A DNA stretch of 64,000 nt from a virus: positions 89,376 to 153,375 of the IMG/VR virus record IMGVR_UViG_3300049855_000474. One strand, written 5' to 3'. Positions 1-64,000 of this stretch are shown here, in pieces. The notes below the pieces were generated by a model that saw only the letters and a program-made list of their open reading frames with translations, was not told where the DNA came from and searched no databases. Numbering within the stretch: the stretch's first letter is position 1; every line of letters starts with the position of its first letter. The position numbers and the translations under genes were made by a program.

Positions 1-43
1 CTTCTCGAATAGCATGATCTAAGGTTTTTGGTTTCAGTTCCAT

Positions 44-1036
44 TTATACGCTCACATGATTCTTAAGCCAGGAAAGCTGGTCAAGGGCTAAAGAGCCAGG
101 ATCCGTGCCTTCAGGCAAGACAATGTTATCAACATGATTGAAATAAACAGTGCCTTTAGAGTCCCCAACAAGCGAGCCAAAAGATTCTGTGCCTTGAAAT
201 AGATTTTTGGCAGCTAGGCGCCCAGCGCTATCTCCATCCATACAGACATAGACGTTATCAATGCCTAGAGTCATAAGAAGAGTACGTTTGTCATCTGACC
301 AGTTGTTTGTTCCCATCAGGCAAAGAGCAGGAATCCCGAACTGAACCAATACAAGAGCATCGATTTGACCCTCAACCAAAACAATTGTTTTTGGTCGCAT
401 AGCTGCTACGTAATCAAACGGGAATAGAATTTTACGAGCCTTAGCCCAGGGTGCGTTGTAATACTTTTGAGTAGTATTATCATCAAGACGCCTACCCGTA
501 TATCCCACAAGCTCCCTTTTCTGCATAAAAGGGAGCAGGATTCTATTGGTAGTGTATCCATTTCTCAGGTTACGCTGACGCCAGTACTGCGCATTGATGG
601 AAGTTAGAAAAGAAACGGATAGACCACGCCAGGGTTGATTCGTATAGTCAGCCCATGGGATAATATTATCTGGTAACTTCCCTGCGTCCGAAGATTCCTC
701 CTCCTCTTCCGCTATAAGCTGAGCATGTACATGATCTACCAGATCTATACCACTTGTGTAGCTTTCTTTGGAATAACCGTGACCACCTTTGAGGGTTTGG
801 AGTCCTAGATTCTTAGCAACAGAATCCCAGGAACCTTTCCAGTCACAAACCCAACAATGAGCCCGCCTACCGTCTTTAGTAATCTCGAGCTTCATTTTCA
901 GTCCATCTTCTAATGAAGGACAGGCTGGGTTTAGACAAATAGTAACAAAGTCCTTACGTTTTTCGATAAAACGTCGAGCGGACTTCAGCAACTCCTGCCT
1001 AATTATGTGTTCGGCTTGTGGATTAGGAGTGAACAT
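44..1036 (-). CDS. dnaG: DNA primase (Zn-binding + TOPRIM)
   Basis: N-terminal C/H-rich Zn domain (CLNPAC...HCWVC), GYTGRRL, KYYN, TOPRIM VLVEGQIDAL and CMDGDSAG. Confidence 0.9.
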   Translation of the reverse strand: MFTPNPQAEHIIRQELLKSARRFIEKRKDFVTICLNPACPSLEDGLKMKLEITKDGRRAHCWVCDWKGSWDSVAKNLGLQTLKGGHGYSKESYTSGIDLVDHVHAQLIAEEEEESSDAGKLPDNIIPWADYTNQPWRGLSVSFLTSINAQYWRQRNLRNGYTTNRILLPFMQKRELVGYTGRRLDDNTTQKYYNAPWAKARKILFPFDYVAAMRPKTIVLVEGQIDALVLVQFGIPALCLMGTNNWSDDKRTLLMTLGIDNVYVCMDGDSAGRLAAKNLFQGTESFGSLVGDSKGTVYFNHVDNIVLPEGTDPGSLALDQLSWLKNHVSV

Positions 1037-1085
1037 ACCTAATCATTTACAAGACAAGCAAGCAATTCAGTAGAAAAGGATTTCT

Positions 1086-1547
1086 CTAGACTAGACCATA
1101 TAAAGCTAAAGGATTACCGTAATCTCTTGTAGCTCGAACGGGGTCTTGTTGGAATTGTTCTAGAAAAAACTTTTGATTTTGGTTAGGGTTGCCCTCCCAG
1201 CTCGGGAGTTCAACTACTAGGTCATTACCTACAGAAGTCCAGTTAAAGTCGTACATATAAGCAGGAGCCACCACATAACGATAGGGTCTTTTAGCACTGG
1301 ACAACCGTTGGTGTCTCATTACCTGATGAAAGAAAGGAATATCCTTAGCGAAAATCTCACTCATATGCAAATAGGGCATATAGTAACCTCGGTAAGCATA
1401 GGTATGTCCCCAAAGATGTATAAGCTTAACCAAAGGTTTATCCTTTCTTTGTGCAGACGCTGCGTAAAAGTTAGTTGTATTACCTACAGTACCTGCTACA
1501 TGTCTCTGTAGAAAAGGGTCCTGCTCTATAGGTACCCTGACTTCCAT
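1086..1547 (-). CDS. hypothetical protein with a C-terminus resembling the terminase ATPase/nuclease linker
   Basis: ORF in gene run; ELPSWEGNP...QDPVRATRDYG resembles YATWEASP...NKPVTFWRDFG of TerL in this window. Confidence 0.6.
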   Translation of the reverse strand: MEVRVPIEQDPFLQRHVAGTVGNTTNFYAASAQRKDKPLVKLIHLWGHTYAYRGYYMPYLHMSEIFAKDIPFFHQVMRHQRLSSAKRPYRYVVAPAYMYDFNWTSVGNDLVVELPSWEGNPNQNQKFFLEQFQQDPVRATRDYGNPLALYGLV

Positions 1548-1575
1548 CTGCTGATGTTTAGCATCAGCTTGGTAA

Positions 1576-1887
1576 TCAGCTATTTGGAGGCTGAAGGATT
1601 CCTCTAGCTTGCAACAGCCAGCTGTCGAGATTACTCTTGAGCTGCCCGTCTACCTGCTGCGCCACGTTCTCAATTACAGGTAGAATAGCTTCAAGCAAGG
1701 CATTATGCACGTGGGGAGTAACAAATAACTGAAGTAGTATCATAGGATCTGAGGTATCGAATTTGACATCTAGAGCTATTTTACCTAGTTCAAAGATACC
1801 AGTGGGTGTTTCAGTAAAATAGGTGACTATCTTCTCACCGTTTTCAAATGTGACTGTATACTTTACAAGTGTCTCTGCTAGTAACAT
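1576..1887 (-). CDS. hypothetical protein
   Basis: ORF abutting the upstream gene on the coding strand. Confidence 0.6.
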   Translation of the reverse strand: MLLAETLVKYTVTFENGEKIVTYFTETPTGIFELGKIALDVKFDTSDPMILLQLFVTPHVHNALLEAILPVIENVAQQVDGQLKSNLDSWLLQARGILQPPNS

Positions 1888-2622
1888 TTAGAGCTCCAGT
1901 TCCAATTCATCAAGAGTGAGACTTGTCATAGCAAATTGAGAAGCCCAGGCATCACGTAGTTTAGACCCATCGTGAAGTGGCGGGTTTGATTGACTAACTC
2001 GAAAAGTTGCTGCCCATGTGACACTAGCAGGTTTTTGCGCGTCCTCAGTTACTGTAATAGGACTTTCGGGCTCAAAGAAACCACGAAGTAGTATTGTAGG
2101 ATAAAGAAGACTGTGATACACAATATTTACGAAGTTTGGTCTCCCACTAGAAAGAATTTTAGGCTCATCCAGAAGAGAGAAAAAATCGTAGTAGTCTAAA
2201 AGACCAGGAGGAAGAAAGATAAGAGAAGCTGTGCCATCAGCCCGAACAGCTTCCCTTACAGGCATGATATTACCAGTCTGGAAGGTAAAGGATACAGAAG
2301 GGTCATCAAAGAAAGTAGTGCGCTTATTATCCAACCAATAGTGAGCAATATAACCAGTCCTAGTCTGCTGGGTCACACCACGCTGCTGGAAAGTCCAAGT
2401 AGTATTCTGGGGACCGGACCAAAACAGAATATACTTACCGCGATCACCAAGCGTGACTTGCTGATCGGTAGTAATTATCATGGGTATAAATTCACGAGAA
2501 ACACGTTGACCACGAGCGAGCCTTGCAGACTCTATCTCGGAAGTACGATCCGAAAAAGCCCCCAAGGAGGTTAATTGCTGTAGGATCCTGTCAGAGTTGA
2601 TTACTTCAGTACCCATCAGCAA
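1888..2622 (-). CDS. putative baseplate/tail-tube-initiator-like virion protein
   Basis: Beta-rich pattern (GPQNTTW...QQTRTG...SFTFQTGN...LRGFF...W.ATF) typical of myophage baseplate hub/tube-fold proteins; weak. Confidence 0.45.
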   Translation of the reverse strand: MLMGTEVINSDRILQQLTSLGAFSDRTSEIESARLARGQRVSREFIPMIITTDQQVTLGDRGKYILFWSGPQNTTWTFQQRGVTQQTRTGYIAHYWLDNKRTTFFDDPSVSFTFQTGNIMPVREAVRADGTASLIFLPPGLLDYYDFFSLLDEPKILSSGRPNFVNIVYHSLLYPTILLRGFFEPESPITVTEDAQKPASVTWAATFRVSQSNPPLHDGSKLRDAWASQFAMTSLTLDELELEL

Positions 2623-2676
2623 AACCTCAATAGGAAAAGGAAATAAGACTGTGTTTGAGGCTATAACAGCTACGGA

Positions 2677-3396
2677 TTAATCTTCGTCGGAGTCACCCGA
2701 CACATCGAGGCTCTGACCACGACGAGCAGCAAATTCCTGCTTAGCGTACTTCTCTACAAGACCCTGGCTATTAGCCACGATGTAGGCAAGATCTGCCTCA
2801 CTAAGGTCGAGCCCCTCAAGCTCGCTACGAACTTCTCGAGCCTTCTTTTCCCTTGTAGTAAGAGCTGCGACAAGGACCTTGACACGAGCCTGGACATCGC
2901 CATCCTCATCATTGTCAGCAATCCCGACATCTTGAGGATCAACAGGCTGCGACAACGAAACGCCAGGGTTCTCCCCAACCACGATAGCATCGTGCTGCTT
3001 ATGGTAGAGCAAGGCATCGTCCTCGGGACGACCAGTCTCTCGCATCTTTCGAATCTCAGGATTACCGTAATCCAGATACTGATAGGCGCGATCGACATCC
3101 TCACGAGCGCGAGGATTAGTCTCGTAATAAGCCTCCGCCTCAGCAGGAGGCACGATCTCAAGAACGCGACGCATGATCAAATCACGGAGGTCACGACTGT
3201 TCCGGAGAGTATCGGGAGTAACACGATCCGAAAGGCAGACAGGGTGCTTGACACCAGGGATATCAAGCTTCTGAACGCGACCGGAGCGATCCGTCATCGT
3301 GAGGATGATAAGTCCTCGCGGCTTGTGGACGTTACGTACCCAAATTGGCTTATTTTCATCTAGAATTTGATCGATGTGACGAATGCTATAACTCAT
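2677..3396 (-). CDS. hypothetical protein, probably virion-associated
   Basis: Strong SD (AAGGAG), GC-richer codon use suggesting high expression. Confidence 0.7.
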   Translation of the reverse strand: MSYSIRHIDQILDENKPIWVRNVHKPRGLIILTMTDRSGRVQKLDIPGVKHPVCLSDRVTPDTLRNSRDLRDLIMRRVLEIVPPAEAEAYYETNPRAREDVDRAYQYLDYGNPEIRKMRETGRPEDDALLYHKQHDAIVVGENPGVSLSQPVDPQDVGIADNDEDGDVQARVKVLVAALTTREKKAREVRSELEGLDLSEADLAYIVANSQGLVEKYAKQEFAARRGQSLDVSGDSDED

Positions 3397-3543
3397 GAAT
3401 TAGTCTCCTTAATTAAGTCTTTATCGGAAGTTTCTTTAGTAACTTCTTCCTTAGAAGACTCTTCCTTCAAATCAGGCTGTTGTTTATCGGTCTCAACAAT
3501 CTTTTCTTCTCGAACTACACCATACCGTATCATACACTACCAC
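3393..3543 (-). CDS. small acidic hypothetical protein (~50 aa, VVVYDIRYGVVREEKIVETDK...)
   Basis: Open frame from GTG near 3543 to a TGA overlapping the next ATG; below the ORF-track cutoff, ends approximate. Confidence 0.35.
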
Positions 3544-3680
3544 TCACCTGCTCTCATCGAGCTTTCTGTTTCATAGACATGCTGTTAGCAGTGGCCTCAA
3601 CAGACTGTCGCCGGGGCGGAACTCGGCGAAGATACTAATTACTTTGTAAGTTGCTATCGGCAGTTGCCTAGTAACACAGA
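3540..3680 (-). ncRNA. candidate structured intergenic RNA / cis-regulatory element
   Basis: Minus-strand helices TCGCCG/CGGCGA, TCTGTT/AACAGA, TGCT/AGCA, GCTC/GAGC and a possible pseudoknot GCCACT/AGTGGT. Confidence 0.4.
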
Positions 3681-3681
3681 T

Positions 3682-4026
3682 TTACATCTGTGATAACGAA
3701 TCTGCGATAAGAAAAGCAATTGTTTTACTTGTCTTTTCTACATCTATAACGCAAAGGAGCTTCTTCTCCCCAGAAACAGGCTTCCAATGAACCAAGTACT
3801 CAAAACGAATATCAAATTTCTGCAGGGTCAGCGATCCTATCTTCGTCTCTGTAATCCTGGAAAATACATCAAACTCTACAGGAGACTTAAAGAGAATCAG
3901 CTTACCTATACTGTCTTTTACAAGTTTGTGGTTAATAAGCGACTCTATGTCGGGAAGCTTAGAAGCTAAATGCTCCTCAGGAGTTCCACGACAACAAGAC
4001 ATTCTATTTAGTATCCACGTTAGCAC
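3682..4026 (-). CDS. hypothetical protein
   Basis: ORF overlapping the end of the tubulin gene. Confidence 0.55.
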   Translation of the reverse strand: MLTWILNRMSCCRGTPEEHLASKLPDIESLINHKLVKDSIGKLILFKSPVEFDVFSRITETKIGSLTLQKFDIRFEYLVHWKPVSGEKKLLCVIDVEKTSKTIAFLIADSLSQM

Positions 4027-5275
4027 TTAGCTGTTTCAACTCCTGCAATCGGGCAGCTGGGGGCTCCAGACCCGAAATCATAGTAAAGACCTTCATCCCA
4101 GAGTTAGCACTTTCATAAACACCGTTATGAAGAGTAATTCCTTCATTTCCAATGATACGTCCTAAGCTGTGGAAAGCTGAATCAAGATGTTCCATAGGAA
4201 GCTCGGCAAGAACATCATCGTGAGCTACAATAATAGCCCCTGCCATATCAGCCTTGGTTAGATCAAAACCATCAGCCAGAAGAGTACCTGCCAAGTTCTG
4301 ACGAATAGCTTTACTGATATCTTCCTTGGAGTCCCATTTCTCCACAGAAGTCATACCGAAGATAAGAATGCCGTTCCGGAGAATAGAACGAAAATCAGAA
4401 CGGTCAAAAGTACTGTACTCGCTATTCTGAGCTGCCAGAATATTGAATGTATGAAGCACAGAAGCGAAATTCTGATTGGCAACCTTCCAGAAGTTCTTCA
4501 CGGAAAGCCCAGGCAAAATAGAATGAATCTTAGCATTATCAACAAGAATTAAAGTCTTGATATCACCACGGTCACAAAGCTCGATAGCTTCTTCCAAAGC
4601 TTTGAGCGCATTTGCCTGGACGCGTGCACCTTCTGAGCGTTTTGGCATAGTCATAATAACGCCAACTTTTCGCTCAGTAGTCGACTCAATCTGAGTCGTA
4701 CTCAAATATTCCTTCAACGCCCGTAAAGCAACAGACCAAGAGCCTGTACCAGAACCACCACCAGCACCAACACACAAAAAGGCTTGCTCTACATCCTGAC
4801 CATACACCCGGAGAAGCATCTCCATAATGTCTTCAAATGATTCCTCAGCCGCAAGTCTTCCTTGTTCTGGGTCTTTTCCAGCACCACCGCGATCTTTACC
4901 AATAACCAATTTATTTGGAATTGAAAGACTTGCAAGGTCCTGGTCTGTCGTATTCAGAGCACAGACGCGAACGTAGCCAAGGTCATGAAAAGCTTGAGCA
5001 ACACGACCACCGCCCTGACCAACGCCAAGAAAAGCCATCTTCAAGGCAGAAACAAATTGATCTTTAATCACAACTGTATCAAACTTAGGCTGTTCAGCTG
5101 CTTTAAACTCGGGTAATTCGATTGCCATAGGTGACCTCTTCGTGGAAGATTGGGGAACAGTCTGTTCTAATTTTACAGGAACAATAGTACTTTCGGCATA
5201 AGAGGGAACTACTTTATAGTTCTCTATGCCAGGTAAAGGCGTTCCAAAACGCAATGTCCCTTTTACATTTGTCAA
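4004..5275 (-). CDS. tubulin/FtsZ-family GTPase (TubZ/PhuZ-like)
   Basis: GVGQGGGRVA, NTTDQDL, GGAGKDPEQG, tubulin signature GAGGGSGTG, VDN, T7 loop FDRSDF. Confidence 0.92.
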   Translation of the reverse strand: MTNVKGTLRFGTPLPGIENYKVVPSYAESTIVPVKLEQTVPQSSTKRSPMAIELPEFKAAEQPKFDTVVIKDQFVSALKMAFLGVGQGGGRVAQAFHDLGYVRVCALNTTDQDLASLSIPNKLVIGKDRGGAGKDPEQGRLAAEESFEDIMEMLLRVYGQDVEQAFLCVGAGGGSGTGSWSVALRALKEYLSTTQIESTTERKVGVIMTMPKRSEGARVQANALKALEEAIELCDRGDIKTLILVDNAKIHSILPGLSVKNFWKVANQNFASVLHTFNILAAQNSEYSTFDRSDFRSILRNGILIFGMTSVEKWDSKEDISKAIRQNLAGTLLADGFDLTKADMAGAIIVAHDDVLAELPMEHLDSAFHSLGRIIGNEGITLHNGVYESANSGMKVFTMISGLEPPAARLQELKQLSANVDTK

Positions 5276-5285
5276 GAAACAAATC

Positions 5286-5768
5286 TCAAGATTTTTTCAA
5301 AAAATTGTACAAATCAGCAGGAGTAATAGAGGAGGGTTCCAGATCAGCAGAACCCGGATAATCGCCTGCTTTAAGCATAATTACTATAGCTTCGGAGCAA
5401 AAAATGGCTTTAGTATTGAATGGATTACTCCATTTAAGCCGCAACCAACGACCTAACAAAACAAAAATCGTACCAAAAACACCAAAGTAGTCATACCTAC
5501 GACCTAACCACTGAGTGGCTTTCTGGATAGCTGATTCTTTTAAATTATCAAGTGGGATAATGTATACAATTTTATGTTTCTTATCAAAAGAAGACAAAGT
5601 CACCAGTTGAAAGCCACCAGGCACAGCTTCAAGAACCATATCTATACCAAGAAAAGAATTACGAAGAATGAGGAATGCGTGACTAACAGTGCTACGGGTA
5701 AAAAACCGTATAACTTTCGAACCTATATTTCGACTTCGAGAAAAGCCAATACTTACCTGGACTGTCAT
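5286..5768 (-). CDS. permuted papain-like amidase (YiiX/YebB, NlpC/P60 superfamily)
   Basis: SHA His before LGRRYDY and FCSE Cys; C-terminal TPADL. Confidence 0.8.
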   Translation of the reverse strand: MTVQVSIGFSRSRNIGSKVIRFFTRSTVSHAFLILRNSFLGIDMVLEAVPGGFQLVTLSSFDKKHKIVYIIPLDNLKESAIQKATQWLGRRYDYFGVFGTIFVLLGRWLRLKWSNPFNTKAIFCSEAIVIMLKAGDYPGSADLEPSSITPADLYNFLKKS

Positions 5769-5769
5769 T

Positions 5770-6078
5770 TTAAGTTCTCCAATGATCCAAAGCGTACCAA
5801 ATAAACAAGACACCAACGACGCAAGTCAAAGGGTCACTAACCCACGCATTCAGCCAGGACTCGGGTGTAAGCCAAATGTCAGGCTTCCGAGGCTCCATAA
5901 TTCTCTCAAAAACTTCCCAAGCGAAAGCTAGGAACAAACAGAGACCCATAGAAAACCAGCGGTTCCACTGGAAGGACCACGTGATAGAGCCAAAATAGAT
6001 CCAAAAGCTGATGTGGACAATAGTCCAAACATCAACAAAAGTTCGACCAGTCTTAATAGGAAAAAGCCAATCCATCAT
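5770..6078 (-). CDS. small membrane protein
   Basis: Three hydrophobic segments; D.WTIVH, AWEVFE, ESWLN..SD. Confidence 0.7.
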   Translation of the reverse strand: MMDWLFPIKTGRTFVDVWTIVHISFWIYFGSITWSFQWNRWFSMGLCLFLAFAWEVFERIMEPRKPDIWLTPESWLNAWVSDPLTCVVGVLFIWYALDHWRT

Positions 6079-7199
6079 TCACTCTCCGATCTACAATAAA
6101 AGGTTGCGGTAGCCATATAACCAACAAAAGGTTCATGGTGCTCTAAATATACACGAAGCTCCATACCTTTTGCACTAGATAACGAGACGCTACCCAGGTA
6201 GTCCCAATCAAAAGTAGTTACAGCATGATGCTGTGAACGCCAGTTGTCAGGATCGCCTAGGGCTGGGTAGGAAGGATACGAACGAAAAGCATCATTATGA
6301 AAGTCAGCCATGGTTTTATACGCCAATCGCTGTAGGCGAATCTTATAACCAATACCATAAGGTATTCCATACGCTGTCATTTGGGCTGATGTCAGGAAGA
6401 AGTCTGCGATACCCCAAGCCTCAAATAAAACAGTGTCTCTTGGATCTACATCAGAAGAGAATTGTACCTCAGCAATATCGATCAAAAGTTGTTTACCAGC
6501 CAAAGGCTTAACTGTATATATACTATTTATGGCGTAGTGGTACGTTACTTTGATAACATCAGCAACATCTTTTACTGATTCAAAAATAACTTTACCAAGT
6601 TCGTAATTAATCGTATAATCTCCACCTGTCCCGTAATGAGGATCCTGTTCAGTCTTCACGACATCATTAACTTTCACTACAACACGAAGGGAGTGTCCGC
6701 CGGAACCTAGCAAGTCGTCTTCTTGTGTTATTCTTCCATGATAATTATCTATCACCCGGTTCTGGGCTAGGTTATAAGTGATATGATCTCCGGAGTCTGT
6801 AGCTACTTCGTCTACAATACGTGTCGCCGTCTGATACCAAGTACAAGGGTCGGTAAAATCATAAGAAAAGAAATTTGTACGTACATTCTGAGATTTCTCT
6901 ATAGCGATACGTTGGCGACCATCGGAGGTTTTTGCTGGATTAACAAGCAACTGACCGACACCCACGATATAAGCGATAGCCTCATCTTCACTAACGATCT
7001 GGATAGATGTACGATCCTCTAACCAAGCGGTAAAATCAGTAGTATCCACATCGGATACGTAAGTTACATAAAAGTACTCCAAATTTCCGGCATACAGATG
7101 AAAAGTTTGGTCATCAACAGGTTGTTTATAAACTACCCAGTGATGATTAGCGTTCAAAACTAGCTTCCAGGTAGTATAAGGTATGTATAATCTACGCAT
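6075..7199 (-). CDS. putative virion structural protein
   Basis: DYTINYELGKVIF...IKVTYHY beta module typical of phage tail/baseplate proteins. Confidence 0.6.
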   Translation of the reverse strand: MRRLYIPYTTWKLVLNANHHWVVYKQPVDDQTFHLYAGNLEYFYVTYVSDVDTTDFTAWLEDRTSIQIVSEDEAIAYIVGVGQLLVNPAKTSDGRQRIAIEKSQNVRTNFFSYDFTDPCTWYQTATRIVDEVATDSGDHITYNLAQNRVIDNYHGRITQEDDLLGSGGHSLRVVVKVNDVVKTEQDPHYGTGGDYTINYELGKVIFESVKDVADVIKVTYHYAINSIYTVKPLAGKQLLIDIAEVQFSSDVDPRDTVLFEAWGIADFFLTSAQMTAYGIPYGIGYKIRLQRLAYKTMADFHNDAFRSYPSYPALGDPDNWRSQHHAVTTFDWDYLGSVSLSSAKGMELRVYLEHHEPFVGYMATATFYCRSESE

Positions 7200-7205
7200 T
7201 TTGCC

Positions 7206-10193
7206 TCAAGAATCGTAGTAATCAAAGGAACCACGGAAAATATTGGAAGTTCCAGAAACTGGAGTTACATACATGACAATTCTAGCAGGACCAGGTACCT
7301 TAATGTATGATCCGTAGTTACGAGGAACTTGGCTGGACTGACCATGCAACGTCAAGAAATCACCAACCTGCTTTTCTGGCTGGTTTGCCACTGGTAGACT
7401 ACGAACTTTCAGAACAAAAACAGAGCCGTTACCAGCTACAGTTGAGTTACTACCAATTAAAGTACCTGTTACGCTGCATACTAGACCTGAAGCCACATAA
7501 TGATGTGCCCAAAAAGTTTGATTATTGGTGGCTGCTATGGTGCCTACAGCGGTCCCACCACCAGCAGCTCCTGTAAATAGAGTAATAATCCCAACATTGG
7601 ATCCGGTACTACCAACAGTTAAGACCTCCATTTTTTCAATAAAACATTTCGTAGTAGTAACTAGATTAACAGCAGTTGTACCGTTGAGGGTTACATCTTC
7701 AGTGCCTACAGTGGTACCTGTAGCATCCATCCAAGTAATTCTAACCTGGCGAGCGCCCGTACCAGCAGAAGAATCGTTTGCACTCGAGGAAACGATAGAA
7801 CCGGTAAAATTAGCTGCAGGCTCTGTATAAGAAGTACGCCTAACAGCAGCTTGAGCTGTGGAAGCTAGGGAAGGGTCTCCAAACGCAATTCCTGGAATAG
7901 AATTTTCCGGAGCAGAGGTGACGGGGATAGCTAACTGATTAGGAGACAAAACAACTACAAGAGCCTTATCTGAAGCAACTGGAGCCGTACTTGCAGGTTT
8001 GACCGATACAGGACCAGTAGTGCCATCAGACAACTGATTGAAAATCGAACGGGCAACGCTATCACCCGTAGGCAATGTGTTGGTTCCGTCAGTTATACGA
8101 ACAGGCCAGTACCCGGACAAAGAAGCAGCGGTGCCTTGGTTCGCGGTAACCGTACCGTCCACAGTAAGAGATCCACCATTGTCCGTAACGGGTATAGCAG
8201 TCTGATTACTAGCAAGTACAACAGGAGAACTTGCCGCCATAACAGCCTGACCAGCAGATAAGGTCTTAGTATTAATAGCAGACAGGGTTGTTTCGGTTGC
8301 AGCTCCTGATGGAAGCGGTAACGACGCAGCAGAAATTGGGATAGTATTATTAGGACTGATAGCAACTACAAGAGCGGGGTCCGCTGCTACTGCTGCTGTA
8401 GAGGCAGCTTTGATCGTAGCTGTATTGGTGCCATCTGTGATCTTTTCAAAGATAGCCCTACCAACAGCATCCCCCGTTGGCATTGTATTAGTGCCATCTG
8501 TTACTCTAACAGGCCAATACCCAGCAAGAGAAGCGGCAGTGCCCTGAGTAGCAGTAACAGTACCATCTACAGTAAGCGATCCGCCGTTATCAGTAACAGG
8601 AATAGCAGTCTGATTACTAGCAATAACAACAGGGGAGGAGGATGCCATAGCTGCTTGACCCGCAGCTAAAGTCTTCGTATTAATAGAAGATAATGTAGTT
8701 TCCGTAGCCGCACCTGTTGGAAGCGGAAGAGAAGCCGCAGAAACAGGCTGTGTTACACTGGAACCATCAACTCGAAGCCCGCCAGCGGTATTTAAAGAAA
8801 GTGAACTTAGTTGTCCAGTTGTATAAGAGGGAGCCGCCGTAGTGACAGAGCCACCAATAGAAGTTGCTTGAGCTGGTGGAGAGGAACCCGTAGCACTAAC
8901 GCTAGGATTACTAGCCACAATTGGAGTATTAGGAGAAATAGCAACAACAAGAGCGGTATCAGCCGCCACCGCTGCTGTAGAAGCTGATTTTACCGTAGCT
9001 GTATTAGTACCATCATTAATCTTGGTTGTTTGATTACCAAGAGTAGTTTGGTTCGCAGAAGTTGCAGCACCTGTAGGCAGAGGAAGGGATGTCGCTGAAA
9101 TTGGTTGAGTTGTTGTCCCGGTTGGGTCTACTCTTAAAGGATCTGACGAAGTACCAGCTTCAACAGAACCGCCAGAGGCACTTTTACGAAGAATTGTACC
9201 TAAAATAAACTGAGTACCTGCACCAGAATCCGCATCAAATACCCTAGCGGCCTGTAGATTAGTTCCATCAGAACCACCAACCTGAGTAGAAGAGGTTGGA
9301 ATAGATGTATTATTGGATCCAACGGAAGGGTTTGTTGCAGTAATTGAGCTGTTAGGACTAATTGCTACAACAAGAGCAGGGTCTGACGCGACAGGAGCAG
9401 TACTAGCCGCCTTAACCGCTGCGATATTTGTTCCATCCGTAATCTTCTCAAAGAGTGCTCGACCAGCAGTATCTCCAGTTGGCATTGTATTAGTGCCATC
9501 TGTTACTCTAACAGGCCAATACCCGGACAAAGAAGCAGCTGTACCTTGAATAGTTGTAACTGTACCGTCAATAGTAAGCGATCCGCCATTGTCTGTAACT
9601 GAGATTGCGGTCTGATTACTCGCAATTACAACAGGATAACTCGCAGACATAACAGCTTGACCCGAAACGAGCGTCTTTGTATCAATAGAAGCAAGCGTTG
9701 TCTGCGTCGCTGCGCCTGCTGGAAGCGGTAAAGATGTAACACTAACAGGCTGGGTAGTGGTTCCAGTAGGATCAATTCGAAGGGGGTGCGTATTATCCCC
9801 CAAGAAATCTGTATTATTAGGACTAAGTATTTTGCCGTTAGCATCGACAGTACCGCTGGTAACAGTGACCGTTCCGCTTGTAACATTGACATTCTGTGGG
9901 TCATCTGGTAAAGCTATACCAGAATGATCACCTAAAATACTCCCACCAGAAGCTGGTGAATTAGGAGTTTGCGATGACAAACCATCTAAAGTATTCTTCT
10001 CTCCGCTAGCAAGAGGATCTTTGAACCAAATTGTAAGACTATCATCCCCTGGGGCTGTGATACCACCAGCAACGTAATCAATTTGAGTTACAATAGAACT
10101 TAATTCTATTTCACGACGTAACCTAGCAACACTAACTAATCCAGAAGGGACATCGGTGCTGATTGTATATACGTAACTAGTAGGCGTAGGCAT
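7206..10193 (-). CDS. long repetitive virion fibre protein
   Basis: 995 aa, S/T/A/G-rich, internal ~125-aa repeats (LPLPxGAAT...YWPVRVTDGTN...ALVVAISPN). Confidence 0.8.
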   Translation of the reverse strand: MPTPTSYVYTISTDVPSGLVSVARLRREIELSSIVTQIDYVAGGITAPGDDSLTIWFKDPLASGEKNTLDGLSSQTPNSPASGGSILGDHSGIALPDDPQNVNVTSGTVTVTSGTVDANGKILSPNNTDFLGDNTHPLRIDPTGTTTQPVSVTSLPLPAGAATQTTLASIDTKTLVSGQAVMSASYPVVIASNQTAISVTDNGGSLTIDGTVTTIQGTAASLSGYWPVRVTDGTNTMPTGDTAGRALFEKITDGTNIAAVKAASTAPVASDPALVVAISPNSSITATNPSVGSNNTSIPTSSTQVGGSDGTNLQAARVFDADSGAGTQFILGTILRKSASGGSVEAGTSSDPLRVDPTGTTTQPISATSLPLPTGAATSANQTTLGNQTTKINDGTNTATVKSASTAAVAADTALVVAISPNTPIVASNPSVSATGSSPPAQATSIGGSVTTAAPSYTTGQLSSLSLNTAGGLRVDGSSVTQPVSAASLPLPTGAATETTLSSINTKTLAAGQAAMASSSPVVIASNQTAIPVTDNGGSLTVDGTVTATQGTAASLAGYWPVRVTDGTNTMPTGDAVGRAIFEKITDGTNTATIKAASTAAVAADPALVVAISPNNTIPISAASLPLPSGAATETTLSAINTKTLSAGQAVMAASSPVVLASNQTAIPVTDNGGSLTVDGTVTANQGTAASLSGYWPVRITDGTNTLPTGDSVARSIFNQLSDGTTGPVSVKPASTAPVASDKALVVVLSPNQLAIPVTSAPENSIPGIAFGDPSLASTAQAAVRRTSYTEPAANFTGSIVSSSANDSSAGTGARQVRITWMDATGTTVGTEDVTLNGTTAVNLVTTTKCFIEKMEVLTVGSTGSNVGIITLFTGAAGGGTAVGTIAATNNQTFWAHHYVASGLVCSVTGTLIGSNSTVAGNGSVFVLKVRSLPVANQPEKQVGDFLTLHGQSSQVPRNYGSYIKVPGPARIVMYVTPVSGTSNIFRGSFDYYDS
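7930..9760 (-). repeat. intragenic repeats of the fibre gene (three full plus partial units)
   Basis: Near-identical DNA, e.g. ggcattgtattagtgccatctgttactctaacaggccaatacc at ~8479 and ~9481. Confidence 0.8.
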
Positions 10194-10199
10194 AAATCC

Positions 10200-11129
10200 T
10201 CAGTTATCAATCAGCCAAAGCGTTAGGTATACATCTTGAATGCCTGCACTACCTGAACCGCCAGCAAAGCGGTAGTCTACCGTAAAGGTATGTACGCCGG
10301 ATAACGCGACTTGCACGCTATGACCCGAATTGCTGAATTGGGAGCCTGCTGTACTCGCTTTATTAACTACTAAAAATAGATTGGTGGCGCCATCTTTACG
10401 TACACGGCTTTCGACCTGCGTATTATTATTCGATCCATTCGTGATGTAGGACCAAAATAGAATGTAATCGCCGACAGGCAAGCTCGTAGTCGTCAACGTT
10501 AATTTAGTAATAAAGGTAGCGCTCGTAGTGGTACTCAGCACCAAGGAATTTACACGATTTAACTCAGCAGCTACACCGGCTACAACAGTAACCAGGTTCC
10601 AATTTCCTGCTCCATCCGACTGCATCATACGACCCGCAGGAGCGGCGCCAGAACTTAGGTTTTGTGCAGTAATAGGTTGAATGCCTCCTACATAATGCTG
10701 AGAGGCATGCGCAGTGGCTTGAGTATCCAAATCCTTTAAAACAGCTTGAGCAGTACTATTTGCGGAAGCTACGAAAGTCGAGGTGTCCACACCGACACGA
10801 AGAGCACCGGACTTGTTTCTAAAAGCGGCTGTTCCTCCTGTGGAGGTAGCGATAGCTTCAACAACATCAAGAGATTGATCAGTGAGAACGTTGGCTACGG
10901 TGTAGGTCCCGTTGGCACCCGAAGTACCAGTGAGAACAACTTTATCCCCAACTTCAACAGGGTCATCTCCATAAATCAGACTTACAGAGCCTGGAAAGAG
11001 GATGACTTTTGTGCCGGAGGTAGTGGAAGTAACAGTGTTTCCAGTGCGATAAGAAGTTACACCCGTAGCTGCTAACTCAGTAGAGTCAACAATATCAAGG
11101 TCTACAATATCGGCTTTGGATATACCCAT
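10200..11129 (-). CDS. virion fibre/decoration protein
   Basis: T/G/S-rich, HASQH trimer motif, C-terminal jelly-roll-like tip. Confidence 0.65.
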   Translation of the reverse strand: MGISKADIVDLDIVDSTELAATGVTSYRTGNTVTSTTSGTKVILFPGSVSLIYGDDPVEVGDKVVLTGTSGANGTYTVANVLTDQSLDVVEAIATSTGGTAAFRNKSGALRVGVDTSTFVASANSTAQAVLKDLDTQATAHASQHYVGGIQPITAQNLSSGAAPAGRMMQSDGAGNWNLVTVVAGVAAELNRVNSLVLSTTTSATFITKLTLTTTSLPVGDYILFWSYITNGSNNNTQVESRVRKDGATNLFLVVNKASTAGSQFSNSGHSVQVALSGVHTFTVDYRFAGGSGSAGIQDVYLTLWLIDN

Positions 11130-11626
11130 TACTTCTTAGGGGATTTACCTGAAGGTATAATACGAACCCCAGGAATATCCGTAGAAACCCCAGATAGTTT
11201 CTCCGCAATCTTCTCTACTTGCTTAGTAGTCACTTTTTCTAAAGGCGTTTCAACTACAGCAGTAACAGTTTCGTCAACTTTTTCAGCTTCTTCACGCTCT
11301 TTAGCAAGAGCAGCCATCTCTTCCAAACGCCGTACTTCCTGTGTATTGAAAGCTGCTACGATGTTAACAATAAGGTCACCCATGTCATTACAGGCTTTCA
11401 TACGACCATGCTCCTCACCAATCTGGTGAGTCAGACGTTCTATTTCCCGCTGACTTTTGATCTTGATTCCTTCGATACCATTTAGTATCTGAATCATTTG
11501 ACCTTGAAAAAGCTCAGGAGTTACGATATCATAAGTAATAGCTTTTGTAAGCTCAGACCTAAGTTCAAGAAGACGCTCTTTGTAATTTTTCTCGTGTTTA
11601 TTTCCGCGTGGCTCTATTCCAGACAT
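11129..11626 (-). CDS. hypothetical coiled-coil protein
   Basis: ORF with SD GGAG, heptad-like helical pattern. Confidence 0.65.
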   Translation of the reverse strand: MSGIEPRGNKHEKNYKERLLELRSELTKAITYDIVTPELFQGQMIQILNGIEGIKIKSQREIERLTHQIGEEHGRMKACNDMGDLIVNIVAAFNTQEVRRLEEMAALAKEREEAEKVDETVTAVVETPLEKVTTKQVEKIAEKLSGVSTDIPGVRIIPSGKSPKK

Positions 11627-11634
11627 AAAACTCC

Positions 11635-11895
11635 TTAGAACTTATTATACTTTTTCTCATCTCTAGCCATTCTATTTGCTAAATAGAGACACTGTTCGCA
11701 GTACACACCGTGACGATCTTTAGGAAGCAAATGTAAATCCCCGGATATCTGAATGAATCGCATCCGTTGGACTTTACCGTCTCTCTCCATAAATTCGTCA
11801 GCGGTGTGACCAGATTTGCACCAGAGATCTTGAGGATAGTCAAGATCGCCTGGATTTATTACTCTCTGAGTTAAGTCAGCTTTAAGCTTTGACAT
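11635..11895 (-). CDS. hypothetical Zn-binding protein
   Basis: CKSGH...CEQC. Confidence 0.6.
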   Translation of the reverse strand: MSKLKADLTQRVINPGDLDYPQDLWCKSGHTADEFMERDGKVQRMRFIQISGDLHLLPKDRHGVYCEQCLYLANRMARDEKKYNKF

Positions 11896-11912
11896 AAGTT
11901 AGCAACTATATT

Positions 11913-13739
11913 TTACAGGATGAAATAGTTAATGTGGTCACCAGAGTTAATCTTCTGGAAAGCCGTGATGGATGTCGTGCTAGTTTCGGTATAATCGTTA
12001 CCGCTAGTAGAAGGTCCGGGGTCCCGCAGAAGACCGCGCCAGAATACCCAGAGACCAACACCGTTATTGGTGCCGTCAAGAAGGTAGGTATTGCCACCAG
12101 GCAATGTATGAGCCGTGCCCGCACTAATTTGAGCAGCCAAACGCTCAATAACACGAGTTACGCTTGCGCTTGAGATAGCAGAGGAAAGTGCCTGCAAGCT
12201 GGCGGTGATAGTCTCACCATCCGTAAGATAGGGACCCGTGTAATCACGAATACCAATCTGTTGGTTGATCTTGTTAAGAACCTCTGTTACAGAGGGATTC
12301 TGATCAAGACCCGAGAACACGTAGAAGTTGGAAGTATTGGTCAGACCTTCAAGGAAATCATCACCATCAGAAACACCAAGCAAACTGCGGATATCAGAAA
12401 TATCCTGAGCCACACCAGCGTCACCAACGATACCATTGACTAATGTCCTACGAAGAGCGTTTTCGCTCATAAGGTCAAGACGTTCGCGGAAACCGTAGAA
12501 CACGTTGACGGAAGTAGGCAGTAGCTTTTCCCAGGTATAAGCAGCGGAACCCGAGAGAGCTGCGCCTTGCGCTACCTTGCGGAAGTGAGCTTCATACGAA
12601 TCACCATCTACAGCGCCACCACCAAGAGAACGGGCGAAGATACGGAAGCCCGCGTCAGCAGTACCACCAGACATACCAACCACAATGAAACCAGCGTCAA
12701 CGACAGTTTCAGTAATGGTTACGTTACCAGCCGTGCCTGGATTAGTATTAAGAAGTTCAACGATAGCGCCGCCGCCTGTTGAAGCATTGATATTCAGTAC
12801 AGGGGCACTGTTGACAGCTGCGATGATGGTAGCTGCGACAGTGGCAGCTGAATCACCGCCAGCAAAGGTAATAGCACGAAGAGTATTCGACTGCACAACT
12901 GAGGCGTTACTATCAAATTCAAAAGTAACGGCAGGATTTGTGCCATCACTAAGAACGAAAACTTCACCGTCAAGAAGAGCAGCACCAGCGACGGCAGTGA
13001 TTCGACCCACAGCACGCCCATCAACCGTAAGAGCTTGACCCGTTGAAGGATTGATTAACTCAATGTAAGTTGCCTCATGATCGCCAGCGTCAGCGCCATC
13101 GAAAACCGGCACACCTGTTCTATCGACAGCATCTGCCCAAGGCAAGTTACCAGCACTAGAAACAGTTACGTTAGTATTACCATGAGCCACAGCCTGAGCA
13201 AGGAACAAACGAGTATTGACCAAAGCCTTAGCGTCCGTGGTCTTACTGGCAATATTCGTAAGATTAGCAGGTACCGCAGTACCTACCGCAGTAGGACGCT
13301 CATACGTAGGAACAGAATCTGTATGTGAAGCAGTACCCTTAATTAACTTGCGATCCGTACGGACAAAGTTGATGTCATCTTCCAACGAATAAGGATCTCG
13401 AACAGAGTAGGTACCAGTGAAAGCTTCGGCTACACCGGAAGCATTCTGATACGTAATGACCGTACCGCTGGTGAATGCCGAAATAAGGAACGAACCATTG
13501 TTAGCGCCAGTGGTAGCACCAGCTATTGTAATAAAACGACCTACATCAGCGGCTGTAAAGGTGGCACCTGCATCCGTAAGGGTCATATTTGGTGCGGTAC
13601 CGCCGATGGTATCACCAGTACCGGTAGCAGTTGTGGCACCAAAACTAGAACTCTCATCCGTGAGAGTACGAGTATTACTTGGATTAATACTGCCCTTAAT
13701 ATCAATCTGTTGATCAAGGGCATTAGGTCTAACTGGCAT
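11913..13739 (-). CDS. virion structural/fibre protein
   Basis: SD AGGAG; G/A/T-rich; DYTETSTTSIT C-terminal module. Confidence 0.7.
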   Translation of the reverse strand: MPVRPNALDQQIDIKGSINPSNTRTLTDESSSFGATTATGTGDTIGGTAPNMTLTDAGATFTAADVGRFITIAGATTGANNGSFLISAFTSGTVITYQNASGVAEAFTGTYSVRDPYSLEDDINFVRTDRKLIKGTASHTDSVPTYERPTAVGTAVPANLTNIASKTTDAKALVNTRLFLAQAVAHGNTNVTVSSAGNLPWADAVDRTGVPVFDGADAGDHEATYIELINPSTGQALTVDGRAVGRITAVAGAALLDGEVFVLSDGTNPAVTFEFDSNASVVQSNTLRAITFAGGDSAATVAATIIAAVNSAPVLNINASTGGGAIVELLNTNPGTAGNVTITETVVDAGFIVVGMSGGTADAGFRIFARSLGGGAVDGDSYEAHFRKVAQGAALSGSAAYTWEKLLPTSVNVFYGFRERLDLMSENALRRTLVNGIVGDAGVAQDISDIRSLLGVSDGDDFLEGLTNTSNFYVFSGLDQNPSVTEVLNKINQQIGIRDYTGPYLTDGETITASLQALSSAISSASVTRVIERLAAQISAGTAHTLPGGNTYLLDGTNNGVGLWVFWRGLLRDPGPSTSGNDYTETSTTSITAFQKINSGDHINYFIL

Positions 13740-13764
13740 TGACGTCTCCTATAGTTTAATTGTA

Positions 13765-14976
13765 TTAAGCCAGTAGATAATCTGCTTCTATTTCAGAAAA
13801 TTGATTCGGAGTAAAGCCAAGTAAATATACAGAATCGTAACCTGTTCCAGGTCCACCGCTCTCGAATGGATAATACTCACCACCTTCAGACGGTGTTCCT
13901 GTCGTAGCTTGTTTCAAGCGACGACCATTATGATGCACAACAATAGTTTCACCTAAAATCAAATCGTGGACAAAAACATCGGGAACTAAGAAAACCTTAT
14001 TTATGCTATTTCTCAGCCCAAGTAGTGGAATTCCATACTTACGAGAAGCTGCGGTGCAGAGAGTGAGGGTGAGCTGACCAAATAGTAATCCGTGCGTTCT
14101 AGATACTACAGAGTTTAAATCCCGAACAGCATCAATATCACCGGAACCAGAAAGTGAATTCGGAAATACACGAGAGCACTTTGTAGCAGAAAGTTGAACA
14201 ATTTCCCCAGTACCAGAATAAACAGGATGTCCAGAGCTTGTAGCCGCATTAATAATGGAGTTTTCTAGTACAATTTCGGCTAGACCTGTGGACCCGGATA
14301 ACTTAGATAATAAATGCCCAGTAGATAACATTGTAACTTTGCTATGGATTAGATGAACCAAACCATTAGAAACACCAACAACAGAGACAAGATCTCCACT
14401 AGTATCACATAACAAATTTATGTTTTGAATTCTAAGAGTTCGCCCTATAATAGCTACACCATTATCAAAAATTACTGTAGGCTGTGAGCTTCCAAGCCCC
14501 TGAATAAAAACACCACGAAGGTCGTAAGTTCCGGAAGGTATATGAATAGCACTACCAGGATCCAGAGAATCATCAATAATTACAATGCCTCCACCGCTAG
14601 CTACTAGTCTGGTATACAAGGTTGCCCAATCAGCAAAAACTATATTATCAGGATATACAGTTGTTGCCATAGGACGTAAAATAAAGATGCCTGAAGCACC
14701 AGAAGCCCCTGGTACAGCGCTAATAGCCTCCGCTATGAACCGCTTAATGTCGGCAAGAGTCACATATTCGGCGTCGTCATCTTCAATTTCAGGAGTATTG
14801 AAGACGTTGAATTCTATTTTGTGCTGCTCTTGTAATAATACTAAGGAGGTTCTAAGAGCCTCTACCTCTGCCACGCGAACAAAGATCGTCCTTGTGCTGT
14901 CAGGGAGTACAATTCCCAAGACACCATCAAATGCGATCAGGTCCAATGTTAGGTTTTTGACTCTTAACCACGGCAT
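13765..14976 (-). CDS. virion protein with shared N-terminal anchor and beta-helix-like middle
   Basis: N-terminal ~65 aa paralogous to the next two genes; IHIPSGTYDL beta-helix start. Confidence 0.6.
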   Translation of the reverse strand: MPWLRVKNLTLDLIAFDGVLGIVLPDSTRTIFVRVAEVEALRTSLVLLQEQHKIEFNVFNTPEIEDDDAEYVTLADIKRFIAEAISAVPGASGASGIFILRPMATTVYPDNIVFADWATLYTRLVASGGGIVIIDDSLDPGSAIHIPSGTYDLRGVFIQGLGSSQPTVIFDNGVAIIGRTLRIQNINLLCDTSGDLVSVVGVSNGLVHLIHSKVTMLSTGHLLSKLSGSTGLAEIVLENSIINAATSSGHPVYSGTGEIVQLSATKCSRVFPNSLSGSGDIDAVRDLNSVVSRTHGLLFGQLTLTLCTAASRKYGIPLLGLRNSINKVFLVPDVFVHDLILGETIVVHHNGRRLKQATTGTPSEGGEYYPFESGGPGTGYDSVYLLGFTPNQFSEIEADYLLA

Positions 14977-14995
14977 GTATGGAGCAATTTCAAGG

Positions 14996-15778
14996 TCAAC
15001 TACGGAGTAACGTCAACGAACGATAAGTCGCGCGCAATGCTCCCTCTGTAGCCTTCCAATAGATTGCAACAATGTCTCCCGCTTCCAGGGACAGGCATGC
15101 AGTCGTAAATACGCTAGTAGAGTCTTCTTGGGTGCGCACCCAAGAGCGTTCTGAGCCCTCGAGTATGGTATCAGCAAACCCCCCACCAAAACGACCTAGA
15201 CATATTTTACCCTTAGAAGAAACGGGACTGTAGAGCCCAATTTCTCCCAATACCAACCAGCGACCGGAAGAAGGTATCACTAGTTGTAAGCCATTAACAG
15301 GAGCATATGTCTGGTGAGATTGAGAGACAGCATTCTGTGCATCTGCACGAAATGCCATAGGCTGTGGAGGTGTTGTTTGAAGGTGCAGTAGCGTTTTTTC
15401 GCAATCTACAAGCTTTTCAGCTAGAAGTTGAGTTACAACTACTTGAGAGGCTAAAGCGTCATCCAGCGTAGAAACACGAGAAAACAAAGCTGCTACGGAA
15501 TCTTTGGATGCGTCAAGACTGGATTGAAGCTTCTCGACACCAGGAGATGTCATCGTTAGAGCATTACGAGGAGAAACAGGAGAAACAAGATCTGAGTGGA
15601 CCGTGTAAGAAATAATACCCTTAGTTTTAAGAGAGTCCAAAAGAGGCTTTAGTGCCTCGAATTCGATAGCAGTAAGCTCAACTTCTTGGGTAGCCCGCCG
15701 ACCTAAGTTCGGTACGCGACTAGTCAAAGGAATTTCCGCTACTGTATTGTTTACCAAAGTAATTTTCACACTAAGCAC
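14996..15778 (-). CDS. virion protein (shared anchor, coiled coil, C1q/BclA-like tip)
   Basis: IPSSGRWLV...LSLEAGDIVAIYW tip motif. Confidence 0.6.
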   Translation of the reverse strand: MLSVKITLVNNTVAEIPLTSRVPNLGRRATQEVELTAIEFEALKPLLDSLKTKGIISYTVHSDLVSPVSPRNALTMTSPGVEKLQSSLDASKDSVAALFSRVSTLDDALASQVVVTQLLAEKLVDCEKTLLHLQTTPPQPMAFRADAQNAVSQSHQTYAPVNGLQLVIPSSGRWLVLGEIGLYSPVSSKGKICLGRFGGGFADTILEGSERSWVRTQEDSTSVFTTACLSLEAGDIVAIYWKATEGALRATYRSLTLLRS

Positions 15779-15820
15779 CTACAGTAGAAGGAGATGAGAC
15801 TACCTAAACTAATTACTTAG

Positions 15821-16246
15821 TTACTTAGCAACCCAGCCCGTATTACCAACGCCGGTTTCTTTGACGTACAGAGTCGTACCAGCGCCGCCATTCGTACGAA
15901 GGAAAAGACAACCAACAGGAGCCGTGACAGCAGCTTCAGGCGTACCAGCACCAACAAAGATCTTGGCAGCACCCAACGTAAGAGGAGAAGCAAAAGAAGC
16001 AGTCAAGGAACCGTTCTCAAGCTGTTCCTTCATCACACCCTCAGCCGCATCATCGACGGCTGAAGTATTTGCTGCTACTGACCAAGTCAAAAGATTAGCA
16101 GCAGCTAGGCTAACCAGCATAGGGCGAGCATCCTCAAGAGCTGCCGTATTAAGCTCGACAGTTCGCGAAGCACCACCAGCCAAAATGCCAATCGAGGCAC
16201 TGACAGGAAGTTCCGCACTTGTTCTATTTGTTACAGTTACCAACAT
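15821..16246 (-). CDS. small virion decoration/fibre protein
   Basis: C-terminal GTPEAAVTAPVG.LFLRTNGGAGTTLYVKE.G.GNTGW module common in phage fibres/tailspikes. Confidence 0.7.
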   Translation of the reverse strand: MLVTVTNRTSAELPVSASIGILAGGASRTVELNTAALEDARPMLVSLAAANLLTWSVAANTSAVDDAAEGVMKEQLENGSLTASFASPLTLGAAKIFVGAGTPEAAVTAPVGCLFLRTNGGAGTTLYVKETGVGNTGWVAK

Positions 16247-16378
16247 GATACCACCTAGTATGTAGAGAATGACCGGTTAAATTAGCAGCTCAGAATACAT
16301 TTACTCCAAGACAAAAGTCTTTTACCAGACAATCACCAAAAAGCTACGAAATTGAACCTTTCGGAAGTTAAATAAAGC

Positions 16379-17512
16379 TTACAGTAAGCCAATTCTCGAA
16401 AGAAGAGGAAGTATTTGCCCTGTCCCAGCAGGACCTCGAAACACAGGAACAACAACACTAGAAAGACCGTAATCATAAGGACGAGTAGCAAGAGAACCCA
16501 CACTGTTTCTACGAAGAAGATTTCTCTTGACTTTTGGAAGCTCTGTACGGATATATTCACCTAAACGACTGATGGCACTTTCGTAAGTACCAGTACGATC
16601 AGTATCAAGAGTAATAGTTTGACCCGAAAAGTTGAACTTCAACTCACCTTCAGCGATAAATTGAGCCTGAAGTCCCCACCAAGCAGCAGCGGCTATCAAA
16701 AAAGTATCAATTCCAGCCATACTAGAAATTGTACCAAAGCCCCACATAGTGATAGGGTTGAAGGAATTCACGATACCTAGCCCACGAACAAAATATTCGT
16801 ACATATCAGAATCTGAATAGGCTTGAACGTGACCTTCTTTTTTCTGAACCTTATCCATTAACATACGAAGAGAAGGCTGTAGAAACCAAAATTGTGATTC
16901 AGGTACTCGAATTTGTTGAATAAAATGTTGAGATGGTGATATTGGCGTCTCTCTAATAGCCCAAGTGGCTATGTAGCTGCCTACTTGCAGTTCTGAGGTA
17001 TCTGCATAATACATAATGAAGCCATCAGTATTGACTTTAACAGGGGTATAGGTCTCAACCTGCCCACCAGTATTCATCAAAGTGACAGAAAGTGAGCTAG
17101 GTTCCCTAGCCATTTTAAGGAATAAACGCTCAGAAGTGTTTTCAAGAGTGAGGTTGGTATAGGCTCTCTCCTCAGAAGTAGCGACAATATTGTCTATTAC
17201 AGTGAAAAATTGAGTCTTAGAGACCTGGCGTCCACCAGCAGTAAAGAGAATCCAATCAATACGCCAATTCTGGTCTGTAACGGACAACTCAGCATCTGCT
17301 GGAACAAACCAACTATAACGATAGCGACCATCACCCAAAGAAATCGCTACAGCCTGCTGTATTATCTCCTCCGAAGGAGAAACAATACTAACCGAAGGAT
17401 ACTGAGCAGGATCTATCGGAACAAGGGGATCCCCCACCTCATCTAGGAATAGTTGCTCGAAAATGGTATTTACCCCTCGAACAACTTTTTGTGGTGTTAT
17501 AGCTTGTACCAT
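16379..17512 (-). CDS. putative head-tail adaptor/neck protein
   Basis: Ig-like N-terminus (GDGRYRYSW) plus helical adaptor-like C-terminus (LRMLMD...YSDSDM...FNFSGQTITLD); start uncertain (17512 or 17560). Confidence 0.55.
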   Translation of the reverse strand: MVQAITPQKVVRGVNTIFEQLFLDEVGDPLVPIDPAQYPSVSIVSPSEEIIQQAVAISLGDGRYRYSWFVPADAELSVTDQNWRIDWILFTAGGRQVSKTQFFTVIDNIVATSEERAYTNLTLENTSERLFLKMAREPSSLSVTLMNTGGQVETYTPVKVNTDGFIMYYADTSELQVGSYIATWAIRETPISPSQHFIQQIRVPESQFWFLQPSLRMLMDKVQKKEGHVQAYSDSDMYEYFVRGLGIVNSFNPITMWGFGTISSMAGIDTFLIAAAAWWGLQAQFIAEGELKFNFSGQTITLDTDRTGTYESAISRLGEYIRTELPKVKRNLLRRNSVGSLATRPYDYGLSSVVVPVFRGPAGTGQILPLLSRIGLL

Positions 17513-17591
17513 CCTTATCAAATAACGTTGGGCTACCTGTATAATAGTAATAATTGGCAAGTTACGCTAGCACTCCTTATTTAATAGGAGA

Positions 17592-18719
17592 ATGCCTGTT
17601 AAAGGATATAGACCGCCTGACGTAGACAGGGTCACCACCGATACTGACGTGTTGGATGACTTGGTTCAGCGCCATGTGCGCGAAGACCTACTTCCAATGA
17701 TCGCACAGAAATCTAGAAATGCCCTCAATGTTACACCGGTCTACATTGAGTATTTTCAAAGGCTCAAGACAGGCAGGCGCTGTTCTTGCTTTACTGTAGA
17801 AACGGATGCAGGCGGTCAATGTCCAGCCTGCTTTGGTACAGGTATCGTAGGCGGATACACTAAACGTGGTACCAAAACGGAAGTATTTGACGTTACCTAC
17901 CAAAATGTAGTGGCGGCTAACGTCCAAGCGGATTACAGTAATAGTACAAGACCTGTTTACTGGACCCTGGTGGATACAGCGGTCTATGGAACCCTAGAGT
18001 TTACAGTACAGGTTAATAAAAATTGTGGTCTTCTGGACGTTTACGAAATTAGAGACTATCAACCTACAGGCACTCTGATTCAGTACTTTGTGAGGGCAGA
18101 CGACGAAATCAACTTCGTAGCTATGACCCGAGCAGCACTAGAACAACGGCTAACAACAAGTTTTCTACATTTCAAAATTACAATAAAACGTAATAGTCCG
18201 GCAGCACCTCTACCGAAACTACAATTGTTTAGGTTTTCTTATCGGCTGCTTCGTTTGTCTTGTTTGCGTGCGGATATCCCGAGAGTAACAGAAAGCCAAA
18301 CACTAGAAGAGCTAGGACTCTATCAAAGCTGGACTAATCAGTCATATTTTCTAGACAACACGCTCAAAAACTGCTCAACCGAGGATTTTCTGATAAACCT
18401 ACAGGATAATACAAGATGGAAGGTAAACGAAGTAAAGGGAAATGCTCCACTGAACATCACCTTGTCGTGGGACCTAACTTGCCGTCTTGTTCTTGATACA
18501 GAACCTTATGCACTGGTACCAGCAGGCGTCGTAGATTCGAGTGTTTTGCCTTCTCAATTTATACGTTCTATACAAACTGACAAAGAGATTGTGGAACAGA
18601 CTCAACTTAATCCTGGGCATTTACGTCTACCTGGGAACAGGGCGGATCAAACTAACGTCAATCAAAGCCCCGTCGCGCCTGGTATTGCAGATGTGGCAAA
18701 ACCTAGTCGAAATACGTAA
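17592..18719 (+). CDS. putative head-completion/neck protein
   Basis: GRRCSC...CPACFGTGIVGGY motif characteristic of large-myophage neck proteins; SD AGGAG. Confidence 0.65.
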   Translation: MPVKGYRPPDVDRVTTDTDVLDDLVQRHVREDLLPMIAQKSRNALNVTPVYIEYFQRLKTGRRCSCFTVETDAGGQCPACFGTGIVGGYTKRGTKTEVFDVTYQNVVAANVQADYSNSTRPVYWTLVDTAVYGTLEFTVQVNKNCGLLDVYEIRDYQPTGTLIQYFVRADDEINFVAMTRAALEQRLTTSFLHFKITIKRNSPAAPLPKLQLFRFSYRLLRLSCLRADIPRVTESQTLEELGLYQSWTNQSYFLDNTLKNCSTEDFLINLQDNTRWKVNEVKGNAPLNITLSWDLTCRLVLDTEPYALVPAGVVDSSVLPSQFIRSIQTDKEIVEQTQLNPGHLRLPGNRADQTNVNQSPVAPGIADVAKPSRNT

Positions 18720-18731
18720 ACGAGGAAGAAA

Positions 18732-19076
18732 ATGGCGACGATTACTATCAAGATAAATACTGCGACAGTACCGGAAAAAGCGGTTATCGTTCTAGGTGAT
18801 TATCAACACGTCAAAAATTTGAGTCAGACTGTATCGGTAAACAAACCTCCGGTAGTCAGCACACATCACGGAGTTTCTAGGACACAGGAGTCCTTTATAG
18901 GCGGTTTAGTAATCAGTCAGTACGAGCAATCGTACGACCAGGAAATTTTCAAGCGATGGAACTGGGGAATGATCGCCGAACTAGCCACATTGATTGAGAA
19001 AAACAAAGTTTCTGTGAAATTAGATGGGGCAGCCCAAACAGCAACCCAAATACGAGCAATGTACACTTCGACGTAA
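18732..19076 (+). CDS. hypothetical protein
   Basis: SD GAGG, ORF in run. Confidence 0.65.
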   Translation: MATITIKINTATVPEKAVIVLGDYQHVKNLSQTVSVNKPPVVSTHHGVSRTQESFIGGLVISQYEQSYDQEIFKRWNWGMIAELATLIEKNKVSVKLDGAAQTATQIRAMYTST

Positions 19077-19085
19077 AGCTAAAAT

Positions 19086-19385
19086 ATGAAACCTACATAC
19101 ACCGAGAAGAGCATCGAAGGTATTCACTACTTCGCAATGTCAAAGACCGCCGCTGTTTCACAGGTGGTCCTTCGAATTTGTGAACTAGCAATATTGCATC
19201 GAGCGCATTTCGGAGATGTCATTCTTGACTTATCCGATGCTAAAGATTCAGATATCCCTTTACTCAATAGAGCTGTAAAGAAGTTGGTAGCGACCAATAG
19301 AAAAGTCGTAACCATAGGCAAACAATTTCAAAATATGCCCGTGCATACATCTATACAGTCTGCGGTGTCAGCCTTGAAGGATTAA
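19086..19385 (+). CDS. STAS-like (anti-sigma antagonist-like) protein
   Basis: VILDLSDAKDSD...KKL...KVVTIG...VHTSIQSA matches the STAS layout. Confidence 0.5.
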   Translation: MKPTYTEKSIEGIHYFAMSKTAAVSQVVLRICELAILHRAHFGDVILDLSDAKDSDIPLLNRAVKKLVATNRKVVTIGKQFQNMPVHTSIQSAVSALKD

Positions 19386-19413
19386 AGTTTTAATGTAACC
19401 AGGAGAAGAGCCT

Positions 19414-19611
19414 ATGGCGTACGTTGTAGTGGATATGGTTAATGATACCGAAGAAATTCTCTGCAGTGATAAATGTTGCGCAAGTTGCAACTGTTCATTA
19501 GAGAACTGCACAACCTACGCAGCGGGGGCTTCGCAGATATGCGTCGATTGCGCCAAACAAGAAGCTGCAAAGTATCATGAACATGTGATGCCTAGGCTTG
19601 AAACTTACTAA
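19414..19611 (+). CDS. small Zn-finger protein
   Basis: CASC...CVDC; SD AGGAG. Confidence 0.6.
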   Translation: MAYVVVDMVNDTEEILCSDKCCASCNCSLENCTTYAAGASQICVDCAKQEAAKYHEHVMPRLETY

Positions 19612-19677
19612 ATTTCCTTTAGTTTACTCTTAGCTTAATCTTTGGCTTACCACCTTACACACTAAAGGTGCTCAGCC

Positions 19678-19974
19678 ATGTCTAATACTATTATAGCTCT
19701 TGTAAGATGTACAGGATGTGAGGTAGACAGCCTGGCTCGTATCGTTCTTCAAGAACGTGAAGGTCAACCTTTCCGCTGTATTGAGCCTCCTAGACCCTGG
19801 CTATATGTATGGGCTGCTACAAGCAGTAAAGAAAAAGATTCAGTCTTCGCATGCTGTCGCTGGTGTGCTCGTGATATTATGGCGGAAATCGTCAACACGA
19901 CCAATGAAAAGATTGTGTACTCCTGGTGTGAGCAGACACAAGTTAGGGAGCGGTACGAGGTCAAAGATGAATGA
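19678..19974 (+). CDS. hypothetical Zn-binding protein
   Basis: CTGC...CCRWC. Confidence 0.6.
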   Translation: MSNTIIALVRCTGCEVDSLARIVLQEREGQPFRCIEPPRPWLYVWAATSSKEKDSVFACCRWCARDIMAEIVNTTNEKIVYSWCEQTQVRERYEVKDE

Positions 19975-20079
19975 GAGTCGTTATATAATTGAAGGATGCG
20001 AAAAGTGTATCCAAGGCAGTATAAGCCTAATACACTAGTAATTTCGAGAACCTCCAAGGAAGGAAGGAGGACGGGGTCA

Positions 20080-20583
20080 ATGACTAAAAGCAAAAAGTCG
20101 ATTAAGAAAACTCTAAATCGACCGAAACGTGTTTTGGGTCTTGACCCCGGTTAAATTTGCACCGTGAACTTTGCATTTAGTTTCTTAGTAGACGGCACAC
20201 TAGAGGAAACTGGTTGGTTAAAGCCTCAACCGAATGTCACAGATGACGCTGCTTTCCTTAATAACATCATAGAACTAATTCTTAGACTAAAGCCAGATGC
20301 CATAATAGCAGAACGCTATATGTTTCGTGGTATACAGAGCATACAAACTGAGCTAATTAGCCAAATGCTGGGACGCATAGCCATTATCACCAGGTATTAT
20401 CTAGGTCAAGAATTGTATCAGATTACAGCGTCGCAATGGAAAAACTTCTATAAAGTCAAGAAGCTAAAGAACGGTGTATACGACCTGTTCCCAGAAGACA
20501 CAGAGAGATTTGACCTAATCCACCAAGTGGACGCTGCCTGTATCGCTAAATACGGACAAGAGCGTTGGTGTTTACTAAAATGA
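20080..20583 (+). CDS. ruvC: RuvC-like Holliday junction resolvase interrupted by an in-frame TAA (20152-20154)
   Basis: SD GGAGG + ATG 20080 gives ...RVLGLDPG*ICTVNFAFS in frame with ORF 20164-20583 (IIAER, SQWK, HQVDAACIA). Confidence 0.8.
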
Positions 20584-20867
20584 CAGATTTCAACAAAGAA
20601 TATCCAGCCTGGTCAGTAAATAAACAAGAAGCCAAGAAAATTGGGGATCGTTTAGGTGTGGACTGGACAAGATTCCCTATCGAAGAGTTTCAAAAAGGGA
20701 TTGAAATTGAGTTCGAACACGTGACCGACATCGTGGAAGCTGCTCGGATTGCTATTATGCACCTAGTAGAATCTAAAACTTACTACAGGGACTTGGAGAG
20801 TGTTGAAAATAAAAAGGTCTCCGAGCACAGAAAAGTTCTCCTTGCCTTTATTAGGCAAGATCGATAG
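20580..20867 (+). CDS. DUF5661-like protein
   Basis: EEFQKGIEIEFEH...ARIAIMHLVESKTYY motif (family recalled from memory). Confidence 0.65.
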   Translation: MTDFNKEYPAWSVNKQEAKKIGDRLGVDWTRFPIEEFQKGIEIEFEHVTDIVEAARIAIMHLVESKTYYRDLESVENKKVSEHRKVLLAFIRQDR

Positions 20868-20869
20868 TT

Positions 20870-21150
20870 AAGCTCACCTACCATGTGTAGGTAGAGTAAC
20901 GGGGTTGTTAGGCAACCCCAGCCTTTTCACAGCAAGCTAGGCAATAGTGCTGACCTGACGGGTCCTTGCTGTAAAACCGACGTTGAAAAGCGTCCGTTAC
21001 GGAAACACTCAGCGCCCCGGCAAGTCTGGTTCAAAGAGTGAGACTCTAATGTCTAGGAGGGAATCATATGGAACTATGTAGTCTAGAGGCATGCAACCCC
21101 GAGCCGGCAGGTAAGCAGCAAAGTCGAGCCTAATATTCCCTGAAAACTTA
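20870..21150 (+). ncRNA. structured non-coding RNA with group-I-intron-like elements
   Basis: No credible ORF; dense helices (ACCTAC/GTAGGT, GGGGTTG/CAACCCC, ACAGCAAG/CTTGCTGT, GTGCTGA/TCAGCGC, GACGTT-GAAA-AGCGTC, AGGGAAT/ATTCCCT); followed by a terminator. Confidence 0.65.
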
Positions 21151-21151
21151 C

Positions 21152-21178
21152 AAAGCCCACCAAAAAGGTGGGCTTTCC
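21152..21178. terminator. bidirectional intrinsic terminator
   Basis: AAAGCCCACC-AAAAA-GGTGGGCTTT between convergent transcription units. Confidence 0.75.
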
Positions 21179-21183
21179 TAATT

Positions 21184-22158
21184 CTAGACAACTCGATTGA
21201 ATTCCTCTTGAAGAGAGGAGATATCCACTCGAATAGGACCGTAGTTTTCAATCATGCGATCCTGAATAACCGATGTTTTTTCACTGAAAGCGGCTAACCA
21301 AGTAGGCGCCTTACCCACACGCTTAGTCAAAGCCAGAGAATTATCGGGAACTTCCTCAGGAAATAAATCAGAAAGACCAAAATGCAGATGCTCTTGAAGG
21401 AGCCCATTTAGTAATTTAGAGGAGAGACCTAATGCTTCCTCTAAGTTACCTTGGGTGTTATACTTACGAATGGCCCAATTCAAGACCTCTGTAATCTCAA
21501 CCCCGCACGAAGATTCCAAAGATAGGACATGAACAGGCTTAGAAATCGAACAAGAAATACTACAATACTTATACCCATGATCTTCAATAGGAGCTTCGGT
21601 TAATGGTTGTTCACAAACAGAACATACAGAAAAATTCAACAAAGTTACAAAACGAGAATCGATCTCATACCCAGAGGTAGTATCTACCGATTCCTGACGT
21701 AAGAATAGCAATGCTTTATTGGTATCCTCGGTAATTTGCTTATGAGGGGTCCCGAGAATCATGCTCAACTCCAAGGTACTGAGCGTATCTACCTTGTGCT
21801 TACTCATATAAACTAAAATACAGTTTCGTACTCCTGGGTAGGTAGTGTAAAAAGAACAGTCACGAAGAGCACAATCAGTAATAATAGGCTCACCATGAAC
21901 TTTACACTTGACGTCTCCGACCTTAGCGCGAGCGGTTTGCCATAAACCTAACTTCTGAAGAGCCGAAACTGCCATATTCTTATCAAATATTGACATAATC
22001 TCTAATGATTTAGGCATATTACAAGCACTACAGGCTTGTAATGCTGGTAAACCACTTTGAGAGAGTTCGGATTCTAGCTGATCGCAAGTTGAACTACGTT
22101 CGAGTCCGTGCTTACAAGAAGCATCTTTTAGTACAGTCAAAGTATATTTTGATGACAT
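21184..22158 (-). CDS. Cys-rich protein with sigma-region-4-like HTH (putative transcription regulator)
   Basis: Several CxxC pairs; TLSTLELSMILGTPHKQI...ALLFLR HTH pattern. Confidence 0.55.
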   Translation of the reverse strand: MSSKYTLTVLKDASCKHGLERSSTCDQLESELSQSGLPALQACSACNMPKSLEIMSIFDKNMAVSALQKLGLWQTARAKVGDVKCKVHGEPIITDCALRDCSFYTTYPGVRNCILVYMSKHKVDTLSTLELSMILGTPHKQITEDTNKALLFLRQESVDTTSGYEIDSRFVTLLNFSVCSVCEQPLTEAPIEDHGYKYCSISCSISKPVHVLSLESSCGVEITEVLNWAIRKYNTQGNLEEALGLSSKLLNGLLQEHLHFGLSDLFPEEVPDNSLALTKRVGKAPTWLAAFSEKTSVIQDRMIENYGPIRVDISSLQEEFNRVV

Positions 22159-22261
22159 ATGCTAGCTTTTACAGTTAATGGTTATATATTTGGGAGGATA
22201 CCTAACCCTCTTGTCTGTTTATCTAAAGACAATTCGCCGTTTCAGGAACCAGGAGAAAACA

Positions 22262-23092
22262 ATGAGTAATAAGATACTCGAGCGATTCGCGGCGAAGACC
22301 GCTAAAGCGGGACTTGCTTCCCGTGGTGATATGTATGTTACGGATGTACAGAGAATTGATAATTCCAAATGCCGAGTGCTTGTTGGTTATTCAAAACTAG
22401 CAGGCGGGGTACCAACGATCCCACAGCTGGAGCAATATTTTCAGCAAACTTTCGGCAACAAAGTGATTGCCCAGACTAGTTCGGCTCAAAGCCATGAAGC
22501 AGAAGCGGCTATTAGCTTGCTTGTCACTCTGAATACGCCTAGTCGACCACTTTCGGATATGAATGATATGATCCGAGTGTCGGCAACTTCTTTCATGGAT
22601 GAGAATACGAAGCATCTCTGGCAGGTGGTGGACACAGGCTCCAACAAGTATCTCACTCGCGAAGCGGAAGAGAATGTTGCGGAGATCGTGGAAGCACGTC
22701 GTTCGCGTACGAGCAAGAAAGAAGCTCGTTTCGTGAATCTTAAGACAGCGGCTCCCATGGCTATGGCAGGTGATACGGTCAAGTTTATGAGCCCACAGAA
22801 TGTGGTTCTAATGGGTGAGATTTCTACCATCAGCGACGCCAAGGCTACAATAAAAGCTAACGGAGGCTCTTTCTCTGTGGATCGACAAGCCATTATCCAG
22901 GTGGTGGAGCGTGCTTCGAAATCTGTCCAGAGCAACAAGAATATTCTTGAAGACTATTTTACTAAAGCCTACGGCGACCCTGCATTTGCCAAGCAGCTAA
23001 CGGATAAGCAGTCCCAGGACCTTCACGGTCTTGGTACTACTGTACCAGCTACCCCTTCCGTAAAGGTACCAGGACGCAAAGACGGCGAGTGA
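22262..23092 (+). CDS. hypothetical protein, probably virion/head-associated
   Basis: SD AGGAG before ATG 22262; followed by a terminator. Confidence 0.7.
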   Translation: MSNKILERFAAKTAKAGLASRGDMYVTDVQRIDNSKCRVLVGYSKLAGGVPTIPQLEQYFQQTFGNKVIAQTSSAQSHEAEAAISLLVTLNTPSRPLSDMNDMIRVSATSFMDENTKHLWQVVDTGSNKYLTREAEENVAEIVEARRSRTSKKEARFVNLKTAAPMAMAGDTVKFMSPQNVVLMGEISTISDAKATIKANGGSFSVDRQAIIQVVERASKSVQSNKNILEDYFTKAYGDPAFAKQLTDKQSQDLHGLGTTVPATPSVKVPGRKDGE

Positions 23093-23125
23093 AGCAGCAG
23101 ACGAGAGTTAGGTAATTGAAGAATT

Positions 23126-23160
23126 GGCCTGTGCCTGAGAAGGCCCAGGTCATTTTTTTT
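23126..23160 (+). terminator. intrinsic terminator
   Basis: TGGCCTG.GCCT-GAGA-AGGC.CAGGTCA followed by a T run. Confidence 0.8.
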
Positions 23161-23177
23161 GGAACCAAGTACGATAC

Positions 23178-23183
23178 TGTAAA
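23178..23183 (+). promoter_or_regulatory. TGTAAA putative phage-sigma promoter element (one of about 10 copies)
   Basis: Same hexamer lies 8-11 nt before several SD-less ATGs (1036, 22158, 23192, 31245, 34402). Confidence 0.5.
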
Positions 23184-23191
23184 GGTCTAAG

Positions 23192-23806
23192 ATGTCACAA
23201 GAATCATGTGAAATTTGCGAACTGGATATCACGACAGTAGAGCAAGTGAAACAATTATACCAATCTGGACAAGAGCCTGAAGAGATCGGTATAACTTTAG
23301 GTATCGACTTTGAGAGCCTTCAGAAGCATTGTCACGCCTGTATTAAACGACCAAGAAGCCAGCAAGAGCGCTATCGAGAGCTAATCGACCAGCTAGAGGA
23401 AGATGTCGGGCATGCTCGACAGGCTATGATTAAAAGACCCGATTCTCCCGGATTACAGCAAGGCTACGCTAGAATAGTTACGGAATATCGCGATGCTATT
23501 TCTAAAAACGAAGACCTGATTAAACCTGAAGATACGGTTACAGACCTTATAGTTAGGGTTATTAATCCACTGATTCGGGAAACCCTAAAGGGTATCACCG
23601 AAGAGATTGCTAAGCTACGAGGCGAGTTACAAGCAGCAGGGATAGCCCCGGACATAGCTGCCAAACTCCTGGAAGAATTTTTCAAGCGGTCTGCGATACG
23701 CCTCAAAGCAACAACAACAGGAGCTGTCATAAACATGAATAGCTATTTTGGTGCTGTAGATGACCCGATGAAAAAAGATCGCACAATAGAGAAAACAATT
23801 CAGTAA
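23192..23806 (+). CDS. putative terminase small subunit
   Basis: CEIC + HTH + SLQKH..AC N-terminus, helical body, close to TerL. Confidence 0.5.
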   Translation: MSQESCEICELDITTVEQVKQLYQSGQEPEEIGITLGIDFESLQKHCHACIKRPRSQQERYRELIDQLEEDVGHARQAMIKRPDSPGLQQGYARIVTEYRDAISKNEDLIKPEDTVTDLIVRVINPLIRETLKGITEEIAKLRGELQAAGIAPDIAAKLLEEFFKRSAIRLKATTTGAVINMNSYFGAVDDPMKKDRTIEKTIQ

Positions 23807-23824
23807 AAGCTGACTGGGGAGCAC

Positions 23825-25012
23825 ATGAAATTTCTGAATTTCGACAAAACAATCGACAAAAAGGTCAAAGAAGAGGATTCTAAGAAAGAAGATGCATCTA
23901 AGAAAGATGAATCTGAAGAGTCTAAGGATAAAGGCAGAGAAAAAGACGAAAGTTCTGGGGAAGAGGTTAAAGGAGAGCCTGCTAACCAGACTTACAAGAC
24001 CGATAGCCCCACGGACCTCAGTAGTGATGCTTGTCTGCCTTGGGGCACTTCTCCTTATAATCTCAAGCCTGGTCATGGACAAGCTCTTGTGGATGTACTT
24101 CGGCGTGTTGCTTCAGATGTTCGTGAGCTTGCTGGATTAAAGATTGCTAAAGGTTTGGAGGATGGTCCTGCGCCAGCTTCCAGTGAAGTCAATTGGGATC
24201 ATGCTTTCTCTGTCATTGAGGACACTTTCAAGAAGAACAATCTTCGGCTAGTGAACTTCGAAGATCGGTCACAGCCTGGGTCTATTCCATACTACATCAA
24301 GAATACATCAGACGGAATTCTATTTTGGGTTACCCCTAGACCCCACACGGATAAACCAATATACGAAGCCATCAAAGCATTGAAGGCAGCGGGTATTGTT
24401 GCTCTACGACGTGAAAGTGGCATTTTGATAATGGCGGCTATGCCCACCCAAGACGGTCACCCTGCTGATGAGGTGGCACGATTTAGCAAAGGAACGCATC
24501 TAGAGACCAAAGATCAGCGCGACGGTACCTGGCATAAAGTAGAGATCGAAGGTGTAACTATTCGTTACAAGTTCGATCCTACAAGCAATAGAATGGAAGT
24601 CCACTGCCATAGGGGAGACAAGGGTCTCATCAATACAAAAGCAGAGTTCTTATTGAATCATGCCAACTCTCGCCAATTGGCGAAGGTACTCAAGTACCAG
24701 GCGGTGCGATTCACCAAGATGTTTGATCCAGCTACCTACGGGCTTCACGCTGAGATGGATCCTTTCCGCTTAAAGAAGCATGTGCTGATTTACTGCGGCA
24801 AGGGGAAAACACTAGTGATTGGACCAGACGACCAGGCGTTTCTAGTTACTTCAAAGGGTGAATATCCTCTATGCAAGGAAGAGGGGCGAGTTGCTCTCAA
24901 CCCAAACCTAACCTTTGTAAAGCTTCAGGATATTAAAACCTTGAAGTTCGTCCATGGGGACATTTGGGTTAAGTTCGGACATCTATTACAGAAACGCGGG
25001 TTGCTTGTCTAA
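23825..25012 (+). CDS. hypothetical protein
   Basis: 395-aa ORF, SD GGAG, charged low-complexity N-terminus. Confidence 0.7.
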   Translation: MKFLNFDKTIDKKVKEEDSKKEDASKKDESEESKDKGREKDESSGEEVKGEPANQTYKTDSPTDLSSDACLPWGTSPYNLKPGHGQALVDVLRRVASDVRELAGLKIAKGLEDGPAPASSEVNWDHAFSVIEDTFKKNNLRLVNFEDRSQPGSIPYYIKNTSDGILFWVTPRPHTDKPIYEAIKALKAAGIVALRRESGILIMAAMPTQDGHPADEVARFSKGTHLETKDQRDGTWHKVEIEGVTIRYKFDPTSNRMEVHCHRGDKGLINTKAEFLLNHANSRQLAKVLKYQAVRFTKMFDPATYGLHAEMDPFRLKKHVLIYCGKGKTLVIGPDDQAFLVTSKGEYPLCKEEGRVALNPNLTFVKLQDIKTLKFVHGDIWVKFGHLLQKRGLLV

Positions 25013-26987
25013 AAAAGGTGAAAATTCTCATCTGCTTGATATCGATCTATTAGTTGACAGTATCGTTAATAGCGGCTTATCTCCAGATGTCTTTGAAGTA
25101 GAAGTCGACATACCGCGTGCCAGAAACGTGATCGATTTCGCTACAGGTCCAACCTTCCTCAATACGCCTCTCTATGCAAAGCAAGCAGAGCAGGCAGTAA
25201 AACTGTTTGCTGAATATTGTCCGGCGTGTTCCAATCCAGATTACGTAGCCAATGTACCTACTGGGGATAGTATATCTCAGTTTCAGGACAATATACAGCT
25301 TCTCGATTACAGCATTTGCCCCAAGTGCAAGCGTAACAGAAGAGAGTTATTCACTACTTTTCCTAACGAACTCGTAAGCTGTATTGGGCAGCGAGCTGGT
25401 AAGACGGCTCTCACGGGTGGTGTTTTAATTCCCTACCAACTGCACCGTTACTTGAAAATACCCAACCCGGCAAGATACTTAGGTGTAATGCCGAGTACAA
25501 TGCTGCAGATGACCGTTGTGGCTGTTTCCGCTAAACAGGCTTACGAAACACTGTGGACAGCTATCCATGGACAGATAACAGTAGCTCCCTGGTTCACAAT
25601 GTACCATCAAGCACTCCGGGATGCGGAGAAAAAGAAGGGTGTAGCTCCAGGTACTCTACTGAGGGTACTGGACTCCTATGTCTGGTATGGTGATAAAAAG
25701 ATATCAGCTACCTATCAGGCTGCTGATATGAAGACTTTGCGCGGTAGAACTCGAATAATTTGCGCGGTGGACGAATTAAGTTGGTTTAATTCTGCAGATA
25801 GCGCTGTGCGCGCAAACGCAGAAGAAACTTACATAGCCCTGTCTAACAGTCTCCGAACCGTGCGCAACAAGACGGATCAATTGTGGGCGGCTGGTGACTA
25901 CGATGTTCCATCCGCCTACATGTTGAATATCAGTTCTCCTAGGTCACAGTTTGATAAGGTCATGTCCTTGTTAAAGGAAGCAGAGAGAGATCCTCGGAAG
26001 GCTGCCTTTCATTATGCAACATGGGAGGCGTCTCCGGAGTACAAAAAAGAAGACTTCAGATCAGAAGAAGTAAACAAACCAGTTACATTCTGGCGAGACT
26101 TCGGAGCACAGCCACCATTGGCTGATAGCCCTTTCATGCAGAACAAACATGCTATTAATGCCACAAAAACAGCCAAGACTCCTGTTTTCCAAACCAAACC
26201 TAAGTATATCAACGACAAAGCAGGATCTGGTAAGTTTATTGCGGCAGAAGTTGTTTCATGTGATACAGATAAGCAAACCGCTCGTATTATTACATGCGAT
26301 GCGGGTGAAACCGGAAACTGTTTTGCTATTGCTCTACATCACGTAGAGCGTGAAGACACTGATGTCAAAATGATTCTTGACGGTGTGGTCTCTGTAGCTC
26401 CAGAGACTGTTCAAGACTCGGATGTTGTGGTATCCATACATTTCCCGACCATGTTTGAGATCATATTGAAACTTTGTAAACACTTCAATATAAAGTATGT
26501 AGTATTCGACAGATGGAACTCTTCAGGGGAGGTCCAGCGTCTCCGTGACCTTAAGGTTGTAGCAGAGCAATACAGTCCAAAATTCCAGGATTTCCAGGAC
26601 TTCCGCAATACAGTGAACTCTGAAAACTACAAGATGCCTAAGTGGGAATATGAGAACTTAGAAGACTTGGACATTACCAACTCAAGCCAGTTGAAAAACG
26701 CTCCATACACCCACTTTGCATTACAAATGGCTACAGTACGCGAAGTAGGCAAAAAGGTACTCAAACCAGAGGCTGGTGATGACGACATGTTCAGAGCAGT
26801 TATTCTGGCTAGTCGTTACTTGATTACGTACAGAGAAGATTTCCTTAAAGCTGGTTTAGGTACGGCGAGCAGACCATTAGGATCCCTTGGCGTGGTTATC
26901 GGAAAAACGACAGCAGCGGGATACAAGGGGTCCGGAGGTCCTGTAGACTCTAAGCTAGGGAACGTAAAGAAAAGGACGCCTTTCTAA
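24954..26987 (+). CDS. terL: terminase large subunit
   Basis: LYAKQ, Walker A GQRAGKT, AVSAKQA, RGRT..AVDE Walker B, ISSP motif III, nuclease CDAG...FDRWNS...DDD; true start probably TTG 25005. Confidence 0.9.
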   Translation: MGTFGLSSDIYYRNAGCLSKKGENSHLLDIDLLVDSIVNSGLSPDVFEVEVDIPRARNVIDFATGPTFLNTPLYAKQAEQAVKLFAEYCPACSNPDYVANVPTGDSISQFQDNIQLLDYSICPKCKRNRRELFTTFPNELVSCIGQRAGKTALTGGVLIPYQLHRYLKIPNPARYLGVMPSTMLQMTVVAVSAKQAYETLWTAIHGQITVAPWFTMYHQALRDAEKKKGVAPGTLLRVLDSYVWYGDKKISATYQAADMKTLRGRTRIICAVDELSWFNSADSAVRANAEETYIALSNSLRTVRNKTDQLWAAGDYDVPSAYMLNISSPRSQFDKVMSLLKEAERDPRKAAFHYATWEASPEYKKEDFRSEEVNKPVTFWRDFGAQPPLADSPFMQNKHAINATKTAKTPVFQTKPKYINDKAGSGKFIAAEVVSCDTDKQTARIITCDAGETGNCFAIALHHVEREDTDVKMILDGVVSVAPETVQDSDVVVSIHFPTMFEIILKLCKHFNIKYVVFDRWNSSGEVQRLRDLKVVAEQYSPKFQDFQDFRNTVNSENYKMPKWEYENLEDLDITNSSQLKNAPYTHFALQMATVREVGKKVLKPEAGDDDMFRAVILASRYLITYREDFLKAGLGTASRPLGSLGVVIGKTTAAGYKGSGGPVDSKLGNVKKRTPF

Positions 26988-27418
26988 TGGACCGTCGTAA
27001 AATCGAAGCTATCGCTAAAGGTCTCGAGCGTGTAGCAGCAATGTGGACAATGCCTTCTTTAGAGGAAGAGCAGGACGAGCTAGTGCGGACGGCAAGAGAG
27101 CTTGATATACCACTGCTGCAGCTAAAGCATGGCTTCGGTAAAGCCAAGCTAGCCCTGCTGACCAATAAAGACTGGAAACGCTTAGAGAATACAGATTCCT
27201 GGAAAGTGAAAACGCTAAATCAGGCTCGAAAGTTAGCTAAAAGCTATGGTAAGGACATAAGTCCTGTGCTAGAAGCTTTTCATACAGGACATAGCTTACC
27301 AGCCCCAATCGTGCTAGAGTACAAGGACAAGCTTATCCTGATAGCCGGGAATACCAGGCTCATGATTTCGAAGATACTAAACAAATCCCCAACTGTCCTC
27401 TGGATCAAACTACCCTAA
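26987..27418 (+). CDS. ParB/Srx-like N-terminal domain protein
   Basis: LPAPIVL...LIAGNTRL. Confidence 0.65.
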   Translation: MDRRKIEAIAKGLERVAAMWTMPSLEEEQDELVRTARELDIPLLQLKHGFGKAKLALLTNKDWKRLENTDSWKVKTLNQARKLAKSYGKDISPVLEAFHTGHSLPAPIVLEYKDKLILIAGNTRLMISKILNKSPTVLWIKLP

Positions 27419-27429
27419 TGTTCACCATC

Positions 27430-27506
27430 TATAATTCCTGCGAGTCTCCTTAGTGACGCTCATTTGGCGCCACAACGGAGCAGTTGTGCATACGAATCAT
27501 CGCAGG
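27430..27506 (+). promoter_or_regulatory. TATAAT plus a structured leader occluding the SD and start codon
   Basis: TATAAT 27430; CCTGCGA/TCGCAGG, CTCC/GGAG, GTGACGCT/GGCGCCAC. Confidence 0.5.
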
Positions 27507-27677
27507 AAAAATAAGTACAAGAATTGTCAAAGTGTGATTTCAGGTAACTGGAAACCTTACTTCCGTAGGGATAAGCACAAAGTGTGCAGGCAGCAAGCTA
27601 AGCGGAAGATCTTCCACGAAGAGTGGGACGATATTCCTAACAAATACTACAAAACTCTTAGGTGGGATTATTTCTGA
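27486..27677 (+). CDS. small basic protein (MHTNHRRKNK...)
   Basis: SD GGAG 27477, GTG 27486, K/R-rich. Confidence 0.55.
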   Translation: MHTNHRRKNKYKNCQSVISGNWKPYFRRDKHKVCRQQAKRKIFHEEWDDIPNKYYKTLRWDYF

Positions 27678-27838
27678 TGACCCAGGAAGAACGATTAAAG
27701 GAATTGCTCAGGGTTCTCACTCCTGAAGAGTACGCCAAGGTGAAGGTGCCTACAAGAGAACAATTCCGAAAGGCTCTTCGCAAGGGAGCTGAAGAACTTC
27801 GACAGCACAATAATTTCAAGTACAAAGGTAGATACTGA
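27677..27838 (+). CDS. small hypothetical protein (MTQEERLKELL...)
   Basis: TGATG-coupled 53-aa ORF below the track cutoff. Confidence 0.5.
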   Translation: MTQEERLKELLRVLTPEEYAKVKVPTREQFRKALRKGAEELRQHNNFKYKGRY

Positions 27839-27904
27839 TGTCTAGCTTTTTCATGCCCAGTTCTAACACCAGCGCGCCGGTTGCGCCGGCTGGTGGAGGA
27901 AATC

Positions 27905-28084
27905 ATGGGTCACTACAAGAATCGGAAACCGAAGAAGTACAAGGGTTGCTGTTGGATGTGCGCCTGCAAGGACCGTAGAGGTGGATGCAGAAATAAACGC
28001 AAACTTAAAATACAAGAACATCGAGAAGCTATCACAGCCCGAGAAGAAGGGCTGAATGTAAAGAGGAATAAGTTTGAAGCCTAA
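27905..28084 (+). CDS. small basic Cys-containing protein (MGHYKNRKPKKYKGCCWMC...)
   Basis: SD GGAGG, ATG 27905. Confidence 0.6.
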   Translation: MGHYKNRKPKKYKGCCWMCACKDRRGGCRNKRKLKIQEHREAITAREEGLNVKRNKFEA

Positions 28085-28766
28085 TCCAAAAATTACCAAT
28101 TTCACAGAACAAGACTGGTACAGAAGAGTTGAACCTTTCATTGAAAAAGATAACGGTTGCTGGATTTGGTGTAGATCTGCACGGCTTAAAATAGCAATAG
28201 GCAGACAAAAACAAAGTATACGAGCTTTGGCGCTATGGGTATTTCGTAAAGAATATATTGAAACCACGACAAAGGTTTCGTGTAAAAACATAAAATGTTG
28301 CAATCCTGACCATATACTCAATAGTGAGGAAGAACGCTTTTGGTACTATGTAGTTAAAGCCGAAGGCTGCTGGTCCTGGAAAGGACCTACCGTACGTGAT
28401 GGATATGGTTGTTTTGGTAGTAAAACAAAGCAAGCTCATAGATACAGTTACGAAATACACAAAGGACCAATTCCAAAAAATTTGTTGATAAGACACAGCT
28501 GCCATAATCCAAGCTGTACAAACCCAGAGCATCTTAGCACAGGAACCAAGAAAGATAACAGCAGAGATATGTTCGAAGCACAAAGAGAAAATATATTAAA
28601 AGGAGTCGACAACGGTCAGGCTAAACTAACAAATGAAAAAGTTTTAGAAATAAGAGAGTTAGGCAGAACCGGAAATTATACATATCAAGAAATAGGGGAT
28701 AAATTTAGTGTCACAAAGCAGACAGCTATGGCTATATGTAAGTATAAAACATGGAAACACCTATGA
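28074..28766 (+). CDS. HNH homing endonuclease
   Basis: Two CW.W...C.NP.H modules (second intact: AHRYSY...HSCHNPSCTNPEHL...N), C-terminal AKLT HTH. Confidence 0.9.
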   Translation: MKPNPKITNFTEQDWYRRVEPFIEKDNGCWIWCRSARLKIAIGRQKQSIRALALWVFRKEYIETTTKVSCKNIKCCNPDHILNSEEERFWYYVVKAEGCWSWKGPTVRDGYGCFGSKTKQAHRYSYEIHKGPIPKNLLIRHSCHNPSCTNPEHLSTGTKKDNSRDMFEAQRENILKGVDNGQAKLTNEKVLEIRELGRTGNYTYQEIGDKFSVTKQTAMAICKYKTWKHL

Positions 28767-29689
28767 AAAGCATGTATATTACGTATCAAGATAGATATTC
28801 TGGAATGAAGATTTCGGGAAATAAAGCCGTAACGACGGATTTTATAAACAAAAATGGTCATATGAAGCGTGCTTTCTATATCACCGTACAATTAGAAGCT
28901 CCTTTATGGGGCTCCGTCCAAAGTTATGATGGGGCTGGAATGTCAGGAGGACCTCTACATTTTACAGCTGTCCTACCACGTACTATGCAACAAGGTCCTT
29001 TGTTCCAGCTTCTTAGACGTATCGAGATGGTACCAGGTGCCCCAGTTAAACCACTGTGGGATGCTTTAGCGGCTGAAGGCTGGTACGTCGCCAAAGACGG
29101 AATGCTTCGGGATAAAAAATCTGGAGCTGTTATCTCCGGAAAAGCCATTAGAAACGTCTTCACACCACAGGACGGTAAAGTACCCCATACTGGTACTGAT
29201 AGAGTTAAAGCGGAAAAATGGGCTACTCTTTTTAGCGATCTCCTGTCAGATCCAAAGACTTTTGCTGCTCAAGCCGATCACAGCATCGAATATTTGATTC
29301 TAGGTTCTGAGGAGGTGGAAATGAAAGCTTACAGGCTTTTTATTCCCAAGCTACAATCTCCCGAACGTATCGGCATAGAACCCGGCGTGGTACTTCCAGA
29401 CCCTGTGGATTTGGCGATGTGCGTGTACCACGCGTTTACGCCAAACGCACCAGCTATTGCCAAACAGTGTTTAGAGGCTACTTTAGATAAAGTAGGTCCT
29501 AAGCCCTTCCCTCTATACTTCGCTCAAACACTAATTAAGACACTAGGCACGAAAAAGTATGGACGATGGGCTGACATCCAGGGTACAAAGGGAAGCCGCT
29601 ACGACGCTACCCGAACAGCAGTAATGGCTTCAGGACTTTGGAGTCAAACTGTTCCAAACCTAATAAACCTAATGCCCGTAGATTTCTAA
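28751..29689 (+). CDS. putative endolysin / lysozyme-like peptidoglycan hydrolase
   Basis: LE...GSVQSYDGAGMSGG resembles a lysozyme-fold catalytic loop. Confidence 0.45.
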   Translation: METPMKSMYITYQDRYSGMKISGNKAVTTDFINKNGHMKRAFYITVQLEAPLWGSVQSYDGAGMSGGPLHFTAVLPRTMQQGPLFQLLRRIEMVPGAPVKPLWDALAAEGWYVAKDGMLRDKKSGAVISGKAIRNVFTPQDGKVPHTGTDRVKAEKWATLFSDLLSDPKTFAAQADHSIEYLILGSEEVEMKAYRLFIPKLQSPERIGIEPGVVLPDPVDLAMCVYHAFTPNAPAIAKQCLEATLDKVGPKPFPLYFAQTLIKTLGTKKYGRWADIQGTKGSRYDATRTAVMASGLWSQTVPNLINLMPVDF

Positions 29690-29693
29690 AGGA

Positions 29694-30401
29694 TTGGTCC
29701 AAATGAACGAAGTTCAACAATTACGAGACAAAGGACCCGAGGTCGCCAGCTTCGTTAATTTTCTAGAGAACAAGGGCGTCAGGTTCGGTAAAAAATCAGA
29801 TATTTGGTGGATGCGTTTGGTAGGCATGTTTATGCCAGACTTCATGCTATACGTAACCACAACAATAGGGAATACCATTTACTTGCCCAAGGACTTTACC
29901 AAGGGTCGAAGTAAAACAATAATACTATCTACATTGGCGCATGAGTATGTACATATAGTAGATTACCGCAGAAATAAGCTATTCCTGATATCCTATCTAT
30001 TCCCACAACTGCTTGCTGCTTTCAGCGTTTTAGCTGTCTTCGGTGCCTTCTATCAACCAATGTACTATTTCGCAGCTGCTTTAATATTTCTATTGCCTCT
30101 ACCAAGCCCTTTCCGTGTGTATTGGGAACTACGAGGCTACACCATGAGTATGGCTGTAGAAATCTGGAGGAATAGACACCTATCCCCCGATACGTATAAC
30201 AATGTAAGCCTCAGTCTTCGAGGTATCACGTATTGGCACTATATTAGCAAAGCAGCCCTACATCGAAAGCTAAGCAAGCAGCTGCGGAAAATCGAAAATA
30301 GCGACATACTAGAGAGTCAACCTTTTTCCGAGGTTCAGCTGTTCCTACTAAGCCACCGGGTAGTGCTTAGTGGATCTATACCTCCACCCAAACGTAAATG
30401 A
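29694..30401 (+). CDS. membrane-associated zinc metalloprotease-like protein
   Basis: TTIGNTIY, LAHEYVH, two TM helices, ELRGY. Confidence 0.7.
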   Translation: MVQMNEVQQLRDKGPEVASFVNFLENKGVRFGKKSDIWWMRLVGMFMPDFMLYVTTTIGNTIYLPKDFTKGRSKTIILSTLAHEYVHIVDYRRNKLFLISYLFPQLLAAFSVLAVFGAFYQPMYYFAAALIFLLPLPSPFRVYWELRGYTMSMAVEIWRNRHLSPDTYNNVSLSLRGITYWHYISKAALHRKLSKQLRKIENSDILESQPFSEVQLFLLSHRVVLSGSIPPPKRK

Positions 30402-31216
30402 AACTCACCACCGACGAAGCTAAAAGAATAAAAGCAGTACTAGACGACCTACTGAGCAAGTCGAATGCTCTACGTGAGCACGCAAGAGACAAAGACCCTG
30501 TAGGACTGATATACAAGTACGCTAATAAAGAAGACCAGGAAGCTGCTGCTTTCATTGCTTCGACGCTGTCTTACGGGAAGCAAGACACTTTTCGACCTAT
30601 CATAGCTCGGATATTGAACCAAATGGGGGATTCCCCAGTAGATTTTATTACAGATGTTCTAGTAGAAGACCTGGAAGACAAGTTCAGTTGGTTCCAATAC
30701 CGTTTCAATAAGCCTGTAGATATTGCTTGTCTTATCCTAGCACTACGTGGCGTGTACGAAACGGGGTTTACACTAGAGAATCTATTCAAGAGTGGTTATG
30801 AGGATAACAATAGCTTCCAAGAAGGGTGTTCATACCTAACAAAAGCACTAAAGAAGGACTGGTACGTTCACGCGTATGCAGGAATACATGAACATGAGTT
30901 GAAAGGATTCCAGTATCTTATACCAAGCCCCCAAGCAGGCAGTGCCTGTAAGCGGTTATGTATGTTCCTTCGGTGGATGATTCGACAGGATGACATTGAT
31001 GTAGGTAACTGGACAGATATTCCTACAAAAGACCTAATAATTCCACTGGACACGCATGTAGCTAGAATCAGCAAGGATCTAGGACTCACAAATAAAAGTG
31101 GGGGAACCTGGAAGGTTGCTGAGGATATCACGGACAGTCTTCGACAGTTGAATCCAGATGACCCGTTGGTCTACGATTTCCCTATCTGTACAGCTGGTAT
31201 ACAAGGGCAACTGTAA
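30398..31216 (+). CDS. TIGR02757/DUF2400 family protein (HhH-GPD-like)
   Basis: DPV...LSYG, YRF, SACKRLCMFLRWMIR.DDID.G.W, IPLDTHV, PDDP..YDF. Confidence 0.88.
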   Translation: MKLTTDEAKRIKAVLDDLLSKSNALREHARDKDPVGLIYKYANKEDQEAAAFIASTLSYGKQDTFRPIIARILNQMGDSPVDFITDVLVEDLEDKFSWFQYRFNKPVDIACLILALRGVYETGFTLENLFKSGYEDNNSFQEGCSYLTKALKKDWYVHAYAGIHEHELKGFQYLIPSPQAGSACKRLCMFLRWMIRQDDIDVGNWTDIPTKDLIIPLDTHVARISKDLGLTNKSGGTWKVAEDITDSLRQLNPDDPLVYDFPICTAGIQGQL

Positions 31217-31244
31217 ATTCTATCAGAAGCTGTAAAAGCTTGAG

Positions 31245-31496
31245 ATGCTAAATAAGCATTCTACAAGCTCGCTGAAAGCAGAAGAGCTGATCTCCAAAAT
31301 CCAAATCGATTTCGGGATGGAACGCGATCAAGTTCTTCTATTCATGGCGGAGGCTTTAGCCATAGCGGTCTTGGGTACAACTCAGGTCATGCTGATCCAG
31401 ATGTTCTCTAAGCAAAGTAACCGTCTGCACTACAGGCGTCTGCGTTCTGTTTTGGACACACTGGAAAAACTAGGATTTCTCAACTTCAGGGATTAA
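31245..31496 (+). CDS. hypothetical protein
   Basis: ORF preceded by the TGTAAA element. Confidence 0.55.
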   Translation: MLNKHSTSSLKAEELISKIQIDFGMERDQVLLFMAEALAIAVLGTTQVMLIQMFSKQSNRLHYRRLRSVLDTLEKLGFLNFRD

Positions 31497-31498
31497 AG

Positions 31499-31957
31499 AT
31501 GCTAACTCTCAGTACAGTGCTACGAGCAACTAATCCAGACTATGTAAGGCAAGCTAGCAAATATCGGGCTGAATATTTCAAGATAGATAATGCCAAGGAT
31601 AGTCACGGGTCTCATGTCAGAGTAGCCAGCGTCATAGAAGGAGGTTCAAAGCCAAGAAAAGCTACTATTAAGTGCTACGACGCCAAGATTTCTCCAAGCT
31701 CACCTTGTATGGTAAGTTGTTCTTGTGACCTATTTCAATACAAATTGGAGATTGCGTTAGCTGCACGTGGCTCTGCCAAGGTTGATCGAGCAGAAGCTAG
31801 AATGCCTATGAAGACCAATCCACAAATGCTCCCTGGTCTCTGCCCTCATTTAGCTTACCTGGTTAAGTTAGCTCTATCCTCCGACACAGCTAAGCAAGCA
31901 ACTATAAAACAATCAGTAAAACCCAAGATAAGCCCCAAACTAAAGAAGGGCAGGTAA
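31499..31957 (+). CDS. SWIM zinc-finger protein
   Basis: VSCSCDLF...NP...GLCPHL. Confidence 0.75.
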   Translation: MLTLSTVLRATNPDYVRQASKYRAEYFKIDNAKDSHGSHVRVASVIEGGSKPRKATIKCYDAKISPSSPCMVSCSCDLFQYKLEIALAARGSAKVDRAEARMPMKTNPQMLPGLCPHLAYLVKLALSSDTAKQATIKQSVKPKISPKLKKGR

Positions 31958-31960
31958 ACC

Positions 31961-33289
31961 TTGTCTTATTTCGAAGAACTTACAAAAGCAAATGACGCCG
32001 AAACGCTGCGTCAAGAAGAATTGTTTCCCTTATTTGCCAGAACTCATCGATTACTTAAGGAGTGTCTGAGAGCGCTGGTCCAGGAAAACTCTATAGTTCA
32101 GTTTGCTATTATCGATTTGGGTGCGGAGATTGCTGCAAACATCGATAGAAATAAGGCAATATTTACTAGGAGTATCGATTATAATAATAAAGATGATCTA
32201 GTAGATACAGTTGCTGATAAGAGTAAACAACAAGCAGAGATGCTTTGTCGCTGCATGGACCTGCAACAGGCAATGTCACGTAAAGATAAAGCTAAACAAG
32301 CTAAAATAGTCGAGAATACACAGATTTCCAGATTAGTATTCGAAACAGTAATAACAGAATGGCTTAATGCAGTCAAGCACTATAACAAGCTAGTATTAAG
32401 TTATGTCAGAGCTAATTTAGATGAAAACTTGGACAAAAAGATAGAGCTAGCTGCCGCAATCTATCGTCTTGAAAAACTTTACGACTTAGATACGATATCA
32501 GGTTATGGAACTATAGCTTTCGTTAGTAAACGAATGGAGGCTATCAGGTACATATATAATAGAATAAGTAAGGCATATGCAAGAGTAGTACTGAAAATGG
32601 CACGCAGTCAAGCGGTGTCCATAGATTACGTACTCGATAGCTATCAGGATGGGAATTGTGGACTTCTAAGAGCCATATCTTCCTATGATCATATGAGCAA
32701 TGCTAGATTTCCAGGTTATGCTAAATGGTGGATCCGGCAACGAATGCTATTCTGCATGAAGGAAAATGCGAATGTAATAAAAGTATCAAGTAATACTTGG
32801 CAGCATTATGCAAAGCTAGAATCAGTACGTATTAAAATAGAAAGCGCTAATGGTCCTGTTAGTACAGAGGAATTAGCAGAAGCTTCCGGATATGCAGAGT
32901 CTCATGTAGAAAGCATATACAATTCTATCAAAACAAGTCAAGTAAAATCCCTAGAATACCATCTAAGTTCTGAGGGATTTACTTTGATGGCGGTAGCTTC
33001 TGGTTGTTCCGATGAACCACTTATAGTGGAAGACTCTCTGGCTGCATACGAGGAAACACTTGCTTTAGAAGAGCAAACTTCACCTGAAGAACAAAACGAA
33101 AGAAATGTAGAAAGCCTACTAGGCAGAATTCCCTCCAGACTGAAAAGACTGATTTGTCTGCAGTACGGGTTGATTGATAGAATAGATCAGAATATCGACC
33201 CCGATCGAATTACCATTGAGAAGCTGAGACAGCGGTTAGCAGCAACGAAATCCAAAGATCATGTAAATGAGATCTCAGTCAAGTCATAG
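31961..33289 (+). CDS. phage-encoded sigma-70-family RNA polymerase sigma factor
   Basis: Region 2 (RVVLKMA...QDGNCGLLRAISSYD...RFPGYAKWWIRQ), region 3 (EELAEA), region 4.1-like; region 4.2 appears reduced. Confidence 0.85.
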   Translation: MSYFEELTKANDAETLRQEELFPLFARTHRLLKECLRALVQENSIVQFAIIDLGAEIAANIDRNKAIFTRSIDYNNKDDLVDTVADKSKQQAEMLCRCMDLQQAMSRKDKAKQAKIVENTQISRLVFETVITEWLNAVKHYNKLVLSYVRANLDENLDKKIELAAAIYRLEKLYDLDTISGYGTIAFVSKRMEAIRYIYNRISKAYARVVLKMARSQAVSIDYVLDSYQDGNCGLLRAISSYDHMSNARFPGYAKWWIRQRMLFCMKENANVIKVSSNTWQHYAKLESVRIKIESANGPVSTEELAEASGYAESHVESIYNSIKTSQVKSLEYHLSSEGFTLMAVASGCSDEPLIVEDSLAAYEETLALEEQTSPEEQNERNVESLLGRIPSRLKRLICLQYGLIDRIDQNIDPDRITIEKLRQRLAATKSKDHVNEISVKS

Positions 33290-33355
33290 CCTAGTTATCT
33301 AAGTATAGGGCGCATCGGCTTAGCCAAATCAGCCCACAACAAAAGGAAATATCAA

Positions 33356-34360
33356 ATGAAAAGCCTCGACGAAATCAACCCACGCACTAATGACATTAAA
33401 TGGAAAGACCAAGTTCTCTGGGCTGAGATGCCTAAGATCGAAACATGGTACCAGTTCCGAATCGTGGGAGGCGTATTCACCTACGCCCAGCATTGGCTCA
33501 AGTTCGTAACCAAGCAGGGGAAGGAAACAAGTTTCCCTGTCGATTGCTTGGCTTGGTCGAATGACCTTGAAGCTGTCGACCCTGCCACTGCCCACACCTG
33601 CCCTGGTTGCCAGGCTGGTATCAAGCCTGCTATCAAGTACATGTTCAATGTTATTGATCGTGCTGCTCAGGGTCGTGGGGATGCCGGTTATGTCAAGGGT
33701 TTTGAGTTGCCACCTACGGCAATGAAGAAGATTCTTGATCTCCGAAATCTTAATATGGTGCAAGGACGTCCTTTCAGCGTTGCACATCCAGATCACGGAT
33801 GTGACTTGTACATCCAGAAGTGTGTGATTCCAGGCAAGAAGGGTCATGACTGGCAGTTCCAAAAGGGAGATCGCTCGGTGATGTCCCCCGAGGAACGCGC
33901 AGCAGAAATCTTCGAGTTTGATACGATCTATGCTCCTGGAGATGCAAATAATGCTCGAATGAGCCTTATCCGTGCTGGATATTTGGGCAATACCGAGAAT
34001 AGCAACAATCCAGGAAACTCCGGTGGTCCGGGATCGACGCCTACAGGCGCGCAGATGCCCCCATCCGGGGCGCAGATGCCACCTTCAGGTTCGCAGATGC
34101 CTCCTACACAGAACACAGCAGCTTCCACCAGTAATCCTATCGGATTTCAGACACCTGCCCAGCAGCATGTCCAGCTTCCTGTGACCAACAACCCACCACC
34201 TGCTACTCAAATGGCAACTGGTAGTTTAGGTCGTCCGCCAGCTGATACGCAAGGTCAGACTGAGCGTCCTCAGTGTTTCGGTGGATTCTTGGGTGCCATG
34301 GAATGCATCAAATGCGTTCATAAGCCCCAGTGCCTACAGGTCACAAGCGAACGCTCGTAA
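33356..34360 (+). CDS. ssb: single-stranded DNA-binding protein (T4 gp32-like)
   Basis: AQHW...CPGC...YMFNVIDR...GCDLYIQK pattern; P/Q-rich linker. Confidence 0.7.
   Translation: MKSLDEINPRTNDIKWKDQVLWAEMPKIETWYQFRIVGGVFTYAQHWLKFVTKQGKETSFPVDCLAWSNDLEAVDPATAHTCPGCQAGIKPAIKYMFNVIDRAAQGRGDAGYVKGFELPPTAMKKILDLRNLNMVQGRPFSVAHPDHGCDLYIQKCVIPGKKGHDWQFQKGDRSVMSPEERAAEIFEFDTIYAPGDANNARMSLIRAGYLGNTENSNNPGNSGGPGSTPTGAQMPPSGAQMPPSGSQMPPTQNTAASTSNPIGFQTPAQQHVQLPVTNNPPPATQMATGSLGRPPADTQGQTERPQCFGGFLGAMECIKCVHKPQCLQVTSERS
34046..34108 (+). repeat. 3 x 21-nt tandem repeat encoding G(A/S)QMPP(S/T)
   Basis: ggcgcgcagatgcccccatcc / ggggcgcagatgccaccttca / ggttcgcagatgcctcctaca. Confidence 0.9.
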
Positions 34361-34401
34361 GCTACCAGCAAAGAGCCTGATAAGTGTAAAAGCTCTCTTT
34401 A

Positions 34402-34719
34402 ATGAGAAAAGTTACACCAAAACAGGCTCTTGAGCTAATTATCAACAAAAAACGAGTAGTTATACTCCTAGAAAAGTCTGACGAACCCTTGTGCAAGAGG
34501 GCTCGCCAGACTTTTTTGGTATCAAGGCTTCGCATAAGGCAACTAGGGTATTCCGTATATGCTGTAGAAGTAAATGAAGAAAGTTCAAAATACAAAGAGT
34601 TGGCATGCGTGCGCGTGCCGCAAACTAGACTTTTTGTAAACCAAGAGATGGTTCAAAAGCAGGTAGGCGTGCCGTCAGAGCAATTTATAGCCGACCTTCT
34701 TACGGAGAAGTTTGAGTGA
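34402..34719 (+). CDS. thioredoxin-fold protein with degenerate CxxC
   Basis: EPLCK...VEVNE...VRVPQTRLFVNQEMV...G. Confidence 0.55.
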   Translation: MRKVTPKQALELIINKKRVVILLEKSDEPLCKRARQTFLVSRLRIRQLGYSVYAVEVNEESSKYKELACVRVPQTRLFVNQEMVQKQVGVPSEQFIADLLTEKFE

Positions 34720-36524
34720 AGACTAAACCGATAGCAGAGAAACGAAAAATAGTCGTGATAACAGAATCACGGGCTAAGTCTAAGAAATTGCAAGAATTGA
34801 CGACAGAAGTCTCTAAACATAACTGGAAGTTTTTTGAAGTTACAAAGGAGATGTTTAGTCTACCAAAGACAGGTGCTTGGATAGATGAATTCCTCGACCC
34901 TGTCTGGAATGTTGATAAGTCTATACATAATATAAAAACTTCACTATTAGCAGCGGATGATGCTTACATTTGCACAGATATAGATGCAGAAGGTGAGGCT
35001 TTAGCCTACAAGCTACAAGATATTATCCTCAAGCATTCCGAAGCTAGGTCTAGAAGAATAGTAATCGACGAGATTACACAAACTAACCTCACGATAGCAC
35101 TAGGTGCAGCGAGCGTTGTGGATGAGGCTCTGGCTAAGTCACATTCCGCAAGATTAGTAATAACCAAGCTGCTTATAGAACCTCTGAAGGTCTATATAAA
35201 AAGAGCAGGAAAGCTAGTCGATACTAAAGGACATAGCTTAGAATACAGCCTAACAATTTTCCCGTTATTAGCAGAAATTGTAAGAAACGAAAGAGCCCGG
35301 CGAACTTTCATTCCTCAAAAACTGTACTACGTCGACTGTGAAATATGCAAAGGCAAAGCAAAAGCGACATCTTTGGCTTATACCACAAAAGAAAGTGCTT
35401 TTCAATTAATTGATCGTATTAGAAACCTAGAGCAGGGAGAGCTTCTTGAGATAGATTACTCAGAAAAATCCGAGGAAATCAAGGCATCGTCCCCAGCAAC
35501 AACCAGTATCCTATTCAGGGATATGATTCTAAGAGGATGGAAGCCAGCAGAAGTAATCCAAGCAGCAAGGATACTTTACGACAATGGATTTATTACCTAT
35601 TTCAAGACCAATAGAAAGTCATTGAATCGTAGATTCGCTGAAAAGCTGTGGGCGTATGCTAGAGCACAAAAGTTTCAGGTACGAGAAAGCCCCAAGAACT
35701 ATCTAGAGCCTGGATACGGCGAAGTAATTAGACCCACTAGCTTCCTAGCTCCAGAGGAATTGTTATACGAAGATAAAATCATCAAGGATTTATACGAAAT
35801 TGTTTGGTTTCGAACACTGAATACCCAGCTGCTACCTTCTAGAATAAAGAAACAGGCGGTAGATTACATAACAGAAGACGGCTACACGACCCTGCTACAA
35901 GCAGAAGGTACGGTGGTGGAGTTTCTCGGAACTAACCCCCCAGAGGCAATTCAACAGTTAGATACTAAAACACTCCATCGGCTAGGAGACATGACTATCC
36001 GAGAGGAGATGTCTAAACCACCAGCCCGATACACTATAGCAGGTTTGATTAAATGGCTAGACGAGAAAGCTATTGGTAGAGCTGAGAACTACGAAGAAGT
36101 ATTGGAACAGCTCATAGATAACAGATTTGCACAGGAAGACGAGAAAGGAGAGATGGTTTTAACAGATCGTGGTGAACTTATACACTCCACTATAGCCAAT
36201 CTTTCTGATGACATTAGTGATCCTTCTTTCTGTGCACAATTCGAAGAAGACCTAGAAGCGATAGCTTCAAGGAAAGCCGAATATGCAGATATCGTGATTG
36301 AATACAGTAATTGGATTAAGTCATTACGAATGACAGTTTCTAAATACGAGGCGCCTTACCCAGAGAGTTGCCCACAGTGTCTGGCTCCCCTGCGGGGGAT
36401 GATGGACATTAAACGTATAAACCCTTATGTGAAGTGTAAAGCCTGTAGTTGGTGGAACTTCATAACCTTCGATGCTGAAGGCAATATCATACTAAGCCCA
36501 AATTTCCAGAAAAGTAAAGAATAA
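34716..36524 (+). CDS. topA: type IA DNA topoisomerase (divergent)
   Basis: ITES..K, TDIDAEGE, LYDNGFITY, IRPT, PPARYT, IGR, C-terminal CPQC...CKAC Zn ribbon. Confidence 0.85.
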   Translation: MKTKPIAEKRKIVVITESRAKSKKLQELTTEVSKHNWKFFEVTKEMFSLPKTGAWIDEFLDPVWNVDKSIHNIKTSLLAADDAYICTDIDAEGEALAYKLQDIILKHSEARSRRIVIDEITQTNLTIALGAASVVDEALAKSHSARLVITKLLIEPLKVYIKRAGKLVDTKGHSLEYSLTIFPLLAEIVRNERARRTFIPQKLYYVDCEICKGKAKATSLAYTTKESAFQLIDRIRNLEQGELLEIDYSEKSEEIKASSPATTSILFRDMILRGWKPAEVIQAARILYDNGFITYFKTNRKSLNRRFAEKLWAYARAQKFQVRESPKNYLEPGYGEVIRPTSFLAPEELLYEDKIIKDLYEIVWFRTLNTQLLPSRIKKQAVDYITEDGYTTLLQAEGTVVEFLGTNPPEAIQQLDTKTLHRLGDMTIREEMSKPPARYTIAGLIKWLDEKAIGRAENYEEVLEQLIDNRFAQEDEKGEMVLTDRGELIHSTIANLSDDISDPSFCAQFEEDLEAIASRKAEYADIVIEYSNWIKSLRMTVSKYEAPYPESCPQCLAPLRGMMDIKRINPYVKCKACSWWNFITFDAEGNIILSPNFQKSKE

Positions 36525-36537
36525 AGGACATAAACAC

Positions 36538-37803
36538 ATGGCAGCCAAAGAAAAAGTAGACAAGAAATCCCTACAACTCACTAACGTAAACCCAATAGAG
36601 TTGGCTGCAAGAGCAGCGGAAATTGGGTTGCAGCTAGATAACCCACCGGTTAACCTTGACCGGGGGCGCTTCGTAACAGGAACTGTGAGCTTCGGGTCAC
36701 TATCTCTTGACCTCCTAACAGGAGGCGGCTTACCTCCAGGTAAGATAGTTGATGTCTACGGACCAGAATCCAGTGGTAAGTCAACATTAACTTACCACGT
36801 CCTAGGTAACTGCATGCGTGAAACCCATCCCGGTGCCAATAATGCAATACCTACATTTTTATATGACCATGAAGCGGGAAGTGATGGCAAGTACCTGGGT
36901 GCCGTTGGTGTTAAAATTCGTCTAGCTGACGGATCTAAAAATCCAATGTTCAATTATTTCCAGCCTACTACAGGCGAGTCTACATATCGTCATATGAATC
37001 GTATCTTGGATATTCTACCAGACTACAACGGAGGACTGGAGGGCAGACCTCGACCTACAGTAGTTTTTGCTGTGGATAGCTTGGCAGCAATGCTACCCGA
37101 GGATCTCAACAACGCCGACGACAAGAATCCTATGGGAAGCCAAGCCAAATTGCATGGCGAAGGTATGCAACTTATCAAGTCAAAGCTTGGTAGGAAAAAT
37201 GCGACAATGCTTTGTACTAACCAGATTCGAGAGAAGCCTGGGGTTATGTATGGAAACCCAGAGTATGAGCCGGGAGGGCAAGCTGTCCGTTTCTACCCCG
37301 ATCTTAAAATCAGGATTCAAGGGGTAGGAAAGCCGTTCACTGAACGTGGTCGCCAAATGAGGTTCCTGACGGTACGCACCATTAAAAACAAGCAGTTTGT
37401 GCCCTTCCTGGAACTTAAGGAAGTTTTGGCGGTGGCTCATGGTCACGGTTTCGACCGTGGATACGACAGCCTAGGCTACCTACAGATGACAAACCAAGTT
37501 ACCCAAGGCGGAGGAGGGTATTACACTCTCAATATGCCAAATACTCACTGGGATGGACAGAAGTTCCGCAAAGATCCTTTGATGGAATTGTGCCACAAAA
37601 ATGTATTCCGGTCGTACTTGCGCTCGCAGATTGAAGAAGGAACTGCCTTTGATATGTATTTTGCTTCCCAGAACTGGGAAGACATGTACAAAGCGGATGA
37701 AGAGGACGCCGGTACAGGTTTGGCGCCAGAAGAAACTGGACCAGCAGAGCAGAGTCTGCTAATGAAAGAGACTAACCTAACAGAGACCGTTTTACAAGAG
37801 TAA
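36538..37803 (+). CDS. recA: RecA/UvsX recombinase
   Basis: GSLSLDLLTGGGLP.G, GPESSGKST, VDSLAAM, NQIREKPGVMYGNPE..PGG. Confidence 0.95.
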   Translation: MAAKEKVDKKSLQLTNVNPIELAARAAEIGLQLDNPPVNLDRGRFVTGTVSFGSLSLDLLTGGGLPPGKIVDVYGPESSGKSTLTYHVLGNCMRETHPGANNAIPTFLYDHEAGSDGKYLGAVGVKIRLADGSKNPMFNYFQPTTGESTYRHMNRILDILPDYNGGLEGRPRPTVVFAVDSLAAMLPEDLNNADDKNPMGSQAKLHGEGMQLIKSKLGRKNATMLCTNQIREKPGVMYGNPEYEPGGQAVRFYPDLKIRIQGVGKPFTERGRQMRFLTVRTIKNKQFVPFLELKEVLAVAHGHGFDRGYDSLGYLQMTNQVTQGGGGYYTLNMPNTHWDGQKFRKDPLMELCHKNVFRSYLRSQIEEGTAFDMYFASQNWEDMYKADEEDAGTGLAPEETGPAEQSLLMKETNLTETVLQE

Positions 37804-37894
37804 TTATGACCCAGCATGATCGCAACAAATCTTTCAATAAAGCAATACTAGGAGCAGCTCTCCTGCTCGCGGTTACTATCTGGAGGACAACATC

Positions 37895-38395
37895 ATGCTG
37901 ATTATAATGGATATTGACGGTACGCTAGCAGACGATAGACATCGATACAATTACCTGGAAAACTCCGATCTTGTTAGTTTTTTCGAAAATTCTGATGAAG
38001 ACGGGGTAAATAAGCCGGGTTTTGATTGTCTAGAAGAGTTGCTTGCTAATAACAATGGTAGCAAACCGATCACAGCAGCCTTGACAGCACGCCCTAGTAG
38101 GTACACAAACCACCAGGGCGTGCAGGTCGATTACAAGAAAAGAACAAAGTTATGGTTAGCGCACCACGGTCTTAGGATCGACGAAATAAACATGCATAAT
38201 CCGTCAAGTAAAAAGGACGGTCAGCAAGAAAAGCTGGATAGATTTGTAGATATCGTCCTAGAACACATGGAAGAACGAGTAATCCACTACCTAGAAAACG
38301 ATGAATATATTGCGTATGCAGCCAAAGAACGCTGCCCAACTACCCATGTCTATCTAATTACGTACCACGGATATCATGAAATACACACCACCTAA
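37895..38395 (+). CDS. HAD-family phosphatase (PNKP 3'-phosphatase-like)
   Basis: DIDGTLAD, LTARP, T..WL, END. Confidence 0.8.
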   Translation: MLIIMDIDGTLADDRHRYNYLENSDLVSFFENSDEDGVNKPGFDCLEELLANNNGSKPITAALTARPSRYTNHQGVQVDYKKRTKLWLAHHGLRIDEINMHNPSSKKDGQQEKLDRFVDIVLEHMEERVIHYLENDEYIAYAAKERCPTTHVYLITYHGYHEIHTT

Positions 38396-38795
38396 TAACG
38401 TAATTGACCTGAACAAGGTTTGGTGGGAAAGACAATTGGCTGGTATCAACGACCAAGCAGAGCAAGTAGAGAATGCTATCTACGAGGTGCTGGACCAAGG
38501 ATTCGATTGCGAATATGAGCCTGGAGAAATCCAGTCGTTCATAGGACTTAACAACTTCCGTACTCTAGGTGAGAAGTCTGTATGGACAGCTCTCACCTTC
38601 TACATGGATAGGAAGCCTATCTTTGTTATAAACGCCGTTTGCGATCGGAAACAGGGAGCAGAAATCATCAACTGCGGAAGGCTTATTCGTAACAAACTAG
38701 AATTGTATTACTGCAGTGATTTCGAAGAAGTTCTAGCCTCTGCTCGACGGTACGCTAAAGACCATATTCTACCCGAATTGGAATTCGAGAAATGA
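38376..38795 (+). CDS. hypothetical protein
   Basis: ORF in operon. Confidence 0.65.
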   Translation: MKYTPPNNVIDLNKVWWERQLAGINDQAEQVENAIYEVLDQGFDCEYEPGEIQSFIGLNNFRTLGEKSVWTALTFYMDRKPIFVINAVCDRKQGAEIINCGRLIRNKLELYYCSDFEEVLASARRYAKDHILPELEFEK

Positions 38796-39406
38796 TTGAA
38801 AAACTACCAGAAGGTTTCGATCCTTCAAAGCTCGTAGCAGGTCAAAAAAGCCAAGCTATTAACGACAGGAAAAATATAGTCGATGTAGACGGCAACCCTA
38901 TCCAGTACGGAAAAGATCCTAATGATCCTACATTAGGACCAGACGACAATCCGAAGTTTGAGATGCGGAAGAATGAGGATTTTCCGAATGTTCCTCTTCC
39001 CGTTAAACAAGCGGAGATTAAATATATCCTACCTATGGCTAATTTCCTAGCTCAATCTCTAGGGATCAATCTCATTGATGAGAAGCTGTATGAGAAGATC
39101 CTAGACCCTTTGAGGCAGCGTAGCTTGATGGTTCTAATGAACCTGGAGAAAATGCAAGTTGCGGATGGTGTTGCTTCATGGTACGGACTTATATTGATGT
39201 GTAAGAAACATCCCATAGTGCTTACCAAGTTCAAGCTCCATATAGGAAGTGGGCGAATTGGAATAGCTTCTCTCCGTTTATGGTCTCGAGCAGATCAGCG
39301 CTACGTGGTATTTGGAGATAGAGATCAGAAGGCGTTCCTAGACCGAGAAAAGACAGCCGTCCAGATACTCGACTACCTTAAGACTGAAGGCGTTTGTAAT
39401 GTCTGA
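38792..39406 (+). CDS. hypothetical protein
   Basis: ATGA-coupled ORF. Confidence 0.7.
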   Translation: MIEKLPEGFDPSKLVAGQKSQAINDRKNIVDVDGNPIQYGKDPNDPTLGPDDNPKFEMRKNEDFPNVPLPVKQAEIKYILPMANFLAQSLGINLIDEKLYEKILDPLRQRSLMVLMNLEKMQVADGVASWYGLILMCKKHPIVLTKFKLHIGSGRIGIASLRLWSRADQRYVVFGDRDQKAFLDREKTAVQILDYLKTEGVCNV

Positions 39407-39605
39407 TCTCCAAGTTGTAGATATCGGAGACGATTGTCCTAAATGCCACAGAACGGGTCGTAGGGTGGGGATGCGTAAAAAATGGTGGTTGTTCGGAGAA
39501 CTCACCATTACTTACATTTGCTATTATTGTACGGAGAGTAAAGACTTTGGACGATATAGGCTTCCCTTTCTATGGAAGACTAGAACAATGAGGAAGTTTT
39601 TGTGA
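39399..39605 (+). CDS. small Zn-ribbon protein
   Basis: CPKC...CYYC. Confidence 0.55.
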   Translation: MSDLQVVDIGDDCPKCHRTGRRVGMRKKWWLFGELTITYICYYCTESKDFGRYRLPFLWKTRTMRKFL

Positions 39606-39754
39606 GTTCGCAACAAAAGATAGTAACCTTATGCTTATGCGGATGTGAGAAAAAGACGAGTGGACCTAAAAGGAAATTTGTTTCAGGTCACCATATGAGA
39701 ATGGAAGAACATAAAGTTGAAAATTTTATAAAGAGTCTACGAGGACAATTTTGA
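39602..39754 (+). pseudogene. probable homing-endonuclease remnant (N-terminal C.CGC...F..GH domain only)
   Basis: 50-aa coupled ORF reading LCLCGCEKKTSGPKRKFVSGHH. Confidence 0.45.
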
Positions 39755-40800
39755 GATTCGTCCATTCCTCAGACTGGCACATAGGAGCCAGCAAGTTCCT
39801 TCCTGACTATCTACAGCGCCAAGCTGCTGTAATTGACGATATTTTTGCTGTCGCCGAACGGAATAACGTCACTACAGTAGTAATCGCTGGTGACGTTTTC
39901 GATGACGACTGTCCCTCCAGAGAAGAGAGGGATATGGTCCAGCGTAAGCTGGTTGGGTACGATCATGCTGGTTTCAATATTCTGGTCATCCCAGGAAACC
40001 ATGACATGTCAGACATGACTGGATACACTGCAATACACTACCTGGCGCTTCTCCATGACCAAGGGAAGTTCCTCAATTCTACAATTGTGGAGAGAACAAC
40101 CTACCGAGTTATTGACGACACATTGTTTATTCTCCTGTGTCATACGCCCAGACGCTTCAAAGAAGACTGCGAAGCAGCTATCAATGCCGCTAAGAACTCC
40201 TCTATCGCTCCCAAATTCAAAAGCGTCGTCGTCGTAGTACACGAAACTTTCAAAGGGTCGATCACTGATACGAATTGGCGCCTGCATGACGGGGTCAATG
40301 TCCCCAAGCTCGACTACGAAGGAGAAGAGGTTAGTAAGTTTGAAGTTACGTATTGTGCTGCTGGTGATATACATGTGCGACAAAAATTAGCTCCTAATAC
40401 ATATTACTGCGGAGCGCCTCTGCAAGTCAAGTTCGGAGATCAGTGGCCTAAAGGAGTTTTGATTGTCGATACCGACGATCCGGATAATCCCGTATTCGAA
40501 CCTGTAAAATCCAAACAACTGGTAAAAACCACAAGTTTTGAGGACCTATACCCCGATTGCTACGTGAAGGTGGTCACCAATAAAGCAGAAGCGCTTGGTG
40601 TAGCTCGTCCCGCTAACGTCATGAAGGTTGAGTTCGAGAAACCTACATTTGAGCCTGTACTAGACCTCAAGAAGAGTCTTAGCCTTCACCAGCTGATCCT
40701 CGAAGGAGTAAACCAAGCCTTCGAAAATGAAGATGACTTGGCTATAGCTAAGCGTGAGGTAAATAGAATAATTAGCGAAGTGGAGCAGGTGGACGAATGA
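39751..40800 (+). CDS. sbcD: SbcD/Mre11-like metallophosphoesterase nuclease
   Basis: SDWHIG, AGDVFD, PGNHD, HE, GDIH, YCGAP. Confidence 0.92.
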   Translation: MRFVHSSDWHIGASKFLPDYLQRQAAVIDDIFAVAERNNVTTVVIAGDVFDDDCPSREERDMVQRKLVGYDHAGFNILVIPGNHDMSDMTGYTAIHYLALLHDQGKFLNSTIVERTTYRVIDDTLFILLCHTPRRFKEDCEAAINAAKNSSIAPKFKSVVVVVHETFKGSITDTNWRLHDGVNVPKLDYEGEEVSKFEVTYCAAGDIHVRQKLAPNTYYCGAPLQVKFGDQWPKGVLIVDTDDPDNPVFEPVKSKQLVKTTSFEDLYPDCYVKVVTNKAEALGVARPANVMKVEFEKPTFEPVLDLKKSLSLHQLILEGVNQAFENEDDLAIAKREVNRIISEVEQVDE

Positions 40801-43100
40801 CAACAACCTATAAGCACTTTGCTGTACGTAATGGTGGCTGTATTATTGAAGCAGATATGCCCCTTGAAAACCAGGGATTGGTTTTAATTCAAGGTGTCAA
40901 TAATGATGAAGGGGGAAGCAATGGAGCTGGTAAGAGCACGCTTGGAGATCTACTAGCTAGTATAATCACAGGACGCACAGGAAAAAGGTCTGGGGAGAAA
41001 TCTTTCGTCAAAAAGAATGACTTACTCAATCTAAAGAACCCTCGTAATTTTCATACGCAACTCGCCTTCGACAAAGAGGGCGTTGAATACCTAGTAAACA
41101 ATTATCGAAAGCACCAAGATTGGGGTACACGAATAGAATTGTGGGTAGATGGTGAGGATAAGACTCCAACAACGGATATAGACGATGTCCAAGCTAAAAT
41201 TATGGAAATTTTAGACATCACGCCAGATGAGTTTTTCGGACAAACTTACCTATCCCAGCAGTACTCACATGCCTTAGTTCATGGAACACCCTCACAGAAA
41301 AAGAAGTTTCTATCCACTTATTTTGGACTGGAGCAAATAGATGCAGCAGCCAAGGTATCACAGAAGTTCGTCAATGGCATAGTTATACCCAACGAAGCTG
41401 AGCTTGATGACCTTCGTAGAGGATTAGAGCAACAGTTAAAGGATCTGCCACCAGAGAATGTCATCAATGACAATAAAAAAGCAGCGGATACTCTTCGCGG
41501 AGAATTGCAGCAAAGGATTCTAGACCTACGCTTCCAGGTAGAGCAACAGAAAAAAGCTAAACTTGTTGAGGAACAAAGCCAAGCTTGGGAACAAAAAGTA
41601 GCTGCTCTGGGTGTCTCTTTCACTGCTCCCGATATGTTCCAAGAAATAACAAATTGCACAAATCAGGCAACCCTCTTACAAAGAGAGATACAACGACTCA
41701 CGGAGGTGAGTACCATAAACAAACAGTTGGAACAGTTGGGGGTAGATACCACCCAATCCTATCAAGAAATTAGACAACAGATTGAAGAACATGAACTGAT
41801 TCTCAACAAAAAAGGAGAGGACGTAGCAAAGCTCAAAGTCCGAGCTATCAAGGAACAAGAGTTGGGTGCTCTCCCCAAAACAGAGAAAACCCTCAGGGAC
41901 CTAAGTTTAGAACTGATACAGGCTCAACTAGAAGCTAAGACGTATACAGCAAACCTGAATACTCTAGCCTCGGAAATAAACAAGCTATCTTTCAAAGGTA
42001 CCAAGTGCCCTACCTGCCTACGTGCTATCACAGAGGAAGAGCACAAAGAGATGCTCTCAACGAGGCAGCATAACCACAAGCAGTTACAAGAAGTAGTTAC
42101 TGACCTACAACAGCAGGTTAGAGATCTTCAATCTCTGTCTACGGCTAAAGAGCAAGCGATGCTCCTCGAGTACGAGTTGTCGTCCCTTCCCACTGGTGAC
42201 CACACGCAAGCGACAGAAGAACTTCAAAATATAAAAGCCACCAAAGTTACTTTACAAAAGCTGGCTGACGACCTGGTAAAAGTCACAGCATTGCAGGATC
42301 GTTTAGAGACGCTAGAAGCATCCAAGGATGCGAAAGTACTGGTAGAAGCTCACAATCTCCAGGAAGTTATAGTAACAACTACAAACAAAGCGACTGTATT
42401 ACGAAATGCTAGAGAATGGTTGTTGCAAAACGGTCAAACCAAATTTGATATGCACGCTCTCGGTATGGCACAAAGTGAACTTGACATCATTGAACGCAAG
42501 TTCACAGAAGCTAACGAAGCAGCAATAAACCAAGCAACGCTGCTTACTACGCGCAATAATACAGTGAAGCAAATTGGGGACATTGAACGAATTCTAGCTA
42601 AAAATAGCGAGGAAAAACGAAGAAAGCGCATTCTAGAAGTCATCAATGTTACAATTAATAGCATCAAGAAGGCGAAACTTAGCGAAGCTACTGGCATGTT
42701 GACCGGTGTACTGCCACACTACATAAGTCAGCTCTTCCCGTTAGGTGATGTCAGAATAGCAACACCAGAGAATGAAAACGAATTCGACTTATTCCTAGAT
42801 AAAGGGGATCAACAAATCCCACTATACTTGGTTAGTGGTGGTCAAGCTAAGCGAGTAGCTTTAGCGATATTTTTCGCTTTTGCCAAAATGGGAACAAAAA
42901 GCAGTAATATTTTACTCCTGGATGAAGCTGATAAAGACCTGGACCCTCTAGGCAGAGAAGCCCTCTACGAAGTTCTACAAGATTTGAAGTTCCCTAGTGT
43001 TTTCCTAACATCGCATAGCTCGGACCAACAAAAAAGTAAAAAATATGATCAAGTTTGGAAAATGGAAATGACTAATAGCGTATCAAGACTGATTCGATAA
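40797..43100 (+). CDS. sbcC: SbcC/Rad50-like ATPase
   Basis: NGAGKST, Q-loop, coiled coil with CPTC hook, SGGQ signature, LLLDE, TSH. Confidence 0.93.
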   Translation: MTTTYKHFAVRNGGCIIEADMPLENQGLVLIQGVNNDEGGSNGAGKSTLGDLLASIITGRTGKRSGEKSFVKKNDLLNLKNPRNFHTQLAFDKEGVEYLVNNYRKHQDWGTRIELWVDGEDKTPTTDIDDVQAKIMEILDITPDEFFGQTYLSQQYSHALVHGTPSQKKKFLSTYFGLEQIDAAAKVSQKFVNGIVIPNEAELDDLRRGLEQQLKDLPPENVINDNKKAADTLRGELQQRILDLRFQVEQQKKAKLVEEQSQAWEQKVAALGVSFTAPDMFQEITNCTNQATLLQREIQRLTEVSTINKQLEQLGVDTTQSYQEIRQQIEEHELILNKKGEDVAKLKVRAIKEQELGALPKTEKTLRDLSLELIQAQLEAKTYTANLNTLASEINKLSFKGTKCPTCLRAITEEEHKEMLSTRQHNHKQLQEVVTDLQQQVRDLQSLSTAKEQAMLLEYELSSLPTGDHTQATEELQNIKATKVTLQKLADDLVKVTALQDRLETLEASKDAKVLVEAHNLQEVIVTTTNKATVLRNAREWLLQNGQTKFDMHALGMAQSELDIIERKFTEANEAAINQATLLTTRNNTVKQIGDIERILAKNSEEKRRKRILEVINVTINSIKKAKLSEATGMLTGVLPHYISQLFPLGDVRIATPENENEFDLFLDKGDQQIPLYLVSGGQAKRVALAIFFAFAKMGTKSSNILLLDEADKDLDPLGREALYEVLQDLKFPSVFLTSHSSDQQKSKKYDQVWKMEMTNSVSRLIR

Positions 43101-43123
43101 CCCTTTACGGAGAATAGCAACTT

Positions 43124-43945
43124 ATGTCAAAATTAGTAGGATTAGCGTTTACATCCCCAGGTCTCGCAGTTTGTGTTATAGACCGAGAAAAGTACAGAGT
43201 TTGCTACCACGATCAGTCCACCGCAGCGGACTTCCGCCTATTTCTGCAACAGAAAGATGATAGGAAGCCGGTGGTCTTTGTGACATCGGCTCGTGTATTG
43301 GCTGAAATTCAACCAATGGGAGAAGGCACAGTAGAGAGTTACGTTCTATTCAGTGATCCTGCTATTCTCACCGAAATCAAAGGAATTCACCTGCCAGATA
43401 TTACAGGAGAAGCAGCGGGAGGATGGACTAGAGTAAATATTACCCCAGACGAGTTTAATGCTATACTTGATAAGGGGGCGACTGAAACCTTTGAAGTCAC
43501 AGAAAAAGCACTCACCGCAAGTGGGGACTTAACTAAAGGTATTACTTTTAAAGAATTGGTGGAAGCTGTCGAAGCCTCCTATAGAGAGTTGGGTAAAGAT
43601 TCTACCGACATGGTTCTTCAGGCTTGTCGTTATGTGACAAAACTAATCAGCAAGAAAACATGGGTATCATCAGCCCGAAAACCTGCTCTAAACGCAGGAA
43701 TAAGCGTAAAAGTGCTAGCGGAACTTGAGAAATCTATTGAAACAGACAAAGCCGCTGAGGAGCTTTGGCGCGCTTTTTATGAATTGGCAACCAATGGCAC
43801 GGATAGCCAAAAGATCCTGACGAACTATGCAGTGACTAAGGACGATATCGACCTTCTCGTGAATAAACTAAAACCAGGACAAGGGCAGACCTTCGATTTC
43901 ACAGCTGTTCCGGGTGCGGCTAAGAAAAAGAAGAAATCGTCTTGA
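43124..43945 (+). CDS. hypothetical protein
   Basis: 273-aa ORF with SD. Confidence 0.7.
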   Translation: MSKLVGLAFTSPGLAVCVIDREKYRVCYHDQSTAADFRLFLQQKDDRKPVVFVTSARVLAEIQPMGEGTVESYVLFSDPAILTEIKGIHLPDITGEAAGGWTRVNITPDEFNAILDKGATETFEVTEKALTASGDLTKGITFKELVEAVEASYRELGKDSTDMVLQACRYVTKLISKKTWVSSARKPALNAGISVKVLAELEKSIETDKAAEELWRAFYELATNGTDSQKILTNYAVTKDDIDLLVNKLKPGQGQTFDFTAVPGAAKKKKKSS

Positions 43946-43969
43946 CACGAGCCTAAAAGGCTTTAGTGT
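43942..43969 (+). promoter_or_regulatory. sigma-70-type promoter
   Basis: TTGACA-16 nt-TAGTGT upstream of 44009. Confidence 0.55.
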
Positions 43970-44008
43970 AAGCAAGTCAATCTCAGTCTCAGCAAAAGGA
44001 TTAGTACA

Positions 44009-44746
44009 ATGACCAAATTAAATCAAATTTTAGCGATAGAAAAAGGCGAGAAGAACAAGAGCTTCAAGCAACTTACTGACTTGCACCACAAGTCGGAAAA
44101 GGCGGAGCTTTACGAGGGTAGGGTTCGTACCTATACCCCAGCTGCTGAGGATGGCGAGCAGCTCCCACCCGAGACGCAGGTCGTGCAGCAGAATGCTGAT
44201 GACGTTCTTAGCCAGTTCCAGAATATCCTGGTGCCTCTTTGGGATATTACAGCAACTAAGGACTATACTAACGGACAGTCCGGTTATGCTGACATCGTGG
44301 TGAATGGTCGTACTCTTCTCACCAAGGTTCCAGTAAGTTATCTTCTCTTTCTGGAGAAGCAGTTGGCGGATGTCGAGACCTTCATTTCCAAGATCCCTAC
44401 CTTGGATGCTTCCCAGAAGTGGTCTTTTGATGAGAATCAGAAGTGCCATGCCACGGAGAAGACTTGGCAGAATCGAGCCAAGAAGGTTCTGAAGAATCAT
44501 GTAAAGTCAGTAGCAACTGATAAGCATCCGGCACAGGTCGATGTGTATAACGAGGACATCGTCATCGGTAGGTACGAGTCTATTCGTTTCTCTGGTGCTG
44601 TTTCAGTCAGCAAGAAGGAAATGCTCCTTAGTCGCGTTCGAGAGTTGAAGAACGCAGTTCTATTCGCCCGAGAACAAGCCAACTCGGTCGATGCCTCAAA
44701 GCAGGAAGTAGCGAAGGTTCTCTTCGGTTTCGTCCTGAACGGCTAA
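44009..44746 (+). CDS. conserved uncharacterised protein (DUF7873-like), candidate partner of the downstream RNA
   Basis: MTKLNQILAIEKG...RTYTP..EDGEQLPPE...VPVSYLLFLEKQL...AT.KHPAQV...FSGA...AREQAN (family recalled from memory). Confidence 0.8.
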   Translation: MTKLNQILAIEKGEKNKSFKQLTDLHHKSEKAELYEGRVRTYTPAAEDGEQLPPETQVVQQNADDVLSQFQNILVPLWDITATKDYTNGQSGYADIVVNGRTLLTKVPVSYLLFLEKQLADVETFISKIPTLDASQKWSFDENQKCHATEKTWQNRAKKVLKNHVKSVATDKHPAQVDVYNEDIVIGRYESIRFSGAVSVSKKEMLLSRVRELKNAVLFAREQANSVDASKQEVAKVLFGFVLNG

Positions 44747-44749
44747 AGC

Positions 44750-45210
44750 TTCACAGTTCCTTGTGAACTGTGTTTGGAGACAAACTTAATCTCTTAGTAA
44801 CGATCAATCTGATATCCTTCCTTGTCCCGTAGGCAACTACTTGCAGGTTCAAGTCCTGCCCCTCTGACTGAGAATTCCTTATCTAAATAATGAATTTTGA
44901 GTCAGAGGGTGGCGAAATGGCAAACGCAGGCAACAGGTAATAAAACTATTCTCCCAAGCTCTTAAACCGCTACTATTGTGATCTCTCTCTTCTGGTATCT
45001 CCTGCTAAAGATGATGGTGCGAATCCATCTCCCTAAGCAGAGTTTCTAAGTTCTACCTCATAGGTAATAACTCGGTGATTCTGCTTAGGGATGGCCCAAC
45101 AGCAAGGCGTTAGCACTAAAACTAAGGACCAGAATTAAACGTCGTTCACATGCCGTAAACAGTAGTAAAAAATCCAGCCGGGCAGCAGGCTTCGCTGCCC
45201 GGCATTTTTA
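44750..45210 (+). ncRNA. ~460-nt RNA with two tandem circularly permuted tRNA-like (YrlA/Y-RNA-like) modules
   Basis: T arm precedes the acceptor hairpin and D arm in both modules (44822-44933 and 45003-45115); ends in a terminator. Confidence 0.85.
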
Positions 45211-45213
45211 TTT
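45178..45213 (+). terminator. intrinsic terminator
   Basis: GCCGGGCAGC...GCTGCCCGGC followed by ATTTTTATTT. Confidence 0.9.
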
Positions 45214-45231
45214 AAAGAACAAAGGAAAGTT

Positions 45232-46569
45232 ATGACTACGACAAAAGCTTTTGAAGTACTTGATAGACTCGCCCAGATGTCTGGACGTAACGAGAAAATT
45301 GCTCTTCTGGAGGAGAATAGGGACAATACAACTCTCCAGAATATCCTCAGGTGGGCATACAATGGGGATAAGTATCATGTGCATACAGAGGTCGTGGTCG
45401 CTCTTGCAAACAACAATTCAGAAGAAGTACGGGTCAGTAACCTAGTTGCTTTTGATGCGCTACTGACTCGATTGAAGAATAGAGAAGTAACGGGAGGCAA
45501 AGCGGAACAAGAAGTGCAGCAATTGTTCACTGCCTTTGATAGCTCTGAGAGCAAGTGGTACCTACGGGTAATGAAGCACGACCTGAGGACTGGGTTCACC
45601 AAAGGAACGGTCACCAAGGTATTCGGCAAGGATTTCTGGGGCTCTAGTGCCACAGAGAGTAACTCCTACGGTTTCCCCGGCGTGATGCTCGCTGAGAAGT
45701 GGGACAAGCACAAGTCCAAGTACATGTTCAAGGAGTTCTACGTAGAACCAAAGTACGATGGCTACAGGCTAGTGGCTGTTGTCGACAATGGACAAGTTAC
45801 CTTCTATTCTCGGCAGGGGAAGTCAGAGCCATACACCACAAATTTGACCCATGTTGCCCAGCAAATTGTGGAAGCAGGGTTCGATAATTGTATGGTTGAC
45901 GGCGAGATTATGAAGGATTCGTGGAACGGGACCTCCGTGGTCAAAAAGAAGAAGATGTCAACAGAGGACCGTGAAAACCTAGCTAAAGTCACTTTCACTG
46001 CTTTTGATTACATTGATTTTGCGATCTATAGTACAGGAGATGACAGCTACACAGTGCCTTTTCACGAGCGACGAAGTCAGCTGGAAGACGTTCTAGCCGA
46101 GAGTAACTATACAAACCTGAAAATCACGGATAGTTTCAAGGTTAAATCAGAGGAAGAGGCTTTCGATCACCACGCCAGGTTCCGGAAAGAAGGAAAAGAA
46201 GGCACTATGGTCAAAGACCCTAACGGTCATTACATGTTCAATGATCGAAACCATTTCTGGGTCAAGATCAAGCCGGTCCACTCTATCGATGCTAAAATTA
46301 TAGATTTTCAACCAGGCGAAGCCGGAAAGAAAAATGAGCATCGCCTAGGCGCTATCATCTGCCAGGATGCTAAAGGCATTAAATATAAGTGCGGACAAGG
46401 TTTTGAGGATTTAGATCGGGATTACATCTGGGAGAACCGCGCTAAGCTACTGGGAGCTATTATCGAGATGGAAGCTCAAGATGAAACCAACTCAAAAACA
46501 GGACCGGTAGCTACTGCCAGGAATGCTGTGTTCCTTCGAATTCGCGAGGATCGAGAAGGCATTCTGTAG
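45232..46569 (+). CDS. lig: ATP-dependent DNA ligase
   Basis: EPKYDGYR, DGEI, FD, EGTMVK, WVKIK, OB domain. Confidence 0.95.
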   Translation: MTTTKAFEVLDRLAQMSGRNEKIALLEENRDNTTLQNILRWAYNGDKYHVHTEVVVALANNNSEEVRVSNLVAFDALLTRLKNREVTGGKAEQEVQQLFTAFDSSESKWYLRVMKHDLRTGFTKGTVTKVFGKDFWGSSATESNSYGFPGVMLAEKWDKHKSKYMFKEFYVEPKYDGYRLVAVVDNGQVTFYSRQGKSEPYTTNLTHVAQQIVEAGFDNCMVDGEIMKDSWNGTSVVKKKKMSTEDRENLAKVTFTAFDYIDFAIYSTGDDSYTVPFHERRSQLEDVLAESNYTNLKITDSFKVKSEEEAFDHHARFRKEGKEGTMVKDPNGHYMFNDRNHFWVKIKPVHSIDAKIIDFQPGEAGKKNEHRLGAIICQDAKGIKYKCGQGFEDLDRDYIWENRAKLLGAIIEMEAQDETNSKTGPVATARNAVFLRIREDREGIL

Positions 46570-46581
46570 CAAAGCTTCTCC

Positions 46582-46610
46582 TTGAAAAGTTGAACAGCTT
46601 AAGGTAGAAT
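46582..46610 (+). promoter_or_regulatory. sigma-70-type promoter
   Basis: TTGAAA-17 nt-TAGAAT. Confidence 0.65.
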
Positions 46611-46632
46611 ACAGATAACAAAGAAGGTTCAA

Positions 46633-47028
46633 GTGTCAGAAGACAAGTTTATCGAAGCTATTCGAAGACAAAAAGAAGCTGGTAAAATTCACATCAATAG
46701 CCTGGAAGTAGATGATGTGATTGTTGCAGAGACCTTGCATTCGCGATATGTCATAAAGATCGCAGAACTTTCAGACACCTACCATAGGCTGGAGGTTTCC
46801 AGTAATAACAAAAAATACCCAGGACCCTACACAGAGACTAGACTTAGTGGTACTACTCTCGCACCTGGTACTTCCACCATCTGCCCCGAGCATTTAGCTA
46901 TCGGCGGGAGCCTGGAACTTGTAATAGTATTAGATGCTGAGAGGGTTAAGGTCCTAACTACTTCCGAAGTAAAAAGAATTGCCGTCAATGGGGTTCAGAT
47001 TCTACCCGTAGTAGAAGCACAAGCCTAA
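46633..47028 (+). CDS. hypothetical protein
   Basis: ORF downstream of promoter. Confidence 0.65.
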   Translation: MSEDKFIEAIRRQKEAGKIHINSLEVDDVIVAETLHSRYVIKIAELSDTYHRLEVSSNNKKYPGPYTETRLSGTTLAPGTSTICPEHLAIGGSLELVIVLDAERVKVLTTSEVKRIAVNGVQILPVVEAQA

Positions 47029-47063
47029 GAGGAATTACCCGGTATTTATAGGAGGAGATTAAA

Positions 47064-47330
47064 ATGGATAGAGCTTGGGAATTGCTAGGTTTAGCAGTGG
47101 TAGCGTCAATAGTTATAGTGTTTTTAAATATTGCTTATCAACTAAGCACAGCATCAGGGAAAATTGACTTCTGTCACGTAACCGAACATATATATGAAAA
47201 ATCAGAGCCATACCAATTAATAGGTCACCGAAGCTGGCGTCCTGATTTGGTACTAGCCGCTACCTCTACCTATGAACAGGCTGTCGAAAAGGCTAAAGTT
47301 ATAAGTTGTCCAATTAAGGTAGGACCATGA
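47064..47330 (+). CDS. small membrane-anchored protein
   Basis: SD AGGAGG, N-terminal TM helix. Confidence 0.65.
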   Translation: MDRAWELLGLAVVASIVIVFLNIAYQLSTASGKIDFCHVTEHIYEKSEPYQLIGHRSWRPDLVLAATSTYEQAVEKAKVISCPIKVGP

Positions 47331-47527
47331 GTAGCTGTTGTCGAGCCCAACAAAAAGACCCTAATCTAGAGTTTTTCGAACTCGTAGAAAAGCTCACTTT
47401 TGCACTGGCGAACCGTACAGAGGAAGATCTAAAAGCCGATCGTGACAGCAATATCCGATGGTCTAAGTACCAGGCTCTACAGCGACAGCTGTGGGATATG
47501 GAGACCATGGTAGGAAAAGAACTATGA
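47327..47527 (+). CDS. hypothetical protein
   Basis: ATGA-coupled ORF. Confidence 0.55.
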   Translation: MSSCCRAQQKDPNLEFFELVEKLTFALANRTEEDLKADRDSNIRWSKYQALQRQLWDMETMVGKEL

Positions 47528-48381
47528 TGCAAATGAAAGCACTGTTCCCTAGCTTCATTCTGATCGACTTCAAGAACACGGTCATGCGCGCCTGGCACGC
47601 AGGACAAAGCGGGGATCAAGAAGACGCTAAGCGTTCTGATGGCTACCCTAGTGGGCATGTCCTAAGGTTCTTCAGGATGATTCACAAGCTGAAGAAGGAG
47701 TGCGGGGGTGGTCAACTTGTCTTCTGTATGGAGGGTGGAGAGACTCGACGCTATGAGCTGCTTCCTACCTACAAGGAAGGTCGAAGTAAGCCAGATTTCG
47801 ATCCAGCTCCTGATGTAGTGAAGATGATCCAGCTCATGAAATGCAAAGTTGTAACACCTGTCTCAGCTGAGGCGGATGATGCGATTGCAACTTTCGTGGC
47901 TACTAACAAAGGTGGAAAGCACTTTATTGTCAGTGTTGATAAGGATTTGTGGTCTCTTTTAGGTGGAAAAGTACGAATCCTTAGCGCTCAAAATGAGATC
48001 ACTGAGGCAAAGGTACTGAAGACCTTCGGCGTCAAACCCTCAGGAGTTGCCCTAGCTAAGGCTCTTGTAGGTGATGCTAGCGACAAGATACCGAAGGTAC
48101 CTTACCTACTCTGGAAAGACATAGCCAGTGCCATGGAGACGGCTCTTACCCCCGAAGATCTGTACAACCAGATAGACAAGATACCACCAAAAACAGCTAC
48201 CAAACTACTTGAATACAAGGAACAAGTAGAAAAAATGTTCGAGGTAGTCAGTCTAAGGAAAGACTGCGAGTTGCTAATAGATGAGAGACCGGGCAACTCG
48301 GAAGAAATGAAGGCTTTCCTAGAGTCATTCGAATGTGCTAGTCTAATACCATTGATATCAACACTAACCGAAGCAATGTGA
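47524..48381 (+). CDS. 5'-3' exonuclease / flap endonuclease (PolI N-terminal-like)
   Basis: LID, YKEGR, EADDAIA, SVDKDL, LVGDASDKIP. Confidence 0.92.
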   Translation: MMQMKALFPSFILIDFKNTVMRAWHAGQSGDQEDAKRSDGYPSGHVLRFFRMIHKLKKECGGGQLVFCMEGGETRRYELLPTYKEGRSKPDFDPAPDVVKMIQLMKCKVVTPVSAEADDAIATFVATNKGGKHFIVSVDKDLWSLLGGKVRILSAQNEITEAKVLKTFGVKPSGVALAKALVGDASDKIPKVPYLLWKDIASAMETALTPEDLYNQIDKIPPKTATKLLEYKEQVEKMFEVVSLRKDCELLIDERPGNSEEMKAFLESFECASLIPLISTLTEAM

Positions 48382-48395
48382 GGAATACGTAATAT

Positions 48396-48683
48396 ATGGA
48401 ACTACAGATGCGTAAGCAATTGTTTGATGAGACTGTAAGGGACTTAGTCGAACATATTGTCGAGGAGTTAATCAACGATCCCAATGGCGATCTTGTCTAT
48501 ACGTCATGCAAGATGACGGAAAAAGACGTAGAGTTGACCGTTTGGGTACCAGAAGCCGAAGTACCCAAGATCTTTGGGAACGCTAACGGAGACCTACTAG
48601 CGGCTATCAAGAAGCTTGTCTTCAAGGTTGCAAACCAGCACGGGTTTTATGTGGTGTTGAAGGTTTCAGGCTACGAGCAGTAA
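48396..48683 (+). CDS. khpA: KhpA-like single KH-domain RNA-binding protein
   Basis: DLVEHIVEELINDP...LTVWV...KIFGNANGDLLAAIKKLV matches the KhpA layout. Confidence 0.7.
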   Translation: MELQMRKQLFDETVRDLVEHIVEELINDPNGDLVYTSCKMTEKDVELTVWVPEAEVPKIFGNANGDLLAAIKKLVFKVANQHGFYVVLKVSGYEQ

Positions 48684-48708
48684 TAGTTCGGTAGCTAGAC
48701 CACACCAG

Positions 48709-48741
48709 TTACAGGGTCCTTTTCGATAGGAACCCTGTAAA
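48709..48741. promoter_or_regulatory. inverted repeat / hairpin overlapping a TGTAAA element
   Basis: TTACAGGGT...ACCCTGTAA. Confidence 0.45.
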
Positions 48742-48759
48742 TGCTCTTTAAGCACCCCT

Positions 48760-51700
48760 ATGACATCTGATAAAAAACGCCTTGCAATACTGAGCGATAT
48801 GCTGTACGTGCCTTCTTCTGAGGTACGTAACGAGCATTTAAACGCTTACACCTATAAGTTCGAAAAAGTCACATACGAGAAACCCACTGACGTTACTCGT
48901 AAGTGTGCCAACTGTGAGTTGTGGAAGAAGCCCTGGCGGAATGCTGAGGGTATTGAGATGTATTGCCACAAGCTGGGATACACCGAGACCGATTATTGCA
49001 ATAGATTCAATCCCAAGCAGGTTCGCAAAGTAGAGGAATACGAGGTTACCACTTATAAAGAGGTAGCTAACGAGTATTATGCTTTTGGTCGTGGAGATCT
49101 AGGGAAAGTTGAAAGAGTCTTCGGTGATTTCGAAGTAGTTGACCAGAGGTCAGCCCCTAAGTTAGGCATTCCTCTCAAGTTGAAGGAGGGGAGGGTATTG
49201 CGACCTGACCAGGTAGCTGTAGCGGAAGAATGGCTGAAGCATGGGTATGGAATAATTAAGGCACCGACCGCATTTGGCAAGTGCTCGAGCAAATCAAGCC
49301 TAATCGCTACATCTGAAGGACTTATCCCTATTGGAAAGTTTGTAGATAAAATATTAGGAAAAAAATATACTACGATTAGTGGACTTGATACCAAAGAAGT
49401 AAGTCACTTAAACTTATACGTGACTTCTAATGGACATAAGGCGAAAATTTCAGATGTGTGCCGTAAAAAAGCGGTTACCACAAAAATTCAAACTAAATGG
49501 GGTTATTCAATAGAATGTACTCCAGAGCATCCCTTACAAACAATAACGGACAAAGGGTTAAACTGGCGAGAGGTAAAGGATCTAAAACCAAATGATTATA
49601 TCGCAATTCGTGGTTTTGATTTCTATGGATCTCCTAAAAATCTTGAAGAGTACAGCTACATAAATACATGTACAACATCCCCTAATAAAAAACCCATAAG
49701 ACTACCAACTACTATTACACCCTCCTTTTCCCGATTACTTGGAGCTTTAACCGCAGATGGTACCCTATCTATAAAGGGTAGTATAGCTTACACAAAAACA
49801 GAAGAAGCCTTGATAGAGGATTTCAGAAATAGCTTAAAACAATTTGATCTAGAGTTAGATACTGTTAAAAATAGAACAGTAGAACATAAAGTAAGAGGTG
49901 GAATAACAGCCTTTCAAGAACTACTACAGATTATAGGCGTGAAGCAAGAAACTGCAAGGTACAAAGAAGTACCATGGATTGTATTGCAATCAGGCAAAGA
50001 AATTGCGAAACAATTTCTTAAAGGTTATTTTTCTGGTGATGGTGAAGTGGCTCACGAACTATCCCATATCGAATGCTCTAGTGCTAGTAAGCAATTAATT
50101 GAAACTATACAAATAATGCTACTAGGCTTCTGTATCCCCTCAATAATCTACCCAAAACCCGTCAAGTTAGAACAATGGGATTGCGCAAGAGATTACTGGA
50201 GACTGTATATAGGTCCCGCCTTTCTGAAGAAATTTCAAGAAGAGATAGGCTTCATAGACAAAACTAAAAAATCTACTTTACTAGAAGCTGCTGTTGTTAA
50301 ATATGACAACAGAAATAATAGTGGTAGCGAGTTTACACTTCCCATAAGTGGTTTACTAAAAAAAGCATACCAAGCTTTAATACTAAATAAAGCTAAGGCG
50401 TATGAGACGTGCAAACAGTTTAAACACATATGGGAGCGTGGATCTCGTGTAGACCCAAGAACACTAAAGCGTTTTCTTGAATTATACCAAGATTATCAGC
50501 ATCTCCCGGAAATCGCCGTACTACAGGAAATATACGACTTAAACCAAAATCATGGTCTATGGTTTGTTGAAGTAAAAGAAATTACAGAAGGTGCTGAGCA
50601 GTACGTATACGATATCACAGTTCCTGAGGGGCATTGGTATGTAGCTAACGGAATAGTCAGCCACAACACTGTCTTGTGGTGTTACCTCGTTCAACACCTA
50701 GGGATGAGGTCATTGCTTCTCGCACAAGAGGTTCGGCACTTAGCCGTAGGCTGGGAAGGTCTATACGAGCATACCAACTTAGCGGAGTTAGAGGAAGAAG
50801 CTGGAGAGTTTCTCTGGGGAAAAGTAGGTCATGATACGTCCAAAGTAGTGACCCAAGTGAGAAACTCAAAAGGGGAGCTTGTTGACAGAGTAGAATTTAA
50901 GTTCAAAAAGAGCAAAGACCCAGCAAAAATCTACCCTATCACGTTCTCAACGTACCAATCTCTACATTCAGAAAAAGGTTGGGAAATACTACAAACAAAA
51001 CTGAGGGATTCTTTTGGATTTATTCACTGTGAAGAAGCCCATCACTCCGCAGCCGAGACTTTCCACCATGTAACAAAATCCTTCAATAGCTACTACCGTG
51101 GTGGTCAGTCTGCAACACCTACACGCAAAGACCAAATGCATTGTGCTACATACGATACAATTGGACCAGTAACCGCTTTAGCTACAAAGGAGCAGATGAA
51201 TTGTGACTTCACTTTCATTAATACTGGGGTGTACCTACCTGATAAAGTATTCAACGGGATGTACCCACTGACCAATGTTTTCAATTTCTTAGCTACCAAT
51301 ACCGACGTACAAAACTGTCTTCTACAGTGGATGAATTACGACATCCAATCAGGAAGGAAGCCTCTGTATATCACCGAGCGTAAAGCTGATGCCTTCTCGC
51401 TAAAGAGTAAAATCCACCTGTCCGGATATAACGTCGAGCTGATCATGGGTGGTCAGAAAATGCAGAAACAACAAAAAGAGTATTCCGAGGAACTACTTAA
51501 TGGCTCACTGCATTGTATTATTGGTACAAAAGTAATCAAAGAGAATTACAACATTCCACCATTGGATACTTTGTACCTGCTGTACCCAAACTTCGTGGTA
51601 GAGTCTGAAGAGCAGATGACGGGACGTATTCGGCGCTACGTTCTGGATGCTGAGGGAAACCAAGTGTTCAAGAACAAGCCTCTGATCAGGATTTTCACTG

Positions 51701-51852
51701 TCAACTCTAGCCAAGAAGTGATGAAAAAGTCGATCAACTTCCGGAAGAATTTCTATTACAAGATGAGCTTCGAAGAGATTCAAGTAGATACCACAGAACA
51801 CGAGACGGAGAAACCAGATGATCGTGTATCGAGCAAACTGAAAGATTGGTAA
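48760..51852 (+). CDS. superfamily 2 (UvsW-like) helicase with intein
   Basis: LRPDQ, APTAFGK|T, EEAHH, SATPTRKD, IPPLD, QMTGRIRR. Confidence 0.92.
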   Translation: MTSDKKRLAILSDMLYVPSSEVRNEHLNAYTYKFEKVTYEKPTDVTRKCANCELWKKPWRNAEGIEMYCHKLGYTETDYCNRFNPKQVRKVEEYEVTTYKEVANEYYAFGRGDLGKVERVFGDFEVVDQRSAPKLGIPLKLKEGRVLRPDQVAVAEEWLKHGYGIIKAPTAFGKCSSKSSLIATSEGLIPIGKFVDKILGKKYTTISGLDTKEVSHLNLYVTSNGHKAKISDVCRKKAVTTKIQTKWGYSIECTPEHPLQTITDKGLNWREVKDLKPNDYIAIRGFDFYGSPKNLEEYSYINTCTTSPNKKPIRLPTTITPSFSRLLGALTADGTLSIKGSIAYTKTEEALIEDFRNSLKQFDLELDTVKNRTVEHKVRGGITAFQELLQIIGVKQETARYKEVPWIVLQSGKEIAKQFLKGYFSGDGEVAHELSHIECSSASKQLIETIQIMLLGFCIPSIIYPKPVKLEQWDCARDYWRLYIGPAFLKKFQEEIGFIDKTKKSTLLEAAVVKYDNRNNSGSEFTLPISGLLKKAYQALILNKAKAYETCKQFKHIWERGSRVDPRTLKRFLELYQDYQHLPEIAVLQEIYDLNQNHGLWFVEVKEITEGAEQYVYDITVPEGHWYVANGIVSHNTVLWCYLVQHLGMRSLLLAQEVRHLAVGWEGLYEHTNLAELEEEAGEFLWGKVGHDTSKVVTQVRNSKGELVDRVEFKFKKSKDPAKIYPITFSTYQSLHSEKGWEILQTKLRDSFGFIHCEEAHHSAAETFHHVTKSFNSYYRGGQSATPTRKDQMHCATYDTIGPVTALATKEQMNCDFTFINTGVYLPDKVFNGMYPLTNVFNFLATNTDVQNCLLQWMNYDIQSGRKPLYITERKADAFSLKSKIHLSGYNVELIMGGQKMQKQQKEYSEELLNGSLHCIIGTKVIKENYNIPPLDTLYLLYPNFVVESEEQMTGRIRRYVLDAEGNQVFKNKPLIRIFTVNSSQEVMKKSINFRKNFYYKMSFEEIQVDTTEHETEKPDDRVSSKLKDW
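49282..50667 (+). mobile_element. intein (462 aa) with LAGLIDADG endonuclease in helicase Walker A
   Basis: K|CSSKSS...ECTPEHP...LLGALTADG...FLKGYFSGDG...VYDITV...NGIVSHN|T. Confidence 0.95.
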
Positions 51853-52199
51853 TCATGGAGGCGAGAATTAGGCTATTCTTCTCCAGTCTAAAAATCAATG
51901 TATTCAGTTTATTCTGCACTTGCTTTCATGCACTTACGATGATGCTGATATGGAACTGGCATGCTACAAAGTACTTAGGGTTCAAGCACATCTCCTACGT
52001 GGGTTCGTTTATCATAGTATTCTTTGTACGTAGACTATTTTCTCTTAGATTTTCAATAGAGATAAAATCGATTAAGAGTCTGTTACGTGACATAAAACCT
52101 TACGATGAAGCTCTTCTATCAGAAACTGAAAATATTACACTATTAGCAGAATGTTGCCTTTTGATAGTTGTCGCCTACTTGCTTACCTACATCATATAG
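51846..52199 (+). CDS. membrane protein
   Basis: Three TM segments, IWNWHA; paralogue of the next gene. Confidence 0.65.
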   Translation: MVIMEARIRLFFSSLKINVFSLFCTCFHALTMMLIWNWHATKYLGFKHISYVGSFIIVFFVRRLFSLRFSIEIKSIKSLLRDIKPYDEALLSETENITLLAECCLLIVVAYLLTYII

Positions 52200-52205
52200 G
52201 AAATT

Positions 52206-52592
52206 ATGGAACAAGAAAAACCTTCCACAGTCCCCAAACTATCGACATGGAAACTAGCGGAAATAAAAGCAAGAACACTAGCTTTCGGGGCAGCTTGCAC
52301 ATTTGTAAACGTATACGTGGTATGGCAAGTGTGGAATTGGCACGCACCCACCCTGCTTAGAGCACAACAAGTAAGCTTTAGTGCTATCTTTCTGATTATC
52401 TGCTTACTCAAGACAGCCCTGCTAGGTCGGGTAGGTGAACAAATAAATCAGACTAAGCGAATGGTCTATGCACATAGCGGTGTCTGGTGGGATACAAGCA
52501 CTCGTGAGAATATCGACTTTCTTATCAAGAATATGATGATTCTGGGTTCGGCTTACATTCTCAAACAATACGGGTATTTAGTATGGTACTGA
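52206..52592 (+). CDS. membrane protein
   Basis: VWNWHA; paralogue of the previous gene. Confidence 0.65.
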   Translation: MEQEKPSTVPKLSTWKLAEIKARTLAFGAACTFVNVYVVWQVWNWHAPTLLRAQQVSFSAIFLIICLLKTALLGRVGEQINQTKRMVYAHSGVWWDTSTRENIDFLIKNMMILGSAYILKQYGYLVWY

Positions 52593-52831
52593 AAATTCAA
52601 GGTTTTGATGATATAAGATTATGCCCAGGATGGGTTCAATATTTCTGGTCAGTAATCCTCTGTGATGGTCCTGATAGAACAGAATACAACGAAGTTGAAG
52701 ACATTCAAGTATTCATATTCGATATAAAGGAGACAGATATAGAATACTACCCTAATCTTGAGAATATCAAGGTAGTAAAAATTTGGGAGTTACCTGATGG
52801 TCCTGTTATGTACGAGGCGCACACCAAATGA
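52583..52831 (+). CDS. hypothetical protein
   Basis: Coupled ORF. Confidence 0.55.
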   Translation: MVLKIQGFDDIRLCPGWVQYFWSVILCDGPDRTEYNEVEDIQVFIFDIKETDIEYYPNLENIKVVKIWELPDGPVMYEAHTK

Positions 52832-53169
52832 CTAGATCAAAAACTTGGCACGCGTTCTACCCAGAAGAACAATTAACAAACCTGGACAAAGCTTGGTATG
52901 AATTTCAAAAGTTTTTGGAATGTACTAAAAGATCCTGGTATTATCCATATCTACCTAGCAATATATACAAGCTAATAGAACTAGCAGATACTTTAAGATA
53001 TGAAGCTGGTTCCTATGGGCATCAAGCACAACTACGATACAAAGTGGCAGTGCTCACTAGCGAACTAAAAACTTACAAGGAAAACGCTACCAAAGCTAGA
53101 GAAGTAAAGGAGAAGTACAATAAGCTTCGACGAGAACGGAGTACGAATGCGAAAAGTAAAAAGCCCTAA
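52828..53169 (+). CDS. hypothetical protein
   Basis: Coupled ORF. Confidence 0.55.
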   Translation: MTRSKTWHAFYPEEQLTNLDKAWYEFQKFLECTKRSWYYPYLPSNIYKLIELADTLRYEAGSYGHQAQLRYKVAVLTSELKTYKENATKAREVKEKYNKLRRERSTNAKSKKP

Positions 53170-53740
53170 CGAAGCGCGAAAAATCAAAGATGACCGAGAT
53201 GCTTTGTACTACGGGGCTGGAATACCAAGCATTGCTTGGAGTACCCCAAGAGCAAAACCGAAGTTTTCTCCTGTCATGGGTGAGGAGGATGATCCCGAAA
53301 TAAAGGTAGGAGTACAGATTCAGGATGAATGGTTCAAACAAATACTCACTGGAGACATGTTTCAGGATCCCTACCTGGTCTACCTCGCCTCCATAGATTC
53401 CGATGACTTAGCGTGTCGCTACGCCTATGAAGTAATGAAACAGGCTCTATCCAAAGACTTACGAGTGCAAGTCACAAACGCAGCTCGCATTGATAAAGAA
53501 GAGGTCAATGAAGAGACTGTGTTCATGTTGCATAATGTGTTCAAAGAAGCTAATCAGTATAGGACCCAGTGCATTAGGGACTGGATCACTGTTCATGACG
53601 ATTGTTTCAGGATCGTTGTAATAACTGGTATGGATCCTTACATCTTTAGCAAGATGGTGCATGTAAACCCGCATGCTATGTTTTTGCTGGAAAACTCCGG
53701 AAAAGTCAGAAGCAGCACACCCAAGAAAATCAGCAGATAA
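53147..53740 (+). CDS. putative degenerate helicase loader (DnaC/IstB-like)
   Basis: AGIP motif, P-loop-like topology without Walker A Lys, directly before DnaB. Confidence 0.4.
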   Translation: MRKVKSPNEARKIKDDRDALYYGAGIPSIAWSTPRAKPKFSPVMGEEDDPEIKVGVQIQDEWFKQILTGDMFQDPYLVYLASIDSDDLACRYAYEVMKQALSKDLRVQVTNAARIDKEEVNEETVFMLHNVFKEANQYRTQCIRDWITVHDDCFRIVVITGMDPYIFSKMVHVNPHAMFLLENSGKVRSSTPKKISR

Positions 53741-55072
53741 ATGAAAAACTGGAATCTAGAAGCGGAAGTACAGGCAATGGTGTCTATACTTTCCAGCCCG
53801 AGCGACGAAGTAAAAAACGCATTAATCAATAAAATCAACAAGGATCATTTCGCCTACGCAGACATGATTACTGCTTTTGAGGTGTTCGATAAAGTCATCA
53901 AACAATCAACACATCTACCGACCCTAGAGACCTTCACACAGACGCCAGAAATCACCCCCAGTGTGGTTGAAGCTCTAAAGACCACAAATGTTGAAGTAAT
54001 TACCAAGTTAGATGACGCTAAGCATCTAATCAGCATTCTGGAGTATTACAGAAAAGTCCGCAGAAGTCTAGAGTTGGCAATGACTATTGTTGCCAAAACA
54101 AAACCGGCAGAAGCCAAGCCAGAAATGACGGATATCGTTCTGGACGTAGAGACCGCTCTCAGTAGTCTCAACCAAGGCACAGCTGACCAAAAGATTACAC
54201 ATTTCGGTATGGGTCACAATGCCGACCACTTGATTGAGAATCTTCTCAACGGAGAACAACCCAAGCTAGTACCTAGTACTTTCATCAACTTCGATATTAA
54301 GGTAGGTGGTTTTGGTTGTACGGACTTCGTAATTCTAGCTTCCCATGCTAAGGGAGGTAAAAGTATTACTGCCCTCAATATGATCAAAAACCAGTACCTT
54401 CTCCACAACTTGAACGTGGCACTAGTATCCATGGAGATGAAAGAGGAAGAGGTCGTAGAAAGACTCCTGTCTTCACTTACAGGAATCGAACATCATAAGA
54501 TTCGTACCCGTACCTTCAACAAGCTAGAAGCAGAAAAGCTTAGGTTCGAGTGGAAAAGGTTCGAAGAACATGGAAAGAAGAACAATTGTAGGTTCACTAT
54601 CTGGGATACAATTCCTGGGCTAACCACTCAGGAAATCAAGCTGGAGTTCAAAAGCAGAGGTTACGACGTAATATGTATCGATTACATCAATCTCATGGGT
54701 ACTTCCGATAAAAAGCTAGCTGATTGGGAACGTTTATCTGTGTTAGGGCGTGAGCTGAAGCAGCTGACCAAGGAGTTGACTGCCCTAGTCATAGCTCCAA
54801 CACAAATGAATGATGACGGCGATGTAAGGTATTCTAAAGCCTTGAAAGAGCACGCCAATACTATCTGGAGATGGTTTTACAAGGAAGAACAACGAGCTAC
54901 CCATCAGATACGAGTAGATCAGCTAGTAGTCCGTGGATGGGAGGCGTTTCCATTTATGCTCCGTGAGGACTTTAACAGGTCTCAGATTATGGATGGATCG
55001 GCTACAGTACCAGAAAAAGAAGAAGGCAATAAAAGGAAAGAAGAACTTAAGAGAATGTACAAGGACGACTAG
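53741..55072 (+). CDS. dnaB: DnaB-like replicative helicase
   Basis: EAE..., ASHAKGGKS, SMEM, IDYINLM, LKQLTKEL...PTQMN. Confidence 0.92.
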   Translation: MKNWNLEAEVQAMVSILSSPSDEVKNALINKINKDHFAYADMITAFEVFDKVIKQSTHLPTLETFTQTPEITPSVVEALKTTNVEVITKLDDAKHLISILEYYRKVRRSLELAMTIVAKTKPAEAKPEMTDIVLDVETALSSLNQGTADQKITHFGMGHNADHLIENLLNGEQPKLVPSTFINFDIKVGGFGCTDFVILASHAKGGKSITALNMIKNQYLLHNLNVALVSMEMKEEEVVERLLSSLTGIEHHKIRTRTFNKLEAEKLRFEWKRFEEHGKKNNCRFTIWDTIPGLTTQEIKLEFKSRGYDVICIDYINLMGTSDKKLADWERLSVLGRELKQLTKELTALVIAPTQMNDDGDVRYSKALKEHANTIWRWFYKEEQRATHQIRVDQLVVRGWEAFPFMLREDFNRSQIMDGSATVPEKEEGNKRKEELKRMYKDD

Positions 55073-55129
55073 AAGGGAAAGCTTGCCAAGCTCAAGAAGT
55101 TCAGGTACTATATAGGACTGGGTAAGCTT

Positions 55130-55516
55130 ATGACCTTCCGTAGTAATGATCCAAAACTGAAACGCGAATTTGAAAAGCGCAGGTTGGTTGTTATCAATAG
55201 ACAGCCTATACCTGCCAGCGATATTTGCGCGCATTGTTGGTACCAATCAAAGTGTGTAGTTCGGACTCTCCGAGGAGATAAACCTCACACCTGTTGTGTA
55301 TACTCACTTTTTACGAAAGAAAGCAAAAGCAGCTTCTCGCTGGAGGAGACAGTCGCTTACACCTGCGATACGAAGTGCGTTGAAAGACAAGCTTGGAAGG
55401 GCGATCCCGTCCCACATGACTCAAGCTACTGTAAAGATCACTGCCCTGTGTCAAAGTTCATAAAGAACGAAAAATCTAGTAATGAAATAGACGTTCCAAA
55501 AAGTGGAGATTATTGA
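55130..55516 (+). CDS. Cys-rich hypothetical protein
   Basis: CAHC and multiple other Cys. Confidence 0.6.
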   Translation: MTFRSNDPKLKREFEKRRLVVINRQPIPASDICAHCWYQSKCVVRTLRGDKPHTCCVYSLFTKESKSSFSLEETVAYTCDTKCVERQAWKGDPVPHDSSYCKDHCPVSKFIKNEKSSNEIDVPKSGDY

Positions 55517-56595
55517 TGAATTTCGACGTTGAAAGCAGAACAATCCTCCTTGTAAGACATGGAAGCCATGCTTACGGCTTAGCCACACCGGCTAGCGATG
55601 TGGACCAGAAGGGTGTCTGTATAGAGCCCAAAGCGTACCACCTAGGATTCTTGCAGCACTTCGAGCAGCAAGAGCGGTTAGCCAACAAAGGACATGAGGT
55701 AGATTCCGTAATCTATTCCTTGAAGAAGTTTGTTCGCTTGGCTGCTGAGTGCAATCCAAACATCATTGAGGTTCTTCATGTATCCGAGGAAGATGTCCTG
55801 AAGATGGATAGCTTTGGTCAAAGATTGCGCGACCATAGAAACGACTTCATGTCTCGAAAGGCTATGCACACGTTCAGCGGATACGCATTTTCGCAGATAA
55901 AAAGGATAAAATCGCACCGCCAGTGGTTGCTGCGTCCGCCTACACACAAACCTACTAGGACAGAATTTCAGCTCCCGGAACAGACCAAGGTATCACCAGA
56001 CCAATTGGAAGCGGCTCTATCTGCTGTCAAAAAGAAGCTACAGCACTGGAAGCTGGAGGACATGTCGGATATAGAACCAGCTATCCGTCTCCTGTATCAA
56101 GAGACGTTAGCCGAGGTAACAGCCGAGATGAAGCTTTCGGCTGAAGAAATGTGGAAGGCGGCTGCTCGAAGCATTGGATTTGAGGAGAATTTCCTTCAGC
56201 TCCTTAATAAGGAACGGGCTTACAGGCATGAGACAGCCAATTGGAACAGCTATCAGGAATGGCTCAAAACTCGTAATCCCGCCAGAGCAAAACTAGAAAT
56301 GAAGTATTCGTATGACACGAAGCACGGATCCCATTGCCTCAGATTAATGCGAATGTGCAAAGAAATTTTGGAAGGTAAAGGCGTCATCGTAAAGCGTCCT
56401 GACGCTGAGGAGCTTCTTGCGGTAAAGCTGCACGGAACAATGAGATACGATGACCTCATGGAAGAAACCGAAAGACTCATCGGAGAATGCAAGCAATTGT
56501 ATAATATCTCACCGCTTCCACATTCACCAGATCGTAATATGCTAGACAGACTAGTGGTCGAGATGACAGAGCAATATCTGTCTCAATACGGCTGA
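55513..56595 (+). CDS. Pol-beta superfamily nucleotidyltransferase (YcgL/RlaP-like)
   Basis: GSHAYGLATPASDVD.KG, NPNIIEVL, YDTKHGSHCLRL. Confidence 0.88.
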   Translation: MMNFDVESRTILLVRHGSHAYGLATPASDVDQKGVCIEPKAYHLGFLQHFEQQERLANKGHEVDSVIYSLKKFVRLAAECNPNIIEVLHVSEEDVLKMDSFGQRLRDHRNDFMSRKAMHTFSGYAFSQIKRIKSHRQWLLRPPTHKPTRTEFQLPEQTKVSPDQLEAALSAVKKKLQHWKLEDMSDIEPAIRLLYQETLAEVTAEMKLSAEEMWKAAARSIGFEENFLQLLNKERAYRHETANWNSYQEWLKTRNPARAKLEMKYSYDTKHGSHCLRLMRMCKEILEGKGVIVKRPDAEELLAVKLHGTMRYDDLMEETERLIGECKQLYNISPLPHSPDRNMLDRLVVEMTEQYLSQYG

Positions 56596-56641
56596 ATCAT
56601 GTAAATACTGACCATATAGTTAGAGAAATTGAAGGTTTAAG

Positions 56642-57712
56642 ATGAAGTTAACGACAAGTACAGAGGCTCTGAAGAAAGCGATGGTTTCAGTCCAAGCTCT
56701 TATCTCAGAACATCAAGTCATTCTGAAAGCTGATAAAGGCTCCAATATTCTTACTATCGAAGCTGGGTCAGATGGTGCCTATCTTCGACAGAAGATTCCT
56801 GCTTCTGTGACTGAGGCTGGTGAGGTTGTCATAAACAGCACGTACATTAGTTCGCTACAGCTTGCCGAAAAGGTAGAATTATCAACAGTGAATGATAGCT
56901 CTATGAGCTTTACTTCTGGTACTATGAGCGGTGTTCTTCAAACACATCAAGCGGTCCAGAAGATAGCAGATCAACGTCCATTGAACGATATTCCTATCCA
57001 GATAGAGTTGTCTAAGGATATTGTGACAAAGTCTATAGCAAAGTCTAATTTCAATTCGGCTCTGACACAGACGCAAGAGGGCTTGCGAGTAAAGATCGAT
57101 GCCAATATTGCAGTCAGTATTACGGACAGCTATCGATGTTCCTTGTACAAGGAAAAGCTACCATTCCACAAGACTACCATTGATTTTCAGATCAAGCCTA
57201 CTATGTTGTCTCTTGCCGTATCAAAGGTCGAGGAGCAAGAGGTTTGGTTTGGTTTGGGTAAGGGCTTGATTAAGATCGCGTCTCCTTCGTTCGAGTTTTA
57301 TCACCCTACTATGCAAAGCGAGCCTACAGACGTAGAAGCTTGGTTGGAATCTATTGATCATAATACTCGTCTAGGAGAGATTACTACTAATGTTCAGGAT
57401 TTAATTAAAACACTCAGTGCTGTTACCAGCATCACCGGGGGTCCTGGGGCGGATGTAAAACTTATTTGTGCTATCAAAGGAAACGTACTACATGTAGAGG
57501 TAGCAGCTGCTCATGGGTCGGCTAAAGCCGATCTACAACTCATTGAGTCTTCCTGTGATGATTACAAGGTTGTACTTCACAGCAAGTACACAACAGAAAT
57601 GCTGTCTCTAATTAAAGATGGAGTTGTAAATATTGGACTTTACGAAGATATTATCATACTTTCCTCAGGTGATGGCAAATGCACAAACGTAGTCCCGACA
57701 GTCTCGATCTAA
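56642..57712 (+). CDS. DNA sliding clamp (beta-clamp-like)
   Basis: 356 aa, three-domain beta-clamp pattern, TDSYR motif. Confidence 0.7.
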   Translation: MKLTTSTEALKKAMVSVQALISEHQVILKADKGSNILTIEAGSDGAYLRQKIPASVTEAGEVVINSTYISSLQLAEKVELSTVNDSSMSFTSGTMSGVLQTHQAVQKIADQRPLNDIPIQIELSKDIVTKSIAKSNFNSALTQTQEGLRVKIDANIAVSITDSYRCSLYKEKLPFHKTTIDFQIKPTMLSLAVSKVEEQEVWFGLGKGLIKIASPSFEFYHPTMQSEPTDVEAWLESIDHNTRLGEITTNVQDLIKTLSAVTSITGGPGADVKLICAIKGNVLHVEVAAAHGSAKADLQLIESSCDDYKVVLHSKYTTEMLSLIKDGVVNIGLYEDIIILSSGDGKCTNVVPTVSI

Positions 57713-58065
57713 AACTATGGTATAATATACCGGAGTGGTGTATAGCTAAAACCAGCGATAATGTTTATGCAATTAGAGTTGGGCATGCGGTGACAGAACC
57801 TAAGATCGTTACAAGTTACGAAGATGAAAATATCAAATTATGTATTTTCAATGCGGAAACAAAACCTGTACTAGGTTACACTATATACACCAAGAAGACT
57901 TTCAATGTTATAAGAAGGGATTGGTATCTTTCTCTCATAGATCCTACCGTAGAAAACCATCATACACCAGCTATAATATACAAAGATGCTGAGGTATTTC
58001 TACGTAAGTTCAACGGAAAAGAAAATGCCAGCTACTGGCTTACATTGCGCTGGAGAACAACGTAA
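57679..58065 (+). CDS. hypothetical protein
   Basis: ORF in run; start uncertain. Confidence 0.5.
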   Translation: MHKRSPDSLDLKLWYNIPEWCIAKTSDNVYAIRVGHAVTEPKIVTSYEDENIKLCIFNAETKPVLGYTIYTKKTFNVIRRDWYLSLIDPTVENHHTPAIIYKDAEVFLRKFNGKENASYWLTLRWRTT

Positions 58066-58079
58066 CTCAAGGATAGCTT

Positions 58080-58871
58080 ATGACATCTTACGTAATTGAC
58101 ATAGAAGCAGTACCCTACCTACCAGTATATGACCCATGGAAAGCTAATAATAAGGACAAAGATTTTGTTCCTGCTTTTGCTTGCAAGATTGTAACATTAG
58201 GCTACGCAAAGTTATCCCCAAGTTTTTCCCTAGAGAAACTTGGGGTGGCTTGCGTTAACGAGACAGAAAAAGAAGGTCTAGAAGTATTCTCAGCAGCAGT
58301 AGCTACGAACAACGCTTCTCTGGTGACCTGGAACGGTAGATCTTACGACCTACCACTTATCTCATATCGCTGTCTACACTACGGTGTTCCTCTACAGTGG
58401 TATCACGAAGAACGTTCCGATTACCGAAACCGCTACAAGACAACCAAGCATTTTGATATGCTTGATTACATTTCAGACTACGGGCAAACTAGACCAAGCC
58501 TAAACTATATAGCGAAGTTGATAGGTCTACCAGGTAAAATGGATGCAAAAGGTTCAGAAGTCGAACAACTGTATAACGATGGAAAGCTTGAGGAAATTGT
58601 AAGCTATTGCACTACTGACGTTTTACAGGAGTATATTATTCTTCTTCGTATTTTGCTTACAAGAGGTACTATTACCCCAAGTCATTACAAAAGTCTAATA
58701 GAGACTACCTTCAAGAGTATTCAATCTGAAGGTAATTTAGAGTTATCTAGGCAACTCCCTAATAAAACACTTCTCAGTAATAGCATAGAAAAAGCTTCTA
58801 CATTGGCTATTGCTAAGGGTTGCCGTACACTGCTAAGTAACTGGGATCACAAGCAAGCTTTGGAGATTTAA
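58080..58871 (+). CDS. stand-alone 3'-5' exonuclease (PolB-exo2-like DEDDy)
   Basis: DIE, LVTWNGRSYDLP, HFDMLD, GLPGK, YCTTDV. Confidence 0.88.
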   Translation: MTSYVIDIEAVPYLPVYDPWKANNKDKDFVPAFACKIVTLGYAKLSPSFSLEKLGVACVNETEKEGLEVFSAAVATNNASLVTWNGRSYDLPLISYRCLHYGVPLQWYHEERSDYRNRYKTTKHFDMLDYISDYGQTRPSLNYIAKLIGLPGKMDAKGSEVEQLYNDGKLEEIVSYCTTDVLQEYIILLRILLTRGTITPSHYKSLIETTFKSIQSEGNLELSRQLPNKTLLSNSIEKASTLAIAKGCRTLLSNWDHKQALEI

Positions 58872-58875
58872 GGCT

Positions 58876-59106
58876 ATGTCTAGGACAAACGAAAAAACAA
58901 TGGAAATTATTGAGAATGCCTGTACAAAGCTTAAAACAAGTGCAGACAAGCTCAGAGAAGCTGCTAAAGAGCTAAAGGATTCCCAAGATCTCTTGCAGAA
59001 AGCTTTGAACAAGCTAGGACGAGCGGCAGCTAGCAAGCTTCCACCAGATCCCGTACCTGCAAGAGTTTATAAGACTTCTGCTTCGAAGAAGGGGCAGCCA
59101 AATTGA
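58876..59106 (+). CDS. hypothetical protein
   Basis: ORF in run. Confidence 0.55.
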   Translation: MSRTNEKTMEIIENACTKLKTSADKLREAAKELKDSQDLLQKALNKLGRAAASKLPPDPVPARVYKTSASKKGQPN

Positions 59107-59242
59107 TAGACTTAAAAAGAGTCGAAGACATAAAAAAGAGTATCAACGAACGCCTCAAAAATCTCAATATAGAGATTGAAGTTGATGCGAATTTCATTAT
59201 GATGCTCAGTCTTCTTCTAGAAGAGCTAAAGGACTCTAAAAA

Positions 59243-59545
59243 ATGACTGATCATCCTACATTAGTAGCTATATGGACAAAGCTACGAGAAAAAAGAAATG
59301 TTATCGCTTTCGTGGATACTACTAATTCAGAGGAGGATATCAAACCAATGTTAGATTGGTTTGAGCCTATTACAGAATGTTCCCTAAGCCAAGGAGAGAT
59401 CCAACTGCAAAATGGAACATTTCTAATTTTCAGACAGATCACAAATACAATGCCAGTACTAGATCCTAGAGTAGTCGGTGACTACGAAGTAATAGTTATA
59501 AACAACGAGACCTGCGCACAGATCGTACAAGGATTAAAAGAATGA
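59243..59545 (+). CDS. hypothetical protein
   Basis: ORF in run. Confidence 0.6.
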   Translation: MTDHPTLVAIWTKLREKRNVIAFVDTTNSEEDIKPMLDWFEPITECSLSQGEIQLQNGTFLIFRQITNTMPVLDPRVVGDYEVIVINNETCAQIVQGLKE

Positions 59546-60129
59546 CTTTCGATGAAGATGATGTTTGGGTGCTCCGTATAGCTCGGTATCGAGCCGAAGA
59601 GCCAATCCCTACAGTCCTTGCCCAGATAAACAAGCCTAGGTTCGTACTAGATAATACAATAGAGACGGAACTAAAGGGTTACTTTATCTTCTCCCAGAAA
59701 GCAGAGGATAAGCCTCGAAGTATTAGAGGTCCCGCTGACCTTGAGGTAGCTTTGCAGGTATTCGAAGAAGTACAGATGATTAAGGATCGTGTTTGCGAGA
59801 TCTTGATGATCTCTCAGCGTATCTCCAAAGATCTGGAACGTCTCTGGGATGTGGCACGTGTTCATATTGTTCTTAAACCAGAGGTCGCATCGGCTAAGAG
59901 CGATGCTGTGCGACTAGCGGTAGTCGCTAGAACGGTCCCTGAACTAGAGGACATAATGTCCAAGGTAAAAACCAATGTAACTTCCTCCGAGCTTTTGGTG
60001 AAGAATTTGAATAAAACCTACGATATCATGGCTGCCCAGGTGGATACAATCAAGCAAATGATGTATTGGAGGAATTTAGCACTCCCTAATGCCGGAGAGA
60101 AACCAACTTCACTGAAATTCGAGCGTTGA
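59542..60129 (+). CDS. hypothetical helical protein
   Basis: Coupled ORF. Confidence 0.65.
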   Translation: MTFDEDDVWVLRIARYRAEEPIPTVLAQINKPRFVLDNTIETELKGYFIFSQKAEDKPRSIRGPADLEVALQVFEEVQMIKDRVCEILMISQRISKDLERLWDVARVHIVLKPEVASAKSDAVRLAVVARTVPELEDIMSKVKTNVTSSELLVKNLNKTYDIMAAQVDTIKQMMYWRNLALPNAGEKPTSLKFER

Positions 60130-60130
60130 T

Positions 60131-60655
60131 ATGTCAAAAGTAGAAAAACAAGAAGAGTTGGATATCGATAAAAATCAACTTGCCGTACTTAGGAAGCAAA
60201 CAGATATTCTAGAACGCTACGAAGGAAAAATCCAAAGCCTACTCCAAGATCGTCTGGACGATAATATTACGGAAGAAGATTGGGGAGATAGACAAGAGGA
60301 CCTTCGAAAGTCTTTCCTCCGGGAATTTAATGAGGTCAATGCGGAGATTGATAATTCCACGCAAGAAATACATTTCCGCAACGTACTATACAAAGCTACC
60401 TTGGATCAAATTAAGCGATGCTTTGGTTACTACAACGCTCTAACTGACCTCGACAGCAAAATCAAACAGTACAATATGGAACTGAATGACCAGGTCCTCG
60501 AGAATGACCCAAAGTCACAGCTCTCCCTTATTATGAAGCTAGAACATGTAAAACTCACAGCTACAATGGCTGAGGCTCTCGGGTTGCCAGTCAAGTGGTC
60601 CAACAAGATCGTAGAGCACACAATCGATAAGCTATTTGCGAGTCACAAAAAATGA
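60131..60655 (+). CDS. hypothetical helical protein
   Basis: ORF in run. Confidence 0.65.
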   Translation: MSKVEKQEELDIDKNQLAVLRKQTDILERYEGKIQSLLQDRLDDNITEEDWGDRQEDLRKSFLREFNEVNAEIDNSTQEIHFRNVLYKATLDQIKRCFGYYNALTDLDSKIKQYNMELNDQVLENDPKSQLSLIMKLEHVKLTATMAEALGLPVKWSNKIVEHTIDKLFASHKK

Positions 60656-61230
60656 CAACGGTTTACTGCAATTATGCTCTGATAGACCAGACGGAAGAAC
60701 CCGATTGGGTTCAAATGCTACTTCTTCTACAAAAGGAGAAGGCAATCGATAACCTAGAGTTATACCGACCCTTCATTCCTCTAACGAGCCAGAAGCTGCA
60801 GTCTTTCATAGAAACCTCAGAAAAAGGTAACGAAAAGTTACTCTATACCCAAAACTTGGTAGGGCTGAGTCAAGTGTTTGAAACATGGTATAAGCAAACA
60901 GATAAAACAAGACCTGATTACCACGACATTGCAGGTGCAGAGAACTTAGGTAGAGAATTTTCTCATACACATATTCTTAAAGATTTTTGGGTATTGTCCA
61001 AATGCGATATTGTTATAACCGACTACAATGTGGCTGATCAGGCTACCAAAGATTCCTTACATATGCTAGGTAGAATGATGGGACTACGGACTATAGGAGT
61101 CTGTGACAGGTTCCTAATCAGCCCCTGGGCTCAGATGCTTAACGACTTCACTGTAACCACACCCGCATTACCAGAGCTTCTAGAGATGGCGATTAGTAAG
61201 GTAGCAAAGAGAGAAACCAATGGCATATAG
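60652..61230 (+). CDS. hypothetical protein, possible nucleoside deoxyribosyltransferase-like fold
   Basis: KDFWVLSKCDIVITD motif; weak. Confidence 0.4.
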   Translation: MTTVYCNYALIDQTEEPDWVQMLLLLQKEKAIDNLELYRPFIPLTSQKLQSFIETSEKGNEKLLYTQNLVGLSQVFETWYKQTDKTRPDYHDIAGAENLGREFSHTHILKDFWVLSKCDIVITDYNVADQATKDSLHMLGRMMGLRTIGVCDRFLISPWAQMLNDFTVTTPALPELLEMAISKVAKRETNGI

Positions 61231-62041
61231 CTGCAAAATACTGGCTGATTCAGTTAATCCATACGATTGTCGATTAACAACGTTTGAAATAACCTACCCT
61301 AGAATGGTATTAGCAGAGCTGAATACGCACAGAGTATTCAGCAGGAATGCTGCTAGTTCTCGCGCAATTCCAGTACAGAAGCTGATAGACCGTGTAGAAA
61401 CAGATCCGGTTATGCCTGTTTGGTGGGGGAAAAATCAACCGGGAATGTCGGCTAAAGAAGAGCTGACAGGTGAGGAGCTGCGTCTAGCGAAAGAAGCCTG
61501 GCTTATTGCCCGTGATAATGCTGTGATTAATGCTAAACGCATGCTCGACATCGGAATGCATAAGCAGATCGTCAATAGGCTTCTCGAGCCTTGGATGTGG
61601 GTGACCAATATCCTGACAGCTACGGAATTCAACAATTTCTACGCCCTCCGCTGCCATCCGGATGCACAACCTGAAATCAAGGTTATTGCAGAAATGATGA
61701 GGGAGACTCAAGCCAAAAGTACTCCTACTTATCTCGAAAGCGATGAATGGCACTTACCCTTAGTTCCTGATTTCGAAGAATTAAAGGCAGCAGGATACGA
61801 TATCGATGATATCGTCAAAATTGCTTGTGGTCGAGCTGCACGAGTGAGTTACCTAACGCATGACGGGAAAAGGGAGCCCAGCGCAGATATAGAACTTCAC
61901 GATAAGCTCCAAACCTCAGGGCATATGTCACCCTTCGAACATTGCGCTATGTCTCAATCTAGTGACTATTTCTACGGCAACCTACGCGGTTTCAAACAAT
62001 ATCGCAAGTTTTTGTCTAACGAAGCAGAGTTCCAAGGATAG
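61220..62041 (+). CDS. thyX: FAD-dependent thymidylate synthase
   Basis: AELNTHRVFSRNAASSRAIP, HKQIVNRLLEP, LRCHPDAQPEI, HMSPFEH. Confidence 0.93.
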   Translation: MAYSCKILADSVNPYDCRLTTFEITYPRMVLAELNTHRVFSRNAASSRAIPVQKLIDRVETDPVMPVWWGKNQPGMSAKEELTGEELRLAKEAWLIARDNAVINAKRMLDIGMHKQIVNRLLEPWMWVTNILTATEFNNFYALRCHPDAQPEIKVIAEMMRETQAKSTPTYLESDEWHLPLVPDFEELKAAGYDIDDIVKIACGRAARVSYLTHDGKREPSADIELHDKLQTSGHMSPFEHCAMSQSSDYFYGNLRGFKQYRKFLSNEAEFQG

Positions 62042-62143
62042 TAGTCTTATGAGATGCTATCATAATAGTTACTTCCCTTATCTACAAGCATCCAAACGTC
62101 CTACAGGACTATTCTAATGGTTGTTCAATGAAAAGGAATAGAA

Positions 62144-63130
62144 ATGAAACTTTGCACTAAATGCAAAGATATAAAAAATGTAGAAAATTTTCATAACGAT
62201 AGAAGCAGAAAAGACGGCAAGTATCCATGGTGTAAGAGTTGTGTAAGAGATTGGAATATAAATAATAGTTCCAACCCACACTACAAAGAATATAAAACTA
62301 AGTATCAGCGAGAATACGCCAAACGTCCTGAACGCCGTCAACAAATAGCAGCATACCAACAAACAGAAGCGGGGAAACGATGTAAACGTCGGTCCAAACT
62401 GAAACAAAAATACAGCCTCGATGAGGCTACCTACAATTTCATACTAAAGTCTCAGAAAAATGCCTGCGCAGTATGTCGGAATCCTTTAACTATAACCAAG
62501 CACACGCACATAGATCACTGTCATACAACAGGCATAATCAGAGGAATTTTATGTAACCATTGCAACAGAGCATTAGGTGCGGTCAAAGACAGTACGCTGA
62601 TACTACGAAACCTAATCAACTACCTAGACACAACTCTAGACAAACGAATAATTCCAGTAGTTGTAGAGAGCCCGTATAAAGGTAATATATACATTAACCG
62701 CGCGTATGCTCGACAATGTCTGCGAGACTGCCTATTTCGAGGTGAAAGCCCATTTGCTTCGCATCTGATATACACGCAGAGTGGTGTTCTTGATGACTCT
62801 ATAGAAGAAGAACGAAATCTAGGCATAGAAGCAGGTCTGGAATGGGGAAAATTTGCTGCCAAGACAATTGTGTATACAGACCTTGGCGTTTCCATCGGAA
62901 TGCAGTATGGAATAAATAGAGCCCAAAATGAAGGAAGGATGGTTGAATACCGAACATTACCAGACTGGAAAGAACCTTCAATAGAAGATGCTGCCAAAAT
63001 AGCCTACCAAGCCTACGGAGACACTACCGATTGGAAGAATTATCTAGGTCTTCCTATGCCTCTATGGGCACAGTTACCAGACAAGATCCGAGAAGCTTGG
63101 GTAGCTGCGGCTAAAGCACTTACTAAATAA
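62144..63130 (+). CDS. endonuclease VII-type HNH nuclease fused to a conserved ESPY.G domain of unknown function
   Basis: CTKC..CKSC; CAVC..HIDHCH..RGILC..CN; then VVVESPYKG..YAR.C..D...GESPFASH.IYTQ..LDD...ER..GI.AG. Confidence 0.85.
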   Translation: MKLCTKCKDIKNVENFHNDRSRKDGKYPWCKSCVRDWNINNSSNPHYKEYKTKYQREYAKRPERRQQIAAYQQTEAGKRCKRRSKLKQKYSLDEATYNFILKSQKNACAVCRNPLTITKHTHIDHCHTTGIIRGILCNHCNRALGAVKDSTLILRNLINYLDTTLDKRIIPVVVESPYKGNIYINRAYARQCLRDCLFRGESPFASHLIYTQSGVLDDSIEEERNLGIEAGLEWGKFAAKTIVYTDLGVSIGMQYGINRAQNEGRMVEYRTLPDWKEPSIEDAAKIAYQAYGDTTDWKNYLGLPMPLWAQLPDKIREAWVAAAKALTK

Positions 63131-63131
63131 G

Positions 63132-63160
63132 TTGACAAAGTAGCAAAAAAGCCATAGTAT
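63132..63160 (+). promoter_or_regulatory. sigma-70-type promoter
   Basis: TTGACA-17 nt-TAGTAT. Confidence 0.7.
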
Positions 63161-63168
63161 GGACAGAA

Positions 63169-63333
63169 ATGATATCCAACAAAACTCTAATACTTCTCAT
63201 AACAGCTATACTAAGCGTAATCTTAGCAGCAAGATACGACGTCCAAGGCACAATAGGAGTAGTTTCCGGGTTGATAGCCGGAAGCTCCTCCCTATGGCTA
63301 TTTATGGATTTTGTCGATAATTCAAGCAAGTAA
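63169..63333 (+). CDS. small two-TM membrane protein (near-leaderless)
   Basis: MISNKTLILLITAILSVILAA...; ATG about 8 nt after the -10 box. Confidence 0.55.
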   Translation: MISNKTLILLITAILSVILAARYDVQGTIGVVSGLIAGSSSLWLFMDFVDNSSK

Positions 63334-63341
63334 AGGAATGT

Positions 63342-63776
63342 ATGAAGAAAAATACCACTGAGACAGGCAGATTCAGCAGCCAAGAACCAAATTTGCAGAA
63401 ACTACCACCCAGAAATAGCAACCTAAAGGAGTTGTATCAACAGTTTGTAGATAAGCAAGAGCCTATGCTGCATGCTGATTATTCCCAAACAGAGATACGA
63501 GCCATACAAGCAATAGAGTCATTACCACTACAATCCGATTACTCCCAAACAGAACTAAGAGTTATCGGTGAGTCAGGCATTCCTCTTTCAGGCGAGCCCA
63601 ATCATAGTAACAAGGATCTCATCGAACAATTCCAGGCACGCCTTAACAAAATTCTAGAAGCAGGTCGAAAGAAAGCTAAAAAACAGACCAAGAGTGGACG
63701 TTCTTCAGAGAAGAACCTAGACGATCGTCGAAGCAAGGCTAAAGCTTCCAGGAAGGCTAGGAAAGCCAGCCGATAA
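63342..63776 (+). CDS. hypothetical protein with two PolA motif-A-like repeats and a basic tail
   Basis: ADYSQTEIR and SDYSQTELR 20 aa apart. Confidence 0.65.
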   Translation: MKKNTTETGRFSSQEPNLQKLPPRNSNLKELYQQFVDKQEPMLHADYSQTEIRAIQAIESLPLQSDYSQTELRVIGESGIPLSGEPNHSNKDLIEQFQARLNKILEAGRKKAKKQTKSGRSSEKNLDDRRSKAKASRKARKASR

Positions 63777-63907
63777 AGATCGGCAATGAGGATCGGCATT
63801 TCTCCTAATCAAAAGCTAGTAACAGCTAGGCTATCACAAGGAAATTAGCTGATTAAATACCGGCAACAGTGTAAATATAGGCAAGTAAAAGAAAGTGAGT
63901 TTACTAA

Positions 63908-64000
63908 ATGGCTACTAAAATCATCCCTACTACCAATCGAATCATGGTCAAGCCTGGCTTGTGTGAGACCCGTACGGAAGGTGGGATCTACATCCCACCT
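63908..64000 (+). CDS. groES: GroES-like co-chaperonin (5' part, truncated by window end)
   Basis: MATKIIPTTNRIMVKP...TRTEGGIYIP matches the GroES N-terminus and mobile loop. Confidence 0.8.
   Translation, partial: MATKIIPTTNRIMVKPGLCETRTEGGIYIPP

Follow-up and report, generated by a model that had tools for sequence, protein, structure and literature searches.

A stop-containing gap of nine nucleotides in the RuvC-like resolvase gene of a large uncultured phage, most likely a short-gap variant of translational bypassing

Translational bypassing has been demonstrated in gene 60 of bacteriophage T4, in homologues of this gene and in the mitochondrial genome of a single yeast. Such hops follow rules that comprise a take-off codon, a stop codon and a matched landing codon (PMC5009743; bioRxiv 10.1101/2022.08.31.505936), and in T4 the gaps interrupt catalytic metal-binding motifs at a codon for Gly or Asp (bioRxiv 10.1101/2022.08.31.505936). 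Latitude in the re-pairing of the P-site tRNA is documented (Manning and Atkins, bioRxiv 10.1101/2022.08.31.505936) and is also ascribed to Herr 2004 in PMC3014915, which cites that work. The pairing of exiting mRNA has been proposed as a driver of bypassing (Wills et al., bioRxiv 10.1101/2024.12.09.627546). In the stop-hops of Escherichia coli, matched codons flank the stop (PMC5009743). The byp elements of Magnusiomyces capitatus tolerate two-out-of-three pairing and occupy 81 sites across a mitochondrial genome with relaxed decoding (PMC5009743). According to the 2016 review by Atkins et al. (PMC5009743), no natural in-frame stop-hop was known. Furthermore, T4 gp39/gp60 and NrdA of Aeromonas phage Aeh1, the latter split by MobE, are examples of enzymes which are split in metal-binding sites and can still be functional (bioRxiv 10.1101/2022.08.31.505936).

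The DNA investigated here, called the window throughout, is the final 64 kb of a single virus contig of 153,375 bp. CheckV estimates this contig to represent ~36% of the genome, with about 64% missing, and it must therefore belong to a very large uncultured phage. The stretch is present in one public run only, a freshwater sediment metagenome, and the public-run search listed no RNA run containing it. Judged by profile and structure comparisons, the gene at positions 20080-20583 of the plus strand is a RuvC-like Holliday junction resolvase with predicted cleavage activity. It matches the profiles phrog_18317 (E 1.2e-15) and phrog_159 (E 4e-4); a search of Pfam gave no match. The best PDB matches of its AlphaFold2 model (pLDDT 88, pTM 0.84) are the RuvC structures 4ld0, 7w8d and 1hjr from Thermus, Deinococcus and E. 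coli (E about 4e-6, TM 0.6-0.73). The predicted fold is thus the one known from RuvC of Thermus (4ld0; TM 0.69-0.73), E. coli (1hjr) and Lactococcus phage 67 (4ktw). The Asp/Glu/His-Asp catalytic residues of bacterial RuvC and phage RuvC-like resolvases are shared as well: the Asp of DPG, the Glu of AERY and the His/Asp of HQVDA are all present in the window, and in an alignment of 17 family members E78, H148 and D151 are invariant and D22 nearly so, as are P23 and G24.

Unlike in these bacterial and phage enzymes, the first catalytic Asp of the window gene, D22, is encoded in a separate upstream ORF. This mini-ORF of 24 codons (MTKSKKSIKKTLNRPKRVLGLDPG) plus TAA (20080-20154) comprises a basic tail, strand beta-1 and Asp22, and a Shine-Dalgarno sequence GGAGG, read directly at 20066-20070, lies 9 nt 5' of its ATG. 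The C-terminal ORF of 139 codons, starting from the candidate restart codon GTG at 20164 and extending to 20583, holds E78, H148 and D151 of the active site. The TGA of ruvC overlaps the ATG of a DUF5661 gene (PF18905; 20580-20867, plus strand) in the sequence ATGA, an arrangement that recurs in the gene calls of the related contigs L010, L011, L013 and L027. No purine-rich Shine-Dalgarno stretch is visible before the DUF5661 ATG. Therefore, translation ending at codon 24 would also cost DUF5661.

In a single frame, the window reads CTT GAC CCC GGT TAA ATT TGC ACC GTG AAC. The in-frame TAA at 20152-20154 follows the Gly24 codon GGT (20149-20151), the candidate take-off codon, and precedes ATT TGC, with ACC at 20161 and GTG at 20164; all these positions, together with those of the GGAGG and the ATG, had been correctly given in the initial annotation. 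In an alignment of relatives, as proposed there, 15 of the 17 family members read LGLDPG-xxN without a gap, and one further member, on contig L002, has a different insert. Measured against the 15 intact relatives in protein alignments, the insert in the window amounts to exactly three codons. The intact protein P0018 is encoded on contig L027, which belongs to the same 90% cluster as the window, and has CCC GGC ACC at this site. L027 reads CCCCG/GCACC, and therefore the additional 9 nt are located at 20150-20158 or 20151-20159, inside the ancestral GGC codon. The insert can be parsed as GG-TTAAATTTG-C or, equivalently, as G-GTTAAATTT-GC; from the two options considered initially, the second, TTAAATTTG (20151-20159), is the one that fits the alignment to L027. 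Without the 9 nt the window reads LGLDPGTVNFAFS, as in L027, in agreement with the original expectation that their removal restores a typical active-site strand. Since L027 is intact, the window's exact gain of 9 nt postdates its split from L027. The insert is AU-rich and occurs a single time in the 153-kb contig, in which also the surrounding 12-15-mers have no other copy. The Logan assembly of the sole run holds the same sequence at a word depth of 53 and no variant contig. This assembly probably was made from the same data and is thus no independent sample; it excludes an assembler quirk and nothing beyond that. Thus, the insertion is confirmed to be real and precisely placed, and both halves of the gene are intact.

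The second insert at this codon was found in P0004 on L002, a 998-bp Logan contig from another run, SRR32489437, which had been called as a protein of 138 residues starting from MNFAWS. The DNA, however called, reads GAC CCT GGT TAG GTA CCG TGA AT: an intact mini-ORF of 26 codons ends in RVLGLDPG, is followed directly by TAG, and the remainder of the gene is shifted by 5 nt. The insert consists of TAGGT (5 nt) between GGT and ACC, its removal yields exactly DPGTVNFAWS, and a matched GGT/GGT pair flanks the stop. In both genes the stop comes directly after a GGT Gly codon (GGT TAA in the window, GGT TAG in L002). From base composition, we estimate the chance of a stop right after Gly at ~0.05 per insert and at ~0.003 for both. 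L002 shares 75% amino-acid identity with the window and 81% with the intact L003; in the tree the window pairs with the intact L001 (88/95), and L002 is placed beside L003. A clade of window and L002 was not rejected by the AU test (p 0.107), yet a single origin of both gaps was discarded, as L027 shows the insertion of the window to be younger than the split from an intact relative. With L027 on the side of the window and L003, the nearest relative of L002, both intact at the site, we read the two inserts as independent, and at the level of sequence they probably represent separate events at the same codon.

Similarities to T4 gene 60 and its topoisomerase homologues in Myoviridae are found in several features (bioRxiv 10.1101/2022.08.31.505936; PMC5009743). 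An AU-rich gap interrupts a conserved metal-binding motif of the active site, following Asp-x-Gly or Asp-Gly; the codon for take-off specifies Gly and is immediately followed by a stop; the mRNA is structured on the 5' side of this codon, and the nascent peptide is basic. On the other side, the gap of gene 60 is 50 nt long versus 9 nt in the window and 5 nt in L002, and the window has neither a convincing take-off stem-loop (a local one of the gene 60 type has 4 bp and a z of +0.68, which is not significant) nor a mini-Shine-Dalgarno sequence, and its landing triplet matches at two of three positions. A cassette with a MobA-type endonuclease is also lacking: in T4 the homing endonuclease gene mobA adjoins gene 60, and none adjoins ruvC in the window. 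Furthermore, the host gene here is a RuvC gene. The synthetic stop-hops of E. coli and the hops induced by starvation resemble the short hop proposed for our sites in that the tRNA of the P site skips a stop and lands on a cognate triplet close by, and GGU UAG GU of L002 fits the synthetic pattern exactly. Those hops are engineered or stress-induced and of low efficiency, whereas the ruvC sites are natural phage alleles. With the byp elements the present case has in common that the inserts are short and would have to be bypassed, that take-off and landing pairs are imperfect, and that the 3' parts are AU-rich, but the 81 byp sites are mitochondrial, and here a single gene of a bacterial virus is concerned. 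T4 gp39/gp60 and Aeh1 NrdA share with our gene the cut in a catalytic site and pieces that could reassemble. Different from them, the window has no endonuclease gene between the pieces and no added tails, and one of its pieces has 24 residues only.

Weighing these features, we tentatively regard the 9 nt as a brief interruption of the coding sequence of a gene that has stayed functional, crossed by a short translational bypass; the insertion most likely belongs to a short-gap variant of translational bypassing. A ribosome translating the mini-ORF would meet TAA in its A site, with the peptidyl-tRNA-Gly on GGU. A fraction of the ribosomes would escape termination; the tRNA would unpair, the mRNA would slide by 9 nt, and the tRNA would re-pair on UGC at two of three positions, so that decoding restarts at ACC and the ancestral LGLDPG-TVNFAFS resolvase is made. 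The candidate landing triplet TGC and the ACC (Thr) where the conserved protein resumes occupy 20158-20163. Inspection of the GGT/TGC pair suggests that only positions 2 and 3 would pair with a tRNA-Gly reading GGY. Going 3' from the stop, no triplet earlier than UGC matches GGY at two of three positions, and no other such triplet restores the frame. In L002, the same tRNA would shift by 5 nt, from GGU over UAG onto a perfectly matched GGU, an order of elements which fits the published hop rules. The stop-hop from GGU to UGC had already been among the suggestions of the initial annotation; it gains from the matched GGT/GGT pair of L002 and loses from the unmatched triplets of the window itself. 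The 3' arm of an mRNA hairpin just 5' of the take-off codon may zip as the mRNA exits and so bias the movement forward. The same hairpin would also bury the start codon, and both effects together might restrain the synthesis of a potentially toxic nuclease. In this scheme we infer the hop, its efficiency, the role of the hairpin and the tolerance of the gap rather than gene death. The complete picture, with natural short-range hopping over gaps of 5 and 9 nt, a two-of-three landing in the window, assistance by the hairpin and throttling of a toxic nuclease, appears rather doubtful as a whole.

The hairpin extends from 20072 to 20149 of the plus strand, with an MFE of -36 to -39 kcal/mol in folding. 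Its outer part consists of the two 9-mers CGGGGTCAA (20072-20080) and TTGACCCCG (20141-20149), which are perfect complements of each other, just as had been noticed initially, and it closes the whole mini-ORF of 24 codons. The start codon is part of the 5' arm, CGGGGTCAA(T)GACT, and the 3' arm, GGTCTTGACCCCG, ends at the first G of the take-off codon. With an MFE of -39 kcal/mol the z is -3.66 versus dinucleotide shuffles, none of 200 of which was as stable. Versus mononucleotide shuffles the z of the hairpin is -6.0. The hairpin of L002 has the same architecture (z -5.0) and differs by one compensatory pair, A-U in the window and C-G in L002. In a comparison of nine relatives, no 5' hairpin is as strong as those of the two interrupted genes (z -6.0 and -5.0 vs -0.3 to -3.8 in the intact ones), and in both the insert starts 1-2 nt past the last base pair. 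Weaker pairing between start and DPG exists also in the intact L001 and L011. Consequently the hairpin is not specific to the gaps and probably predates them. The 5'-UTR of L027 lacks a segment of 22 nt, and with it the 5' arm; the GGAGG at 20066-20070 is within this segment. In T4 gene 49, a hairpin limits initiation on a toxic nuclease gene, and the hairpin in front of us may originally have limited initiation on a toxic nuclease gene as well. In addition, it could act as the driver that has been proposed in the form of pairing of exiting mRNA.

The C-terminal parts of window and L027 differ by 51 synonymous and 7 non-synonymous substitutions, corresponding to dS of about 1.1, dN of 0.022 and a ratio of 0.02, and the RVLGLDPG stretch has synonymous differences only. 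Of the 14 residues that are unique to the window, none falls in the 41 columns of highest conservation, against an expectation of 4.2. These data show strong constraint over the divergence of window and L027. Furthermore, both interrupted genes retain the Shine-Dalgarno sequence and the start codon ATG of their mini-ORF, and a second lesion was found in neither. The initial remark that the rest of the gene is undamaged is thus correct, and the ratio of 0.02 adds to it; as an argument against decay it is weaker, since it does not date the insertion and leaves a very recent knock-out as a rival. The low dN/dS could wholly predate a very recent insertion and is therefore not assignable to the time after it. 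The two inserts are different, and neither gap is known from a second, diverged lineage. From the 7 non-synonymous differences observed versus about 160 expected per full branch under neutrality, we estimate that, if the allele is null, it must have arisen within the last ~3% of the branch between window and L027.

Our ranking of the readings places the bypass at the top, followed by null alleles, a two-piece enzyme, readthrough and artefact, and the first three each explain both alleles whatever the frame. The gene being dead in both phages, through recent loss-of-function alleles at a mutational hot spot, is a serious though somewhat unlikely alternative. Such a hot spot might result from a polymerase that stalls at the 3' foot of the hairpin, from error-prone repair after a site-specific nuclease has cut the conserved DNA that encodes DPG, or from a homing element that was lost imprecisely. 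A LAGLIDADG intein in the helicase gene, absent from the relative G001, shows that this phage has active homing elements. An excised element may also have left the 9 nt as a scar, as suggested in the initial annotation, a reading that these data neither favour nor disfavour. That 15 of 17 family members are intact, and that the window insertion, younger than the split from L027, could be very young, is in line with dead alleles, as is the location of the inserts just beyond the strongest hairpins of the family. The two interrupted genes have terminal branches that exceed those of L001 and L003 in length by a factor of 3-4, most of the window's branch predating L027. The unmatched landing triplet (GGU vs UGC) and the missing endonuclease cassette likewise count for dead alleles and against a bypass, and so does the number of cases, two only, with no gap in common. 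In this genome UAA-A is an ordinary and often used stop context, the GGT...GGT repeat of L002 could be the by-product of a duplication-type mutation, and with a contig of only about 36% of the genome a second, back-up resolvase could make the gene dispensable. However, a hot spot leaves unexplained why both stops come directly after Gly and why a matched GGT was recreated in L002. It is at odds with the absence of a second lesion in either gene and with the narrow age, below about 3% of the branch, left for the allele, which forms the consensus at 53x. Polarity on DUF5661, whose gene overlaps ruvC, would make a loss costlier, and the insert is neither a duplication of a flank nor templated by the other arm of the hairpin. 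Because of the immediate stop in both genes, the recreated GGT in L002 and the ATGA overlap, we favour the bypass over null alleles.

Termination at TAA and restart at GTG 20164, with the 24-residue peptide docking on the fragment of 139 residues, is unlikely but would cover both frames by a single mechanism. A GTG is kept shortly after the stop in both genes, 9 nt in the window and 5 nt in L002, irrespective of frame, and the insert of L002 creates an AGG 4 nt before its GTG. The cut falls within the predicted beta1-beta2 turn, between the strands E17-22 and E31-37 of the AlphaFold2 model, and the split phage enzymes gp39/gp60 and Aeh1 NrdA can still function (bioRxiv 10.1101/2022.08.31.505936). 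The window itself has no Shine-Dalgarno sequence before the GTG, which moreover encodes Val in L027 and L001, is thus probably ancestral, and is no evidence of adaptation; added tails like those of the MobA/MobE splits are missing, and so is an intervening gene. In RNase H-like folds, beta-1 is the central strand, and a released peptide of 24 residues would have to find its partner. Readthrough, which would concern the window only, is very unlikely. A near-cognate tRNA would have to read UAA, so that the beta1-beta2 loop grows by three residues (X-I-C). In its favour, the insert keeps the frame, and the AlphaFold model of the read-through product retains the RuvC fold with the additional residues in a loop (block pLDDT 79). 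But TAA ends 74 of 160 long ORFs and is the commonest stop, TAAA is the commonest tetranucleotide, and the contig encodes tRNAs for Asn, Phe and Lys only, none of them a suppressor. In the regions shared with G001 and G002, ruvC is the sole real gene with an in-frame stop. As L002 is out of frame, readthrough cannot rescue its allele, and readthrough, one of the initial suggestions, is thus unlikely as a general mechanism. Finally, an assembly or sequencing artefact seems highly improbable. It is true that both contigs are metagenomic and that L002 is a Logan contig of unstated depth, but the sequence of the window is the same from two assemblers (depth 53), Illumina errors do not typically take the form of short insertions of 9 or 5 complex bases, and different inserts hit the same codon in two samples.

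A short bypass is the most likely reading, a recent knock-out being a less likely but serious rival. If the bypass is true, the locus is a natural stop-hop, and the review PMC5009743 lists no natural in-frame one. The matched landing of L002 and the mismatched landing of the window form a natural allele pair, which bears on the pairing a hop needs and on whether structure in the exiting mRNA drives hopping. Dead alleles would instead pinpoint a hot spot of mutation or nuclease attack within the part of phage resolvase genes that encodes DPG, and they would be a warning that intact-looking halves do not prove function.

Several other explanations were tried and discarded. Genome-wide recoding is contradicted by TAA as the commonest stop, by the missing suppressor tRNA and by ruvC being the sole interrupted gene. 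The micro-intron of the initial annotation, as well as a group I/II or bulge-helix-bulge intron, was dropped: Rfam had no hit in 18000-23000 at E up to 1, and 9 nt are too few to self-splice. Self-splicing of 9 nt is impossible, and to our knowledge no bacterial or phage mechanism exists for a micro-intron. A target-site duplication or transposon footprint does not fit, as the 9 nt copy neither flank and GGTA...TACC is not recreated, nor does a templated insertion from elsewhere or from a hairpin arm, the 9-mer and its 12-15-mers being unique in the 153 kb. An intrinsic terminator made by the insert was likewise rejected; a scan flags 20134-20150 plus a T-rich tail, but such counts are at chance level, the U-tract is broken, and L002 has none. 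Seven other ORFs at 18732-23092 gave no Pfam nuclease match that would indicate a homing endonuclease near ruvC, only DUF5661, and the gene order around ruvC is the same as in intact relatives. Regarding further gap alleles, blastn against INPHARED gave no match and tblastn distant intact resolvases only, scans of IMG/VR and JGI metagenomes returned intact relatives only, and exact-pattern scans of IMG/VR for the gap allele had 0 hits. A profile search of 1.84 billion representatives yielded 950 hits, the best 150 of which included no further protein starting after DPG. Another candidate for a split gene turned out to be ordinary: a homologue of 952 residues in G002 corresponds to two ORFs of G000 (67138-70268, outside the window) joined by a common TAATG overlap with no gap. 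Trans-acting repair by the structured intergenic RNA at 20868-21183 was rejected as well, since its guide pairing depends on a GGGG/CCCC hairpin absent in L001, and the RNA itself is conserved with compensatory changes in L001, where ruvC is intact.

In most relatives with an intact ruvC the gene is preceded by a common motif, GTTATTTAACTATGTGG and variants of it, which directly abuts the GTG start codon (at about 2947–2963 in contig L003, 2989–3005 in L011 and 1018–1034 in L001). This motif may be a promoter yielding a near-leaderless ruvC mRNA. The 5' region of ruvC in the window, in L027 and in L002, the relative with a different 5-nt insert at the same codon, differs from that of the motif-bearing relatives and has an ATG start codon together with an SD sequence. 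At the other end of the gene, the ATG of the DUF5661 gene overlaps the TGA stop of ruvC (ATGA, window 20580–20583). The gene calls show the same overlap in the relatives L010, L011, L013 and L027, and this recurrence suggests that the resolvase and DUF5661 are a translationally coupled pair. Within ruvC, a consensus scan called a terminator-like site at window 20134–20160, composed of a small GC stem (20134–20150) and the T-rich insert following it. The counts of such sites in the scan are at chance level, and L002 has no comparable site.

DUF5661 and a converging gene of 324 residues are separated by about 300 nt of conserved intergenic sequence (window 20868–21183), which aligns well with L001 and terminates in a strong bidirectional terminator-like hairpin (21152–21176). 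Compensatory stem changes are present in this alignment, CAGCAAG...CTTGCTG against CAGTAGG...CCTACTG, and a match to Rfam was not obtained for this stretch. It is probably a structured RNA without relation to the ruvC gap.

A further candidate coding gap, outside the window on the minus strand of the 153-kb contig (G000:C1:67138–70268), was rejected since the two ORFs at this site, which encode 866 and about 190 residues, connect via a TAATG stop-start overlap. They correspond to a single ORF of 952 residues in the relative G002 and represent an ordinary gene fission; ahead of the junction, the split version carries about 100 additional residues.

The helicase gene (ResIII/Helicase_C, window 48760–51852) carries an in-frame intein of 1386 nt at about 49282–50667, which includes a LAGLIDADG homing endonuclease domain. 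The homologue in the relative G001 is free of it; thus, homing elements are active in the phage lineage of the window.

Follow-up and report, generated by a model that had tools for sequence, protein, structure and literature searches.

A covariation-supported RNA, proposed to be an mRNA leader, abuts a conserved micro-ORF in a clade of probable freshwater jumbo phages

The closest architectural analogue of the locus described here is the Downstream-peptide or yfr6 RNA of cyanobacteria and marine metagenomes, which we take to be the glutamine-II riboswitch (RF01704). Its ~250-nt 'ncRNAs' proved to be riboswitch-type 5' UTRs followed by ORFs of 17-100 amino acids belonging to no known family, a coding call that rested on frame-preserving variation (PMC2864571). 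The phage element shares with these RNAs a conserved structured 5' UTR that leads into a very short ORF. However, its leader is about twice as large, contains seven helices, shows no evident pseudoknot over the Shine-Dalgarno (SD) sequence and comes from what is probably a freshwater-sediment jumbo phage. We regard the likeness as resemblance rather than membership because there was no sequence or model match, with neither RF01704 nor RF01739 found at E<=10 in the window region and three homologues. Leader-peptide attenuators such as Phe_leader (RF01859) likewise set a tiny ORF before an intrinsic terminator, and in one homologue (L007) the ORF together with the terminator gives a weak, sub-threshold Phe_leader match (score 20.8 bits, cut-off 55, E = 0.34). 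Unlike in attenuators, the conserved structure here lies upstream of the ORF instead of between ORF and terminator, the ORF has no run of regulatory codons, and on that strand the terminator has no gene behind it. A third comparison is with type I toxin mRNAs of the hok, tisB and zorO class: the features in common are an extended, structured 5' UTR, a very small ORF and, possibly, long-range sequestration of the SD; the phage element departs from them in its hydrophilic peptide, in the absence of any antitoxin RNA that we could see and in its lytic-type jumbo phage carrier. To our knowledge, very few structured regulatory RNAs have been described from jumbo phages, whose gene regulation is largely uncharted.

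We analysed a 64,000-nt stretch of DNA, hereafter the window, the 3'-terminal portion of an IMG/VR record that spans 153 kb and has a CheckV completeness of 36%. The source is an uncultivated jumbo phage, probably sampled in a freshwater-sediment metagenome; with the large terminases of jumbo phages in culture, its own shares only ~30% identity. The element occupies a 316-nt gap (20868-21183) between the stop codons of two complete, convergent genes: a plus-strand ORF (20565-20867) encoding a DUF5661 protein (Pfam E = 2.6e-14) and a minus-strand ORF (21184-22158) encoding a 324-aa protein that matched no Pfam or PHROG family. Folding of the gap yields -103 kcal/mol (z = -2.65 against dinucleotide shuffles), and a 10-bp hairpin lies near its end (21152-21176). 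A preliminary description of this DNA had noted an intergenic, terminator-bounded, heavily paired stretch that interrupts no host gene, and these points were borne out. Upstream, a co-directional string of small plus-strand genes (17592-20867), including a RuvC-like resolvase gene, runs up to the element, and a scan of the window locus revealed no recognisable sigma-70 promoter in front of it. The convergent 324-aa protein contains several invariant Cys/His clusters and belongs to an unnamed phage protein family; a search of 1.84 billion representative proteins yielded 207 relatives (E<=1e-3). Profile searches of the PDB with this protein returned designed-repeat matches alone and no informative relative.

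Homologues of the element were reached through this neighbouring 324-aa protein, by way of seven close relatives in a 5.8-billion-protein set and one relative in IMG/VR. All eight contigs align with the gap and hold 290-410 nt of intergenic sequence at the same place, except that a contig end cuts L010 to ~250 nt. The family as analysed thus comprises nine sequences from about five lineages of one phage clade, all found via a single neighbouring gene. We built a covariance model, R1, of the 5' two-thirds of the element (160 positions, 31 pairs), against which all nine sequences score 129-150 bits. R1 has no match over 43942-45213 of the window, so that stretch holds no paralogue of the RNA. 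Searches elsewhere extended the family no further. Pattern scans of IMG/VR recovered one relative (L002/L003) and no additional members, two scans of GTDB genomes gave no matches, and a nucleotide search of INPHARED phages with the element was likewise negative. A scan of JGI metagenomes produced ten pattern matches, none significant with the covariance model; the best of them (L012, E = 0.78) turned out on inspection to be an ordinary bacterial intergenic spacer. Even with search filters off, the RNA was absent from four contigs (L024-L027) whose homologue of the neighbouring gene is 31-37% identical. Across the collections searched, the RNA cassette thus appears confined to one jumbo-phage clade.

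The surroundings of the cassette change on one side. What precedes it depends on the member: the DUF5661 gene, an extra ORF of 103 aa, a gene in decay or a divergent ORF. Despite these changing upstream neighbours the cassette and the convergent gene remain constant, which speaks for a self-contained unit. The extra ORF, of ~103-106 aa, separates the DUF5661 gene from the RNA in L002 (4036-4347, minus strand), L009 and L004; in the first two of these, its final codons extend into the first accessory hairpin described below. In L006 the DUF5661 gene is apparently truncated to a 42-aa ORF (3869-3997) and the gap measures ~390 nt, with the RNA cassette intact. In L008 the ORF upstream of the RNA is divergent (2175-2320, on the minus strand of the locus), and by eye we recognised a plausible sigma-70-like promoter, TTTACC-18 nt-TATATA, ~45 nt before the conserved GUAACGGG. 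Its presence suggests, tentatively, that the cassette can be transcribed on its own.

Comparison of the nine sequences supports a ~145-nt structured leader that runs directly into a ribosome-binding site and a mini-gene. In the model-based alignment, standard pairs fill 97.8% of 272 pair cells, and the same helices are 94.7% paired in a MAFFT alignment that was not fitted to the structure. Sliding the 3' partners by one to three columns drops pairing to 23-40%. Among the eight homologues and the window, both partners vary in 17 of the 31 pairs; the corresponding figure for shuffled alignments is 7.6±1.9, and 17 was not reached in 500 trials. Every helix contains at least one compensatory pair. 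These patterns show compensatory evolution preserving a ~125-nt, seven-helix fold. We assign the RNA to the plus strand because 19 cells hold a G·U pair, which read from the opposite strand would be A·C; the orientation of the SD sequence, ATG and ORF agrees. From 5' to 3', the cassette consists of two accessory hairpins, a four-domain leader, the SD sequence, the micro-ORF, a conserved UCCC element and a bidirectional terminator.

The leader opens with a three-way junction, Domain 1 (20930-20971), in which P1 (20930-36/20965-71) encloses P1a (20940-43/20948-51) and P1b (20952-56/20960-64). Pairing is complete in P1, where three pairs differ on both sides, and in P1b, which closes an invariant GAC loop; in P1a it is 96%, with two doubly changed pairs. 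Within P1b, L010, which is nearly identical to the window elsewhere, shows a double compensatory change from GACC/GGUC to GAUU/AAUC. A conserved junction, UAAAACC (20972-20978), connects Domain 1 to the P2 hairpin, GACGU/GCGUC (20979-20994; strands 20979-83/20990-94), which is fully paired and has changes on both sides in three of its five pairs. P2 coincides with a hairpin that had been singled out as a P5-like extension capped by a GAAA tetraloop: the helix is real and covaries, whereas the tetraloop is not conserved, the loop varying in both sequence and length (UGAAAA, UACG, CAA and others). A second conserved junction (20995-21005), ..AC(C)GAAA or ACC(C)GAAA, leads to Domain 3 (21006-21040), a bent hairpin composed of P3, an internal loop and P3a. 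P3 (21006-09/21037-40) reads CACU/AGUG in the window, CGCC/GGCG in L002 and AGCCU/AGGCU in L005. P3a (21017-20/21026-29), fully paired in the covariance-model alignment with three pairs changed on both sides, corresponds to a CCGG/CTGG pairing earlier labelled P6-like, which therefore stands as a real, covarying helix. The leader closes with the P4 hairpin, AGAC/GUCU (21041-21054; strands 21041-44/21051-54), which is paired in all nine sequences, as AGAC/GUCU in five and AGAU/AUCU in four, and abuts the SD sequence. A 5'-3' closing helix (CUUU/AAAG, AGCCU/AGGCU) could be drawn by eye in some members and was set aside as inconsistent.

Two accessory hairpins precede this core and covary in most members. 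HP1 (20872-20897), seen in the minimum free energy (MFE) fold, has an outer CUC/GAG and an inner CCUAC/GUAGG stem, the latter covarying to CGUAC/GUACG in L005 and UCUAC/GUAGA in L002. We place HP1 outside the core because it is missing from L004 and altered in L006 and L008. HP2 (20901-20919, GGGGUUGU/GCAACCCC) is preceded by a conserved GAGUAAC and followed by AGCC(U)UUUC; a G+C-rich stem of differing sequence occupies this place in seven of the eight full-length homologues and is missing from L004. Our terminator scan did not call HP2.

One nucleotide separates the end of P4 from an invariant GGAGG, part of the window's SD sequence AGGAGGG (21055-21061). In all nine sequences an invariant ATG follows at a spacing of 7-10 nt (21068 in the window) and opens a micro-ORF. 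The window's version, MELCSLEACNPEPAGKQQSRA (21068-21133), has 21 codons plus TAA, and those of the homologues have 18-19 codons. This frame is open in every sequence, and frames +1 and +2 carry one to four stops in each. In eight sequences the stop falls in a single alignment column, where it is TGA (four), TAA (three) or TAG (one); the window has CGA in that column and a TAA two codons later. Nucleotide shuffles leave the frame open with P = 0.23-0.45 per sequence, and the product over five lineage representatives is ~0.009. The 3' half of the element has an alifold energy near zero and, unlike the 5' half, essentially no consensus RNA structure. Given the invariant GGAGG and ATG, the frame open in all nine sequences, the shared stop column and the unstructured 3' half, we read 21068-21133 as a predicted translated micro-ORF whose start, SD spacing, open frame and stop position are conserved across lineages.

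The product itself seems to matter less than its translation. The peptides are hydrophilic and charged, form no hydrophobic helix and are loosely conserved (M-K ... N-H/P ... Q-Q/R-S). Differences by codon position in various sequence pairs (5/4/2, 4/5/8, 8/8/9) show no third-position bias, so the peptide is at most weakly constrained, and synonymous changes are found in the C-terminal half of clade B only. Judged from these substitutions, constraint seems to act on translation and ORF length more than on peptide sequence. We also considered a tmRNA. In tmRNAs, the 5' and 3' ends form a tRNA-like domain and the tag ORF has neither SD nor AUG; ARAGORN found no tmRNA or tRNA in the window, and the ORF here has both an SD and an AUG.

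Just beyond the stop codon lies the UCCC element, AUUCCCU (21135-21141), present in all nine sequences 64-72 nt after the ATG and a candidate anti-SD. In the MFE folds of six of the nine sequences it pairs with GGGA of the SD region, and in the window the pairing extends to seven base pairs (AGGGAAU/AUUCCCU). Since this pairing shows no clean covariation among the nine sequences, SD sequestration by the UCCC element can be proposed from the folds but is not claimed more firmly. In partition-function modelling, removing UCCC in silico shifts SD accessibility only modestly and non-uniformly. The cassette ends with the 10-bp hairpin noted above, an intrinsic terminator that we classify as bidirectional and that is common to the convergent 324-aa gene; the terminator scan scores it on the minus strand. 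All homologues have a terminator hairpin with differing stems (CCCACC/GGUGGG, CCCGC/GCGGG), and in most of them a plus-strand U-run comes after it.

Taken together, the locus has a riboswitch-type layout, with a covariation-supported fold in a putative 5' UTR one nucleotide before the SD of a conserved ORF. The explanation we favour, at a probability of roughly 55%, is a new, clade-specific structured mRNA leader that controls a micro-ORF in a riboswitch-like manner or by binding a protein. The region would then be one plus-strand cassette of structured leader, micro-ORF and intrinsic terminator, in which the leader would act in cis as a sensor, either as a ligand-binding aptamer or as a protein-binding operator, and would set how often ribosomes load onto the micro-ORF. 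Switching could be between two states, one with the SD free and one in which it pairs with the conserved UCCC immediately downstream of the stop codon; a ribosome terminating at that stop would cover UCCC. The output might be the small peptide or the act of translation itself; the latter could alter how stable the RNA is, or how often transcription passes the shared terminator and enters the convergent gene.

A narrower form of this proposal, which we put forward tentatively and think improbable as it stands, is that the leader is the aptamer of an as yet undescribed riboswitch class that senses a metabolite or ion and gates the micro-ORF, translation of which sets transcript fate or terminator read-through. 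If so, the class would be private to a clade of freshwater jumbo phages, and the sensed metabolite could be of host or phage origin. Read-through of the terminator would reach a convergent Zn-finger/HTH-like gene, and translation of the micro-ORF would matter more than the peptide it encodes. More generally, as a leader directly coupled to a conserved micro-ORF, the element would be a tractable place to look for a new phage riboswitch or an operator bound by a protein, and it offers a concrete case for asking whether phage micro-ORFs act via their peptides or via translation itself. The narrow distribution limits the present weight of the finding, and the function of the leader is that of a candidate.

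Several other explanations account for parts of these data. The one we take most seriously, as a distinct minority possibility, is that the phage makes this RNA for its own sake, as a stable trans-acting or dual-function molecule such as a sponge, decoy or RNP component, and that the ORF is secondary or serves only to load ribosomes. The strong conservation of loop and junction sequences and the poor conservation of the peptide fit such an RNA, as do its place in a terminator-bounded unit downstream, not upstream, of ordinary genes and its occurrence as one copy per genome fragment, which is typical of RNA genes. However, an SD, AUG, frame and stop column shared by all nine sequences are hard to explain without translation, and we found no candidate target or partner. 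The element could also be a 3'-end module of the upstream operon mRNA, a protective or processing fold with the micro-ORF as last cistron and no sensing. Its position at the 3' end of the co-directional gene string, with no recognisable sigma-70 promoter, agrees with this, and HP2, with the U-rich tract behind it, might act as an attenuator of transcription. We nonetheless consider an operon module unlikely, as the element is kept both behind a divergent ORF (L008) and behind a decayed gene (L006), and hairpins that merely stabilise an mRNA need neither conserved junction sequences nor a three-way junction. Much less plausible still is a type I toxin-like mRNA in which a long SD-sequestering 5' UTR precedes a tiny toxic peptide controlled in antisense by the convergent transcript. 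The parts are there, namely the structured 5' UTR, tiny ORF, SD-pairing C-rich element, terminator and convergent transcription, but the peptides have the wrong character for a toxin, being charged and without a hydrophobic helix, no antisense RNA gene is evident, and no Rfam toxin or antitoxin RNA matches over the core.

The preliminary description had instead favoured a group-I-intron-like core without exons, possibly a domesticated or trans-acting ribozyme derivative, and of all the explanations weighed here we give this one the least credence, regarding it as refuted by the comparison of homologues. The likeness to group I introns (RF00028) is understandable, for this phage-borne RNA is some hundreds of nucleotides long and highly paired, has hairpins in the places of P5 and P6 and, in the window sequence by itself, contains 7-nt complementary segments that can be drawn as P3, P4 and P7 in group I order. 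Those long-range pairings do not hold up across homologues. Scored on the MAFFT alignment, which is independent of any structural fit, the proposed P3 (20937-43/21050-56), P4 (20947-53/21009-15) and P7 (21041-45/21080-84) have many broken cells and are 68%, 63% and 79% paired, respectively, whereas their strands form the competing local helices P1a, P1b and P4 of our model, which are 96-100% paired. The proposed P7 arises from a near-copy within the micro-ORF, GTCTAGAGG (21081-21089), of the 3' strand of P4 plus the SD, GTCTAGGAGG (21051-21060). This near-copy was observed in the window and L010 only and is not conserved in other clades. An S-like segment, TATGTAGTCT, falls inside the predicted coding micro-ORF and is not conserved, and an AGAGT/ACTCT hairpin said to compete with P7 is also not conserved among the homologues. 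Rather than the end of a ribozyme core, the 3' third of the element is a predicted translated ORF, and the G-binding P7 of group I introns is lacking. No group I exons or P1-IGS could be found, and the gene upstream of the homologues varies.

Searches against Rfam 15 pointed the same way. The whole 64-kb window gave no matches at gathering score, and scans at E<=10 with lax filters of the window region and three homologues (L005, L007, L002) returned no Intron_gpI (RF00028) or other ribozyme and nothing on the core. What these lax scans did return was sub-threshold, terminator-driven noise (P9, sroH, Phe_leader). The alternative suggestion of a new large ncRNA class fared better in part: comparative analysis supports a new, covarying seven-helix RNA that has no Rfam family, but we think it better read as a leader joined to a translated micro-ORF than as a free-standing RNA. 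The case shows that a few homologues suffice to check, and discard, group-I-like pairings seen by eye in one sequence.

The upstream gene string contains one further peculiarity. The ruvC gene (20080-20583) has a 9-nt in-frame insertion at ~20152-20160, TAA ATT TGC (*IC), directly after the catalytic LDPG, so that the window's RuvC reads ...LGLDPG*ICTVNFAF where its relatives read ...LGLDPGTVNFAW. We considered whether the 5' hairpins of the RNA might guide excision of this insertion and rejected the idea, as five aligned relatives with an uninterrupted ruvC keep the RNA, whose conservation is therefore independent of the insertion. In these five related phages RuvC reads LDPG-T/V-x-NF and the 9 nt are missing. 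Outside the insertion the window's ruvC is intact, and it is 53-80% identical to its relatives.

What the first reader, a model, noticed from the sequence alone, without database searches (positions are those of the whole stretch)
43942..45213. Candidate new RNP system: DUF7873-like protein co-transcribed with a ~460-nt RNA of two circularly permuted tRNA-like modules
Seen: one unit runs from a promoter (TTGACA 43942) through a 245-aa gene, a hairpin (44752-44772) and the RNA to a strong terminator (45178). Module 1 order is anticodon-like 3' strand TTGTC (44822), GNRA-capped variable arm GTAG-GCAA-CTAC, T arm GCAGG-TTCAAGT-CCTGC (44843-59), acceptor helix CCCTCTGACT/AGTCAGAGGG closed by a long hairpin, Leu-type D arm TGGCGAAATGGCAAACGC, then GGCAA. 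Module 2 is TGCTAA (45003), T arm GATGG-TGCGAAT-CCATC, a 14-bp acceptor helix 45030-43/45078-91, D arm GCC-CAACAGCAA-GGC, then TTAGCA. There is no CCA end and no anticodon loop. Established: this T-acceptor-D permutation is the hallmark of bacterial YrlA Y RNAs, which partner Ro60/Rsr. No Ro60/TROVE gene is in the window and the RNA is tandem and larger. Inference: the upstream protein is its partner, forming an undescribed tRNA-mimic RNP, perhaps a decoy for anticodon nucleases or tRNA-sensing defences, or a scaffold.
Basis: partly seen in the sequence, partly recalled or inferred. Interest (0 to 1): 0.92.

Follow-up and report, generated by a model that had tools for sequence, protein, structure and literature searches.

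The report
Double tRNA-mimic RNA beside DUF7873
A phage gene of unknown function (DUF7873) is followed by a folded RNA of about 460 bases that holds two back-to-front tRNA look-alikes, and this gene-RNA pair recurs in hundreds of bacteria and phages, mostly without Ro60, the usual partner of such RNAs, so it is probably an undescribed RNA-protein system.

Summary
ORF 44009-44746 is a full-length DUF7873 protein. It is followed by a 5' hairpin, two permuted tRNA-like domains (T arm, loop-closed acceptor, D arm, anticodon-stem analogue) and an intrinsic terminator. A covariance model built only from other genomes finds domain 2 in the window at 61.8 bits (E 1e-14).

Across 41 relatives, 41 of 44 base pairs show compensatory changes. 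The RNA follows the gene in 76 of 83 viral loci and 75 of 80 bacterial loci. In 151 Streptomycetaceae genomes the gene (96) and the RNA (97) co-occur in 96.

In Herpetosiphon the two lie 1.8 Mb apart, and there the RNA has a promoter-like site and a terminator of its own. That points to a partnership acting in trans, not a 3'UTR element.

Ro60/TROVE is absent from 26 of 31 complete phage genomes that carry the pair. Each domain matches Rfam YrlA only below threshold. The protein's confident model matches no known fold. Binding and function are untested.

This scan has met the same cassette before on other DNA (at least 166 genomes). I found no publication describing it. Verdict: real, and a new variant of the Y-RNA/YrlA kind with a new protein partner.

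The parts
43942..43947 (+). TTGACA hexamer proposed as the -35 of a promoter. Status uncertain.
   Evidence: Sequence. It overlaps the TGA stop of ORF 43124-43945. No -10 with 4 of 6 matches lies at 16-18 nt, and the promoter scan does not report it.
44009..44746 (+). DUF7873 protein gene (245 aa)
   Evidence: PF25283, E 1.1e-91, profile positions 1-242 of 244. More than 3,600 homologues of the same length and 2,617 clusters at 50% identity. AF2 model pLDDT 89.
44752..44772 (+). 5' hairpin (P0), the first helix of the RNA
   Evidence: 8-bp stem CACAGTTC/GAACTGTG. Kept in L001 and L177 with different sequence. In Herpetosiphon a promoter-like TTGCCC-17-TACAAT lies just upstream of the equivalent hairpin.
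44773..44973 (+). Domain 1: permuted tRNA-like module 1 with its flanks. Anticodon-stem analogue 44822-26/44929-33, variable-arm hairpin 44829-40, T arm 44843-59, loop-closed acceptor 44860-44909 (7-bp core 44860-66/44903-09), D arm 44910-27.
   Evidence: Coordinates from alignment A2. T, acceptor and D helices are 99-100% paired across 41 sequences with compensatory changes. Secondary R1 match at 44843-44928.
44974..45154 (+). Domain 2: closing helices plus permuted tRNA-like module 2. Outer helix 44977-82/45145-50, internal loop 44983-89 opposite TTAAACGTCG 45135-44, inner helix 44990-97/45127-34, anticodon-stem analogue 45003-08/45110-15, T arm 45013-29, acceptor 45030-43/45078-91, D arm 45092-45108.
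   Evidence: Full-length match to covariance model R1, which was built from 43 other genomes: 61.8 bits, E 1e-14. All helices covary. Coordinates.
45177..45213 (+). Intrinsic terminator (10-bp G+C-rich stem, then a T run) ending the RNA
   Evidence: Terminator scan. Terminators sit at the same relative place in L177 and in Herpetosiphon.

Best explanation
This is a two-part module. One part is the DUF7873 protein. The other is a dedicated non-coding RNA of about 460 nt here and about 330-400 nt in most relatives.

The RNA is built from a 5' hairpin and two Y-RNA-like domains. Each domain is a tRNA 'top half': a T arm stacked on a 7-bp, loop-closed acceptor stem, plus a D arm that forms the elbow. 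The anticodon stem of each domain opens into a closing helix instead of an anticodon loop.

I propose that the protein binds the conserved non-tRNA parts of the RNA. The best candidate site is the near-invariant UUAAAYG/AUC internal loop at the base of domain 2. I propose that the resulting particle shows two tRNA-shaped heads to machinery that recognises the tRNA elbow and acceptor arm, such as an exoribonuclease like PNPase, RNase P, or the ribosome. It would then act in tRNA or RNA surveillance or upkeep without needing Ro60.

Shown: the RNA and its structure, its tight genetic coupling to the gene, and its independence from Ro60.
Inferred: physical binding, the binding site, and the cellular target.
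For: Structure:
- 97.1% of cells are paired in 44 pairs over 41 sequences, against 62.6% in shuffles and 38-48% when partners are slid. 41 pairs show double changes.
- In module 2, the T-loop change U55 to G goes with loss of the D-loop GG (6 of 8 such cases lack GG, against 17 of 108 with TTC). This indicates a real tRNA elbow.
- An anticodon-stem analogue sits at tRNA geometry in 79% of module 2 and 52% of module 1, against 10% and 7% in controls.

Coupling of gene and RNA:
- A full-length R1 match lies downstream on the same strand in 76/83 viral loci, 75/80 bacterial loci and 5/5 metagenome relatives.
- It is also in the unannotated gap after the gene in 7 cultured phages whose proteins are only 30-45% identical.
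- In Streptomycetaceae the counts are 96 with both, 0 with gene only, 1 with RNA only and 54 with neither.
- No other conserved neighbouring gene and no fused forms.

Action in trans:
- Herpetosiphon has one gene and one RNA 1.8 Mb apart, and the RNA has a promoter-like site and a terminator of its own.
- In L003/L004 the RNA lies 8.4 kb downstream.

Independence from Ro60:
- TROVE is absent from 26 of 31 complete viral records with the pair, and from the Streptomyces and Nocardia genomes checked.
- TROVE is present in only 12 of 401 Actinomycetota (one of the 12, G251, is an unpublished genome).

Against: - There is no transcript, binding or phenotype datum.
- The protein is not basic (median pI 6.5) and has no recognisable RNA-binding fold or motif.
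- In the window and its nearest relative L001 the flanks of module 1 barely pair (8-9 inter-strand pairs against a median of 29.5). Part of the consensus architecture is therefore relaxed here.
- In two phages a Ro60 gene lies within 2 kb of the cassette (L058, L061), so some link to Ro60 cannot be excluded.
- One genome keeps the RNA without the gene (G096).
- Co-occurrence counts share phylogeny and are not independent events.
Confidence: 0.6

Rival explanations
1. The RNA works largely on its own as a tRNA mimic, for example as a regulator or competitor for tRNA-binding enzymes. DUF7873 would be an enzyme or chaperone that acts on it, or on tRNAs, only transiently (processing, modification, turnover). 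It would not be a stable subunit.
For: - The protein is as conserved as an enzyme, with many invariant polar residues (H26, Y42, K84, D85, N88, E116, K117, D133, H173, Q176, R221, E222, N225), and it is not basic.
- About 45% of short acceptor loops begin with NCCA after a 7-bp stem. This is the configuration that RNase P cuts in M. smegmatis YrlA (PMC4201824), which suggests processing.
- An RNA without the gene exists in G096.
Against: - The near-perfect co-occurrence and co-retention in trans fit a stable partnership equally well.
- No catalytic fold or motif was recognised.
- The window's acceptor stems are long closed hairpins without CCA, so processing there cannot be universal.
Confidence: 0.2
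2. The structured region is a cis-acting 3'UTR element of the DUF7873 mRNA. tRNA-like 'punctuation' would direct 3' processing or stabilise the message, with no function in trans.
For: In most loci the RNA starts within about 20 nt of the stop codon, on the same strand, and ends at a terminator. No promoter between gene and RNA was detected in the window.
Against: - The RNA looks like a separate gene, with a promoter-like site and a terminator, 1.8 Mb from the protein gene in Herpetosiphon.
- It is 8.4 kb away in L003/L004.
- It is separated from the gene by other ORFs in L001 and about ten other loci.
- Conserved single-stranded motifs and elbow tertiary contacts go beyond what a processing signal needs.
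Confidence: 0.08
3. These are simply divergent Y RNAs (YrlA/YrlB-like) that serve a Ro60/Rsr protein encoded elsewhere. DUF7873 would be an unrelated neighbour.
For: - Each domain gives a sub-threshold match to Rfam YrlA in compact relatives (36.9 and 23.8 bits, E 1e-6 and 0.007).
- The gene-RNA-RNA layout recalls rsr-yrlB-yrlA.
- Ro60 genes abut the cassette in L058 and L061.
- Only 36% of this phage genome is held.
Against: - 26 of 31 complete phage genomes with the pair have no TROVE, and neither do the Streptomyces and Nocardia genomes checked.
- TROVE is present in only 12/401 Actinomycetota while DUF7873 is in 96/151 Streptomycetaceae.
- Genuine YrlAs next to TROVE in Streptomyces match only the tRNA-like core of R1 (positions 41-98), not its closing helices.
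- The YrlA Ro-site motif GNCGAAN0-1G is absent from the window RNA and not positionally conserved in relatives.
Confidence: 0.05
4. The cassette is a selfish or mobile element that targets tRNA gene regions. That would explain its place inside phage tRNA arrays and its patchy spread.
For: Many phage copies sit inside tRNA arrays. Bacterial neighbourhoods are not conserved. Phage and bacterial proteins are about 50% identical.
Against: - It is single copy per genome.
- There is no recombinase, nuclease or reverse transcriptase signature in the protein.
- The window copy lies among DNA-metabolism genes with no tRNA nearby.
- I did not look for flanking repeats.
Confidence: 0.03

Closest known systems
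YrlA-class bacterial and phage Y RNAs with Ro60/Rsr (Rfam RF02553; Chen et al. 2014, PMC4201824)
   Same: - Permuted tRNA mimic: T arm, loop-closed 'acceptor' stem and D arm, with the anticodon stem opening into a long helix formed by the flanks.
- Encoded next to the partner protein's gene, often as two RNAs in tandem.
- Found in both bacteria and phages.
- Sub-threshold but significant matches of both domains to RF02553 in compact relatives.
- 7-bp acceptor stems followed by CCA, as in the RNase P-cleaved M. smegmatis YrlA.
   Different: - Two mimics are joined in one RNA of about 330-460 nt, against 80-130 nt for Y RNAs.
- Scores are far below the family's gathering score, and there is no match at all in the window.
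- The closing helices and the UUAAAYG/AUC loop differ, and no GNCGAAN0-1G Ro site is present.
- The linked protein is DUF7873, which has no similarity to the TROVE ring. Ro60 is absent from most genomes that carry the pair.
tmRNA with SmpB
   Same: - A tRNA-like domain that lacks an anticodon arm, paired with a small dedicated protein.
- The two genes can be adjacent or unlinked.
- Also carried by phages. In L006 and L058 a phage tmRNA lies just upstream of the cassette.
   Different: - The acceptor end is not free, so no aminoacylation is expected.
- There is no tag reading frame or pseudoknot array, and ARAGORN and Rfam call no tmRNA here.
- DUF7873 showed no match to any solved structure in the sequence or fold searches.
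- The resemblance is a functional analogy recalled from general knowledge, not a tested relationship.
Circularly permuted tRNA genes (Cyanidioschyzon merolae type)
   Same: The gene order is 3' half, linker, then 5' half. In about 45% of short-loop relatives the linker begins with discriminator plus CCA.
   Different: There is no anticodon loop and no decoding capacity. The anticodon stems continue into closing helices that covary. In the window the linkers are long hairpins without CCA.

Membership tests
DUF7873 (Pfam PF25283) | Whole-protein score above the curated cut-off over the full profile | tested here: met
   307.3 bits against a cut-off of 27; residues 1-243 on profile positions 1-242 of 244.
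YrlA / bacterial Y RNA (Rfam RF02553) | Score at or above the family's gathering score (69 bits) | tested here: not met
   No YrlA match in the window even at E<=10. In the compact relative L008 the two domains score 36.9 and 23.8 bits.
YrlA / bacterial Y RNA (Rfam RF02553) | tRNA-like module in the order T arm, closed acceptor-like stem, D arm | tested here: met
   Both modules. Helices are 97-100% paired with compensatory changes. T-loop/D-loop covariation.
YrlA / bacterial Y RNA (Rfam RF02553) | Long stem formed by the flanks of the module that carries the Ro60 site (5' strand motif GNCGAAN0-1G, PMC4201824) | tested here: not met
   A closing stem exists for domain 2 and covaries. The motif is absent from 44747-45215 and is not at a conserved position in relatives. 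The conserved loop is AUCNA opposite UUAAAYG.
YrlA / bacterial Y RNA (Rfam RF02553) | Encoded within about 4 kb of a Ro60/TROVE gene and bound by Ro60 | tested here: not met
   No TROVE in the 153 kb held of this phage, which is only 36% complete, so this is weak on its own. TROVE is absent from 26 of 31 complete relatives and from the Streptomyces and Nocardia genomes checked. Binding cannot be tested here.
YrlA / bacterial Y RNA (Rfam RF02553) | Single module, 80-130 nt | tested here: not met
   Two modules at a fixed spacing of about 150-170 nt in one unit of 330-460 nt.
tRNA | Cloverleaf in normal order with an anticodon loop and a free acceptor end | tested here: not met
   ARAGORN finds 0 genes in the window. 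No Rfam tRNA match. The order is permuted and there is no anticodon loop.
tmRNA (standard or permuted) | tRNA-like domain plus tag reading frame and pseudoknots | tested here: not met
   ARAGORN and Rfam (RF00023, RF04321) give no match in the window. The same tools do find tmRNAs in L006 and L058.
Ro60/TROVE (as identity of the partner protein) | TROVE domain, HEAT-repeat ring plus vWA | tested here: not met
   DUF7873 has only the PF25283 hit. It is 245 aa, and the model is a bundle of four long helices plus a beta sheet. Fold searches returned nothing specific, which by itself excludes nothing.

The most novel reading that the evidence does not exclude
DUF7873 and its double tRNA-mimic RNA form a stable, Ro60-independent ribonucleoprotein. 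Its two tRNA-shaped heads dock on a tRNA-recognising machine, such as two sites of the ribosome, the PNPase trimer or RNase P. This would be a new class of tRNA-mimic RNP, comparable in standing to tmRNA-SmpB or Ro-Y RNA. It would be used by Streptomyces-type bacteria for RNA or translation surveillance, and by large phages, often from inside their tRNA arrays, to keep translation running during infection.
Probability: 0.35. Interest if true: 0.9.

Novelty: new variant of a known kind. Interest (0 to 1): 0.8.

Why it matters
Y RNAs and tmRNA are the only well-understood bacterial RNAs that borrow the tRNA shape, and each works through one dedicated protein.

Here a third pairing appears. The protein family is highly conserved, with 2,617 clusters at 50% identity, all about 245 aa, and has no known fold or function. 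It is tied to a large, strongly covarying RNA with two tRNA heads.

The pair occurs in at least 583 bacterial species, including about two thirds of the sampled Streptomycetaceae. It also occurs in cultured phages of Gordonia, Rhodococcus, Arthrobacter, Ralstonia, Rhizobium, Klebsiella and Vibrio, and of the cyanobacterium Pseudanabaena.

In GenBank phage records the RNA is unannotated or overlaid by doubtful small ORFs. The system is directly testable in tractable hosts. It could reveal a new route by which cells and phages monitor or protect tRNA-dependent processes.

Tried and rejected
Searches that gave nothing:
- Rfam at gathering score on the window and on 20 relatives found only tRNAs and tmRNAs. 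A permissive scan of the window region gave only chance-level hits on the terminator.
- PHROGs, NCBIfam and PADLOC gave nothing for the protein.
- The PDB sequence profile gave nothing. Foldseek against PDB and BFVD gave no match at E<=0.001 and only low TM-scores.
- VIA-align wide gave only generic helical-bundle hits at Z about 8.
- The protein atlas gave no informative cluster.
- A search for longer or fused forms found one 457-aa protein with no extra domain.
- Literature searches for DUF7873, PF25283, YrlA plus phage, permuted tRNA plus bacteriophage, and phiRSL1 ORF270 found no description of this pair.
- Burroughs and Aravind 2016 and Sim et al. 2020 are not held, so I could not check them.

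Analyses that failed:
- RNAalifold could not recover the closing stem of domain 1 because the flanks align poorly. I used per-sequence folding against shuffles instead.
- I dropped an association test between RNA loop variants and protein residues, because the variation is scattered and confounded by phylogeny.
The metagenome scan gave only one moderately close relative.

Ideas rejected:
- Ordinary tRNA, tmRNA or a functional permuted tRNA gene, because there is no anticodon loop.
- A decoy for anticodon nucleases, for the same reason.
- The weak R1 hits of about 45-49 bits elsewhere in genomes as extra copies. The three I fetched (two in Streptomycetaceae genomes, one in this phage's own contig) lie on tandem tRNA genes. 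Two other weak hits lie next to TROVE genes and look like genuine YrlAs.
Full report
WHAT IS THERE. The window is part of a 153-kb IMG/VR phage contig that CheckV rates 36% complete. ORF 44009-44746 (+) is a full-length member of Pfam DUF7873 (PF25283, E 1e-91). It lies between an SbcC-like ATPase gene plus an unknown 273-aa ORF upstream and an ATP-dependent DNA ligase gene downstream. The 485 nt between its stop codon and the ligase gene hold no ORF of note. They fold far better than shuffled sequence (z -5.8).

These are:
- a hairpin at 44752-72;
- module 1: anticodon-stem analogue 44822-26/44929-33, variable-arm hairpin 44829-40, T arm 44843-59, hairpin-closed acceptor 44860-44909, D arm 44910-27;
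- module 2: anticodon-stem analogue 45003-08/45110-15, T arm 45013-29, 14-bp acceptor 45030-43/45078-91, D arm 45092-45108;
- a strong terminator at 45177-45203.

ARAGORN and Rfam at gathering score call nothing here. The proposed promoter is a perfect -35 hexamer with no usable -10, and it overlaps the upstream stop codon. I treat it as unverified.

IS IT MORE THAN CHANCE. I collected 81 viral loci and 80 bacterial loci that encode relatives of the protein (38-73% identical). I added cultured-phage records and metagenome contigs.

A simple scanner looked for a T arm followed by a loop-closed 7-bp acceptor stem and a D arm. It found two such modules, 150-170 nt apart, on the same strand just after the gene in most loci.

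An alignment of 41 full-length RNAs gives a consensus of 44 base pairs, and 41 of them show compensatory double changes. In that alignment 97.1% of cells are paired, against 62.6% in column shuffles and 38-48% when partners are slid by 1-3 columns. The covariation score is 0.905 against 0.22.

I built a covariance model (R1) of domain 2 from 43 genomes, leaving out the window and its closest relative. It matches window 44974-45154 end to end at 61.8 bits, E 1e-14. Its tRNA-like core also finds module 1.

Two further signs that real tRNA geometry is kept:
- An anticodon-stem analogue sits at the canonical distance in 79% of module 2 and 52% of module 1. Controls give 10% and 7%.
- When the T loop of module 2 reads UGC instead of UUC, the D loop usually lacks its GG (6 of 8 cases, against 17 of 108). 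This is what a G18/U55 elbow contact predicts.

ARCHITECTURE. The free-standing Herpetosiphon copy and the alignments agree on the order of parts.
- A short 5' hairpin comes first.
- Domain 1 follows. It is module 1, closed in most relatives by a long interrupted helix made of short CUGA/UCAG-type helices, with a conserved 3'-side loop (consensus UCAGAUUAUCGCUCCAG).
- Domain 2 follows. It is module 2, closed by two covarying helices around a conserved internal loop: AUCNA on the 5' side and the near-invariant UUAAAYG on the 3' side.
- A terminator ends the unit.

In the window and in L001 the flanks of module 1 pair poorly. They form 8-9 inter-strand pairs against a median of 29.5. Module 1 in this lineage carries a class-II-like variable arm, which also covaries in L001 and L177. 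This lineage is a somewhat relaxed variant.

Acceptor loops range from 4 to over 140 nt, so that end appears free to vary. About 45% of the short loops start with discriminator plus CCA.

COUPLING TO THE PROTEIN.
- A full-length R1 match lies downstream on the same strand in 76 of 83 viral loci. Two of the misses are truncated loci.
- The same holds in 75 of 80 bacterial loci and in 5 of 5 metagenome relatives with enough sequence.
- In seven cultured phages whose proteins are only 30-45% identical to the window's, module-like matches fall in the unannotated 440-700-nt gap after the gene. These are Talia1610, NiceHouse, PA-SR01, RHph_Y65, phiRSL1, KpLz-2_45 and Vibrio D472.
- In an even sample of 151 Streptomycetaceae genomes, 96 carry one DUF7873 gene and 97 carry one full-length R1 match. 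The overlap is 96, with 54 carrying neither. These counts share ancestry and are not independent events, but the gene and the RNA clearly come and go together.
- Of the weaker partial R1 hits, the three I fetched lie on tandem tRNA genes. That is the same artefact Chen et al. noted for YrlA searches.
- No other protein-coding neighbour is conserved, and no fused forms exist.

The exceptions are informative:
- In L003/L004 the RNA lies 8.4 kb downstream.
- In Herpetosiphon aurantiacus the single gene and the single RNA lie 1.8 Mb apart. The RNA there has a sigma-70-like promoter (TTGCCC-17-TACAAT) and its own terminator.

A purely cis-acting 3'UTR role is therefore very unlikely.

RELATION TO Ro60 AND YrlA. 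The design is that of YrlA (PMC4201824). In the compact relative L008, Rfam's YrlA model matches both domains significantly but far below its gathering score: 36.9 and 23.8 bits against 69. It finds nothing in the window.

The defining partner is missing:
- No TROVE in the held part of this phage.
- TROVE in only 5 of 31 complete viral records that carry the pair.
- None in the Streptomyces and Nocardia genomes checked.
- TROVE in 12 of 401 sampled Actinomycetota. One of the 12, G251, is an unpublished genome, so that tally rests partly on it.

Where Streptomyces has Ro60, an R1 hit about 1.2 kb from it matches only the model's tRNA-like core, positions 41-98. The YrlA Ro-site motif is absent from the window RNA. 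The RNA is best described as a tandem, enlarged relative of YrlA with different closing helices and a different protein.

Some link remains possible. In L058 a Ro60 gene directly follows the RNA, and in L061 one lies 1.7 kb upstream.

THE PROTEIN. DUF7873 is a uniform family of about 245 aa. It has more than 3,600 hits at 90% clustering and 2,617 clusters at 50%, with many invariant polar and charged residues. The AlphaFold model is confident (pLDDT 89). It shows four long helices and a beta sheet with one long hairpin. No search by sequence, profile or fold gave a meaningful relative. Its median pI is 6.5, so it is not an obviously basic RNA binder.

MECHANISM. Shown:
- a conserved, structured, two-headed tRNA mimic;
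- its genetic partnership with DUF7873;
- its independence from Ro60 in most genomes.

Inferred, by analogy with Ro-Y RNA and tmRNA-SmpB:
- The protein binds the conserved non-tRNA loops.
- The particle uses its two tRNA top halves to engage elbow- and acceptor-recognising machinery.

The many phage copies inside tRNA arrays, and two beside phage tmRNAs, point to tRNA or translation upkeep. Because there is no anticodon loop, a decoy for anticodon nucleases is unlikely.

I put 0.6 on the stable-RNP reading. The main rival, at 0.2, is that the protein acts on the RNA only transiently.

NOVELTY AND CONTEXT. This scan's earlier notes describe the same cassette in at least 166 other genomes. My tests were run independently and agree with them. 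One of those notes credits Burroughs and Aravind (2016) with the general idea of Ro-independent tRNA-like RNAs. I could not read that paper. Searches of the held literature found no description of DUF7873 or of this RNA. I class it as a new variant of the Y-RNA/YrlA kind with a new protein partner.

Noticed in passing
L190:1501-1645 (-) = G052:C1:1172194-1172338; the gene is at G052:C1:3008209-3008934: In Herpetosiphon aurantiacus the double tRNA-mimic RNA looks like a free-standing gene, with a TTGCCC-17-TACAAT promoter-like site and its own terminator. It lies 1.8 Mb from the single DUF7873 gene. This copy suggests the natural ends of the RNA.
   Followed up: partly
L058:1765-4432: One phage contig carries, in a row and on one strand: a YrlA-like RNA (35.7 bits), a tRNA, a tmRNA, DUF7873, the double RNA, and then a Ro60/TROVE gene. 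In L061 a TROVE gene lies 1.7 kb upstream of DUF7873.
   Followed up: partly
L110:6335-6488 and L110:6900-7045: A Ktedonobacterales contig has two full-length copies of domain 2 (97.4 and 96.6 bits) about 900 nt and 1,500 nt downstream of the gene. The RNA appears to be duplicated there.
   Followed up: no
L168 (G096:C11:242861-243003, - strand): One Streptomycetaceae genome has a good copy of the RNA (81.5 bits) but no detectable DUF7873 gene nearby or elsewhere. It may be an orphan RNA or a recent gene loss.
   Followed up: partly
relatives L005, L030, L033, L044, L047 and others (acceptor loops): About 45% of short acceptor loops begin with discriminator plus CCA straight after a 7-bp stem, against about 1.6% expected by chance. 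Others read NCUN. [quoted passage not shown] The window's own loops are long hairpins without CCA.
   Followed up: partly
window 45018-45024 with 45097-45105; also L001, L006, L043, L055, L068: Module 2 T loops that read UGC instead of UUC usually go with D loops that lack the GG pair (for example CAACAGCAA in the window). This looks like covariation of the elbow's tertiary contact.
   Followed up: partly
L082:3736-4234 (Gordonia phage GodonK), L083:3738-3845 (Keelan), L084:3931-4026 (Vibrio phage D472): In GenBank phage records the RNA region is unannotated or overlaid by very small 'hypothetical protein' CDSs, some on the opposite strand. These are probably spurious calls.
   Followed up: no
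L166 (G000:C1:50129-50285, outside the window): The same phage contig carries a tRNA cluster (Asn, Phe, Lys) about 84 kb from the cassette. Here, unlike in many relatives, the cassette is not inside the tRNA array.
   Followed up: partly
G092:C1:2254713-2254769 and G136:C1:1869596-1869652: In two Streptomycetaceae genomes without DUF7873, an R1 hit limited to the model's tRNA-like core lies about 1.2 kb from a TROVE gene. These are probably genuine YrlA RNAs, and they form a useful contrast set.
   Followed up: no
window 40797-43100 and 45232-46569: The flanking genes are an SbcC-like ABC ATPase and an ATP-dependent DNA ligase. The ATPase also matches the PADLOC mad3, AriA and LmuB models, which I take to be shared ATPase-fold similarity (not checked). 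The 273-aa ORF 43124-43945 has no family match.
   Followed up: no
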